Below, in pieces: positions 1-50,734 of a DNA stretch of 50,734 nucleotides; the stretch's first letter is position 1, and every line of letters starts with the position of its first letter. The notes under the pieces are model-generated. The model was not told the DNA's origin. It ran no database searches and worked only from the letters and a program-made list of their open reading frames with translations. The DNA is from Cytophagales bacterium (lineage in GTDB: Bacteria > Bacteroidota > Bacteroidia > Cytophagales > Cyclobacteriaceae): the NCBI GenBank assembly GCA_038259985.1, contig JBBSOG010000001.1, forward strand, positions 1 to 50,734, given 5' to 3'. The translations under genes were made by a program, and so were the position numbers.

Positions 1-628
1 AAATGAGCTTTCGCTGGGCTGCTGTTTTAACTAACTCAGCAGTATTCTGTACTTTCAGCTTTTTCATCATATTAACCCGATGTGTTTCCACCGTCCGTGT
101 ACTTACAAACAGTTCGTCCGCTATTTCTTTAGTAGTTTTGCCTTCAGCGACCAGATGGAGTACTTCCATTTCGCGTTTAGAAAGTTTCTTATGGTGTTCA
201 CCTTCCTGCGACATATTGCCAATCATCAGCCGGGATATTTCTTCGTTGAAATATTTCTTTCCAGAAAATACAGTGTGGATAGCTTCCAGTAATTTTTTCT
301 CGTCGGTGTTCTTTAGCAAATATCCATAAGCACCATTCCTTACGGCCTTAACTACATACTGGCCTTCGGCATGCATGGTCAATACAATAAATTTTATAAG
401 GGGAAAATCTTCCCTGGCTCTACGAATAGCCTCCAACCCATCCATACTTTGCATAGAGATATCCACAAGTACTACATGAGGGTGCTTACTTTTCAGGAAG
501 TGTAGTAATTCTTCTGAGGATGAAGCTTCACCAATCACCTGCAGGGCATCATCTTTACTAAGCAAAGAGATAATACCCTCCCGGAATAGCTGATGATCAT
601 CAGCGACCATAATTTTTATAAATGTCAT
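1..628 (-). CDS. NarL/FixJ-family response regulator (REC + LuxR HTH); stop codon lies just beyond the window edge
   Basis: Translated by hand from ATG at 628: MTFIKIMVADDHQLFREG...VLVDISM...LSKREMEVLHLVAEGKTTKEIADELFVSTRTVETHR. Missing from the ORF track because it runs off the window. Lies downstream of the cognate kinase. Confidence 0.92.
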   Translation of the reverse strand, partial: MTFIKIMVADDHQLFREGIISLLSKDDALQVIGEASSSEELLHFLKSKHPHVVLVDISMQSMDGLEAIRRAREDFPLIKFIVLTMHAEGQYVVKAVRNGAYGYLLKNTDEKKLLEAIHTVFSGKKYFNEEISRLMIGNMSQEGEHHKKLSKREMEVLHLVAEGKTTKEIADELFVSTRTVETHRVNMMKKLKVQNTAELVKTAAQRKLI

Positions 629-756
629 GTTAATACCTGTGCTTTTATTTAACAAACCCTTAAATAGCGTATGGACTGGCTTAAAATGCTAAATATGAAG
701 TGCTTTACGCTATAATCTAAATGCAAAAAAAAACCATACTACTTATACACAATCAT

Positions 757-2490
757 TTATAAGGGTATTTCAACTTCTATGCGTGTACCTTCATGATCAG
801 AATGAATAGTCATCGTGCCATCTACAAGTTTAACACGCTCGCGCATGTTTCTCAATCCATTACCTGAAAATACATCACGCTGATCAAACCCTGAACCATT
901 ATCGGCAATAAATAAGCTCACATGTTCTTCAAATTCTGTCAGGGACAGTCGGATTTCACTCGCATTGGCGTGCTTTATGGCATTGTTGAGGACTTCCTGG
1001 GCGATTCTGTACAGAGTTATATTGATTTCCTTAGAAATGCGTGGGCTTTCCTGGGTATCTTTACTATAGCGGATTCGCAATGAAGTGCTAAGCCTCAACT
1101 GCTCAGCTAAATTTTCAATAGCCTCAGCAGCACCAAAATCCTGTAATACACTGGGCATCAAATTGTTAGCCATTTGGCGGGTTTCTTTGATTGTTTCATC
1201 CAATATTTTAAGCAAATGTTTTTTATGAGTATTTTCTAGCGTCAATGCTTGGATTTTTAACTTCAAACTGGTGAGCATCGGGCCTAATCCGTCATGAATT
1301 TCTTTAGATAGCCTGGCACGTTCTTTCTCCTCGCCATCAATCATAGACTGTTGATTTTCCCTTACATGATTAGCTTCCCTCTTTTGATATTCTTTTAGCT
1401 TATTTTTCATTTGCAAAAGAGCCTCCCCTAGCTTGTCGTCTTCACTTAGCAAATGATATTGTGCTTGAAAATCGCCTTCACCTATTTTGCCGGCAAATTC
1501 AATGGTTTTTCTCATGGTTTCATTGAGCTTATCCAAAGCCCGGAACATCGCCCCGATTTCATCCTTTCTGCTATGGTCATGCAGTGGGTCAAGTAGTAAG
1601 CCCTTGGCCATACTATGAAGTCCTAGCTCCATGTTAAGTACCGGCTTGACCAACAGACGTGCTAGTTGGTAAGAAATAATCAGTACAAAAAACAACATGA
1701 TTAAGAGCATGGCATAAAAATTTTTTCTGAGGCTCTGGAGTGGAAAAAGAGCTTCCTGATAATCAATCTCAGAAAGAATGACCCATATTAAGCCATTAAA
1801 AGAAATTTTTTCAAATGAACTGAAAACGGGTACATCACGGTAGTCCGAAATGATTTCTTCACCTGGCTGATTGGCTATTGCCCTCAGTACCCCTTGGGAT
1901 TTAACCTGGATATCTAGGGGGTTTCGTTTCGGGAAGAAACGGGAAAGGGTACGCATCTTGAAATCTTCCCCTACCAGATAAGATTCCCCTGTTTGTCCTA
2001 ATCCGGCTCTTTCCAACAGAACGGACTGTATTTTGGGGAGGGTAGCTATGCCAATGAGGTATTGCATAGAGTCGCGAGTAATGAAAGCGAGCGTAATTTT
2101 AGCACTTTTGTGCTGAGGGGTCAGGTCGCGAATGATTACTTCACCGGGAGCTAATGTGTCAGGAATAGCCAGAGTGTAGTGGGCAATAGCGAATGTATCT
2201 TGTGATTGGGAAAAAAACAACTTGTCAAAAAGTGGTTGGTTAAGTTGATCCAATAGGGGGGCATCTGATTGGATGATTAAACTTTTGATTGCTTCTATCC
2301 TATTGTTAAGCTCATTCTCAATTTGTGCCACTTTTAGTTTTTTGACTGATGATAACTGAAGCAAAACCCTCTCCTTCAATGCGGATTCAAATTGAAAATA
2401 GAACAGCGCACTAAAAATTCCGATGACAAGACATGATAAGCCAATCATCACCAGCGCAAGTTTATTTTTAATCTTCACATGCCTGAACAT
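757..2490 (-). CDS. Membrane sensor histidine kinase, NarX-like (periplasmic Cache-like domain, HAMP, HisKA_3, HATPase)
   Basis: Two TM segments, ERARLSKEIHDGLG (HisKA_3 H-box), YRIAQEVLNNAIKHA (N-box), DNGSGF and GNGLRNMRER (G-boxes). Confidence 0.92.
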   Translation of the reverse strand: MFRHVKIKNKLALVMIGLSCLVIGIFSALFYFQFESALKERVLLQLSSVKKLKVAQIENELNNRIEAIKSLIIQSDAPLLDQLNQPLFDKLFFSQSQDTFAIAHYTLAIPDTLAPGEVIIRDLTPQHKSAKITLAFITRDSMQYLIGIATLPKIQSVLLERAGLGQTGESYLVGEDFKMRTLSRFFPKRNPLDIQVKSQGVLRAIANQPGEEIISDYRDVPVFSSFEKISFNGLIWVILSEIDYQEALFPLQSLRKNFYAMLLIMLFFVLIISYQLARLLVKPVLNMELGLHSMAKGLLLDPLHDHSRKDEIGAMFRALDKLNETMRKTIEFAGKIGEGDFQAQYHLLSEDDKLGEALLQMKNKLKEYQKREANHVRENQQSMIDGEEKERARLSKEIHDGLGPMLTSLKLKIQALTLENTHKKHLLKILDETIKETRQMANNLMPSVLQDFGAAEAIENLAEQLRLSTSLRIRYSKDTQESPRISKEINITLYRIAQEVLNNAIKHANASEIRLSLTEFEEHVSLFIADNGSGFDQRDVFSGNGLRNMRERVKLVDGTMTIHSDHEGTRIEVEIPL

Positions 2491-2754
2491 GGCTTATGTT
2501 TAAGTAAAATAGACGCCCCAAGAAAATCAGTACAAGATATTAAGGTTAATCTAAAGATAGCTTATGAAATAATTTTTCTGTTGAGTATTTGTTACTTCAC
2601 AATTGATTTTTTGGCCCTTTCTGCTGTCTTTTGTTAGAAAAATAATTAGCCCTCTCAAATCCTCATGATCGCCTTATGCGTATTTATTGTAGCTTTTTTG
2701 TTATTTTAATTAAAAAAAATATTAAAATAGTTTAATTTTTAGTTTTTCTTACAT

Positions 2755-2762
2755 TATATTTG
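2755..2762 (+). promoter_or_regulatory. Bacteroidota housekeeping -7 promoter box (TAnnTTTG)
   Basis: TATATTTG about 33 bp upstream of the ATG at 2796, in an AT-rich intergenic region. Confidence 0.55.
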
Positions 2763-2795
2763 TGAAAGCTTTTCTTAACAAAAGCATATATAGAA

Positions 2796-3806
2796 ATGAG
2801 AAATCTATTTGGAAAGTACAGAAAGAAAGATCCCCAAACTGCGTTGGCAGATATTCGGCCAAGAGGTATACACCATACTGTAAAGCCCGATAATTCTTAT
2901 AATGAAACATGGAACCATATTTGGGAAGAGATTAAAAGTATAGGAATATCCGCCCATGAAAAGAGAGATTTTGTGAGCCAAGAAATTTACAGTTATGTTG
3001 ACAAAACGCCTATAGTCCAGGCGTCATCAGAAAATGCCAATTCTGAGATAGTTCAACACTGTAATGTTGTTAGCTTAGCAAAAGCTTCTCTCATGCCTTT
3101 TAGTGCAATGCCAAAATCAAGGGAGAATCAGCAGTATGAGCAAACAGGGATTTTGTCAGCAATTGCTGAAGCGGAAGCAGTCACACTTCAAATAGCTTTG
3201 ACCAGTGAGGAGAAAAATACTGAAAAAGTAATCATATTGGCTTATCATGATGTGTTTTACGAATGTGAGGCTAGTGCCAATTCTTTTCCTGAAGAATTCA
3301 ATGCGAGTAATCTTTATTTAGATAGTGAATATTTCATAACGCCTTCTCATCAAACTCAAGCTGATGCGGCTTCATCTAGGGAAAAATTGCCTATGACTGG
3401 ACATTTCTACAAAAGTAGTAGCCATGATAAGCTTGAAAGCACATACTGGCAGGAAAATTATAATGAGCAAGGTGATGAATTTCCGTTAAAGCAGGATTCA
3501 CCCGTAGAATGGCAAAAAGAAGAGCCTATAAAAGAACAACCTTTAGCTGTAACCCAAAAAGATATCCCCTCGGATAAAGAAGCAATAAGCAAAGAGAAAC
3601 ATAAAGATTGGAGGAAACCAATCCTTGTTGAGAATACCTACCCGATGCACCGGGATAGGCTACAATTAAGAAAACATTCAGCATGTGATTTGTCTACGCT
3701 TAATGTTGGCCCTGGTACAGCAGATGGAATGACATACGAACAGTTTCAGCAAGCGTTGAAAATTCCGAGGATAAAAAAGCGTGAGAGTATCTGTCTGTCA
3801 GTATGA
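2796..3806 (+). CDS. Hypothetical protein, acidic and probably largely disordered
   Basis: 336-aa ORF with a -7 box upstream; rich in E/S/Q/K; no recognisable domain. Confidence 0.65.
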   Translation: MRNLFGKYRKKDPQTALADIRPRGIHHTVKPDNSYNETWNHIWEEIKSIGISAHEKRDFVSQEIYSYVDKTPIVQASSENANSEIVQHCNVVSLAKASLMPFSAMPKSRENQQYEQTGILSAIAEAEAVTLQIALTSEEKNTEKVIILAYHDVFYECEASANSFPEEFNASNLYLDSEYFITPSHQTQADAASSREKLPMTGHFYKSSSHDKLESTYWQENYNEQGDEFPLKQDSPVEWQKEEPIKEQPLAVTQKDIPSDKEAISKEKHKDWRKPILVENTYPMHRDRLQLRKHSACDLSTLNVGPGTADGMTYEQFQQALKIPRIKKRESICLSV

Positions 3807-4032
3807 CACTAGGTAAAACTGTTTTGATAAGATTTTAGCGATAGAATTTAGGGTTAATTATTCACTTCTGTAGCTAAATCATATATGAAATTAATGTTGG
3901 ATTTTAGTGTTAAATTTATAAATATCATTGGTTGGAACTGAATATTTGCGAATGTGCCAAATATTCAGTAAAATCCTAAGATAATTTTTTCATTATATAA
4001 ATTTTCTTTTTTTACGTTTAAACATTAAAGTC

Positions 4033-4488
4033 ATGAATTTTACCGGTAAAAAAGTAGAGAAACCCAAAGCCAACGGTATGAGTTTTCCTACCGTAGAGAA
4101 ATTTATGGCTTCTGATGAAGTCACGCTTTCCCCCGAACAAACCATTGACGAGGCAATCAACATCATATTAGACCATAAGCTTACGGGCGCCCCGGTGTTG
4201 GATAAAGACCGGGCTATTGTTGGTATGCTCACTGAAAAAGACTGTCTTCGTTTGATCGTAGATAGTGCCTACAATAACTTACCTCATCATGATAAAACTG
4301 TAGCTGACTATATGTCAGTGATGGTAAAAACCGTGACCCTCGACCACGACATCCTGGATGTAGCCAACGAATTTCTGACTACAAACTTCCGAAAATTTCC
4401 GGTGGTACATGACGGAAAACTGGTAGGCCAGGTAAGTCGCCGCGATATTCTCAGGGCGATGCGGGAAACTAAAATTACTACCTGGTAG
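4033..4488 (+). CDS. CBS-domain (Bateman) protein
   Basis: Two CBS repeats: GAPVLD...IVGMLTEKD and FPVVHDGKLVGQVSRRDIL. Confidence 0.92.
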   Translation: MNFTGKKVEKPKANGMSFPTVEKFMASDEVTLSPEQTIDEAINIILDHKLTGAPVLDKDRAIVGMLTEKDCLRLIVDSAYNNLPHHDKTVADYMSVMVKTVTLDHDILDVANEFLTTNFRKFPVVHDGKLVGQVSRRDILRAMRETKITTW

Positions 4489-4604
4489 CGATAATTTTTA
4501 TCCAGATACGCTATTCGCTTTAGCCCTTTACCCTTAATGATTTTTGAGGTTGTTTTACATGCATGCTAATGAATCATTAGCTTATGCATCACTGAAGATA
4601 AAGT

Positions 4605-4650
4605 AAAAAAAATAGCCCCATTCATATCTACATGACTGGGGCTAAATTTT
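4605..4650. terminator. Intrinsic terminator between the convergent CBS gene and dnaK, possibly bidirectional
   Basis: Stem TAGCCCCA (4613-4620) / TGGGGCTA (4637-4644), with an A-tract on the left and a T-tract on the right. Confidence 0.7.
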
Positions 4651-4708
4651 ATGTCTATAATCTAAGCCCGTAAAGGTGAACTTAAATTATGTAAAAGATA
4701 GCAGATAT

Positions 4709-6640
4709 TTACTGCTTGTCTTTGTCATCCACTTCTTCATATTCTACATCAGAAACATCGCTGTCTGAAGCATTTGCGCTAGTATCCTGGGCATCATCCG
4801 CTCCGGGTGCAGCGCCACCTGCCTGATCAGCACCAGCAGCCTGGTACATCTCTTGGGAAGCGTTCTGCCAAGCTTCGTTCAGCTTATTCATGGCAGCGTC
4901 CACTGCTTCCAAATCCTGCTTGCTATGTGCTTCTTTAAGCTCAGCCAAAGCCGCTTCAATAGGCTTTTTGTTGCCCTCAGAAAGCTTGTCACCGTACTCT
5001 TTCAACTGCTTTTCAGTTTGGAAAATCAAAGAGTCAGCCGCGTTGATCTTTTCAACTTTCTCTTTTTCCAACTTATCAGACTCGGCATTGGCTTCAGCTT
5101 CCTTACGCATTTTCTCTATATCTTCATCGGTAAGACCGGAAGAAGCTTCAATTCTGATTTTCTGTTCTTTACCGGTGCCTTTGTCCTTAGCAGATACATT
5201 CAGAATACCGTTAGCATCTATATCAAAGGTTACTTCAATCTGGGGTACACCTCGTGGTGCTGGTGGAATGCCGTCCAGGTGGAACCTACCGATCGTACGG
5301 TTTTGGGTAGCCATCGGACGCTCTCCTTGCAACACATGAATCTCTACCGAAGGTTGATTATCCGATGCTGTAGAGAACACCTCTGATTTCTTGCTAGGGA
5401 TCGTCGTATTGGATTCAATCAACTTAGTTGATACGCCACCCATAGTTTCAATACCTAATGACAAAGGCGTTACGTCCAATAAAAGCACATCCTTCACATC
5501 ACCGGAGAAAACACCACCTTGAATGGCGGCACCTACCGCAACTACTTCGTCAGGATTAACCCCTTTGGAAGGTTTCTTACCGAAGAATTTTTCTACTTCC
5601 TCCTGTATTTTAGGCACGCGGGTAGACCCTCCTACCAGGATCACTTCGTTGATTTCAGAAGGAGACATCCCTGCATCTTCAAGTGCTTTTTTGCAAGGCT
5701 CCATCGTTCTGCGTACCAAGTCATCAATTAATTGCTCAAACTTGGCGCGGCTCAATGTCCTTACCAAGTGCTTGGGAATACCATCTACTGGCATAATATA
5801 GGGCAAATTGATCTCAGTACTGGTAGCACTGGAAAGCTCAATCTTGGCTTTCTCAGCGGCTTCTTTCAGACGCTGTAGTGCCATAGGGTCTTTTCTCAGA
5901 TCTATACCTTCGTCTTTCTTAAATTCTTCTGCCAGCCAGTCAATGATTTTTGAGTCAAAATCATCACCACCCAGGTGAACATCACCATTGGTAGACTTTA
6001 CTTCAAATACACCATCTCCTAGTTCAAGGACAGAAACGTCAAAAGTACCCCCACCCAAGTCATAGACAGCGATAGTCATGTCTTGATTTTTCTTGTCCAG
6101 GCCATAAGCCAGGGCAGCAGCAGTAGGCTCATTGATAATCCTTTTTACATTTAAGCCAGCAATTTGTCCGGCTTCTTTGGTAGCCTGACGTTCAGCATCG
6201 TTAAAATAAGCAGGCACAGTCACTACTGCTTCGGTAATTGTGGTTCCCAAATAATCTTCAGCGGTGGATTTCATCTTTTGCAAAATCATTGCTGATAATT
6301 CCTGAGGGGTATATAAGCGATCGCCAATCTTTACGCGAACAGTATCATTACTTCCCTTTTCTAACTGGTAAGAAACATTTTTCATCTCCGAAGTGACTTC
6401 AGAAAATTTCTTACCCATAAATCTCTTCACAGAGCTAATGGTATGCTGAGGGTTGGTAATTGCCTGACGTTTGGCCGGGCTACCTACTTTACGCTCACCA
6501 TTACCATTATCTAAAAACGCGACAACCGATGGGGTTGTCCTTCCGCCTTCGCTGTTGGGGATCACTACAGGTTCGTTACCTTCCATGACAGCGACGCAGG
6601 AGTTTGTTGTTCCTAAGTCTATTCCTATAACTTTTCCCAT
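4709..6640 (-). CDS. dnaK: Molecular chaperone DnaK (Hsp70)
   Basis: [25 protein letters not shown] and LVGGSTR motifs; full length (643 aa). Confidence 0.99.
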
Positions 6641-6688
6641 AATATCTTAATTGATTCGGTTTTGTTGATCTTAATTTTCTTTGTAATC

Positions 6689-6705
6689 ATCAATGCTTAT
6701 GCCAA
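6689..6705 (-). promoter_or_regulatory. Putative sigma54-type -24/-12 promoter of dnaK
   Basis: Minus strand reads TTGGCATAAGCATTGAT, i.e. GG-N10-GA against the consensus TGGCAC-N5-TTGC, about 50 bp upstream of the start codon. Confidence 0.5.
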
Positions 6706-7124
6706 CCCCCCTAGTAGTGACAGATTGACAGGTTAGTGCGTGTATCGGTTAAGTAGGGTGACGCTTCTAGCTATTAAGCATTAAATGTGTCAATTTTTTT
6801 GGTCAAAAACTGTCAATAGTGCTTTGATGATTGGCAGTATTAGGAGTGTATGCTGGTGTTCTAGCTAAGCCACGACACTTACCAAAAGACTATGTGCAGA
6901 TAACGTGCAATATGCAGGTGTAGGAATTGATAAAGATAATTATCAAAACCCAAACTTATCCCGCGCTCAACTTTATGCTTAGCAATAGCGTTTGAAAACC
7001 ATTTGCAAGCATACTTTGAATGCTTTTTCCCCTTAATTTGCATTATTTTTACTTTTTCATCGTTAGATGCATTATTATTGATGGATTGAATGCGAAATGT
7101 TTGATGTGTTAAGATATCAGCGCC

Positions 7125-7877
7125 ATGAAATATAGATTACTCTTTATTTTTTCTATTTTATTTAGTCCTCTGGGTTTGTTAGCGCAACAAGAAGAGGATC
7201 AAACCATCAAACTGTCAGGGACAATTGTAGATGAAGAAGATCAGCGGATTCCCTTTGTCACCATTTCTATCGGGAATAGTGGGAAAGGGGTAGTCAGTGA
7301 TGAAGACGGTTTTTTCTTCATCCGCTTTTCCAAACAGGATTCTCTCATGCTTTCTACCGTGGCACATGAGTCCCAGTATCTTTATTTTGGCGACACCGCG
7401 ACCACTGACAATTATGACCTCAAAATCAGGCTCAGCGAACAAACTTATGCCCTGGAGAATGTGACTATTTTTGCTTTTAAGGATGAGTATGCCTTTAAGA
7501 AAGCAATACTAGCTATGGATGACTTGCCTGATCCAGAAGAAGAAAAAGTCATCATTCCCGGTTCTTACAATGGGCCACGCAGGGAAGTAAAAGCATCACC
7601 ACTCAATCCTGTTTCCTTCATTGCTGAAAAAATAAACAGAAGGGCAAGATATGAGCGAGAGGCAAGGGAAAAAATCGCCGCTGCCAAGCATGGCAACGCC
7701 GTAGCGCAAAAATATAAGCAGGAATTGGTAGAAAAAGTGACCGGATTAAAAGAAGAGAAGCTGGAGGAATTTATGATGTATTGCCGAATGAAGGAAATAT
7801 TTGTGGAACAGCCCAATGAATATCAGGTCATTTTGGCTATCAACCAGTGTTATTCGGATTTTGTCAAGTATCAATGA
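7125..7877 (+). CDS. Secreted protein with a carboxypeptidase-regulatory-like (CarbopepD_reg_2) N-terminal domain
   Basis: Signal peptide, then LSGTIVD...IPFVTISI...GVVSDEDGFF...LENVTI, typical of this Bacteroidota family. Confidence 0.8.
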   Translation: MKYRLLFIFSILFSPLGLLAQQEEDQTIKLSGTIVDEEDQRIPFVTISIGNSGKGVVSDEDGFFFIRFSKQDSLMLSTVAHESQYLYFGDTATTDNYDLKIRLSEQTYALENVTIFAFKDEYAFKKAILAMDDLPDPEEEKVIIPGSYNGPRREVKASPLNPVSFIAEKINRRARYEREAREKIAAAKHGNAVAQKYKQELVEKVTGLKEEKLEEFMMYCRMKEIFVEQPNEYQVILAINQCYSDFVKYQ

Positions 7878-7917
7878 GTTACAAAACCTTCTTACTACGA
7901 ACTAGCCTTGCTACAGC

Positions 7918-7953
7918 AAAAAAAGGAAAAACAGTTAACCTGTTTTCCCTTTT
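7918..7953. terminator. Bidirectional intrinsic terminator
   Basis: AAAAGGAAAAACAG-TTAAC-CTGTTTTCCCTTTT between convergent genes. Confidence 0.7.
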
Positions 7954-7977
7954 GATTCATATTGAAAAAACTCTTTG

Positions 7978-9069
7978 TTATTCCTCTTCGGAAAGATAAA
8001 CTGCTGAAGCACCCTCGTAAGCAATGGTTTTGAAAGGTTTCACATTGCAATATTCGCTACCATTTGGATAGTTGAAAACTAGAATCTGCCCCCCTCCGTT
8101 GGCACGCTCGGCTACATAAAGCATTTTATCAGCACTTATTGCCACATCGACTGGGTTGCCTAGCATGGTCTTATCACCACGAAAATGTAGATGCTCATCT
8201 TTAGAAATAGTGCCTTCATCATCAGTATCCATCAGCACTTTGCTAAACTCAGGGATTATGTAGAGCCCCCCGTCTGAATCACTGCCTGCATCTCCTATGT
8301 CAGTCATCACCATAATGTCCTGGCTGGCATCATAATTTAGTCCGTGGGTCCTAACGAGTTCTTCAATAGCTACGCTTTTAGTAGGCTGAATGTCACCTTC
8401 GGGATTACTTAAAAAACCCTCAAATACTGCTAACATATTGGTGACGTCTTTGACCGCATAGAGCGTACCATCAACTAATTGGATACCCCAGAGGTTGAAG
8501 TGTACGTTATAAATTTTATCCAGCGTAATTGTACCATCACCAAGGGTATAGACGATCAAACGGTTCATCTCATCTACGTCTTCGGCAACGATCAATTTGT
8601 CACCACTTACCGTAATTTCACGACCGTTGGTAAAGTCAGATGTGCTACTGAAAGCAGGGCTTACGTCCTCTCCGCCTTTTGTCCAGGATGCATCAGTATA
8701 AGCGTTGACCTGGCTTTGGGTACGAGAGAGTTGATAAACAATGTCTTTGTTTGCATCATAATAAATACCATCCGCGTCCATGTTTCCGGTCATGGCAGTT
8801 GTTGTGCGGATTTTATTTAAATCATTCACGTCAAAAATGGTAAAGTTGCCCCCGGTATTGGTAGAAGCAAAGAGCCAGCTACCATTCATGTCACCATCCA
8901 TGTCTTTTTCGTCACCATCATCCATGTCTTCATTGTCTTCTATGTTGCCTTTGATGTCTTCAAAAATATCATAGCCCTCCTTACAGCCGGTAAAACAAAA
9001 GGTAGAAAAAGCAAGGGAGAAAAGGGCGACAAATCGCAGTGGGGATAAGGTTGATGTAAAGTGTTTCAT
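7978..9069 (-). CDS. Hypothetical lipoprotein, probable beta-propeller
   Basis: Lipobox-like FTGC, an acidic linker, and repeated blade-like motifs (DGIYYD, THGLNYD, NPVDVA). Confidence 0.7.
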   Translation of the reverse strand: MKHFTSTLSPLRFVALFSLAFSTFCFTGCKEGYDIFEDIKGNIEDNEDMDDGDEKDMDGDMNGSWLFASTNTGGNFTIFDVNDLNKIRTTTAMTGNMDADGIYYDANKDIVYQLSRTQSQVNAYTDASWTKGGEDVSPAFSSTSDFTNGREITVSGDKLIVAEDVDEMNRLIVYTLGDGTITLDKIYNVHFNLWGIQLVDGTLYAVKDVTNMLAVFEGFLSNPEGDIQPTKSVAIEELVRTHGLNYDASQDIMVMTDIGDAGSDSDGGLYIIPEFSKVLMDTDDEGTISKDEHLHFRGDKTMLGNPVDVAISADKMLYVAERANGGGQILVFNYPNGSEYCNVKPFKTIAYEGASAVYLSEEE

Positions 9070-9176
9070 AGTTAATCGTGGTTATGTAGTAAAAAAATAA
9101 CTTTATTTAACTACGCACTAAGTGATAGGAATGGATTGCCTACGAATAAAATTGATAGTTTTTTTAAGGATTAAGC

Positions 9177-9686
9177 TCACCACTTGCCGGCATAGTCCAG
9201 CGGGTGCTGACTGCTCTCTTGTAGATGTCTATAATTGATTCTGTCAACCTGGCGGATATGCAGGTAATCATGGGCCAGCCAGTTGGCAAGAAAACATTCA
9301 GCAGTGACTTTGCCTAATTTAGGGTGTTTGTATGCATTCATCCAGGCAGGGTTCTCCAGCGATTGCAGCCATATAATAGATTTATCCCGCTCGTCTAAAA
9401 ATTCATATAGCTTTTCTTCATAATTTTGTTCCACATATTTTCTTTCCGTTACCCAGGCTACCTGGTCAAAAGCAGGGGGCGGGGTATTTGGGTGCTCAAA
9501 AAGATGACGTATCCTGCTTTTGAAGTCCTCTCTCTCTTCATCTAGCAGATGACAGACAATTTCCAGTACGCACCATTGCTCTTTAGACGGTTTCCACAAG
9601 TAGGTAGCCTTGGGCTTTTTGCTGAGTAGTTTTTCAAAAACCAGCCGGTTTCTAGCTAGTTCGGAAATGATGGCTGAATGATCCAT
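9177..9686 (-). CDS. DinB/DinB_2 family protein
   Basis: WCVLEIVCHLLDEE and WLAHDYLHIRQ (His triad). Confidence 0.88.
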   Translation of the reverse strand: MDHSAIISELARNRLVFEKLLSKKPKATYLWKPSKEQWCVLEIVCHLLDEEREDFKSRIRHLFEHPNTPPPAFDQVAWVTERKYVEQNYEEKLYEFLDERDKSIIWLQSLENPAWMNAYKHPKLGKVTAECFLANWLAHDYLHIRQVDRINYRHLQESSQHPLDYAGKW

Positions 9687-9697
9687 GGTTAGGTTTA

Positions 9698-11143
9698 TTA
9701 GAGCTCTTTTTCAGGCGTAATACGCAAAATCATATCAGGACTGTTAAGCACCACATATATTGCCCCGTCAGGACTGATTTTTATATCCCGAACACGCCCA
9801 AAGTTTTTTAGGATCATTTCTTGTTTAATGACTTCTTCTCCTCCTATTACTAATCTTCTGAGTTCTTCGTAAGCGAGCGCGCCTACCAACAGGTTGTTTT
9901 GCCATTTAGGAAAAAGTGGGCTGGTGCTAAACGTTATAGGGCAAACTGCAATAGAAGGTGTCCATTGGGTGACGGGCTGTTCCATACCTTTCTGATGCGT
10001 TTTTTCGGAGACAATCTCACCGCTATAGTCTATGCCATAGGTAATTACCGGCCATCCATAATTACGGCCCTTTTGCAGAATATTTAATTCATCACCTCCC
10101 ATAGGACCATGTTCGGTAGCCCATATCTCCCCGGTGACCGGATGCTGGTCTATGCCCTGCACATTACGGTTGCCAAAGGTAAAGATAGCAGGCAGCGCCC
10201 CATCTTTATTTACAAAAGGATTGTCTTCAGGAATAGTGCCATCAGAATGAATGCGGAACACTTTTCCAGTAGCTTTACCCAGGTCTTGTGAGTCCATCGC
10301 CTGGGCCATATCACCGATAGTAAAATATAACAACCCTTCCTTATCAAACAAAAAACGGCAACCCCAGCGATTCCCTCTGACTACCAGCAGGGAGTCGGGA
10401 ACTTCGAACAGGGTTTGTTCTTCTGTCCACTGATGACCTTTGATCTTTGCCCGCACAATTTTGGTCATGGCAGGGGCCTCTTTGTTATTTAAATCCCCAT
10501 CGGTATGGCTGTAAGCCAGGTATACCCAACCGTTTTCAACATAGTCAGGGTCCAGGGCAATATCCATATAGCCCCCTGTGCTCTCGGCAAAAGTAGGGGG
10601 TAGCCCTTTGATGGCTTGGGTATCTAGTTCTCCATTGATTAGCCAGCGCAAATTTCCTGCTCTTTCGCTGATGAGGATATGGGTTTCATCTACAAATTCT
10701 ATCGCCCAAGGAGTGGCAAGGCCATCACTGACTATTTGCTCCACATTGAGTATATATTCTTCAGTATTGATTTGCCTTGGAATAGTACGGCGGGCAGACG
10801 GTGCGGTGTCCTGCGCGGCGATAACAAAATCAGCCACTGCGTTGATTTCATCATGATTTAATATTTTATTCCAGGCAGCCATTTCCGTACCCGGAATACC
10901 AAATGTGATGTTTTTGATCAGCGCTCCTTTTCCTCTTCCATAATTCCAGTCGGTTTTGATCAACGTCCCGGCAGCGCTGCCTTCAAGACGCGCGCCATGG
11001 CAACCGGCACAATACGTCTTGTAGATAGTAGCCCCGCTGGAGGGTGCCTGTTTAGGATGAGTCGCATTAGCAGGAGAAACCTGCTGAGCGTAGCATGTAA
11101 GGGAAACAAAAAGAGCAAATAAGAAACTGACTAAGTTTTTCAT
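9698..11143 (-). CDS. PQQ-dependent sugar dehydrogenase (GSDH family) with an N-terminal c-type cytochrome domain
   Basis: Likely start MKNLVSF at 11143 (signal peptide); CAGCH heme motif; GNRNVQG, EHGPMGGDELN, NYGWP and GRVRD motifs. Confidence 0.9.
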   Translation of the reverse strand: MKNLVSFLFALFVSLTCYAQQVSPANATHPKQAPSSGATIYKTYCAGCHGARLEGSAAGTLIKTDWNYGRGKGALIKNITFGIPGTEMAAWNKILNHDEINAVADFVIAAQDTAPSARRTIPRQINTEEYILNVEQIVSDGLATPWAIEFVDETHILISERAGNLRWLINGELDTQAIKGLPPTFAESTGGYMDIALDPDYVENGWVYLAYSHTDGDLNNKEAPAMTKIVRAKIKGHQWTEEQTLFEVPDSLLVVRGNRWGCRFLFDKEGLLYFTIGDMAQAMDSQDLGKATGKVFRIHSDGTIPEDNPFVNKDGALPAIFTFGNRNVQGIDQHPVTGEIWATEHGPMGGDELNILQKGRNYGWPVITYGIDYSGEIVSEKTHQKGMEQPVTQWTPSIAVCPITFSTSPLFPKWQNNLLVGALAYEELRRLVIGGEEVIKQEMILKNFGRVRDIKISPDGAIYVVLNSPDMILRITPEKEL

Positions 11144-11942
11144 CAAATCTAAGGTTAGGTAAACATAATAACGCAATGGTAAAGATACTTGATCAAGACA
11201 TGTATGTGAATTAATCAATCTGAGCAAAACACCGATGTGAGTGGGAAAAAAATTATTTACTTTTACAACATTAATACCAAATACTTAAGTATAAATAAGC
11301 GTAATGATTATCGTTCATTCTAAAATTTCTCCCATAAAATGATAAATTTTCTTTTTTAAACTAAATTTCTAAGATTGTTTTTTTAAGATTAAACTTCTTG
11401 AGAACCTAATTTCCCGCTTAAGTCAAGCAAGTTTATGGAGGAAAAGCATATTGAAATTCAGAAAGTTTGCTGTAAGTAGCGTATCTATACACCCTCAGGA
11501 ATAGTTTTCTGCTATTTTGCCCTCTACTCACGTATTATGCTGCTTTTTGCCTTGCTAACAGTAAGTCTAAAATTTATTCTCTTTTATTAATTTTATTTAA
11601 TAGTTAAATTGTTACAAATAAATGAGTAATTATTACTAGCAAAAACGATAAATCCTTTCATTAGATCTGGAATTTTATCATTAAGCATTTACCGTTGTCC
11701 GTGTAACATTTGACCCAATTCCTCCCTAAAAATTAATGACCCTGTGTTTATTTTTACCGTATAGTAAAACTACTAAATAAGAGGTTTCTGCCACTTGAAG
11801 ATATATTCCAATAAAATTTTCATGTATTCAGGTGATTCAGGAAAAATTGAAAAGGCACAAACTTGCACACTTTAGTATTGCTTTGGCAATTATTTTTTAT
11901 GTGCAAAAAAAGTAAGGTAAAGCACAATCATAAATTTTTTCT

Positions 11943-14435
11943 ATGAGCATGTTTTTGTTAATTATTATAAGTTATTTGAATGCTGACCCACACAATGCTA
12001 CTCAAATATGCATTGCGCTAGCCCATATTGCGCCAACTATATTGGGGGGTTATCTCTATTTATCTATCCCGTTTGGCATTTACTATTTAATTTTGCAAGA
12101 TAAAAAAGCAAAAAATATTCTTCCTTACCTGCTTGTATTGATAGCCATTCTGATTTTACTCGGATTGCTGCATACAGCCGATATCCCTGTTATGGCAAGC
12201 CTAACCGGAATTAGCGGTGTTTTTTCTATAATGGTAGCAGGAATATTAAGTTTTAGGACTATCACAAAAATTGTTCGCACCAACTCTTCCGCCAAGCTTA
12301 ATACCATTAATGAACAGCTGAAAAAAGAAGTAGAGGAAAGGGAAAAAGCGGAAAATAAGCTTGAAGAACATAAAGAAAACCTTGAGTACCTGGTTCAGCA
12401 AAGAACCCTTGAACTTGAGAATACTACCAAGCAACTTCAAAAAGAGATCAATGAACATAAAGAAGCGCAAGCCCAAATAAATCTCCAAACGTCGCTGCTG
12501 GAGCAGGTAGATAGTGCCATCGTGGCAACAGATATGAACCATCATATTATCTACTGGAACCAATGCGCGCAGAACCTTTTTGGATGGAAAAGTAGCGAAG
12601 TACTGGGAAAGCCTGCTCTGGAAGTAATGATCCGTCAAGAGCACAGGACCGCAGGAAAACGATTTCTGCAAAAGCTAAGTGAAAGAAATTCTTGGTCAGG
12701 GGATTTTACAGTCCCCCACGCATCAGGACGCAAAATTCCGGTAGAACTTAGTTGCTCTGCTCTTTCTGACACTTATGGGTCACAAATCGGCTTTACCTGT
12801 GTCGCTGTGGATATCACCGATCACGTGAGATTTGAGCGGAAACTTCAGCGTGAAAAAGAAAAAGCCATAAGGCAGGCACATGCCAAACAAGACTTTTTGG
12901 CTACCATGAGCCATGAAATACGTACGCCGCTGAATGTCATCGTTGGCATGACCCGTCTCTTAAAAGATGCCAATCCTACCAAGGGCCAGCAGGAATACCT
13001 GAAAAGCCTTGAGTTTTCTGCTAATCACCTGCTTACTATCATCAACGATGTGCTTGATTTGGCTAAAATTGATGCCGGAAAGATCAAGTTTGAGAATATC
13101 AGCTTTGATGTAAACAATGTAATTGAAGGCGTGAAGAATGCTTTCTCGATCCGGGCAAAAGAAAAAAACATTGATCTAAGGGTAAAAGTAGATAAAAAGC
13201 TACCAAACTATCTATTGGGCGATCAGCTGAGGTTAACGCAGGTTCTAAACAACCTGGTAAGCAATGCTTTGAAGTTTACCAATGAAGGTTTCATTACCGT
13301 CAGGGTACATGTCTTGGATATTAAGCAAAGTAAAATCAAACTCCTTTTTGAAGTAAGCGACAGTGGCATTGGCATCCCCGAAAGTAAGCTAGGGCAGATA
13401 TTTGACAATTTTACCCAGGCTCAGGAAGACACCAGCCGTAAATACGGAGGAACTGGCCTTGGCCTGACGATTTGTAAAAAATTGGTGGATTTACAAAAAG
13501 GTACTATCAATGTAAAAAGCAAAGAGGGTATCGGCAGTACTTTTAGTTTTGAGTTGGACTACGAACTTGACCTTTCGGAACCCCATGTGCAGGAATCAGC
13601 GGATGACATACAGTATTCTTTACAGGACATCCGTTTACTGCTGGTAGACGATAATCATGCAAACCGTATTGTAGCCTCTAATTTCCTCAACAAGATGGGC
13701 GTGCGGGTAGATTTTGCGGAAAATGGTGAACAGGCAGTGCGTATCGTACAGACCCAGGCATTTGATATTGTGCTGATGGATCTTCAAATGCCGGTGATGG
13801 ATGGGTACGAAACTACAGAAGCCATCCGAAAGTTGGGCGATAAGTACCAAGATCTCCCCATTGTCGCTCTTACCGCGGATGTAGTATCTGATGTACGCCA
13901 AAAAGTATTTGACTCAGGCATGAATGACTATCTGGCGAAGCCCTTCAAACCGGAGCAGTTGAACACCACTATCGCCAAAAACCTTCATCTTGAAGGTATA
14001 CCGATTTCAGCAGACAATACAAATGCTAGAAGCATCAGCCAGGATGGAGCAAGCCAGAAAGAAGAAGAGCAAATGACACTCTCCCAGATCCTAACTGAAT
14101 ATAGTGATGACAGGAAGTTTGTTACTACCCTACTCGATACACTGAAAAGCAGTTTTCAGCAACTCCCCTACCAAATCAGGGAGACCGTTATCCAACGGGA
14201 CGTACCCGCCCTTCGTGGAATGATCCATAAGCTTCAGCCTTCCATCAAAATGGTTGAAAATGAGGAACTTTATCAAAAGCTAAATGCGCTCAGGGAAGCG
14301 ATCTCCAAAGAGGAAATCAATGACACCGAAATTGATAGACTTGTGGACGATGTTCGCGAGGCCTCCAATACATCGGTCTATTATCTGGACCGCTTGTACA
14401 AGAAAGCCCAAAAGCAGGACTTAAATCTGACCTGA
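11943..14435 (+). CDS. Hybrid sensor kinase (TM sensor, coiled coil, PAS, HisKA, HATPase, REC, Hpt-like)
   Basis: FLATMSHEIRTPL, NLVSNALKFT, GGTGLGL, LLVDDN...DLQMPVMDG, and C-terminal IHKLQPS. Confidence 0.93.
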   Translation: MSMFLLIIISYLNADPHNATQICIALAHIAPTILGGYLYLSIPFGIYYLILQDKKAKNILPYLLVLIAILILLGLLHTADIPVMASLTGISGVFSIMVAGILSFRTITKIVRTNSSAKLNTINEQLKKEVEEREKAENKLEEHKENLEYLVQQRTLELENTTKQLQKEINEHKEAQAQINLQTSLLEQVDSAIVATDMNHHIIYWNQCAQNLFGWKSSEVLGKPALEVMIRQEHRTAGKRFLQKLSERNSWSGDFTVPHASGRKIPVELSCSALSDTYGSQIGFTCVAVDITDHVRFERKLQREKEKAIRQAHAKQDFLATMSHEIRTPLNVIVGMTRLLKDANPTKGQQEYLKSLEFSANHLLTIINDVLDLAKIDAGKIKFENISFDVNNVIEGVKNAFSIRAKEKNIDLRVKVDKKLPNYLLGDQLRLTQVLNNLVSNALKFTNEGFITVRVHVLDIKQSKIKLLFEVSDSGIGIPESKLGQIFDNFTQAQEDTSRKYGGTGLGLTICKKLVDLQKGTINVKSKEGIGSTFSFELDYELDLSEPHVQESADDIQYSLQDIRLLLVDDNHANRIVASNFLNKMGVRVDFAENGEQAVRIVQTQAFDIVLMDLQMPVMDGYETTEAIRKLGDKYQDLPIVALTADVVSDVRQKVFDSGMNDYLAKPFKPEQLNTTIAKNLHLEGIPISADNTNARSISQDGASQKEEEQMTLSQILTEYSDDRKFVTTLLDTLKSSFQQLPYQIRETVIQRDVPALRGMIHKLQPSIKMVENEELYQKLNALREAISKEEINDTEIDRLVDDVREASNTSVYYLDRLYKKAQKQDLNLT

Positions 14436-14499
14436 AACATAAAAGTTTGATGTTTTCCTGCTAATTTCGTTAGTTGTATCTAACTAAACCACTAACGAG

Positions 14500-15303
14500 A
14501 TGAAGACAATCCAATTATTATGCTGCCTAAGTGCCTGTGTATACTTTTCCTGTAATTCTCCCAGCGAGGAAAATACGGCAGAAACGGATAACACGGGTCA
14601 AAAAGAAACTAACCCTGCTGCCAAGGGATTCAATGAAACTGCTTCTGATCCTGAAGCCATTGCAATCGCTGATAAAGTCATGGAAGCTATGGGAGGCCGT
14701 ACTGCCTGGGATAATACCCGCTATCTTCGCTGGAATTTTTTCGGCCGCCGTACACTTCTCTGGGATAAGCAAACGGGTGATGTGCGCATAGACGTACCCG
14801 CTGACTCTGCCATTTATGTCATTAATGTCAACGAAGACGGAGGCCAGGTGATGATGGGGGGCGAGGAAATTACTAACCCTGATTCTCTAGCCAAATATGT
14901 GGAAGCAGGAAAGAAAATATGGGTCAACGACAGCTATTGGCTCGTTATGCCTTACAAACTGAAAGACAGCGGAGTGACTTTGACCTATGCTGGGGAAGAC
15001 ACCATGCAAACCGGCGCAATGGCCGATGTGCTGGAAATGAAGTTTGAGAATGTAGGCTTCACCCCGCAAAACAGATACGAAGTATACGTAGATAAGAGTG
15101 ACAATCTGGTTAAGCAATGGGCGTATTACAGCGAGGCGACTTTGGACTCACCCAATTTCATTACACCCTGGATTGATTATCAGGAATACGACGGTATCAT
15201 GCTCTCCGGTAACCGAGGAAAAAACAAATTATCTGATATTGATGTGCTTGATTCAATTCCCCGCCAGGAAGCATTCGCTTTGCAGCCCTTTGAAATGAAT
15301 TAG
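14500..15303 (+). CDS. Conserved hypothetical lipoprotein
   Basis: Lipobox YFSC; AIADKVMEAMGG...W and WVNDSYWLVMPYKLKDSGV motifs resemble a widespread uncharacterised lipoprotein family. Confidence 0.75.
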   Translation: MKTIQLLCCLSACVYFSCNSPSEENTAETDNTGQKETNPAAKGFNETASDPEAIAIADKVMEAMGGRTAWDNTRYLRWNFFGRRTLLWDKQTGDVRIDVPADSAIYVINVNEDGGQVMMGGEEITNPDSLAKYVEAGKKIWVNDSYWLVMPYKLKDSGVTLTYAGEDTMQTGAMADVLEMKFENVGFTPQNRYEVYVDKSDNLVKQWAYYSEATLDSPNFITPWIDYQEYDGIMLSGNRGKNKLSDIDVLDSIPRQEAFALQPFEMN

Positions 15304-15350
15304 ACAATAACAGCGTTTTTCGTAGTGATCATCTATCGGCGCATCGCCCA

Positions 15351-16580
15351 TTATACACGAGCGGGCTTGGATACTTTATTACGCACCAACGCCATATATA
15401 GCCATAGGCAGGAGGCTACGAGGTAGGCTGCTCCTATGGCCAGGATGGCAGATGTCCAGATACCACCAAAATATAGCAGAGCGGCGGTAGTTAAACAGAT
15501 GCGTACAACTTCCAGGGGCAATATCTTCCTGGGTATTTCAAACATACTGCCCAGGCTGATCAGGGAAAGCAGGATCAGGCAGGTGATGCATACTTTTTCT
15601 ATCATGTCCAGTTGGCCTTCATTGAAAAGAAAAAGAGCTGTACCTGCCAAAGCCAGCAGGAACTGGAAGAAAATATAATAATGCAGTCGAGCTTCCCCTT
15701 TAGCGTCATATTTTGAATAGGTGCTTTTGTCTACTTCCTGTGCTGCCTGATAACCTCCCAGGGCTTGAGGCTGCCAGCCGGGCTTGTTAAATAATATCCT
15801 CATACGGTCCGTCCAGTTCGGAGTCTGCCCGAGCTGCTTGCCCATAGCTGCATAAGGCTTGAGGTTGGCCCATACTGGGTTCCAGGTATTGGTAGGTTGA
15901 GTGACGCCATAGGTAGGTTTTTCCTCTTCCTGCTGAAATGTACCGAACAGCCTGTCCCAGATGATAAACACCCCTGCATGGTTTTTATCAATGTATTTGG
16001 GGTCGCGCCCATGATGTACCCGATGATGGGAAGGTGTATTAAACACCCACTCAAACCAACCCAGTTTGTTAATAGTTTCGGTATGTATCCAAAACTGGTA
16101 GAGGGTAACGAAAGCTGAAACGGTCACAAAAGTAAGCGTATCAAAGCCGATGACTGCCAGCGGTAGATAAAAGACTGACGTCCAAAGCGTTTGGAATGAG
16201 CCTTGGCGCAGCGCTACCGAAAGATTATAATCTTCGCTCTGATGGTGTACCACATGCCCGCCCCAGAAGAGATTGACCTCATGGCTCATCCGGTGTGCCC
16301 AGTAGTAGCAGAAGTCCGTCAGCACAAACAGAATAGCGATGCTCCACCAGTTGACCGGGATTGTTGAAATGGATAAATACGCATAGATCAACTGATAGAG
16401 GGCGACCACCAGCACTTTAAAAAATAAGCCGGTGACCTGCTGGGTCACGCCACAGCCAATATTGGCTAAAGCATCATTGAAGCGGTACAACTTTTTCTTT
16501 TGCACCCACTGAATGATCAGCTCAACGCCGATGAGCAGAAAGTAGATAGGAATGGAAAGGATAATAGGGTTAAAATCCAT
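15351..16580 (-). CDS. Fatty-acid hydroxylase/sterol desaturase family protein, alkylglycerol monooxygenase-like
   Basis: His boxes YYWAHRMSH, HVVHHQSEDYNLSVALRQ, QFWIHTE and HHRVHHG, plus a C-terminal TM extension. Confidence 0.88.
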   Translation of the reverse strand: MDFNPIILSIPIYFLLIGVELIIQWVQKKKLYRFNDALANIGCGVTQQVTGLFFKVLVVALYQLIYAYLSISTIPVNWWSIAILFVLTDFCYYWAHRMSHEVNLFWGGHVVHHQSEDYNLSVALRQGSFQTLWTSVFYLPLAVIGFDTLTFVTVSAFVTLYQFWIHTETINKLGWFEWVFNTPSHHRVHHGRDPKYIDKNHAGVFIIWDRLFGTFQQEEEKPTYGVTQPTNTWNPVWANLKPYAAMGKQLGQTPNWTDRMRILFNKPGWQPQALGGYQAAQEVDKSTYSKYDAKGEARLHYYIFFQFLLALAGTALFLFNEGQLDMIEKVCITCLILLSLISLGSMFEIPRKILPLEVVRICLTTAALLYFGGIWTSAILAIGAAYLVASCLWLYMALVRNKVSKPARV

Positions 16581-16736
16581 GCGCTAAGGATATAAATAAG
16601 CTCAATAATTCTTGCTTGCCGTAAAACAAAAAATTACAAGAATCCGATCATTTTACCTTCACTTTCATTGCAAATCATCCCTGTACAAAATTCTTGTGCT
16701 GCCAGGGCATTATAAATGCCTGACTAAGATAAAAGC

Positions 16737-16860
16737 GCATAACATATGCGCTTTAGCGGGTAAAGCAGCTAATTTACTCGCCCTCTCTGACTTAAGTTAC
16801 TTTTTAACTTAAGCCTTTGGATAAGCCCCACTGCGGGAAGCTCGCTCGATGTTAGCCCTC
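16737..16860 (-). repeat. attC-like site A (3' boundary of the MntA-HepT cassette), degenerate
   Basis: On the minus strand it begins GGGCTAAC, overlapping the HepT stop codon, and ends GTTATGC. The ends share the inverted repeat TAACAT...ATGTTA. Confidence 0.5.
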
Positions 16861-17227
16861 GTTTCCCCTTTCTTGGTCTAGTAGGTTCTCCAATTGAATC
16901 TTGTTTTCTATTAGATGGTCTTCTGCAATTTCCCATAAAATCTGAGGATCAATGATATGATACTCATGGACTGCAAAGTTTCTAAGTCGCAGCGGCGAAC
17001 CGTCCGTACATCTGTCTCCAAGGTAGTTCTGAATACTTATCTTTAATTGATTTGGGTATCTGATTGGCTGCTTCTCCTATAATTTCATAGTTCCGAGTGA
17101 CTGCATCTATTACCATTTCGTTTTGCAAAAAATCTGCAAGTCCATCTACTGTATCCAAATACCTGATAATCTTATCTGTAGCTTCAATCATATCTTCTAT
17201 ATAAGCCAGATAGTCCCTCTTTTTCAT
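16852..17227 (-). pseudogene. HepT-like (DUF86, HEPN) RNase toxin, frameshifted by a 16-bp insertion
   Basis: MKKRDYLAYIEDM...DAVTRNYEIIGEAA...PWRQMYG, then a 16-nt insert (16987-17002), then in another frame LRNFAVHEYHIIDPQILWEIAEDHL...EG* (stop 16852-16854). Confidence 0.88.
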
Positions 17228-17514
17228 ATGTACTTGACTTGCGCTAATACGGCTTGTTTCCACTGTTTCCTCAATGATCTTTCGGTTACCAAATCAACCT
17301 TCCTGCCAATTAAAGATTCAAGATAGTCTTTCAGATCAAAGAATTTCCATCCAATCTTCTTATTAAAGCTCACTAAAATATCTACATCAGAATCAATGCT
17401 GTAGTTACCATTGGCAAATGATCCAAAATAACCAATTTGGTCAATACCAAATTCATCCTGCAAATAAGGCTTTGCTTCTTTGATTTTATTTTCTATCTCT
17501 AGTCGGGTTTCCAT
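17224..17514 (-). CDS. MntA-like minimal nucleotidyltransferase antitoxin
   Basis: GYFGSFANG...SDVDILV (GS-x10-DxD), LESLIGRKVDLVT; ATGA overlap with the HepT gene. Confidence 0.92.
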   Translation of the reverse strand: METRLEIENKIKEAKPYLQDEFGIDQIGYFGSFANGNYSIDSDVDILVSFNKKIGWKFFDLKDYLESLIGRKVDLVTERSLRKQWKQAVLAQVKYI

Positions 17515-17551
17515 ATTTTAAAATAGTTCTTTTTCTTATGGTTCCAATGAA

Positions 17552-17684
17552 GGCTAACGTTCTATGCAGCCATCAGGCCAACTTGTTTGCGTTTTGTCAT
17601 TCAATGAGCAACAATAGTGCTTGGAGAAACTAGCCTCCGAGTACGTTTCAAACAGGGCTGGCTACTGCATAGTGCTGGTGGTAA
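17552..17684 (-). repeat. attC-like site B between the two cassettes
   Basis: Minus strand: TTACCACCAGC-ACTATGCAG...CTGCATAG-AAC-GTTAGCC. Contains a perfect CTATGCAG/CTGCATAG inverted repeat and a further TGTTTG/CAAACA pair, and starts 3 nt after the upstream stop codon. Confidence 0.65.
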
Positions 17685-17687
17685 CTT

Positions 17688-18308
17688 TCATTCTCTATCG
17701 TCAGTCAATCTTTCAATTAAATCGGTAAGTTCTTCATCTTTTTTTGGGCCTGTATCAACATGCGAGAGGTAATTTTGTGTGTTGGGTGCCCAATCAAAAT
17801 ATGCCCCTACTTTCCGTATTTTCATTTCTTCCTCTTGATATTTTGTTAAGGTTAGTATTTGCTCAAATATTTTTATAGGGGCTTCATCAACAGATTCAGC
17901 ATAAATTTGCAGACGGTATTCTCCTGCTAGAAAACTATAGTTCGTACCATCTTTTGGCATATAAAAATGATGTGCACACACTACCCCATTCTTATTTACA
18001 AAAAGTCCGCTCCCCCTTACAGGTTCATGGTTGTTCTCTCTGTAAACCCAAACGTTAAAGTTTTGAACTGACTCACTTCTTTGCAATCGAATGTACATAT
18101 TCTGAACATACTTCCCTTTGTCAGACGTGCTGTACAGTAAAGTTCTGATGTATATTTTAGGTGGGCCTTTTCCTATCTGATCAGGTCCAAGTTAGATAGT
18201 AGTTGGCCTTGTCATTTTTATTATACCACTCTTTACTCTTGTCAGCCAAAATGTTAATCCTGAGATTACCAGTGCCAATGTTGATACAATAAACGCGATA
18301 TATTCCAT
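17688..18308 (-). pseudogene. Hypothetical membrane-anchored protein interrupted by an in-frame stop
   Basis: ATG at 18308 gives MEYIAFIVSTLALVISGLTFWLTRVKSG...PTTI*; the TAA at 18192-18194 is followed in the same frame by LGPDQIGKGPPKIYIRTLL..., which runs into the 136-aa ORF-track ORF. Confidence 0.75.
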
Positions 18309-18318
18309 TCTTTCTTAA

Positions 18319-18355
18319 TTACCGCTAACAACCTTATAAAATGCATTACGCATTT
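18319..18355 (-). other. attI-like or secondary insertion site at the 5' boundary of the cassette array
   Basis: Minus strand AAATGCGTAATGCATTTTATAAGGTTG|TTAGCGGTAA: a GTT core about 20 nt upstream of the first cassette ATG, with no long attC palindrome. Confidence 0.45.
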
Positions 18356-19037
18356 CATCCACAATACCTCTCCAATATACGATATAATGCCTTTTCATTT
18401 ACATTCAGGGTGACTTTGTGTGAAGATACTATAATTAGAGTTATATCCGTTTTGAATGTTTGCCAGCGTTTGTTTCCTCTCTGGCATCAGTACCTACACC
18501 CCAACTATTTGCCCTTAAAATTTACTATAAGCTAAGCCTACGGTCACTTTTCATTAGTGAAATGTCATCTTAGGGTAGCCCTACGTTCTTAGATCAAGTA
18601 CAAAATGTGTATGAAGGGTAGTTGCTAGGTCATTTTTCAGGTACTAAAAGGGTAGGCAGGGTAGGTCTAAGGTCAATTTTAGCGATGAAAAGTGACCTTA
18701 CAGGGCTTGCTTGTACCTACATTAAGTATAAAATGGGTGCTTCGTGTAATAAACACTCACTTTTTACTATCGTGATGTAAGGTGTATGTAGGGCAACGGT
18801 CATTTTTTCAATTGTTTTTTAACAGCTATACCCCCTCTACAGCCTGTTTTGAGCGATGGATTCACTACCGTAGCAAATAGTACGGATGCATGTTCTGTGC
18901 TCAATGAGGTTAGTATACATCATCTTTATAGCCGGAACACTTGATGTGAGGTATTGCATGGTGCTTATGGCTGTCAGCCTGGCTGAAGCAGGGCGATTTT
19001 CTAACGCTATTTATGGTATTTTTCCCAAAAAAGACCC

Positions 19038-19045
19038 TAAGTTTG
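19038..19045 (+). promoter_or_regulatory. -7 promoter box
   Basis: TAAGTTTG, 30 bp upstream of ATG 19075. Confidence 0.6.
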
Positions 19046-19074
19046 CAGCCATTTTGTACTTCATTCAAGGTCTT

Positions 19075-19560
19075 ATGCTAAAGTTGTTCAGGTTTCTGTG
19101 GATATTGTCTGCCCTTGCTTACTTCGCCGTATTGCTGCTAGGTTATGCTTATCTGCCGGAAAGGGTGGGCATTCACGCCGATGCGGAAGGCATAGCCGAC
19201 CAGTTTGTTGAGAAGGAGACTTTTTTTTATGTGGGCTTGGGATTCTTTATCGTGTCCAACCTCCTGGGTTCTATCCTCTTGAGCGTGTTGACCGGCATCC
19301 CCGAAAGCGCTGGCTTCTACTTCAGGAGCGAAAGCTTTAAGGAGAATGTCACCTCCTGGTTTTGCTCGTTTATTGCCGTCATCAATGCCTTCCTGATCTG
19401 CGCGGTAACCTATATTTCGCTATTCAACAACCAGGGCAACTACCGGATTAGCCAGTTTAACTGGCTGATTTATGTTGCCCCTCTTTTGCTACTGGTCAAT
19501 ATGGTCTGGCTGGTCGTCATTATCGTCAAGCGTGCACAACCGGCTGAGGCTACCAGCTAA
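19075..19560 (+). CDS. Hypothetical 4-TM membrane protein (DUF1648-like N-terminus)
   Basis: Likely start MLKLFRFLW at 19075, downstream of the -7 box; YAYLPERVGIH resembles the DUF1648 LPxxIPxH motif. Confidence 0.7.
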   Translation: MLKLFRFLWILSALAYFAVLLLGYAYLPERVGIHADAEGIADQFVEKETFFYVGLGFFIVSNLLGSILLSVLTGIPESAGFYFRSESFKENVTSWFCSFIAVINAFLICAVTYISLFNNQGNYRISQFNWLIYVAPLLLLVNMVWLVVIIVKRAQPAEATS

Positions 19561-21376
19561 TTTTGTAGGTGGCCCCTGCCCTGAACCATCGCCCCGGCAT
19601 AGGTACGTAGCCCGCTTCCAGGTATTCGGTATTGGTAATGTTGGTGGCTTCCGCATAGAGGTTGAAGCGCTCGCTTTGGTAAAACAGTCGACTGTCCAGC
19701 AATGTATAATCCGTAAGCTTAGCCCGGTCCAGATACCTCAGTTGAAAAGTGTGGTGAAGCTTACCTATAATCTTATGGGTGATCCCAAAAATAAGCTGAT
19801 GGTTGAGGTTATTCAAAGCGTAGCGGGATTCTACCTCTTCTGTATTTAGTAGCGATGCATCCAGATAAGTATAATTCAACGAAGCGCGCTGCACCCAGGC
19901 ATTCTTTTTCTGGGAGAAGTCAAAATTCAGCCCTGCTTCTATGCCTTGTATATCTACATTATAAAAATTCTGGGGCTGCCAGGGCTGCTGATCGTTGTCC
20001 CTTACCCAGTCAATGAGGTTAGAAGCATCCCGCTTAAAGTAGCTTAACTGTCCCCAGAAGTGGCCTTGAAAGTATTTAAATCCACCCTCATAGGTAACCG
20101 CATCTTCCGGTGCCAACTGATCGTTACCGATGTTATTAGGGCCAGCGTAATACAGATCAGTGTAAGTAGGAATGCGGAAAGAACGGCCTACATTGGCAAA
20201 GGCTTTCCATTGAGCGGTGATTTCGTAACTGGCGTCCAGGCCGGGAAATAGGTTCCAGCCATAGTCAGAATACCAGTTGAGGTAAACCCCCGGGGTAAGA
20301 TCTAATTTGTTGAACCAATAAAAACGATGCTCCGCAAAGATACCCGCCAGGCTGCGGTTGCGTTTACCCAGATTGGTGCTGTTGATATTTTCATACCGAT
20401 ATTCTAATCCTATGCCCGTCAGCCCCAGCTTGCTATTGTAAGTAGTATGCACTTCCGCCCCCCCTACATGGGTGATATGCAAGTTGTTAAAAAAGTCAGG
20501 GTCACTTCTGCGAAACACATAGTCGTCATGGTTTCTTCGCCAGTACAAGCGAGGCTTGAACGTCCACTTGTCTTTCTTAAGCTCATAATCCGTGCTCAAG
20601 AATAAGGTATTAACTTCCTCGTACTCTTCAGAATCAGGCACATAAAACCCGGCAGCGCCGAAATCACGTTTGGTATAGCCTCCCAGGAAGTTAAGTTTTC
20701 CTTCATCCAGTTGCAGATAAGACTGGTAAAAAGCATTGGTCATCTTATAATCCGAGTTGGTACGATAACCTGCTGACTGGTCGCGGGAGACGGCTATATA
20801 TTGTCCGTATTTTTCTCCCGGCAATGCGAGGGATACATTACCACCAAAGGTCTCAAAATCACCGCCGTAGCCACTGAATACCGCCATTGGCTTAGTAGGT
20901 ACTTTGGTGATGATATTGATGGCACCGGAGAAAGCATTTTGTCCGTAGATGCGGGCACCGGGGCCTTTGAGTACCTCTATTCTTTCAATGTTATCCACAT
21001 CAAGGGGCAGGTCCATCAGGTGGTGGCCAGTCTGGGGGTCACTCATTTTGACACCATTGATCAGCACCAGTGTTTGTTCAAAAGTACCCCCTCTGATACT
21101 GATATCCGCCTGTACCCCGGCGGGGCCTCTTTGCCGTATATCTACGCCGGGCACATAGCTTAGCGCTTCGTTCAGGCTCTGAACCGGAGCCTGCTGTAGT
21201 TGTTCGCGGGTTACCACATAGATACTTCGGGCAGACTCAGAGAAGGGCGTCTGCATACGGTTTTCCGTAATGGTCAAGTTGTTAAGCTCAATAGCGGTAG
21301 TATCCACTTCCTGCGCATGAGTAGAATGGATGAAAAGTATTAGGGCAATAAAAAGCAGCAGTAAGTTTTTTTTCAT
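19550..21376 (-). CDS. TonB-dependent outer-membrane receptor (BtuB-like plug + barrel)
   Basis: Signal peptide MKKNLLLL (start 21376); plug motifs ISIRGG, LVLING and IERIEVLKGPGARIYG; C-terminal aromatic residue. The 3' end overlaps the convergent gene by 11 nt. Confidence 0.92.
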   Translation of the reverse strand: MKKNLLLLFIALILFIHSTHAQEVDTTAIELNNLTITENRMQTPFSESARSIYVVTREQLQQAPVQSLNEALSYVPGVDIRQRGPAGVQADISIRGGTFEQTLVLINGVKMSDPQTGHHLMDLPLDVDNIERIEVLKGPGARIYGQNAFSGAINIITKVPTKPMAVFSGYGGDFETFGGNVSLALPGEKYGQYIAVSRDQSAGYRTNSDYKMTNAFYQSYLQLDEGKLNFLGGYTKRDFGAAGFYVPDSEEYEEVNTLFLSTDYELKKDKWTFKPRLYWRRNHDDYVFRRSDPDFFNNLHITHVGGAEVHTTYNSKLGLTGIGLEYRYENINSTNLGKRNRSLAGIFAEHRFYWFNKLDLTPGVYLNWYSDYGWNLFPGLDASYEITAQWKAFANVGRSFRIPTYTDLYYAGPNNIGNDQLAPEDAVTYEGGFKYFQGHFWGQLSYFKRDASNLIDWVRDNDQQPWQPQNFYNVDIQGIEAGLNFDFSQKKNAWVQRASLNYTYLDASLLNTEEVESRYALNNLNHQLIFGITHKIIGKLHHTFQLRYLDRAKLTDYTLLDSRLFYQSERFNLYAEATNITNTEYLEAGYVPMPGRWFRAGATYKISW

Positions 21377-21500
21377 CGGATTTGGTATTGAGGCTGCAAT
21401 ACTACAAAAGATGGCTACATAGCACAACTGAATATTTTGCTCACCTATAAAGACAATGATAATATTTTATATCTTCATGCTTAACCTAAACCTGCTCAAG

Positions 21501-22634
21501 TTGAAAATACTCATTGCCCCCAACGCTTTCAAGAACAGCCTGGATGCCGTAAAAGCTGCTGCTGCCATACACATTGGATTGAAAAAAAGCAGCTTAAATG
21601 TGGAATGCTTACTACAACCCATCGCTGACGGTGGCGATGGTATGTTGACTGTCATGCTCAATCAGGCAGGGGGAGAACTTAGAGAAACGGACGTAGCTGA
21701 TCCGCTAGGAAGAAATATAAAAGCTACGTTTGGCCTGATTAACCAAGGCAAGACAGCGGTGATTGAGATGGCGGAGGCCTCAGGCATTAGATTGCTCAAG
21801 CCGGAAGAACTAAACCCTATGAAAGCATCTTCCGTGGGTACCGGGCAGTTGATGAAAGCAGCCCTAGATGCCGGGGTAGAAGAAATCGTGATAGGCATAG
21901 GGGGAAGCGCTACCGTAGATTTAGGATTGGGCATGGCGCAGGCTTTGGGCGTCAAAATGCTGGATGAGCAAGGGAAGCTCATTCCACCGGGAGGCGAAGG
22001 TGTGCAACGATTGCATACCATAGGTATGCAGTCCGTTGACGCTCGGCTGGCCAAAGTATCTATCATCGTCACCTGCGATGTCACCAACAAATTATTAGAA
22101 GCCCCCGCTGTTTTTGGCCCACAAAAAGGTGCTGATAAAAAGATGGTGAAGGAACTGGAACATCACTTTGAGAGAGTAGCCAAGATTATGGAGAAAACAT
22201 TAGGCAAAGCTATTATGAATGTTGAACGAACGGGTGCCGCCGGAGGCTTAGGTGCTGCTTTATTGGGGTTTTTTGATGCTGAATTGGTAGATGGCACTGA
22301 TTATCTGCTATCCCGCACCGGCTTTCATCAGGATTTGCAAAACGCAGACCTGGTGATCACCGCCGAAGGTGCCTTAGACAGGCAGACACAAGCGGGCAAA
22401 GGGCCTTTCTATGTGGCTACCCAGGCTAAAGCAAAGGGCAAAGCAGTCATTATGCTAGCCGGAAGCTTACCTAAAGACTACCGTCCTGAAGATTACAAAG
22501 TGTACGATGTGATCCTGCCTATCGGCCCGCGCCCACAATCTCTGGAAGAAGCTTTAGCCCATACTGCGGACAACCTGGAGCGAACGGCTTTTCAGATTGG
22601 TAATATGCTGGGCATAAAAAAAAGTGGACCGTAA
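21501..22634 (+). CDS. glxK: Glycerate kinase (GlxK/GarK family)
   Basis: KILIAPNAFKNSL, PIADGGDG, IGIGGSATVD and GAAGGLG. Probable TTG start at 21501 (ORF track starts at 21456). Confidence 0.92.
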   Translation: MKILIAPNAFKNSLDAVKAAAAIHIGLKKSSLNVECLLQPIADGGDGMLTVMLNQAGGELRETDVADPLGRNIKATFGLINQGKTAVIEMAEASGIRLLKPEELNPMKASSVGTGQLMKAALDAGVEEIVIGIGGSATVDLGLGMAQALGVKMLDEQGKLIPPGGEGVQRLHTIGMQSVDARLAKVSIIVTCDVTNKLLEAPAVFGPQKGADKKMVKELEHHFERVAKIMEKTLGKAIMNVERTGAAGGLGAALLGFFDAELVDGTDYLLSRTGFHQDLQNADLVITAEGALDRQTQAGKGPFYVATQAKAKGKAVIMLAGSLPKDYRPEDYKVYDVILPIGPRPQSLEEALAHTADNLERTAFQIGNMLGIKKSGP

Positions 22635-22674
22635 ATTTACTGCCCACTCATTTCTTAAGCCGATTATTTATTAC

Positions 22675-23616
22675 TTACAACCTCTGGAGCATTTCCATCA
22701 GGCCTGCGTTTTTGTGCTTGGGCCTTACGATCAGCAGTGGAATGTTAGCGTCCACGCTAATGAGCTTCTCAGTGTTCGTTCCTATCGGGAAGAAAGCGGT
22801 AGACGCTGCTTTGCCTTTTCCTCCGATCACGATAAAATTAACATTCAAAGCTACAGCTTGGTCATAAATCATAGATACCGGACTTTCCTGTTTGCTTAAT
22901 GAAAACAAGGGTGTGATGTTAACACCTCTGGTATCCACTTTACTGATAAATTTTTTGTAGTTCTTCTCAGCGTTATTTCGCATGACTTCGCTGCTTTCGT
23001 CAAAGGATTTGCCGGTATAATGATAACCTACCGGAACCTGGTACACATGATGGCAGATAATCTCTACTTCTCTTCCTTCGTTGCTTGCGTGGCTGGCTAC
23101 CGAAATAGCTTCCTGTAGCGCGGCTAGTGAGTCTTTGGAAAAATCAGTAGCGACCATAATACGGTTCATACCCGCGTATTCTTTCTCAGGCACGATCAAC
23201 AAAGAGCAGGTGGCCCGGCGTGCCAAACGCTGGGTAACGACGCTGCTGCCTTTGAGATTTTCTTTTCTTCCTACAACAATGGCGTCAATGTTATGCTTTT
23301 CTGCCAGTTTAAGGATATGCTTAGAAGGTAAAAGTCCTTCTTCAACAGCAATCTTCACCTTGATTTGCTGGTTGGTCATATCAAAGCGCTCAATGACCTT
23401 CTTCTCCATCTGCTTCTTCCGGTCTTTGATGGCATCTTCCATCAAGTTAGGAAATTCTTTTTTCAGCGAATCAGGAAGCTGGGTGTTCTTGATCACATTC
23501 ACAAAATGAACAGACTCGGCTGAAGTTGACTGCGCCAGAAAGGATGCAAACTCAATGAGCGTATCGTCCATAGGCGATGCATCAAGGGCGACCAAAATTT
23601 TCTTTAAAGGATACAT
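22675..23616 (-). CDS. Universal stress protein, tandem USP domains
   Basis: KKILVALDAS...IVVGRK...GSSVVTQRLARRATCSLLIVP and RIMVATDFS...IPLLIV; likely start MYPLKK at 23616. Confidence 0.9.
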   Translation of the reverse strand: MYPLKKILVALDASPMDDTLIEFASFLAQSTSAESVHFVNVIKNTQLPDSLKKEFPNLMEDAIKDRKKQMEKKVIERFDMTNQQIKVKIAVEEGLLPSKHILKLAEKHNIDAIVVGRKENLKGSSVVTQRLARRATCSLLIVPEKEYAGMNRIMVATDFSKDSLAALQEAISVASHASNEGREVEIICHHVYQVPVGYHYTGKSFDESSEVMRNNAEKNYKKFISKVDTRGVNITPLFSLSKQESPVSMIYDQAVALNVNFIVIGGKGKAASTAFFPIGTNTEKLISVDANIPLLIVRPKHKNAGLMEMLQRL

Positions 23617-23813
23617 ATTACTATTAAAATAAAGTTCTCTTTTTGTATAAAATGTTCTTAGTATCTGAGGCTTAACAAACACAAAATAAGCCACGTTTCA
23701 TTAACAGTTACTTTCTATTATCAGCTAAACGTTATGCGTGTAATAAAGGGCTAAGTTTATACCAATAAAATTTTCATAACCCCTAGCTATACTACAATTA
23801 TTAGACCGGCAAG

Positions 23814-24893
23814 CTACTTCAAGCTATTTATTTTGTCTACCAGCAGTTCAAACTGTTCTTTTGAGTGTGTAGGAAAATTGGCTATTCTAATGTGTTTTGA
23901 CTTATAGTCACCATATCCGCTTCCTACGATCAATCGGTCAGCTTTAAGTTGATCTATGATTTCTGCTGAGGGCACACTGGTTTCTGCCACAATGACAGTT
24001 TTTGACCGATAAGCTTCCTCTTTGACAAGGGCTTTCATCTTCGGATGGTTCTCCAGACAGTGATACATCAAGGCGGCCTTATATTCAGTTTCCTGCCTGA
24101 TTTTATCCAGTCCTTTTTGAAGCATATCTCCACTGACTTTGGCCAGCAAATAGATATTCAACACATTGGGCGTTTCTGGCGTTTGGTCTTTGATTCCTTT
24201 AGCAAGCAAAGCGGGAAGGGTATGATAAGAACCAATGCTAAGCCCTTTATCTAGTAAACTCTGCGCTTTCTCCATACAACGCGGACTGACGATCCACACG
24301 CCAAGTCCGGCAGGTAAACCAAAGGCTTTTTGTACCGAGAAGAACACAGTATCAACCTGACTATAATCAATCTCAGGATGGGGCAAAATAGATACTGCAT
24401 CAAGGGCAATCAGCTTATCGGGATGCGCCTGATGGATAGCGTAAACATCTTCCAACGGTTGTGATGCCCCGGTGCTAGTTTCGTTGAGTGTAAAAGCTAT
24501 CAATTCTACATTAGAGGAAATTGAGCTGGGATCAGGATTTACACAACTGCCTGCTTCGGCTATTTCTGCGCTGGCTTTCCGGTTCAGTTCTTCTGCAGTA
24601 GCCTGAAAACGTTCGGAAAAAGCACCATTCACATAGTGATGGCTTTGATGCTCCACACAATTTTCAATAATCCTTTCCCAAATCTCAGTCGCAGAGCCAG
24701 TAAAGAAGATGTGATAATGCTCAGGCACATTCAGCAACTCCTTTAAATTAGTGACGGCTTCATGATAAATGCCCTGAAAAGTTTTGCTGCGATGAGAGAT
24801 TGAAGGGATTTGTTCCTTCAACGCATTTTTAATGTGGCCTTCTACGGTGTAATACAGTTCAGCCGGCCCGGGCGTAAAATAGATGTTCTTCAT
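23814..24893 (-). CDS. serC: Phosphoserine aminotransferase-like class V PLP aminotransferase
   Basis: FTPGP, SISHRSK, NETSTG, FSVQKAFGLPAGLG (PLP Lys), ETPN and RIANFP. Confidence 0.85.
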   Translation of the reverse strand: MKNIYFTPGPAELYYTVEGHIKNALKEQIPSISHRSKTFQGIYHEAVTNLKELLNVPEHYHIFFTGSATEIWERIIENCVEHQSHHYVNGAFSERFQATAEELNRKASAEIAEAGSCVNPDPSSISSNVELIAFTLNETSTGASQPLEDVYAIHQAHPDKLIALDAVSILPHPEIDYSQVDTVFFSVQKAFGLPAGLGVWIVSPRCMEKAQSLLDKGLSIGSYHTLPALLAKGIKDQTPETPNVLNIYLLAKVSGDMLQKGLDKIRQETEYKAALMYHCLENHPKMKALVKEEAYRSKTVIVAETSVPSAEIIDQLKADRLIVGSGYGDYKSKHIRIANFPTHSKEQFELLVDKINSLK

Positions 24894-24942
24894 TTTCCTA
24901 GGATTTCCAACCCAAACAATAATGATTACTGGTTTTTGCCTG

Positions 24943-24950
24943 CAAAGGTA
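24943..24950 (-). promoter_or_regulatory. -7 promoter box for serC
   Basis: Minus strand TACCTTTG, about 50 bp upstream of the start. Confidence 0.55.
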
Positions 24951-25166
24951 GTCAAATAAATAGTGCTTGCTATGGCTAGTACATGATATTTATCAGGGGC
25001 TTGCCCGGGAATATTATCTATGTCAGGCATCGGTTTAAAAAAATTAACCTGCATTTTCAAAAGCCTGACTGGCTGGGAATATTTGTGAACGGATAACTAT
25101 TTGATAAATCTACGAGTTCCTTATATTGTCAACGTAAAAAATTGAACTAATCAAGAAAGAAAAATT

Positions 25167-25637
25167 ATGATTGATCAAATTATCAATTCCCTAAAGGGAG
25201 AACTTAGCAAGAAATTTACCGGTGACTTTGGTATGCAGCAGGATAAAGTAGATGATGCTGTCGGGTTGGCCAAAGATGATATTTTTGGTACTATTAAAGA
25301 CGAAGCGGGTCGGGGAAACTTTGGTGGGCTGATGGGCTTGTTTCAGGACAAAGAACAGATCGCTAGTAATCCTATTGTAATCAATATGGTCAAAAAATAC
25401 GCGGGCGACCTTGGTTCAAAACTTGGACTAAACCCGAGCATGTCCAGTACAATCGCTAACTATGCTATCCCATTTGTGTTGAGTAAATTTATTAATACTG
25501 CCCAGGAGAAAGGGGTAAATCCAGCCAGCCTGATGTCTATGCTGGGCGGAAGCGATGACAAAGATAGCAAGGAGGAAGATTTGGGTGACAAGTTAAAAGG
25601 TCAATTTGGAGATTCATTAGGTGGATTTTTCAAATAA
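25167..25637 (+). CDS. Hypothetical Gly/Leu-rich helical protein (DUF937-like)
   Basis: 156-aa ORF ending LGGFFK, typical of this Bacteroidota family. Confidence 0.65.
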   Translation: MIDQIINSLKGELSKKFTGDFGMQQDKVDDAVGLAKDDIFGTIKDEAGRGNFGGLMGLFQDKEQIASNPIVINMVKKYAGDLGSKLGLNPSMSSTIANYAIPFVLSKFINTAQEKGVNPASLMSMLGGSDDKDSKEEDLGDKLKGQFGDSLGGFFK

Positions 25638-25684
25638 TTTGTAGATTTGCTTAAAATCAAATACGAAAAGTCGCGATTGAGTCT

Positions 25685-26473
25685 ATGATGCCTTCTAAGT
25701 TACAAATTCCGGCATTGCTGGAACCTTATCGTAAGCAAATTGAATCATCTGTAAAACCTTATGTTCGCATATCGGCGAAGCCTGACGATGATCTTGAATT
25801 GACGCAAAGTAAATTTGGTGGTTTCCCCTATCTTCCTGTCGGTTATGAATATCCTACAAGAAATAATGGGCAACCACTTTTTATGCTTGCCCAGATTAAT
25901 TTTGAAGAAGTGCCCCATTTGGCAGGGTTTCCTGAAAAGGGAATTCTACAGTTTTATGTGGGCGATGACAATATGTACGGATTGGATCTGGATGACCCAT
26001 TTGACCAGGTTAGCTATAGGCTTATCTTTTTTGAGGAAGTAGACGCCGACCATGCCCAGGAAGATTTTGATTTCCCGGATTTTGACAATGTTCCGGTACT
26101 GCAAAGCCATGCCTTGCAGTTTGAAATCAAACATGCCCCGGTTTCACCTACCGATAGGGCTTTTGACGATTTTTTTGGCTCGCCCGTTTTCGACTTTTTT
26201 GACCGCTTCGGTGATGACAAAGTAGAGGCAAGGAGAGCTTATGCTCGTCTGGCACAAGGCAATGGGCACAAGCTAGGCGGTTACGCCCACTTCACGCAAG
26301 AAGATCCTCGCTTGGTACAGGAATTTGAAGAAGCGGTGCTACTACTTCAAATTGATTCCGACCACAAAAGTATCTTGTGGGGTGATGAAGGCATTGGTAA
26401 TTTCTTCATTCACCCCGAAGATTTACAAGACTTGGAATTTTCCGAAGTTCTCTACAATTGGGATAGTCCTTAA
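25685..26473 (+). CDS. YwqG/DUF1963 family protein
   Basis: SKFGGFPYLP, LAQINFEE, GILQFY, HKLGGY..FTQEDPR, LLLQIDS, WGDEG and FSEVLYNWD. Confidence 0.9.
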   Translation: MMPSKLQIPALLEPYRKQIESSVKPYVRISAKPDDDLELTQSKFGGFPYLPVGYEYPTRNNGQPLFMLAQINFEEVPHLAGFPEKGILQFYVGDDNMYGLDLDDPFDQVSYRLIFFEEVDADHAQEDFDFPDFDNVPVLQSHALQFEIKHAPVSPTDRAFDDFFGSPVFDFFDRFGDDKVEARRAYARLAQGNGHKLGGYAHFTQEDPRLVQEFEEAVLLLQIDSDHKSILWGDEGIGNFFIHPEDLQDLEFSEVLYNWDSP

Positions 26474-28287
26474 CTTAAATATTTAGCTAAGAACTTTTCC
26501 ATTTCTTCGTAGAACTCAAAGCGGTTTTCTTCATTGTGAAAGCCGTGCCCTTCGTTTTCTTTGACCAGATAATCCACGTCAACGCCTCTTTCCCGAAGCG
26601 CTTGCACGATCTGGTCAGATTCCGCCTGGTTGACACGAGGATCTTTAGCGCCCTGAGCAATGAGCAGGGGCGCTTTTATTTTGTGTGCCTGCAACGCAGG
26701 TGAAGTCTGATCAAATTGCTCCTTCATCTCCTCCGGATGGCCTACCATCTCATACATCATTTCCAGCATCGGTTTCCAGTAGGGAGGAATGGTTTGCATA
26801 AAGGTAAACAGATTGGATACGCCTACATAATCCACGCCACATGCATAGAGATCAGGCGTAAAAGTTAAGCCTGCCAAAGTTGCATAACCGCCGTAACTTC
26901 CGCCATAAATAGCCACCTTCTCCGGGTCAGCGATACCTTCGTCAATGAGGTATTTTACACCATCGCTGATGTCATCCTGCATCTTGAGTCCCCATTGCTT
27001 GAAAGAGGCTTCCCAAAAAGACCGGCCATAACCGGTAGAACCACGGTAATTCATCTGCAACACCGCATAACCCCGATTAGCGAGAAACTGCACTTCGGGA
27101 TTGAAACCCCATGCATCACGCACCCAGGGGCCACCGTGAGGGTTGACTACCAGCGGGATTTTATCGGCGCCCTTACCCAAAGGCAGGGTCAGGTATCCAT
27201 GAATACTAAGCCCGTCCCGGGATGTATAGGTAACAGGCTTCATCTCAGCCATTTTCTCCTTTTTGAGCCAGGGGCTGACTTCTATCAACTTCTCTAAAGT
27301 TTGGGTAGTTTGATCATAAAAATAATAGCTTCCCAAAGTACGGTCGCTATAGGTGCGAACGATGAACTTATCCTCGTTTTTGTTGTGACTGGTGATCGCG
27401 ATTTCATCGTCTCCCAGCTGTGATTTCAGCCATTCATAGCGTTGCTTAGCTTCTTCATCCAGAAAAGCCCTTTCGGTTTTCCAAGTAGTGTAAGCGATAC
27501 CGGTCAACACTTTTCTTTTCTTAGAATAGCTCAGGCTGCTGACATCTACTTCGGGATGCTCAAAAATTTTCTCTACCTCTTTGCCCTCTTTTGTTTCCAA
27601 CAGAACGATTGCAGATTTATCTCGGCCGATGTTAGAAGTGGAGTATAGGTTTTTGTTATCAAAAGTAAAGAAAAGCGGAGAGGCACTTTCTTTAAAATTA
27701 GTGGTGAGCAGTGGCTTAAATTCCTGATCTTCAGTTTCGCGGTGCAGAAGTGTAGTGTTCACGCCATCGGAAGTCAGGGCGATGCGCAGCGCACCCGCGT
27801 GATCGGTAAGCCAACCTACAATGTTGCCGGGGTTTTCAGCGATCATCTGCATTTCCCCACTCTTCAGATGGAGACGATAAGCGTCAAAAAATTCGGGATT
27901 GCGCTGGTTCAGGCCGATGATGACTTCATCAGGAAAATCTTCCAAATCATCAATCAATTGGGTACGGACATTATCGAAGCGGGTCAGTACTCGTTCGTTA
28001 TTGCCGTCCATATCAATGGCAGTCAGGTAATAATTTTCATCCCCGCCATTGTCCCTCATATACACGAGACGGTTGTCATCTGCCCAAAAATATCCGGCGA
28101 TATCCCGCTCGGTCACACTGGTGATCCGCTGCACCTTATCTTTCCCTATTTTCTGAACGTGAATGTTCATCCGGTCCTGGTAAGGGGCCAGAAAGGAGAT
28201 ATATACTCCATTGGGAGAAAGGTCAAAACCTGATTTTTCTGGGTTTTTGAAGAAGTCTCTTACGGGTATTTTTCTGATTTGGGACAT
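26470..28287 (-). CDS. S9 family peptidase (dipeptidyl aminopeptidase/acylaminoacyl peptidase)
   Basis: HGGPW, GGSYGGY (nucleophile Ser), DPRV (Asp) and EGHGF (His). Confidence 0.95.
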   Translation of the reverse strand: MSQIRKIPVRDFFKNPEKSGFDLSPNGVYISFLAPYQDRMNIHVQKIGKDKVQRITSVTERDIAGYFWADDNRLVYMRDNGGDENYYLTAIDMDGNNERVLTRFDNVRTQLIDDLEDFPDEVIIGLNQRNPEFFDAYRLHLKSGEMQMIAENPGNIVGWLTDHAGALRIALTSDGVNTTLLHRETEDQEFKPLLTTNFKESASPLFFTFDNKNLYSTSNIGRDKSAIVLLETKEGKEVEKIFEHPEVDVSSLSYSKKRKVLTGIAYTTWKTERAFLDEEAKQRYEWLKSQLGDDEIAITSHNKNEDKFIVRTYSDRTLGSYYFYDQTTQTLEKLIEVSPWLKKEKMAEMKPVTYTSRDGLSIHGYLTLPLGKGADKIPLVVNPHGGPWVRDAWGFNPEVQFLANRGYAVLQMNYRGSTGYGRSFWEASFKQWGLKMQDDISDGVKYLIDEGIADPEKVAIYGGSYGGYATLAGLTFTPDLYACGVDYVGVSNLFTFMQTIPPYWKPMLEMMYEMVGHPEEMKEQFDQTSPALQAHKIKAPLLIAQGAKDPRVNQAESDQIVQALRERGVDVDYLVKENEGHGFHNEENRFEFYEEMEKFLAKYLS

Positions 28288-28402
28288 AAGTGTTTGTAAG
28301 TTCAGAGTTTAAGAGTTCACAGTTCAGGGTTTATTTTTTGCGCATATCTGACTTGGTTGCAACATCAAAAACTGACTATGAAGAGATAATTATTTGATTC
28401 TT

Positions 28403-29146
28403 TTAAGAATTTGGGCTTTCGTCAATCGCTTTTTTCAGCACCTGCCAAACATTGTTGGCCACAATTTTTTGCCCTTCCACAGTTGGGTGAATGCCATCGC
28501 CCTGGTTGAGTTCAGTTTCCCCGGCAACACCCTGAAGTAAAAAAGGAATGAGCATGACTTCTTCTTCCTCAGCGATGGTGGGGTATAGCTTTTGAAACCC
28601 TTCTGAATATTCCGGTCCCATGTTCGGAGGGACCATCATGCCTGCCAGAATAATTTTGGTACTGGGGTTAGCTTCTTTTACCTGTTTGATTATGGAGCGG
28701 AGATTGGTATTTGTTTCTTCAGTAGGGATACCTCTTAATCCATCGTTAGCACCCAGTTCCAGCACAAATATATCTATCTCTTGCCTCTCCAACACCCACT
28801 CCAGGCGAGAGTTTCCACTGGCAGTAGTTTCCCCACTTAACCCGGCGTTCAACACTTGATAGTCCAATCCCAGCGAATCCAGCTTGTTTTGAACTAATGC
28901 AGGAAAGGCTTCTTCCGGTTCCAATCCGTAGCCAGCGGTCAGGCTGTTGCCGAAGAACAGAATCACTTTTCTGGTGGCTGTGGTGTCCTCTGGATTTTCT
29001 TCTGAAGTCACTTTGGTGGATAAAGCCGAATCATTGGCTTTATTATCCTGGGCACAGGAAAACAGCAAGAGCGAAAAGCACGTACTCAATAAGAGACTTA
29101 CAAAAAACCTGTGGGCACAATAATTCAACAAATTGTTGGTCATCAT
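28403..29146 (-). CDS. tesA: Arylesterase / acyl-CoA thioesterase I-like SGNH hydrolase lipoprotein
   Basis: FGNSLTAGYG, NAGLSGET, ELGANDGLRG and DGIHP; lipobox LFSC; divergent from ybbA as in the classical locus. Confidence 0.88.
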   Translation of the reverse strand: MMTNNLLNYCAHRFFVSLLLSTCFSLLLFSCAQDNKANDSALSTKVTSEENPEDTTATRKVILFFGNSLTAGYGLEPEEAFPALVQNKLDSLGLDYQVLNAGLSGETTASGNSRLEWVLERQEIDIFVLELGANDGLRGIPTEETNTNLRSIIKQVKEANPSTKIILAGMMVPPNMGPEYSEGFQKLYPTIAEEEEVMLIPFLLQGVAGETELNQGDGIHPTVEGQKIVANNVWQVLKKAIDESPNS

Positions 29147-29240
29147 AATATATCATTAGTTGGATAGCGGAAGTATCTTTTGTTCTGATAACTTATACGA
29201 CCGCCCAATAGTTAAATCTCGCAATTAAGCATAATATTTT

Positions 29241-29963
29241 ATGTCGTCAATTCTCGAAGTAAAAAACCTTAGCAAAACCTACCGCAGTGGAACCCATCAA
29301 CTAACTGTATTGGATCAAGTAAATTTACATATTGATAAGGGGGATACCTGCGCTATCGTAGGGCCATCAGGCAGTGGTAAAACCACGCTGCTCGGGCTTT
29401 GTGCTGGCTTAGACCGGGCTAGTTCCGGTTCGGTGATCCTCAACGGAGTGACGCTGGACAAACTCAATGAAGACCAGCGGGCAGAGGTGAGAGGCAAATA
29501 TGTAGGCTTTATCTTTCAGAATTTTAACCTAATGCCTACCCTCACTGCCGTAGAAAATGTGATGGTGCCCCTGGAATTGAGAGGGGAGAAGCAAGCGGGA
29601 AAAATAGCCATTGATCTGTTAGACAAAGTAGGACTAGCCGACAGAAAAAATCATTTCCCTACCCAATTATCGGGTGGGGAGCAACAAAGAGTATCTATCG
29701 CCCGGGCGTTTTCCAATAGCCCGGCCATATTATTTGCCGATGAGCCGACGGGCAACCTGGACGAAGAAACCGGGGAGCATATTGAACAATTGATTTTTGA
29801 CCTCAACCGTGATTCGGGTACTACCCTGGTGCTGGTCACCCACGATCTGGCCCTGGCACGCCGCACCCAGCGCATTATCAGCATCAAAGGAGGAAAGATT
29901 GCTAAGAATGAGTTGAACAAGCAAATACAAGAAGTAGATCAGATGAAAGAAAACAATTTGTAG
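29241..29963 (+). CDS. ABC transporter ATP-binding protein (YbbA/LolD-like)
   Basis: GPSGSGKT, LSGGEQQRV, FADEPTGNLD and VTHD. Confidence 0.95.
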   Translation: MSSILEVKNLSKTYRSGTHQLTVLDQVNLHIDKGDTCAIVGPSGSGKTTLLGLCAGLDRASSGSVILNGVTLDKLNEDQRAEVRGKYVGFIFQNFNLMPTLTAVENVMVPLELRGEKQAGKIAIDLLDKVGLADRKNHFPTQLSGGEQQRVSIARAFSNSPAILFADEPTGNLDEETGEHIEQLIFDLNRDSGTTLVLVTHDLALARRTQRIISIKGGKIAKNELNKQIQEVDQMKENNL

Positions 29964-30023
29964 CACTGTTTTTTAGCTATCTTGTTTATCAAACAAGAAT
30001 TGAAAAGCCTAAATATTTAATAA

Positions 30024-30233
30024 ATGAATGCACACAGGATACTGCAAAAAGTAAAAGGTAAGCATCTAAATATTGAACTTCCAGAAACGTTTCGCGACGC
30101 TGATGTAGAAGTAATAATATTAAAAAATGAAGGTAGTGTTGAAAAGGATAAACTAGTTTCTATTCAAAACTTCAAAGGCATTCTAAAAAACTCAACCTAC
30201 AATTTGAATGAAGATGAATGGTATAAGCAATGA
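30024..30233 (+). CDS. Putative antitoxin (VapB-like)
   Basis: 69 aa, LNIELPETFRDADVEVII; ATGA overlap with the downstream PIN gene. Confidence 0.7.
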   Translation: MNAHRILQKVKGKHLNIELPETFRDADVEVIILKNEGSVEKDKLVSIQNFKGILKNSTYNLNEDEWYKQ

Positions 30234-30694
30234 AAATTTTTGTTGATTCTTCAGTAATAATAGAATATTTAAAAGGAACGCAAACGGAGCTTTTGGAGTG
30301 GTTTGTTGAAGAGAACTTTGAACTCTACATAAACAGTATCGTCCTTAGTGAATCTCTTTTCCACTTTTTAGCACTCAAGGGACAAAAATCCCCCCTAACG
30401 TTAAAAGTTAACGGCGAGATAAGTAAATGTTTAGGTGAAAGCAACTTGTCAGATTTTTTGCAACGATTTACTTTTATTCCTGACGGTGCTTACGTTACAA
30501 GCGAAGTGCCGCTTTTGATGGTGAAATATAATTTACTTCCCAACGATGCGATCATTTTAGCTAACTGCATTCATTTTCAGTTTCAATATTTAGCTTCCTT
30601 TGACACAAACGACTTTCAATCAGTTTGCGGAGAGGAAAACATCAATCTAATTAGTAGCTTAGAAATAGCTAAACAGACAATTAAATTAGGATAA
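30230..30694 (+). CDS. PIN-domain (VapC-like) toxin
   Basis: MKIFVDSSVIIEYL, VLSE, LLPNDAIILANC and LASFDTNDF (conserved acidic PIN residues). Confidence 0.88.
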   Translation: MKIFVDSSVIIEYLKGTQTELLEWFVEENFELYINSIVLSESLFHFLALKGQKSPLTLKVNGEISKCLGESNLSDFLQRFTFIPDGAYVTSEVPLLMVKYNLLPNDAIILANCIHFQFQYLASFDTNDFQSVCGEENINLISSLEIAKQTIKLG

Positions 30695-33222
30695 TGAACT
30701 TCTCCTGGCTCTTAAAAATGGCTTGGCGGGACAGCCGTAAAAACCGTTCCCGTCTCCTGCTTTTTGTCAGCAGCATTGTATTGGGCATTGCCGCTTTGGT
30801 AGCAATCAATTCCTTCAGCGATAACTTACAGCAAGATATTGAGGGAGAAGCTAAAGCCTTGCTGGGTGCGGACTTGGTGGTAGAAAGTCGCCAGCCGATA
30901 CCGGAATCTACTCTTCAGTTTTTTGACTCGCTGGGTGCCAAACGGTCTAGCGAAGTTAGCTTTGCCTCTATGGTGCTTTTTCCCAAAAACGATGGCACCC
31001 GTCTGGTACAGGTTCGTGCGTTGGAGGGGGAATTTCCTTATTATGGTGCTATAGAAACAGAGCCGCTCGCCGCTAGTCAGGCGTTTCGGGGAAAGCAGCA
31101 AGCCCTGGCAGATAATACACTCATGTTGCAGTTTGATGCCGAAACCGGTGATTCTATTAAAGTGGGAGAACTGACTTTTTTGCTGGAAGGCCGCATCCAG
31201 AAAGTGCCCGGCCAACCGGGTATTACGGCTACTGTAGCCCCACCGGTCTATATTCCTATGGAATACCTAGACGCGACTGGCTTATTGCAAAAAGGTAGCC
31301 GCCTGAACTATAAACTCTACCTGAAATTTGACGATGGGACGGATGTGCAAGCGCTACTGGCAGATGTGATAAAACCTCGCCTGGAAAAAGATGAATTGCG
31401 CTTTGACGATGTGGAAGAGCGCAAAGAGGAGATCGGCGATGCTTATAAAAACCTGACAGGCTTTCTGAACCTGGTGGCTTTTGTTGCGCTACTTTTGGGG
31501 TGTATTGGTGTTGCCAGTGCAGTACATATCTACATTCGGGAGAAGCTACTTTCGGTGGCTATTTTACGGTGCCTGGGTGGCAAAGGGAAACATGCCTTTG
31601 GTATTTATCTGATCCAGATTGTCATCATGGGCTTACTGGGTTCGCTTATCGGTGCTGCCCTGGGGGCAAGCATACAGTTTCTGCTGCCCGAAGTTTTCTC
31701 AGGCTTGCTCCCGGTAGAAGTAAATGTGGCCATCTCCTGGAGCGCAATAGTCCAAGGCGTGATTATTGGCGTGGTCATTTCCGTTCTTTTTGCGCTTCTT
31801 CCCCTCATTTCTATCCGCAAGATATCCCCGCTAAGGACCATTAGGGCTTCGTATGACGAAAGTGAAAAAAGGGACCCCCTGCAATATCTCATCTTAGGCT
31901 TAGTCATCATTTTTATAGGCATTTTCGCGTATTTTCAACTGCGTACCTGGCAGGAGGCAGCCTTATTTACCTTGGGTGTTATTGTGGCTTTTGTGCTCTT
32001 AGGCGCAATTGCCAAGCTGATGATTTGGGCCGTCAAAAAATATTTCCCCACTTCCTGGCATTATGTGTGGAGACAAAGCTTGTCTAATCTTTATCGGCCA
32101 AACAACCAGACTTTGGTGCTTATCGTGACAATTGGCTTGGGTACCGCTTTGCTGAGCACGCTTTTCTTTATGCAAAGCCTATTGCTGGAAAAAGTAGCGC
32201 TTACCGCCAAAGATGACCAACCCAATATGGTCTTGTTCGACATTCAGGATGATCAGGAAACCTCGCTGGCAGCCCTGGCCCGCTCATTTGAACTGCCGGT
32301 TTTGCAGCGGGTACCTATTGTTTCCATGCGCTTAGATGGCATCAAAGGAAAATCTGTGACCGAGATAAAGAAAGATACCAGTTCACATGTTCATGGCTGG
32401 GTGCTGAACCGGGAATACCGGGTTACCTACCGGGATAGCCTGACTGACTCAGAAACGATCATCAAAGGAAAGTGGAGAGGTAAAGTTGAGTATCCCCAGG
32501 ATTCGGTTTGGGTTTCCCTGGCAGAAAATGTTGCCGAGGACATGCAGGTAGGCATTGGTGACAAAGTAACTTTCAATGTGCAGGGAGCGATTATTGATAC
32601 CTATGTGGGCAGCGTGCGAAAAGTGGATTGGCAACGGGTACAGACCAATTTTTTGGTGGTTTTCCCGGAAGGGGTTTTGGAGCGTGCGCCCAAATTTCAT
32701 GTGCTGATCACCCGGGTAGCCTCTGACCAACAGGCAGCCAGTTTTCAGCAGGCAGTGGTCAAGCAATTTCCTAATGTCTCCGTTATTGACCTGAAATTGA
32801 TTTTACAGACGATAGATGTTATTGTTGGAAAGGTGTCTTTTGTGATCCGGTTCATGGCCTTTTTCAGCATCATTACAGGTATCATTGTATTAATTGGCTC
32901 GGTGATCATCAGTAAATTTCAGCGGATACAGGAGAGCGTATTGTTGCGTACGATCGGAGCCAGCCGTCGGCAAATTCTGAATATCAATGCGTTGGAGTAT
33001 TTCTTTTTGGGCAGTCTAGCCACATTGACGGGTGTGATGATCGCGCTGATTGCCAGTTGGGTGCTGGCAACATTCAGTTTTGAAACGCCCTTCACGCCCT
33101 CTTTTCTACCCCTTATCATTACTTATTTCGTCATCACCGGATTAACGGTATTGATCGGCTTGTCCAACAGCCGGGAAATTGTGAACAATCCCCCGCTGGA
33201 GGTTTTGCGCAAAGAGGTTTGA
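30694..33222 (+). CDS. ABC transporter permease, YbbP/FtsX-like duplicated
   Basis: MAWRDSRKNRSRLLL, LLGADL, FPYYG, PNMVLFDIQ and R.VDW...QTNF; two FtsX modules. Confidence 0.93.
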   Translation: MNFSWLLKMAWRDSRKNRSRLLLFVSSIVLGIAALVAINSFSDNLQQDIEGEAKALLGADLVVESRQPIPESTLQFFDSLGAKRSSEVSFASMVLFPKNDGTRLVQVRALEGEFPYYGAIETEPLAASQAFRGKQQALADNTLMLQFDAETGDSIKVGELTFLLEGRIQKVPGQPGITATVAPPVYIPMEYLDATGLLQKGSRLNYKLYLKFDDGTDVQALLADVIKPRLEKDELRFDDVEERKEEIGDAYKNLTGFLNLVAFVALLLGCIGVASAVHIYIREKLLSVAILRCLGGKGKHAFGIYLIQIVIMGLLGSLIGAALGASIQFLLPEVFSGLLPVEVNVAISWSAIVQGVIIGVVISVLFALLPLISIRKISPLRTIRASYDESEKRDPLQYLILGLVIIFIGIFAYFQLRTWQEAALFTLGVIVAFVLLGAIAKLMIWAVKKYFPTSWHYVWRQSLSNLYRPNNQTLVLIVTIGLGTALLSTLFFMQSLLLEKVALTAKDDQPNMVLFDIQDDQETSLAALARSFELPVLQRVPIVSMRLDGIKGKSVTEIKKDTSSHVHGWVLNREYRVTYRDSLTDSETIIKGKWRGKVEYPQDSVWVSLAENVAEDMQVGIGDKVTFNVQGAIIDTYVGSVRKVDWQRVQTNFLVVFPEGVLERAPKFHVLITRVASDQQAASFQQAVVKQFPNVSVIDLKLILQTIDVIVGKVSFVIRFMAFFSIITGIIVLIGSVIISKFQRIQESVLLRTIGASRRQILNINALEYFFLGSLATLTGVMIALIASWVLATFSFETPFTPSFLPLIITYFVITGLTVLIGLSNSREIVNNPPLEVLRKEV

Positions 33223-33320
33223 TAAAATTATTCAAAAGTGAAGAAGTGTTAACCTACTTTATTTCTTTTGAATACTTCAAGAGAATAGCCCTTTACCGCA
33301 AATATTTCATGGGAAAATGA

Positions 33321-33932
33321 CTAATTGGACTGGTCGTAAGTCATTTTGCTTTTGTACTGAAATAATTCAATGGGCTTATTTTTGAGGTACTTCCGCCCTT
33401 CCTTGAGTTTGAAAAAAGTATAAATAAAACAGCTCCCGAAAAACAAGGCAAATATTGCGATCTCATAAGTCGGGTCAATCACCCCCAGGGAATTATTAGC
33501 AAGTATGCTGGCCCCGAAAATAACGGCAAGGTTTCCCAGGATTACCATTATTTTCCATTCTTCCATGATGTATTTCATTCGGTTAAAGGTAGCTACTTGA
33601 AAAATACCGGTCACGATAATCCAGAGGGCAATTAGCTCCCAAAAAATGTAAATTCCCAGTCCCTTAGCCAGCAGTGCGCCAGCGCCTATTAAAAGTTCTG
33701 CTATACCTTTCCCCAATAGCAGGTGAACCTTGTTTTTTCTGCCGCTCAATAAGCTGATGCTCCTGATAATAATGATCAAGCCGCTTAATATCAACAAAAT
33801 ACCAAATGGAACAGTCAGGGCATGAATAGCCTCTCCAGGATAACATAAGGCTACCAGCCCAAAGGTAATGGCGCCAAGTCCGCGATAAATCAGGCTACTT
33901 CTATTTTTGATGAGTTGTCCTTCTAAAGTCAT
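33321..33932 (-). CDS. HdeD/DUF308-like membrane protein
   Basis: Six TM segments; RGLGAITFGLVALCYP and IALWIIVTGIFQV. Likely start MTLEG at 33932. Confidence 0.75.
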   Translation of the reverse strand: MTLEGQLIKNRSSLIYRGLGAITFGLVALCYPGEAIHALTVPFGILLILSGLIIIIRSISLLSGRKNKVHLLLGKGIAELLIGAGALLAKGLGIYIFWELIALWIIVTGIFQVATFNRMKYIMEEWKIMVILGNLAVIFGASILANNSLGVIDPTYEIAIFALFFGSCFIYTFFKLKEGRKYLKNKPIELFQYKSKMTYDQSN

Positions 33933-34063
33933 AATGGTATGATTTATATGAAAGCACTTAGCTGTACCGGCAATTTTGGACATTAACTATCGCCAATCCA
34001 CTGATTACCAGGCAGCAACTTGTGCTATGTTAACAAGATAGTGAAGGAATTATAGGATTGGAA

Positions 34064-34098
34064 CGACCCAAATCATGCTAAACAGATGATCTTAGTCA
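34064..34098. promoter_or_regulatory. Paired CRP/FNR-like boxes upstream of the hdeD-like gene
   Basis: CGA-CCCAAA-TCA (34064) and TGA-TCTTAG-TCA (34087), starts 23 bp apart. Confidence 0.65.
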
Positions 34099-34198
34099 CT
34101 TAAAAAAGCCTGCGAAAATTTGTCCATGGAATAGATAATGATGGACAAAGGAAGAAGCTTCATGGATTGGACAAGCCACCGTTCACCCCCTTTAGTAT

Positions 34199-35227
34199 TT
34201 ATTTAAACAATAGAGATTTATAGCTGCCCGGTGACTGGAGAACAGTAGAGATGCCTTTGATCACTGACTGTAAAGCATTTTTATCATGATGTATAGGAAG
34301 GTGCGTCCTTTTCTCCAATCTTTGTTTGAGGCCTCTTAACAGCGAGCCGCCACCGGTCAAATAGATCCCATTGCCATAAATATCCCCGGCAAGTTCCGGC
34401 TCACACTCTTCCAGTGCCTGAAGAATGGCATATTCTATTTTGCTGATAGCACTATTCAGGATTTCCGCAACTTCGCTATGGCCTACCTCTACGCTTACGG
34501 GGAGTCCTGTCATCAAATTCTTGCCGATCAACTGGCAGGGTTGAGGGATTTCTTCCGGGTAATCTATTGCAGCGCCCACCTTGATTTTGAGCTGTTCGGC
34601 CACACTGCTGCCGATGGACATATTGTAATGCTTTCTGAAATAAGTCTGAATATCCTCGTCAAAGGTATCGCCCGCTACTTTGATAGACTGATGGGACACT
34701 ACGCCGGATAAAGAAATGACTACGATTTCGGTAATGCCCCCACCGATGTCTACTATAAATTTACCATCAGGTTCTTGGATATTGAGCCCCAACCCAACAG
34801 CTGCGGCAATAGGTTCAAAAATTAAATAGGTATGGCGGGCTTTAAATTGCTCCAGTGCATCACGCAAGGCACGTCGTTCCACTTCAGTAGTGTCGTAGGG
34901 AACACCGGCTAGTACATTTTCATACCCATAGAAAAAAGAAGGTTTGGGAAAAGGTGTATCAGCCATGCACTTGAGCATACAATGCACAGAATCAAAATTG
35001 ACGATCACCCCACCTGATAATGGTTTGACGATTTTGAAATGTTCATTGGCTTTACCCAGCATATGATAGGCCTCATGGCCTACGGCCTTCACCGTTTTTT
35101 TATCCTTATGTAAGGCGATAAAAGAGGGTTGCGAATAATAGCTATTATCCTGGTTGATCAGTATCGTATTGCTGCTTCCCAAGTCTATGCCCAGGCTGGT
35201 GCCCCGTCTTAAGCTGAGATTGAACAT
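34199..35227 (-). CDS. mreB: Rod-shape-determining protein MreB paralogue (actin-like ATPase)
   Basis: GIDLGSSNT, TEVERRAL, EPIAAAVG, VDIGGGITE, AEQLKIKVG and LTGGGSLL; no mreC/mreD nearby. Confidence 0.88.
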   Translation of the reverse strand: MFNLSLRRGTSLGIDLGSSNTILINQDNSYYSQPSFIALHKDKKTVKAVGHEAYHMLGKANEHFKIVKPLSGGVIVNFDSVHCMLKCMADTPFPKPSFFYGYENVLAGVPYDTTEVERRALRDALEQFKARHTYLIFEPIAAAVGLGLNIQEPDGKFIVDIGGGITEIVVISLSGVVSHQSIKVAGDTFDEDIQTYFRKHYNMSIGSSVAEQLKIKVGAAIDYPEEIPQPCQLIGKNLMTGLPVSVEVGHSEVAEILNSAISKIEYAILQALEECEPELAGDIYGNGIYLTGGGSLLRGLKQRLEKRTHLPIHHDKNALQSVIKGISTVLQSPGSYKSLLFK

Positions 35228-35315
35228 GAAATTGAAATGTTTTTCATAGGTTTGACCTGACAGCCCGGACTAACAGAACAGCAGTGGATATAAAACAAAT
35301 TTTTAGATAAACAGA

Positions 35316-35344
35316 AATAAAAGGGCCTCCATAAGAAGCCCCCT
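35316..35344 (-). terminator. Probable intrinsic terminator between the rnk-like gene and mreB
   Basis: Minus strand GGGCTTC-TTATG-GAGGCCC-TTTTATTT. Confidence 0.5.
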
Positions 35345-35362
35345 ATCCTTTCATTACGCTTT

Positions 35363-35758
35363 TTAGGAATTATCTTTATCAGGGTTGATGACCTGCAGCA
35401 CTTTATATTGTCTCACTGCGCCGTGCACTTCCCATTCCACGGTATCGCCTTTGCGATAGCCAATCAGGACGATGCCCAGGGGAGAGAATATGGATATCTT
35501 ATTGCTGTTCGCATCTACCTTACTAGGCATCACCAACGTCACGTTGATCTTTTTGCCCAGCGTATTTTCGAATAAGGTAACTTCAGAGTTCAGGCCGATG
35601 ACGTTTTTCGGGATTTGGTTCCCGGTCACGATTTTGGCTTCTTTCAGTTCTCCTAACAACCTTTGATAAGAGTAAGTAGATAAATTTTTTGGTTGATAAT
35701 TGACAAATTTTGAGATCAAATCATAATCCCTTTCCGTCACTACTATTTTTTTTGACAT
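35363..35758 (-). CDS. rnk: GreA/GreB family protein, Rnk-like (regulator of nucleoside diphosphate kinase)
   Basis: IVVTERDY, IPKNVIGLNSEV, TLVMP and ISIFSPLGIVLIGYRKGDTVEW. Confidence 0.85.
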   Translation of the reverse strand: MSKKIVVTERDYDLISKFVNYQPKNLSTYSYQRLLGELKEAKIVTGNQIPKNVIGLNSEVTLFENTLGKKINVTLVMPSKVDANSNKISIFSPLGIVLIGYRKGDTVEWEVHGAVRQYKVLQVINPDKDNS

Positions 35759-35791
35759 CTTTACTATTCGTTAAATGGAATAATTTTTTCT

Positions 35792-36280
35792 TTATTTTAC
35801 ACTTCCGTTGAAGAAGAAAGTATTGGCTTTCTCCATCAGGGAGGCATATTCCCAGCCAATCACCACCAGCTTTCCCTGACGGAGGTGCTCCAGGTAACAG
35901 AAGATTTTTTTGTTGCTCAATCCGTACCCACTCAAAATCCCCCACAGGCCACCCTCCAGTGAACCCAGCGCCTTCCCATCAATTTTTTCCAGTAAGAGCG
36001 ATGATAGAGAACCTGCTACGAAGATTTCCCCTATGCCTGAAATAGCGATAGTGTGGATTTTGGTAGAAGTTAATTGGGCAAAACATGCGGAAATATACCT
36101 GAAGTCCTGCTCGGCAAATCCGTTGATTTTTCCCATGACAGAAAGGTGATCCAGGGGAGGGTGAAGGGTTTTCAGGTTTTGGGCTTCCTCCTCTCCTTCA
36201 GCCAGCGTATCACATACTTTCAGGTAGAGATGTATTTTCCACTTCTGCTCCAGACTGTCATTAGGAAGTATTTTGTTCAT
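35792..36280 (-). CDS. Hypothetical protein, general-stress-protein-like (Gly-rich membrane hairpin)
   Basis: ISGIGEIFVAGSL...GGLWGILSGYGL...YLEHLRQGKLVV resembles the IPGIGP..AG..GGL.GAL..G...Y...L..G motif of YflT/DUF1269-type proteins. Confidence 0.6.
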   Translation of the reverse strand: MNKILPNDSLEQKWKIHLYLKVCDTLAEGEEEAQNLKTLHPPLDHLSVMGKINGFAEQDFRYISACFAQLTSTKIHTIAISGIGEIFVAGSLSSLLLEKIDGKALGSLEGGLWGILSGYGLSNKKIFCYLEHLRQGKLVVIGWEYASLMEKANTFFFNGSVK

Positions 36281-36341
36281 CTTTAGTAGTTGATATGCCT
36301 TTTGATCTTGTAAAGTAAAGGCTAATTTATCCTTACTAAAA

Positions 36342-36379
36342 TGACCTATGTCTGAGGAAAATGATGATTTAGATCATCA
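36342..36379. promoter_or_regulatory. Paired CRP/FNR-like boxes upstream of the hypothetical-rnk(-mreB) genes
   Basis: TGA-CCTATG-TCT (36342) and TGA-TTTAGA-TCA (36365, extended palindrome TGATGA-N6-TCATCA), starts 23 bp apart. Confidence 0.65.
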
Positions 36380-37435
36380 GGATTTTATGCTAACGAGTTG
36401 CTCTCGCTTCAATACCGTGATCCCTTTCCGGTCAATGGCAATCAGGCCTTCTTCTTTGAAATCCGCCAAAGTCCTGATGACGGTTTCTTTTACCGTGCCA
36501 ATCAGTCCAGCCAGTTCTTCCCGGGTCAGGGTGATTTCTGCTGGGTTTTCTTGCTTATCGGAGGACTCGCTTAATCGTAAAAGCACTTCGGCTACCCGCT
36601 GTCTCACGGAGAAATAGGAAATCTGCAAGAGTTGCTCTTCCCTTTCCAGCAGATTATTGGAAAGCATTTTGATAAACTTGCCAGCTACATTTCGGTTGCT
36701 ATAGAGAAATTTAAAAAAATCATCCCGAGGGATTAAGCAAAGCTCGGAGTCTTCCATGGCCACGGCCGTCTCGGAGTAGGATTCTTTTTCACTAAGCAAA
36801 GGCATAAAACCGAAGAAATCGCCTTCCTGGAAAATGCCGGTGATAAACTCCTTGCCGTCTTCGGTGGTCTTAAAAGTCTTGACCCTTCCTTTGCTGATAA
36901 AGTAAAGCGAATCGGTCAAACTTCCTTCCTGAAAAATATTCTTTTTCTTAGCATAGCTTTTGAGCTTTCTCTTTTGGGAGAGGTCTTGGAGTTCTTTGAA
37001 GGCACTGGCCTCGCCGTAAAACTCGTTCAGCCCATTGATATTTTTGGAATATTCTTTCTGAAGAGTTTCCTTTTTGTGCAGGCGGCTTTCTACTGCGTTC
37101 AACAGTTCCATTTCTTCAAAGGGCTTGGTCAGATAGTCATCCGCTCCCAGGTTCATGCCCTTGCGCACATCGTCTTTTTCTGCTTTGGCGGTGAGAAAAA
37201 TGAAGGGAATACTGGCGGTTTCCGGCTTTTTGCTAAGGATATGCAATACCCCATAGCCATCCAGTCCCGGCATCATAATGTCGCAGATGATCAGGTCAGG
37301 CTGATGGGTACTGGCTTTTTCTATGCCTTCTTTTCCATTTTCGGCGGTGATCACTTCATAGCTAGCCAGTTCCAAGATGTCAGCAGTAGTTTCCCTCACA
37401 TCCGTGTTATCCTCTATCAATACGATTTTCTTCAT
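36377..37435 (-). CDS. Response regulator fused to a CRP/FNR module (REC + cNMP-binding + Crp HTH)
   Basis: Likely start MKKIVLIEDN at 37435; DLIICDIMMP, LYFISKGRVKTFK...GDFFG, and LTREELAGLIGTVKETVIRTLADFKEEGLI. Confidence 0.92.
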   Translation of the reverse strand: MKKIVLIEDNTDVRETTADILELASYEVITAENGKEGIEKASTHQPDLIICDIMMPGLDGYGVLHILSKKPETASIPFIFLTAKAEKDDVRKGMNLGADDYLTKPFEEMELLNAVESRLHKKETLQKEYSKNINGLNEFYGEASAFKELQDLSQKRKLKSYAKKKNIFQEGSLTDSLYFISKGRVKTFKTTEDGKEFITGIFQEGDFFGFMPLLSEKESYSETAVAMEDSELCLIPRDDFFKFLYSNRNVAGKFIKMLSNNLLEREEQLLQISYFSVRQRVAEVLLRLSESSDKQENPAEITLTREELAGLIGTVKETVIRTLADFKEEGLIAIDRKGITVLKREQLVSIKS

Positions 37436-37436
37436 C

Positions 37437-39170
37437 TTATTCCTGGTCAAGTGGTAAAGTAATGGTGAAGGTAGAGCCTTGCTCCAATGCACTTTCAAAA
37501 GTGATTTCACCGTGCATAAGTTCTATATACTTTTTGACGATGGGCAAACCCAGGCCGGTCCCCTCAATATTGGTGACATTGCGTGCCCTGAAAAAGAGGT
37601 TGAACAAATTCTGCTGCTCATCTTCCGGTATGCCGATTCCCTGGTCTTTAATGACTACGGTAAGGGATGATTTTGTGGTGCTTATGATCAAATCCACTGG
37701 CTTATGCGGGGGTGAGTATTTCAGGGCATTGGATAACAGGTTAAGAAATACATTTCGGGTAAACTGTTTGTCCAGATAAACCTGTATGCTTTGCTGGTCA
37801 GAAGAAAGGAGCACCTCCTGCCCGGCTTTTTGGACATGCTGAAGCTCCTGAATAATGGTTTCCATAAATTCCATCAGGTCAAAATTTTCTTTTTTCATCT
37901 GCAAAGCGCCTTCTTCCAGCCTTCCCAGGGAAAGGAATTCATTGAGGATATCAATCAAATTCTTCACGCTGGATTTGATGCGGTTTACATTTTTGAGCCT
38001 TTTATCTTCATTGCCGGGCTCATTGAGCCGGGCGATCAGATTTGCAGAAGACAAAATAGTGCTGAGCGGTGTCCTGAACTCATGGGAAGCCATAGACACA
38101 AAGCGGGATTTGAGCTCACTGAGTTCTTTCTCCTTTTTCAGCGCTTTCAGCATCTTCTTTTCGGTATTCTTTTGCTCGCTAATATTGGTAAAAACAAACA
38201 TGACCAGGTTGATATCCAGGTGCCCATCCTCCAGGGGCATAGTGTTCACTTTATAACTGTTTGTTTGGTGCTTGATCTCGTATGCATGGTTTCCCCCCTG
38301 AAAAGTCTTCTGGGCGAACGCGATCATTTGTTGTTTCCACTCAGGCGAAAAATCTTCTACTTCTTTGACGGACAAACCCTCTACTTTTGCTTTGTCCAGG
38401 GCGATCTTTCGCAGCTCTTCCCCATCCAAAAATACGATCTGATAGTCCCGGTTGAGGACCACAATCATTACCTTGGGAAAATAACGGGCAATGGCAACAT
38501 ACAGTGCATAGTTTTTTTTGGCTTCGGCATCGGCCTGCCGGGTTTCGTGGATTTGGTATTCTAAAGACAAATTGGTTTCCACCAGTTTTTTGACCATTGC
38601 GGTCAGTTCCCGGGTGCGCTCTTTTACTTTTTGCTCCAGTGCTTCGGTATAGCTTTGTTGGTTGATCTCTGGACTTAGCAAGGCGTCCGTTCTCATTTTA
38701 TGCTCAATCACCGTCGCAGCCCAATCCACCCCATTGATGACCAGCGGAATTTCTTCCTTGTTAGGCTCCCTGGATTCTTTAAAGAAAAAGAGGAAAGCTC
38801 CTAATAATTTACCATTGAACCGGGAATGGATTGGGGTGGCCCACCAGCCATTGAAAGTGAATGGATTGGGGTTTTTCCAAATAATTTTCTGGGCAAAGGG
38901 TTTGAACGACGCGGTGCCGGAAACTTCAGGCAAGGTTTGGCAAACCACCTTGTTGAGTACATCTTTGAGATCAGGCGTCAGAGAGGGGGCGGCGCCTATC
39001 TGCCAATCGCCCACTCCAGGATTTGCCACCAAGATAGCAACCTGGAATTCCTCGGATTTTGTTTCTATCCATCTGATGATCTGTTCCAGGATATCTTGTA
39101 TGGGTGCCTGCTGAGAGATACTTTTTTGAATGTTTTTGTGCACGGTTTCAAAGTCAGGATGCTGGTTCAT
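37437..39170 (-). CDS. Cytoplasmic sensor histidine kinase (GAF-like, PAS-like, HisKA, HATPase)
   Basis: GAAPSL...WWATPI...LLGAF (GAF-like), FVSMASHEFRTPL, NLLSNALKYS and GTGLGL; no TM segments. Probable start ATG 39170. Confidence 0.9.
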   Translation of the reverse strand: MNQHPDFETVHKNIQKSISQQAPIQDILEQIIRWIETKSEEFQVAILVANPGVGDWQIGAAPSLTPDLKDVLNKVVCQTLPEVSGTASFKPFAQKIIWKNPNPFTFNGWWATPIHSRFNGKLLGAFLFFFKESREPNKEEIPLVINGVDWAATVIEHKMRTDALLSPEINQQSYTEALEQKVKERTRELTAMVKKLVETNLSLEYQIHETRQADAEAKKNYALYVAIARYFPKVMIVVLNRDYQIVFLDGEELRKIALDKAKVEGLSVKEVEDFSPEWKQQMIAFAQKTFQGGNHAYEIKHQTNSYKVNTMPLEDGHLDINLVMFVFTNISEQKNTEKKMLKALKKEKELSELKSRFVSMASHEFRTPLSTILSSANLIARLNEPGNEDKRLKNVNRIKSSVKNLIDILNEFLSLGRLEEGALQMKKENFDLMEFMETIIQELQHVQKAGQEVLLSSDQQSIQVYLDKQFTRNVFLNLLSNALKYSPPHKPVDLIISTTKSSLTVVIKDQGIGIPEDEQQNLFNLFFRARNVTNIEGTGLGLPIVKKYIELMHGEITFESALEQGSTFTITLPLDQE

Positions 39171-39218
39171 TAAAATATTTTTCAAGTGGAAGATTAGCTA
39201 CTTTATTCCGCAATGAAA

Positions 39219-39253
39219 TGATTTTAATCATCATCGTGGAGCGACTTAAATCA
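39219..39253. promoter_or_regulatory. Paired CRP/FNR-like boxes in the divergent kinase / SpoIIAA-like intergenic region
   Basis: TGA-TTTTAA-TCA (39219) and CGA-CTTAAA-TCA (39242), starts 23 bp apart. Confidence 0.65.
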
Positions 39254-39396
39254 TTGTGACCGGCATTAAAAAACGCGTCTTTTGCAATAGTATATCAAAA
39301 ATAAGTCACGTAACATACTAAATATTTTGTTGGCGAAAATCAACACGGCTTAAGATTGGGAGTCAATTTAATTATTTAATCTTTGAACTTTAACCT

Positions 39397-39753
39397 ATGG
39401 TGGAATCTATTCAAACCCGGCGAGATGATATTATTGGGTTCCGAATTGACGGAACAACTACGGAAGCGGACATGAAGCCGATACTCATTCAATTAAGGGA
39501 AAAGCTCAAAGCCTATAGCAAGGTGAGATTATATGTGGAGTATGTGGATACGAATGGTTTTTCTATGGACACGGTGCTGGAAGACCTTAAATACCATTTT
39601 GGCCATCTGGGCTATTTTGAGAAAGCAGTGGTTATTACCATGAAAGACTGGGTGAAGCAGGCTGCCCAATTTGCCGGTTTGATCACTGGCATTAAATTAA
39701 AAAGTTTTCACTTTTCTGAAAAAGACAAAGCCAGTAGGTGGATAGAGGAGTAG
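39397..39753 (+). CDS. STAS/SEC14 (SpoIIAA-like) domain protein
   Basis: IIGFRIDG, KVRLYVE, EDLK, FEKAVVIT...W and F...EKDKASRWI. Confidence 0.85.
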   Translation: MVESIQTRRDDIIGFRIDGTTTEADMKPILIQLREKLKAYSKVRLYVEYVDTNGFSMDTVLEDLKYHFGHLGYFEKAVVITMKDWVKQAAQFAGLITGIKLKSFHFSEKDKASRWIEE

Positions 39754-39856
39754 TGCATTTTTTAAGCTAAGTTAGTTAAGTTAGGTTGCTGCCATGTTAA
39801 TGGCTACGGTCACGCATGGCAGGCATTTTTTGAGATCATTTGTTCCCCTGACTGGT

Positions 39857-39886
39857 AAAAACCCGAACCAACATTCGGGTTTTTTT
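39857..39886. terminator. Intrinsic terminator
   Basis: AAAAACCCGAA-CCAACA-TTCGGGTTTTTTT. Confidence 0.8.
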
Positions 39887-39975
39887 CTTGTTTATCTATA
39901 TCAATGTAAAGCCGCTATTATCGGTCATTTAAATACCATATAAGTATATGAACCAATTTTTGTACTTTGACAAAT

Positions 39976-40152
39976 ATGATGTCTAAAAAAGTAATTGATC
40001 AGGAAGAAAACGATATCCCGGCAGAAAATGCCAGTCCAGTATGCTATATCAATGCGGATGAGCTTCGTCCTGAATATAAGCAGGAATTGGAAAACGAAAT
40101 AAAAGCCAGGGCGAACAAAAAGATGAAGAGAGCTACAAAAAAAAGCGGATAG
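39976..40152 (+). CDS. Small hypothetical protein with an SPVCY motif
   Basis: MMSKKVIDQEENDIPAENASPVCYINADELRPEY...; directly upstream of the sulfite oxidase gene. Confidence 0.5.
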   Translation: MMSKKVIDQEENDIPAENASPVCYINADELRPEYKQELENEIKARANKKMKRATKKSG

Positions 40153-40243
40153 CACGATGTGAATCAGGTATTTTTTGTACAATAGTTTACTTGGATATAG
40201 CCTCACGCTAAAGTTTTGTTAATTTACTTTTTTTCAATCAGAT

Positions 40244-41515
40244 ATGTCAAATAGAAAACGAAATCACCCCACCATTATACAGGGCCCACTATGGGACCGA
40301 AGGTTATTTCTAAAAAGCAGTGTACTATCGGCTATGTCAGCTGCTTTGGGCACTGAAATCGTACACGCTGCCCGCCTGCCTGCATCTTATGTGCCCTTAG
40401 CTTTTACCGTACAGGATAGTCCGCTTAAAGGAAAGAGCGAGGAGATGATCGTAAGAAATGACAAACCCTGGAACATGGAAGCCCCCCCACATTTGCTAGA
40501 TGATGCTGTTACGCCATTTCCAAACATATTTGTTCGCAACAATGGCATTATGCCGGAAGATATTGATATAAATAACTGGACACTCACTTTCGGAGGAGAA
40601 TCGGCAAAAGCAGAAAAAACCTACCGGCTGGATGAACTCAAAAATCGTTTTAAGGCACATACGTATCAGTTGGTATTGGAATGCGGAGGCAACGGACGTG
40701 CTGGTTTTTATCCTCCTGCATCCGGTAACCAGTGGGAAGAAGGGGCAATATATAATGCCGAATGGACCGGCGCCCGTCTCAAAGACATTCTGGAAGACGT
40801 AGGAATCAAGGGGGATGCGGTTTACATTGGCTATTATGGAAAAGACAAACACCTCAGCGGCGATTCCACCAAAGTGCCGATCTCGCGCGGGGTGCCAATG
40901 TCCAAGGCATTGCAAGACGAGACTTTGATTGCCTGGGCTATGAACGGAAAAGATATTCCCCTTGAGCATGGTTATCCACTTCGCCTGGTGTGTGGCGGAT
41001 GGCCAGCTTCTGCCTCCGGCAAATGGTTGCACAAAATCGTGGTGCGCAATCAGGTACATGATGGCCCAAAAATGATGGGCGACTCCTACAGAGTGCCCAA
41101 ACATCCGGTGCCACCTGGTGCTGAGGTACCTGAAGAAGATATGATGATTATAGAATCAATGCCGGTGAAATCAATAATCACTTATCCTAAAACGGGGGCA
41201 ATGTTTGATTTGTCAAAAAAACTGAGCGTACGCGGCCATGCCTGGGCTGGGGAAAATGAAGTTTCCAACATGGAAATCTCTACTGACTATGGGGCCACCT
41301 GGACAAACTGTGCTTTAAAGAAACCTGCCAACCGACTGGCATGGCAACAATGGAATGCCGAAGTGGGTTTTCCATTGGCGGGTTATTATGAAATATGGGC
41401 CAAAGCGACAGACGAACAGGGCGTAGCCCAACCTATGGTAATGCCCGGCTGGAACCCCAAAGGATACCTGAACAATGCCTGCCATAGAATTGCTGTCAAA
41501 GTAGATCAGGATTAA
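40244..41515 (+). CDS. Sulfite oxidase family molybdoenzyme (SorA/SoxC-like), Tat-exported
   Basis: DRRLFLK Tat motif, FVRNNG, LECGGNGR (Mo-ligand Cys), HGYPLRLV, SGKWL and WNPKGY. Confidence 0.92.
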   Translation: MSNRKRNHPTIIQGPLWDRRLFLKSSVLSAMSAALGTEIVHAARLPASYVPLAFTVQDSPLKGKSEEMIVRNDKPWNMEAPPHLLDDAVTPFPNIFVRNNGIMPEDIDINNWTLTFGGESAKAEKTYRLDELKNRFKAHTYQLVLECGGNGRAGFYPPASGNQWEEGAIYNAEWTGARLKDILEDVGIKGDAVYIGYYGKDKHLSGDSTKVPISRGVPMSKALQDETLIAWAMNGKDIPLEHGYPLRLVCGGWPASASGKWLHKIVVRNQVHDGPKMMGDSYRVPKHPVPPGAEVPEEDMMIIESMPVKSIITYPKTGAMFDLSKKLSVRGHAWAGENEVSNMEISTDYGATWTNCALKKPANRLAWQQWNAEVGFPLAGYYEIWAKATDEQGVAQPMVMPGWNPKGYLNNACHRIAVKVDQD

Positions 41516-41572
41516 GCGGATTTTTCAGGATAAGCAGGATGCTTGTCATGATAGAAATGATAATGAAATAAA

Positions 41573-42073
41573 ATGAAACCAGCTTCGGAAGATTTGTTAA
41601 AAGGATTACTCAAGGTTACTAAAGCGGTAGTTGGCATAGTGGTTTTATTGTTCGTCGGCACTGTGGTAGTCATTTATTTTTTGGTAGCTAACCCTACCGC
41701 CCCAGTAGCGGAGGTCTCTGTTGCTGACACGGAGGTCACGGCCGAAGTGGCCCCAGCGCCTACGGTAGCCAGCACTCTTGACATTGTAGATGGCAAAGAC
41801 GTACAAACCGGCCTGCTGGCAGGTGAAGGATTACAGCTGGTCAAGGGTACCTGTACCGCCTGTCATTCCAGTGCGCTGATACTGCAAAATCGTTTTACCC
41901 GCGAAGGATGGCATGAGAAAATCGTATGGATGCAGGAGACCCAAGGATTATGGGACCTGGGAAAGAATGAAGACGCTATTTTAGATTATCTGGCCATGCA
42001 CTATGCCCCCGAAGAATTTATAGGAAGGCGTCAGCCGCTGACGGATATTGAATGGTATGAGCTGGGGGATTAG
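41573..42073 (+). CDS. Membrane-anchored monoheme cytochrome c (SorB-like electron acceptor)
   Basis: N-terminal TM, CTACHS, WMQETQGLW and ILDYLA. Confidence 0.88.
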   Translation: MKPASEDLLKGLLKVTKAVVGIVVLLFVGTVVVIYFLVANPTAPVAEVSVADTEVTAEVAPAPTVASTLDIVDGKDVQTGLLAGEGLQLVKGTCTACHSSALILQNRFTREGWHEKIVWMQETQGLWDLGKNEDAILDYLAMHYAPEEFIGRRQPLTDIEWYELGD

Positions 42074-42086
42074 TTTATAAGCTTGA

Positions 42087-42241
42087 AATGTTCAATGCAG
42101 CAGCGCTGCCCCCGCCGTCAGGCCGTACTTGTTAGTGGTCTTACTTTCGTGTATCAATTCTCTGTCTTTGCGCGTTAGATAACCAATAGCGATTTAAACT
42201 GAATGGTGGCAGGGGCAGCCCCGCTGCACGATGTTGTGTAG
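42087..42241 (-). repeat. attC-like site D downstream of the solo lipoprotein cassette
   Basis: Minus strand: CTACACAAC-ATCG-TGCAGCGGGGCTGCCCCTGCCACCA...TGACGGCGGGGGCAGCGCTGCTGCA-TTGAACATT. A 25-bp imperfect inverted repeat whose ends resemble site B. Confidence 0.6.
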
Positions 42242-42245
42242 CGTT

Positions 42246-42725
42246 TCAATCTTTAAAAGTTGTATACATTATCTCACCGTTCTCATCTATCAGTATTAGC
42301 GTATCTTCGACAGCTTTTGTCACAATTGATAGACTCCTCCAATCACCAAAATCAATTATTAGAGTATCTCCTTTTAGTTCGTATTCATATCTACTAAAGT
42401 GCTCAACATTGAGAATAGAATCTTCGTAGATAGCCAAGGTAGCATTAGGCCCATCGTCGTAATCTGCTTTCCAAATTCCTATAACATCTTCTTTCGTTAT
42501 TTCAACCAGCTTCAGTCCTTTTGGTCGAAAATCTTTTGTTCCTATACTTTTCTCTTTTATCAGATCAGTGTATTCTTTTTGTATAGTCAGATCTTTACTA
42601 TTCTTACCATAATCAGGATCTTCAATTGCTTTTTGGACGCTAGGACTCAAATAATTGTTTTCCTTCTTGCTTGTACAATTAAAAAGCAATGCGATTGAAG
42701 ATATTATAACTATAACTCGTCTCAT
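42246..42725 (-). CDS. Hypothetical lipoprotein (cassette-like, AT-rich)
   Basis: Likely start MRRVIVIISSIALLFNC at 42725 (lipobox); lipocalin-like 'VIGIWK' and 'YELKGDTLII'. Confidence 0.75.
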   Translation of the reverse strand: MRRVIVIISSIALLFNCTSKKENNYLSPSVQKAIEDPDYGKNSKDLTIQKEYTDLIKEKSIGTKDFRPKGLKLVEITKEDVIGIWKADYDDGPNATLAIYEDSILNVEHFSRYEYELKGDTLIIDFGDWRSLSIVTKAVEDTLILIDENGEIMYTTFKD

Positions 42726-42813
42726 TTTACTGTACCACCAACAAGTAATACATGCTAGTTTTCTCATAAGATAGAACAGCCATTTAGTTATGTCTTAAGT
42801 TAACACTTTTACA

Positions 42814-43413
42814 TTATTCCTGAGGGGGAGTGCTGATCATGATGTGGGCACGATGGGTCCCGGGGTCCATGATCCACGGGCCTCCGGGCACAACGGGGCT
42901 TTCCGGCAGCCCGGTAGATTCAGCGGTTGCGAATGGTATGTACACCACGTATCGGTAGTTAGCCTGTTCTACTGCTCCTTTTTCTGAGTTGTACTTGCCT
43001 TCCTGTCCGGAAAGTATGTGCAGGGTAGTAGGAGTCTCGGGCATGGTTAATTTTCCTGATTTGGCTTCTTCTTCGCGAATATCAAATATTTCCTGGGGAG
43101 ACTTGCTTTCTGATTTGAGCGCGCGGCCCCTGGCCATGAAAGGCTCTAAATCCTTGTGATAGCAAGCAGCATTGAAGCCTGGCTTAGCAGGATCATCTCC
43201 CAGACAAACCATATTGTTGGTACCTTCTTTCAAAGTGACCACCTTTCCGTCAGCATTGTACCCTAGCACAGTGGCTTCAGCACGTTTGTCTTCCGGGGCA
43301 GCCAGCACTGCTGATTTAATCTGATCTTCTTTGTTGGGGATTTCTTGTGCTTGGCTTGTGCAAGATAACATCGCAGCAAAAGTCAGGAAGCAGAGTATCA
43401 TGGATAGGCGCAT
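42814..43413 (-). CDS. Conserved hypothetical exported protein/lipoprotein
   Basis: MLSC lipobox; AVLAAP, GTNNMVCL and GPWIMDPGTHRAHIMI motifs. Confidence 0.75.
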   Translation of the reverse strand: MRLSMILCFLTFAAMLSCTSQAQEIPNKEDQIKSAVLAAPEDKRAEATVLGYNADGKVVTLKEGTNNMVCLGDDPAKPGFNAACYHKDLEPFMARGRALKSESKSPQEIFDIREEEAKSGKLTMPETPTTLHILSGQEGKYNSEKGAVEQANYRYVVYIPFATAESTGLPESPVVPGGPWIMDPGTHRAHIMISTPPQE

Positions 43414-43633
43414 AGTATATATTGGTTTGGCAAGTAATCAATAGTCAATTTAAGGACTGCTATTAAGATCGCTACTTTTTTCTCAATAGTTAATACCGCT
43501 CACTGTTTATTTTGGGATGGGGTTATAAATTTTCAACCTTCTGCATTGGTTTTCCAAAAGGTAAAAGCTATTTCAACAAAGTCGTGTGAATGAACAATGT
43601 CCAGATACCTAAACGCTACATCTCAAAATTCGG

Positions 43634-44398
43634 CTACACTTTTATCTGCTGGTTGTAGCGGGTAGTGAGTTCGGCGACTTCTACCAAAAGCTCCGGGTTT
43701 TTCTCTATGCCATTACCAATCACGATGACATCCGCACCGGCTTCGTAGACCCGGGCAGCTTTGTGGGCATTGTTGATTCCACCGCCTACAATAAGCGGTA
43801 TATTTACTGATTTTCTGACCATGCTAATCATCTTGCTGCTTATGGGTTGGTCGGCGCCGCTTCCGGCATCCATGTAGATGAGTTTTAGCCCCAGCATCTC
43901 ACCTGCCACGGCAGTGCAGGCTGCTACCGAAGGCTTGTCGCCGGGGATGGGCATGGTGTTACTCATGTATGAAACAGTGGTGGCGTTACCTGAACTGACC
44001 AGCATATAGCCGGTAGACAGCACTTCCAGGTTACTACGTTTGAGAACTGGTGCCGCTACCACATGCTGGCCAATTAGGAGGTCAGGGTTTCTGCCGGAAA
44101 TCAGGGAAAGAAAGAGGATGGCATCAGCTTCCGGCTCAATGTGCATGCTGCTGCCCGGGAAGATAATGACGGGTATGTCCGTATTTTCTTTGATCAACCT
44201 GATGACCAACCCAAAATTATTGCCGTTAATCAGGCTGCCCCCCACCAGGAAATAATCTACCTGATGAGTGGCCGCCATATTGATAACACGCATACAAGCT
44301 GCCTGCCCTTCCATATTGTCAGGGTCAATCAGTACGGCAAAGCTTTTCTTTCCTTCTGCCTGACTTTCTACAAATCCGCTATGAAGATCAGTCTTCAT
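43634..44398 (-). CDS. Geranylgeranylglyceryl/heptaprenylglyceryl phosphate synthase (group II PcrB-like)
   Basis: AVLIDPD, LVGGS, LSLISGRNPDLLIG, YMDAGSGA and VGGGI; likely start MKTDLH at 44398. Confidence 0.92.
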   Translation of the reverse strand: MKTDLHSGFVESQAEGKKSFAVLIDPDNMEGQAACMRVINMAATHQVDYFLVGGSLINGNNFGLVIRLIKENTDIPVIIFPGSSMHIEPEADAILFLSLISGRNPDLLIGQHVVAAPVLKRSNLEVLSTGYMLVSSGNATTVSYMSNTMPIPGDKPSVAACTAVAGEMLGLKLIYMDAGSGADQPISSKMISMVRKSVNIPLIVGGGINNAHKAARVYEAGADVIVIGNGIEKNPELLVEVAELTTRYNQQIKV

Positions 44399-44759
44399 CC
44401 ATATCAATGATGTTATTATCATGCAGGAACCGCATGATCCTTTTGCGGAACACCGCGATCAGGATGATGACCATTTGCTCCTTCAGCAAGCGGGACACGG
44501 AAGACTCGCGCTTCATTTTGACTTTGGGACTGCGTCCCTTTCTCTCCTCTACTTCTACACTGCTGCCGTGGGTCATACTTTTGATTAACCTAAAGATCAC
44601 AAAAGCAGATACCCCTGCTACCAGAAGTTTCACGCCCCATTCTTTGATAGACTGTATATCATCTTCATCCAGGTCAAGTGATTCCTGTAGGTCGGCAATG
44701 ACTTCAAATAGTTTATCTTTTTGATCTTCCAGTTCGTCCATTTCGTTGTGCTTAGCCAT
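44388..44759 (-). CDS. Hypothetical protein with one TM segment
   Basis: 123-aa ORF with an acidic coiled N-terminus; its stop overlaps the GGGP synthase start. Confidence 0.7.
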   Translation of the reverse strand: MAKHNEMDELEDQKDKLFEVIADLQESLDLDEDDIQSIKEWGVKLLVAGVSAFVIFRLIKSMTHGSSVEVEERKGRSPKVKMKRESSVSRLLKEQMVIILIAVFRKRIMRFLHDNNIIDMDED

Positions 44760-44892
44760 AATTGTGTAAATAAAAAATTAAGTGAATTACTTATCGTGTG
44801 AAAAATTTCTAAGGAAGCAATTTATAGATGTTCCCCGATATAAACAATTTTTGTAGCTGCTTCCGGGATGGATTCTTAAATTTTATGTCCTA

Positions 44893-46059
44893 TTAAGATA
44901 GCCTGTTCAGGTAGATCAGTAGGAAAGGGATCAGGAAGAACATCAGAACGATGTACAAAAATCCTATCAACCTGTTGCGCTGGGTGAGTTTACCAAAATA
45001 AGCGGCCAGTAAGCCCGGTATACGGCGGATAGGTTTATAAGGCAGGAAAACCAGTATTCCAAAAGAGTTAAACAGAAAATGCACTAAAGCAATACTAATG
45101 GCTGCCTCCGATTTGAAAAGTGCAGCAATTAAAGCAGTCACCGTTGTTCCAATATTAGCCCCGATGATGAAGGGAAAAGATTTTTGCAAAGACACTTTTC
45201 CGGTTGCCACCAGGGGCACCATCAAAGAAGTGGTGATAGAACTAGATTGTACCGCTGCAGTAAGGATACCTCCCCAGGCAAATGATTTGTAGGGGCTATT
45301 AAAAATGTAATCCTGCATGTGATCTTTGTACCTACCAATCAAAGAGCTATAAATGATCTGTGACATAATTTTGATAGCCACAAACAACAGCACAAACGAA
45401 ATTAAAACCAGTAACCAACTACTGTCTACCACTTCCGTCAGGTAAGCTCCCGGGCTCCAATTGTTTGACTCTGCCACATAGCCTGCTTGTGGGTCATTAG
45501 AGAGAGCCCCCATCCAAGAAGCAATGTGCTGACTAATCCGCGACAAAAACTGATAATAATATTCCAACGGAAAAAGAAAAATTGTCAGGATAATATTGTA
45601 AATGTCATGGATAGAACCAGCGCTGATTGCCTTCCTGAATTCCCGCTTACTGGTGATATACCCCAGTGATACAATGGTACTGGTGAGGGTAGTACCAATA
45701 TTGGCGCCCATCACGATGGGTACGGCTGAAGACAGACTTAAGACCCCAGAACCTACCAGGGCTACAATCATGGCGGTGCTGGTGGAACTGCTCTGGATAA
45801 TAGCAGTAAGTAAAAGTCCGATAAACAATCCGATAAAAGGATTGGAGGTAACCGAAAGTATCGTATCGGCTGCAGTCTGGCGCAGCGAAAGAAAGGAGTT
45901 ACCCATGATATCTAATGAGAGGAGAAATAGTAGAATGGCCATCAGTAGAATGGATATTTTCCCTACAATGGCTAATGTCTCCCTCTTCCTATGTTGTTCA
46001 ATAACTTTCACTCCTGTTCCTATCAATTTGAGCCGATAAAATCTTATTACCCACTTCAT
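44893..46059 (-). CDS. Na+/Pi cotransporter family protein
   Basis: Two QSSS...GANIGTT repeats; exact start uncertain. Confidence 0.92.
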   Translation of the reverse strand: MKWVIRFYRLKLIGTGVKVIEQHRKRETLAIVGKISILLMAILLFLLSLDIMGNSFLSLRQTAADTILSVTSNPFIGLFIGLLLTAIIQSSSTSTAMIVALVGSGVLSLSSAVPIVMGANIGTTLTSTIVSLGYITSKREFRKAISAGSIHDIYNIILTIFLFPLEYYYQFLSRISQHIASWMGALSNDPQAGYVAESNNWSPGAYLTEVVDSSWLLVLISFVLLFVAIKIMSQIIYSSLIGRYKDHMQDYIFNSPYKSFAWGGILTAAVQSSSITTSLMVPLVATGKVSLQKSFPFIIGANIGTTVTALIAALFKSEAAISIALVHFLFNSFGILVFLPYKPIRRIPGLLAAYFGKLTQRNRLIGFLYIVLMFFLIPFLLIYLNRLS

Positions 46060-46136
46060 CAGAAGTCGGATAAATAAATAATACTCAGCGCTTTATGTCT
46101 GCATTGCAAAATTAGGCATAAGTCATAAATAAAACT

Positions 46137-46144
46137 TAGCTTTG
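46137..46144 (+). promoter_or_regulatory. -7 promoter box for truA, with a divergent TAATTTTG on the minus strand at about 46107-46114
   Basis: TAGCTTTG about 31 bp upstream of the GTG start. Confidence 0.55.
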
Positions 46145-46175
46145 TTGTGAAACAATTGTTAATTTTTTAATAAAT

Positions 46176-46934
46176 GTGCGCTACTTTTTAAAAATCAGTT
46201 ATCGGGGAACCCGCTATCATGGCTGGCAAATACAAAGCAATGCCGTTAGCATACAAGCCATACTCAACAAAGCACTTAGCCAGGTTCTCCGGGAAGAGAT
46301 CAGTGCAAGTGGAAGTGGCCGGACCGACACCGGCGTACATGCCATACAGCAATATGCGCATTTTGATGCTACTCAGCCTTTGGATATTCAACATCATCTG
46401 CACAAGTTCAATGCTCTACTCCCTCACGATATTGTTATAAATGATATTATTCCGGTAAAAAATCATGCCCATAGCCGGTTTGACGCCTGCCTTCGTCGGT
46501 ACGAATATCATATCCATCAGCACAAAGATCCATTTTTGCATGAATTTAGTTATCACTTTCGCCCTGAACTGGATATTGATCGCATGAACGCGGCTGCGCT
46601 CCAATTAGCTTCCGGCCAGGAGAGGGATTATGCATGTTTTAGCAAATCCAGAAGCAGTCAGAATCATTTTCTGTGCCGTATAGAGCATGCAGTCTGGCAA
46701 AAACCTGATGACCTTCGTAGCGTTTTTTATATTTCGGCCAACCGTTTTCTCAGAAATATGGTGAGGGCTATCGTAGGTACCATGCTTGACATTGGGATGC
46801 ACAAAATTTCCCCGGATGATTTTGAGGGCATTTTACAGAGCAAAGATCGCAGGCATGCCGGACGGTCTGTGCCCGCCGAGGGATTATACCTTAGCCAAGT
46901 AGATTATCCCGATGAAATTTTTCTCAAGGCCTAA
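46176..46934 (+). CDS. truA: tRNA pseudouridine(38-40) synthase TruA
   Basis: YRGTRYHGWQ, GSGRTDTGVHA, FLRNMVRAIVG and PAEGLYL. Confidence 0.96.
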   Translation: MRYFLKISYRGTRYHGWQIQSNAVSIQAILNKALSQVLREEISASGSGRTDTGVHAIQQYAHFDATQPLDIQHHLHKFNALLPHDIVINDIIPVKNHAHSRFDACLRRYEYHIHQHKDPFLHEFSYHFRPELDIDRMNAAALQLASGQERDYACFSKSRSSQNHFLCRIEHAVWQKPDDLRSVFYISANRFLRNMVRAIVGTMLDIGMHKISPDDFEGILQSKDRRHAGRSVPAEGLYLSQVDYPDEIFLKA

Positions 46935-46975
46935 ATAAAGTATAACTTCCTATTTCCTTTTGAGTAATAGTAATT

Positions 46976-48739
46976 ATGGATAAAGAAAAAACCGGTAGTG
47001 GGGATATCGTTGACATGGATGTTCTACGCAGGATATATCAATTTGTTAAACCCTATAAGCGTCATTTTTACGCATTAATCGTTCTCACCATATTAGTGGC
47101 TTTTCTGGCTCCTGCTCTGCCTTTTCTGGTACAAATGGCGATTGACGATTACATCATGGTCAATGATTATCAGGGGCTGATCTATATAAGCCTGGCTTTA
47201 GTAGGCTTATTGGTAGTTCAAGGCATTGTCCAGTATCTACATACCTATCTTTCTGGCTGGCTTGGACAGTATGTCATCCGCGATATCCGGGTCAAGCTAT
47301 ACCGTCATTTGTTAAAGCTTAGGCTAAAATATTTTGACGATACGCCCATTGGCCGCCTGGTAACCCGCAACGTTTCGGATATAGAAACTTTGTCCGATAT
47401 CTTTAGCCAGGGAGTAGCCGCCATTATTGGCGATATGTTACAAATTTTGGTGATTCTCGGCGTCATGCTTTACATAGACTGGAAACTGACGCTAGTCAGC
47501 TTGTCTACACTTCCTTTGCTTATCTTGAGCACCTATGTTTTTAAGGAAAAAATTAAAGTGGCGTTCAACGAAGTACGTAATGCTGTGTCAAACCTCAACT
47601 CATTTGTACAGGAGCACATCACCGGGATGAGTATTGTACAAATTTTCAGTAGTGAGAAGCTGGAATATGAGCGTTTCAAAGAAATCAATGAGGAACATAA
47701 GCATGCCCATCTCAAGTCGGTTATGTACTACTCTATTTACTTTCCGGTGGCTGAGGTAATCCAGGCTACCGGTATCGGCCTCCTGGTCTGGTATGGGGCA
47801 CGGGGCGTTTTGTTTGATGATATCACCATTGGTATCCTGGTATCTTTTATCATGTATATCAATATGTTTTTCCGTCCGATACGACAGATTGCTGACCGCT
47901 TCAATACGCTACAACTAGGTATTGTGAGTTCTTCGCGAATTTTAAAAATCCTTGACAGTAATGAGCATATTCCCAACAATGGCAGTCATGCGCCTGAAAA
48001 TATTGAGGGGCATGTCATCTTTCGTAATGTTTGGTTTGCCTACAATGAGCGTGACTATGTGCTCAAAGACATTAATTTTGAGGTGAAGCCCGGCGAAACC
48101 TTTGCTCTCGTAGGGGCCACCGGCGCGGGAAAATCGTCCATCATCAATCTGCTGACCCGTTTTTACGATATCAAGCGGGGGGAAATATTGGTGGATGGCG
48201 AAGACATAAAAACTTACGACCTTGACCTGTTGCGTCATCATATTGGGGTGGTGATGCAGGATGTATTTCTGTTTTCTGATACCATTGAACAAAACATCAC
48301 ACTGGGAAATCCCGATATCAGTCACGAAAAAGTGATGGAAGCTGCTGAATTAGTGGGTGCCAGGAAATTTATTGAGCGACTTCCCGGAGGATTTGACTAC
48401 AATGTCATGGAAAGGGGCGCTACTTTATCCGTTGGGCAGCGACAATTGATTTCTTTCGTTCGGGCGATGGTTTACGATCCTAAGATCATAGTCTTGGACG
48501 AAGCCACTTCTTCCGTGGATACCGAAACCGAGGAGTTGATTCAGGAAGCTATCGCCAAACTAATGAAAGGAAGAACGTCTATTGTGATTGCCCATCGCCT
48601 TTCTACCATCCAAAGTGCCAGCCAAATCATTGTCCTAGATCACGGGGAGATCAAGGAGAGGGGCACGCATCATGAGCTTATTGAGTTAGATGGATTCTAC
48701 GCTCAATTGCACCGTATGCAATATAAGGAAATCGTGTAG
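46976..48739 (+). CDS. ABC exporter, fused permease/ATPase (MsbA/MdlB-like)
   Basis: TM domain, then GATGAGKS, LSVGQRQL, LDEATSSVD and IAHRLSTI. Confidence 0.95.
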   Translation: MDKEKTGSGDIVDMDVLRRIYQFVKPYKRHFYALIVLTILVAFLAPALPFLVQMAIDDYIMVNDYQGLIYISLALVGLLVVQGIVQYLHTYLSGWLGQYVIRDIRVKLYRHLLKLRLKYFDDTPIGRLVTRNVSDIETLSDIFSQGVAAIIGDMLQILVILGVMLYIDWKLTLVSLSTLPLLILSTYVFKEKIKVAFNEVRNAVSNLNSFVQEHITGMSIVQIFSSEKLEYERFKEINEEHKHAHLKSVMYYSIYFPVAEVIQATGIGLLVWYGARGVLFDDITIGILVSFIMYINMFFRPIRQIADRFNTLQLGIVSSSRILKILDSNEHIPNNGSHAPENIEGHVIFRNVWFAYNERDYVLKDINFEVKPGETFALVGATGAGKSSIINLLTRFYDIKRGEILVDGEDIKTYDLDLLRHHIGVVMQDVFLFSDTIEQNITLGNPDISHEKVMEAAELVGARKFIERLPGGFDYNVMERGATLSVGQRQLISFVRAMVYDPKIIVLDEATSSVDTETEELIQEAIAKLMKGRTSIVIAHRLSTIQSASQIIVLDHGEIKERGTHHELIELDGFYAQLHRMQYKEIV

Positions 48740-48756
48740 CTTAAATACGACTCTTT

Positions 48757-50734
48757 CTACACACTGATGCGTTCAAAAGCCTGTGCATCCAACACGGCAA
48801 TGGCTACCATATTTACGATTTCGCGCACCGTGCTACCCTGTTGCAGGATATGCACCGGGCGGTTCATTCCCAATAGTATAGGCCCAATAGCTTCTGCTCC
48901 AGCCACTTCCATCAATAATTTATAAGCAATATTACCGGAGGCCAGGTTGGGAAAGATAAAAGTATTTGCCCCTTCTTCTACCAAGCGGCTGAAGGGGTAC
49001 ATTTCCCGCTGTAATTCAGTGTTCAATGCGGTATTGGCCTGGATATCACCTTCAATGACCATTTCGGGCCAGCGCTCTCTGGCCATCGTCACTGCTTTGG
49101 CTGTTTTTTCAGGAACCTCTCCTTTACTAGAACCAAAGTTAGAATAGGATAGTACCGCGATGCGAGGGGTAATGCCGAAAGAATGCACCGAAGAGGCGGT
49201 TAATCCAATAATATCAATAAGTTCTTCTGCTGTGGGATTTACGTTTACTGTGGTATCTGCAAAAAAGAACGTTCCTTTTTTATTGGTAATAATATACATA
49301 CCTGCCACGCGCTTCACTTCTTTGCTGACCCCAATCACTCTTAGGGAGGGCAATATTGTTTTAGGATAATCACTGGTAAGGCCCGATATAAAGGCATCGG
49401 CTTCTCCCGCTTCCACCATGCTGGTACCAAAATAATTGCGAGAACGCATGAGTTTATGAGCTTCGTCCCTGGTCATACCCTTGCGTTTCCTCTTTTCGTA
49501 CAGAAGATTACCATATTTCTCAACTTTCTTCTCATCCACGTGATACGGATCCACTATGGTGCAGGAAGACAATTCAAGTTTATGATCTTCTATCAAACCC
49601 TGGATTTTTTCTTGGTTGCCTAAAAGAATAGGAATAGCAATTTGTTCATCCTGAAGTATCTGAGCAGCCTTAAGAATTTTTTGGTCTTCAGCTTCAGCAA
49701 ATACCACTCTTTTGGGCTGCTTTTTGGCTTTGCTGATTACCTGCGACATAAGTTTTTGGTCAATGACGATACGGCGCTGAAGTTCCACATGGTACTGCTC
49801 CCAGTCAGTAATCTTTGTTCTTGCTACTCCGGTAGCTATTGCGGCTTTAGCGACTGCCGGGGAGATGGTCGTAATCAGGCGGGGGTCAAGTGGCTTAGGA
49901 ATTATATATTCCCTCCCAAATATGATTTTTTCGCTGCTATAGGCTTTGTTTACGATCTCCGGAGTAGGTTCTTTGGCTAGTATGGCCAGTGCTTTTACTG
50001 CCGCCAACTTCATTTCTTCATTAATGGCAGTGGCCCGCACATCCAGCGCACCTCTGAAAATATAAGGGAAACCCAGTACATTATTTACCTGATTAGGATG
50101 GTCAGAGCGGCCGGTAGCCATCACAATATCATCACGGCTTTCCATGGCCAGATCATAGCTTATTTCCGGATCAGGATTGGCCAGGGCAAATACAACAGGA
50201 TTGCTTGCCATAGAGCGGAGCATATCCTGCGTGACAATGTTGGCTGCCGAAAGTCCCAGAAACACATCTGCGCCTTTCATGGCCTCAGCCATAGAGTTTA
50301 CATTTCTATCCGTAGCAAAATACGCCCTAATTTCGTCAAGGTCTTCCCTTTTTGTATTAAGCACGCCATTGATGTCGCACATGACCACATGCTGAAGCTG
50401 AACGCCCAGCGACAAAAACAAACGGGTACAGGCTATGGCCGAAGCACCCGCACCACTGACTACCAACTTAATTTCTGAAGCTTTCTTATTGACCACTTCC
50501 AGGGCATTGGTCAGGGCCGCGCCGGTAATGATCGCTGTTCCGTGTTGATCATCATGGATCACCGGGATATTCATTACTTTTTTCAGGCGCTCTTCTATCT
50601 CAAAGAACTCGGGTGCCTTGATGTCTTCCAGGTTAATGCCGCCGATGTTAGGTTCTAAAGTCTGGACAATATGAACAAAAGCATCAGGATCAGTGAGGTT
50701 AATATCTAAATCAAAAACGTCTATGCCAGCAAAT
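48757..50734 (-). CDS. maeB: NADP-dependent malic enzyme with a phosphotransacetylase-like C-terminal domain; 5' end beyond the window
   Basis: The frame stays open to the window edge (FAGIDVFD...GGINLEDIKAPE...), then HDDQHGTA, GAGASA, ATGRSDHPNQVNN and a PTA-like domain (SYSNFGS, IFPNL). Confidence 0.96.
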   Translation of the reverse strand, partial: FAGIDVFDLDINLTDPDAFVHIVQTLEPNIGGINLEDIKAPEFFEIEERLKKVMNIPVIHDDQHGTAIITGAALTNALEVVNKKASEIKLVVSGAGASAIACTRLFLSLGVQLQHVVMCDINGVLNTKREDLDEIRAYFATDRNVNSMAEAMKGADVFLGLSAANIVTQDMLRSMASNPVVFALANPDPEISYDLAMESRDDIVMATGRSDHPNQVNNVLGFPYIFRGALDVRATAINEEMKLAAVKALAILAKEPTPEIVNKAYSSEKIIFGREYIIPKPLDPRLITTISPAVAKAAIATGVARTKITDWEQYHVELQRRIVIDQKLMSQVISKAKKQPKRVVFAEAEDQKILKAAQILQDEQIAIPILLGNQEKIQGLIEDHKLELSSCTIVDPYHVDEKKVEKYGNLLYEKRKRKGMTRDEAHKLMRSRNYFGTSMVEAGEADAFISGLTSDYPKTILPSLRVIGVSKEVKRVAGMYIITNKKGTFFFADTTVNVNPTAEELIDIIGLTASSVHSFGITPRIAVLSYSNFGSSKGEVPEKTAKAVTMARERWPEMVIEGDIQANTALNTELQREMYPFSRLVEEGANTFIFPNLASGNIAYKLLMEVAGAEAIGPILLGMNRPVHILQQGSTVREIVNMVAIAVLDAQAFERISV

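Follow-up and report, generated by a model that had tools for sequence, protein, structure and literature searches.

A decayed two-cassette array behind an integrase-less dock: one locus of a widespread integron-like system in Bacteroidota

Results

Layout of the locus

The window analysed here is a stretch of 50,734 nucleotides from a Cytophagales bacterium (assembly GCA_038259985.1, contig JBBSOG010000001.1, positions 1 to 50,734). The named best matches of ORF1 and of the recombinase described below likewise point to Bacteroidota, probably Cytophagales. Between two host genes the window carries a foreign insert that reads on the minus strand: a promoter-plus-attI-like unit that we call a dock, an open reading frame (ORF1), and a toxin–antitoxin (TA) pair. 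In reading order, the features are as follows.

19075..19560, plus strand: flanking host gene with a weak DUF1648 match, outside the insert; start inferred from congeners
18516..18941, minus strand: non-coding repeat upstream of the dock; three genome copies, 82–86% identical, all with a dock and then an accessory gene behind them
18329..18480, minus strand: integrase-less dock, with a conserved leader, a predicted promoter and a degenerate attI-like end at G|TT (G at 18329); from held-out model matches and alignment to a recombinase-linked attI
18372..18379, minus strand: predicted -7 promoter element TATATTGG (dock consensus TATCTTGG); motif prediction
18319..18329, minus strand: start core of cassette 1, GTTAGCGGTAA, read directly from the sequence; homology to locus L056 begins at 18329
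17688..18308, minus strand: ORF1, 206 codons, interrupted by an in-frame TAA; 39 homologous loci
17549..17684, minus strand: site B, long (~125 bp) and attC-like, which closes cassette 1; end core 17684-17674, crossover G 17558; breakpoint in genome G138
17224..17514, minus strand: mntA-like nucleotidyltransferase antitoxin gene, 96 aa, intact; Pfam NTP_transf_2
16852..17227, minus strand: hepT-like ribonuclease toxin gene, frameshifted (homologues 119 aa); Pfam HepT-like
about 16987..17002, minus strand: 16-nt insert within hepT, register ambiguous by 3 nt; near-identical 16-mer at three other genome positions
16851..16860, minus strand: end core of the TA cassette, GAGGGCTAAC, which includes the hepT stop; same or near-identical in two G138 copies
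16743..16850, minus strand: body of site A, degenerate or hybrid; left arm like a normal site of genome G040, right arm unpaired with it
16658..16761, minus strand: tail repeat with a 10-bp hairpin around GTT; common to C81 (the end of another dock-headed array) and C16
15351..16580, minus strand: flanking host gene of the fatty-acid hydroxylase family (gene family match), outside the insert

An earlier note on this DNA had described the start and end cores and the genes between them, and all of these are present in the sequence. The end core of cassette 1, TTACCACCAGC at 17684-17674, is complementary to the start core GTTAGCGGTAA at 8 of 11 positions, and the end core of the TA cassette, GAGGGCTAAC, to its own start core at 9 of 10, exactly as counted there. 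Site B terminates in G|TTAGCCTTC, with the G at 17558. The cassette genes are co-oriented and AT-rich, again as described: their GC content is 0.35–0.38, compared with 0.47–0.48 in the flanking genes and 0.435 in the genome. ORF1 matched no Pfam or NCBIfam family, and the NCBIfam MntA score of the mntA-like gene is under the cut-off. The window locus has no integrase gene adjoining attI and array.

Both cassettes are broken. ORF1 is stopped by the TAA at 18194-18192, and hepT is frameshifted by the 16-nt insert; the two units that the earlier note recognised are real, and it overlooked both defects. The two defects are unchanged in an independent assembly (run X1 contigs). Run X1 probably comes from the source sample and hence provides no independent biological support for them. 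The 16-mer that disrupts hepT also occurs, with at most two mismatches, on contigs C282, C331 and C397 of this genome (G000), in two cases between short direct repeats. A small mobile element may have left it behind.

In six of seven congeners the flanking genes are adjacent, 146–269 bp apart and without cassettes, and in the seventh they have other neighbours; here they are about 2.5 kb apart. Syntenic retention of the cassette genes in relatives, which would have spoken against mobility, is therefore not what the congeners show. The insert of about 2.3 kb begins near 16658, reaches at least 18941 and consists of the tail repeat, the two cassettes, the dock and the upstream non-coding repeat. 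Hence, the array that had been delimited to 16737..18355 is real, and the foreign unit around it is larger (about 16658-18941). Since the whole insert is missing from the congeners, the dock itself must be foreign at this locus. An empty site joined at this G|TT, which one might have hoped to see in relatives, was not found at the orthologous locus of the congeners; they have no dock there altogether.

The three copies of the upstream non-coding repeat share no open frame. The repeat (18516-18941; G000 C270, C367; L051, L053) contains internal short repeats. In the complete congener G006 one weak copy adjoins a gene of a ~213-aa family described below, and a second is followed by a dock-like G|TT and then by an accessory gene.

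Cassette boundaries

Copies of the two units elsewhere begin their homology exactly at the GTT cores, at 18329 and 17558, which bears out the claim that they are integron-like units. For ORF1 we found 39 homologous loci, and none of the 17 named Bacteroidota loci has the neighbours seen in the window. DNA homology to one of these loci, L056, runs from 18329 to 17672; at the other 16 it begins further inside. Paired cores were recognised by eye in 6 of the 17 Bacteroidota homologues.

The TA pair has five matches among 300 order-level genomes, and one of the five is cassette-bound. A family search yielded two TA copies in G138 (L149 and L150). Homology to L149 extends from 17558 to 16845, that is, from the crossover G to the end core, and the start core of L149 is complementary at 10 of 10 positions to the end core of both the window copy and L150. 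In L149 itself the end core is interrupted by a group II intron-like sequence. Group IIC-attC introns reportedly insert in the end core, as seen in L149.

In two arrays of relatives (L044 and L045, the only ones counted, by eye) start core and own end core pair at 9–10 of 10 positions in all 11 consecutive pairs. One relative's array contains a duplicated 205-aa cassette. Among the assembled contigs of one run we found no recombination joints. Both units of the window are mobile cassettes bounded at G|TT.

Two further observations concern cassette content. In two Gammaproteobacteria (L075 and L090) ORF1 homologues lie between GTT and what looks, by eye, like a canonical attC; this placement suggests that cargo may be exchanged with classical integrons. 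Several arrays contain group II introns, or genes for their reverse transcriptases, in antisense orientation (L149:2907-4294, L039:12104-13890, L041:2809-4089, L137:8708-9988).

The attC-like sites

We built a covariance model from 25 sites in arrays behind recombinases in relatives' genomes, with the window excluded. Compensatory changes occur in all 11 stem pairs of the alignment. In the stem 87% of the cells pair, compared with 50% in shuffles (0 of 500) and 32–42% in slid controls, a figure that is favoured by the structure having been derived from the same alignment. Site B is the sole strong match to this model in the window (44.6 bits, E 7.8e-10). The next best match reaches 9.8 bits; it lies at 42108-42215 on the minus strand (E 0.51), is partial, has neither core, and is possibly an old remnant. 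An initial de novo search for hairpins detected site B alone in the window and gave results too noisy to use elsewhere.

The palindromes do recur behind other accessory genes. In the genome at least 34 matches are listed, at least 27 of them at E<1e-4, and there are matches in at least four of five congeners and at least 60 of 120 other phylum genomes. Only part of the candidate sites was scored, which makes all of these numbers lower bounds. In arrays L039, L040 and L049, long sites alternate with a second, short class of about 52–63 bp; this class lies outside the long-site model, and the site counts are underestimates for this reason too. Long sites have 3 nt after AAC, 5–7 nt before GTT, and internal mismatches. 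These spacers differ from the R/L spacing of a classical attC.

When the circle junction of cassette 1 is modelled, the bottom strand folds into one hairpin that includes the cores (-21.9 kcal/mol, z -2.3); the top strand forms no such single hairpin (-17.6 kcal/mol, z -0.8). In linear form, site B is only slightly more stable than its shuffles (z -1.1 and -1.6). No Rfam family matches the sites: in the window there was just a chance snoRNA hit (E 1.3), and 52.7 kb of arrays yielded only group II intron domains.

The long-site family is conserved in structure rather than in sequence. This applies to the family and to site B; it does not apply to site A, which is degenerate or hybrid and not a well-formed attC. 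The long-site model misses the body of site A (there is only a partial 8-bit match on the opposite strand), and its arms do not pair as one stem. We also considered an inverted attC and rejected it, as a paired stem forms on neither strand. The 3' part, 16761-16658, is common to C81 and C16 straight across the G|TT, so this GTT is no breakpoint among those copies. The description of site A in the earlier note as an attC-like site with its core at G|TT is not confirmed. A terminator scan at site A found none.

Docks

The region upstream of first cassettes is a conserved unit of ~150 bp that consists of a leader, a TATCTTGG-type motif, a small hairpin and G|TT. The -7 promoter consensus of Bacteroidota is TAnnTTTG, and from this motif the dock is predicted to carry a promoter. 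A profile built from 18 genome copies, with the window left out, gave 28 matches at E<1e-3 on 26 contigs; 18 of these are the training copies, and the window dock is included as a held-out match (E 2.7e-5 genome-wide). A reversed-genome control gave no match. The nhmmer match to the window dock ended at 18365, and the attI part is divergent. With a second dock model, 18480-18321 is the sole match in the window (E 2.2e-7) and is aligned in register through GTT. A 75-nt attI profile missed the window attI (site D), which the full dock model found. The attI architecture that had been proposed is retained in the form of a G|TT attI-like end; the amendment is that this end belongs to a repeated dock, itself foreign here.

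A long site lies within 3.5 kb downstream of 13 of the 28 docks in the genome, a figure that is circular in part, since a downstream long site was the criterion by which 10 seeds had been selected. G006, which was outside dock training, has 11 docks, 8 of them with a same-strand long site 0.4–3 kb downstream and 4 with 9–10/10 core pairing to the first gene (by eye). All 11 lie between 157 kb and 1.6 Mb from a family recombinase. Docks were detected in three of the five congeners searched. In 27 outside loci the dock model R2 found nothing at E<=0.5, although the tet(X3) and G138 sites among them can be recognised by alignment. Hence, this model lacks sensitivity beyond the genus, and its failure to find a dock at the locus in the congeners carries little weight.

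A leader of ~100 bp, which differs from the recombinase 3' end, is common to the solo docks. In three of them the attI is identical or almost identical to the recombinase-linked attI; the attI of C16 and C181 is the same as that of C376, which links these docks to the C376 enzyme. At C382 the dock lies directly behind a broken recombinase gene. One orthologous position carries different gene sets in three species, and a dock was detected there only in this genome.

A gene family of ~213 aa, with 25 loci in the genome, often stands divergent from a dock at a distance of 0.5–0.8 kb (G000 C8, C16, C81, C181, C12, C116, C247, C546; L031:1256-1900; L064:214-858). It has no convincing Pfam match. 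The gene lies beside docks at 8 of the 25 paralogue loci, four of which were queries, and is absent at the window locus. It is a candidate carrier or partner of docks.

The recombinase

On another contig, C376, an intact 559-aa tyrosine recombinase, which is the genome's best match to an IntI and shows weak HARP matches, is followed by a co-directional attI, a gene and a long site. The earlier note had predicted that a tyrosine recombinase encoded elsewhere mobilises the array. C376 provides a candidate, and it is not an IntI: against the IntI model TIGR02249 it scores 224 bits, with the cut-off at 265. No protein in the genome scores above this cut-off; at 92% completeness and with 719 contigs, however, the assembly may lack an IntI that the genome has. 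The best PDB match of the C376 recombinase is the integron integrase 2a3v, with 21 versus 64 residues between the aligned blocks. The IntI-specific insertion (I2 domain, ~43 residues) is missing in all 12 aligned family members, and the catalytic R-K-H-R-H-Y columns are invariant in the family alignment. Against the XerC and XerD models the protein reaches 177 and 173 bits, compared with cut-offs of 330 and 335.

Family recombinases match at E<=1e-40 in 19 of 30 relatives. Those inspected head co-oriented arrays and sit directly before attI and array, so that an integrase adjoining attI and array, absent from the locus studied here, is found for C376 and for the relatives' recombinases. Congeners have several recombinase copies. 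On a 15-kb Cytophagales plasmid (L137, NZ_CP111070.1) a family recombinase is followed by co-oriented genes and long sites, which shows that the system can be plasmid-borne.

Family members often have one to three HARP-like N-terminal modules, an assignment based on Pfam matches under the cut-off. Two array-heading recombinases of 280–289 aa are without HARP-like parts (L048:979-1848, L049:992-1834) and have a divergent small Cys-rich gene upstream. We considered that HARP replaces the IntI insertion, and set this idea aside in view of these two members and the sub-threshold scores. A palindrome that resembles an attI arm lies just upstream of the C376 recombinase start (compare L038:981-1038), and could be an autoregulatory binding site.

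The tet(X3) unit

When we searched plasmids with the recombinase, we found 'xerD/tnpF' beside tet(X3), at 63% identity over 235 aa; this match recurs in at least 25 of the 30 matches listed, two of which we examined. In both (L135:2967-4988, NZ_CP104735.1; L136:4049-6190, FJ012881.1) a truncated recombinase is followed by an attI-like site, G|TT and tet(X3). The attI between 'xerD' and tet(X3) resembles that of C376 in alignment, and tet(X3) itself is followed by an end core (7/10, by eye), after which comes the left portion of a long site. The long-site and dock models did not score the truncated pieces, so that this reading rests on alignment. tet(X3) is likely a first cassette that this system captured together with its dock.

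In the available text on the ISCR2-xerD(tnpF)-tet(X3)-res unit of Acinetobacter, the recombinase is called XerD and its role is left open, with no mention there of a cassette system (PMC8635130, PMC7473080, PMC11194056). The unit resembles the present system in its 63% identical recombinase, its attI, G|TT, end core and left long-site part. It differs in that recombinase gene and site are truncated, and it is moved by ISCR2, according to the same available text.

Discussion

The array at this locus is real but decayed, and it belongs to a widespread integron-like system. The observations of the earlier note are partly confirmed, and its interpretation is supported. Our main reading is that a two-cassette broken array lies behind an integrase-less dock, and that its cassettes were likely inserted by a remote, integron-like recombinase that lacks the IntI insertion, that is, loaded in trans. 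We put the probability of this reading at roughly 0.6. It builds on G|TT boundaries, self-pairing cores, co-varying hairpins, dispersed docks and the C376 unit, from which we infer loading in trans.

Under this reading, a cassette would leave as a circle with its two cores paired. The folded single strand (the bottom strand is predicted for cassette 1) would then recombine at G|TT with any dock. Newer cassettes would enter adjoining the promoter; hence the TA unit presumably came first and ORF1 second. The dock itself may have arrived at the locus inside the larger unit of ~2.3 kb.

The most serious alternative is that solo docks are remnants of cis-loaded units that lost their recombinase, similar to CALINs, and that no loading in trans takes place. 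Both window cassettes are broken, a broken recombinase gene lies directly before the dock at C382, congeners have several recombinase copies, and this alternative dispenses with the trans loading that we infer. We nevertheless regard it as unlikely, for the following reasons. First, the ~100-bp leader of the solo docks is not the recombinase 3' end. Second, there are 11 docks in one complete genome and over 20 here. Third, several docks stand beside the ~213-aa family (8 of 25 paralogue loci, 4 being queries). Fourth, three species differ in their genes at one orthologous position, although a dock was detected there only in this genome.

It is very unlikely that a canonical IntI, missing from the assembly or transient, acts on the sites and that the insertion-less recombinase is a bystander. 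The 92% completeness of the assembly leaves some room for this, and the ORF1 homologues beside a canonical-looking attC in L075 and L090 suggest that cargo crosses between systems. However, nothing in the genome exceeds the TIGR02249 cut-off, all 12 recombinases are without the insertion, those inspected stand directly before attI and array, and spacers of 3 nt and 5–7 nt are unlike a classical attC.

More improbable still is an insertion of the attG type, at an arbitrary chromosomal G|TT with no dedicated site upstream. One study reports, in the portion available, that IntI also inserts cassettes at places other than att sites (10.1101/2022.09.11.507474), and the attI portion of the window dock is divergent. 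Yet the upstream 150 bp are a held-out dock match in register through GTT, and the congeners have no dock here; the match of the second dock model at 18480-18321 largely refutes this possibility. That the palindromes are terminators or REP-like repeats with chance core matches is the least credible option: the GTT of site A does lie in a terminator-like hairpin, of which a similar one stands alone in genome G005, and the z scores of linear site B are only weakly above shuffles, but it is refuted for sites B and D by breakpoints that are exact in two outside genomes, by cores that pair across genes, by covariation and by the duplicated 205-aa cassette, and may hold for the 3' part of site A.

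How does the system that we favour, with its dispersed docks, compare with known ones? With integrons it shares the G|TT crossover, self-pairing cores, cassettes of one orientation in which each gene is followed by a hairpin conserved in structure, TA cargo, group II introns within arrays, and a recombinase whose nearest structure is 2a3v (VchIntIA). It differs in a recombinase that is ~43 residues shorter at the IntI insertion (TIGR02249 224 versus 265), in the one to three HARP-like N-terminal modules that are often present, in asymmetric spacers, and in the many promoter-attI docks per genome. It works like an integron, but the IntI insertion was looked for and is absent, and we therefore do not file it as one. 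As in integrons of the Treponema type, to go by the available part of their description, the recombinase gene is transcribed towards the cassettes (PMC3607928).

Cassettes far from an integrase gene are also known as CALINs and SALINs, that is, attC clusters or single sites without an integrase, as far as the sources are available (PMC9024848, 10.1101/2022.09.11.507474). The window locus has one good attC (site B), one degenerate one (site A) and no integrase. It differs from CALINs and SALINs in that the array keeps a genome-repeated unit of predicted promoter and attI-like dock, not a bare attC or attG; its upstream region matches the dock family, which separates it from an attG-linked SALIN. 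XerCD/IMEX elements such as CTXphi likewise use a recombinase without an I2 domain on a folded single strand, in the available text (PMC4792948). In contrast to these, the enzyme here is dedicated and stands beside its own attI, the arrays consist of unrelated genes, and the scores are far below the XerC/XerD cut-offs. Our literature search, which covered mostly openly accessible papers, found no published description of this insertion-less recombinase and its docks.

In Riemerella anatipestifer a homology-independent insertion of aph(3')-IVb has been described (PMC13148043). According to the available text, this Bacteroidota gene moves together with 27 bp of upstream sequence and an attC-like stem-loop of 140 bp and needs no homologous flanks, and these sizes match our cassettes; the same text names neither an enzyme nor an attI. 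By analogy, the 140-bp stem-loop segment would belong to the present system.

One could go further and propose that Bacteroidota have a distributed second kind of integron. In each genome a single insertion-less recombinase would act on ten to thirty dispersed docks of promoter plus attI; the docks themselves would spread, and their cassettes would be loaded in trans. This would explain the uptake in Riemerella as well as the capture of tet(X3) before ISCR2 took tet(X3) and its dock into Acinetobacter. We consider the chances of this wider proposal to be about even.

Surveys report very few integrons in the phylum, yet the long-site family occurs in at least 60 of 120 sampled phylum genomes. 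In the parts of the surveys that are available, IntegronFinder is described as naming one complete integron for Bacteroidetes proper (PMC9024848) and none in Elizabethkingia anophelis (PMC11523902). A site model of the kind used here would flag mobile accessory genes of Bacteroidota that present tools overlook. The locus itself is a decayed example; its value lies in showing an integrase-less dock with exact cassette breakpoints. The system makes two questions testable, as far as the available reports describe them: the Riemerella insertion without homology (PMC13148043) and the role of the 'xerD' beside tet(X) (PMC7473080). If the recombinase acts on folded sites without I2, it would be a natural intermediate in the transition from Xer to IntI that has been proposed, to judge from the accessible text (PMC4792948).
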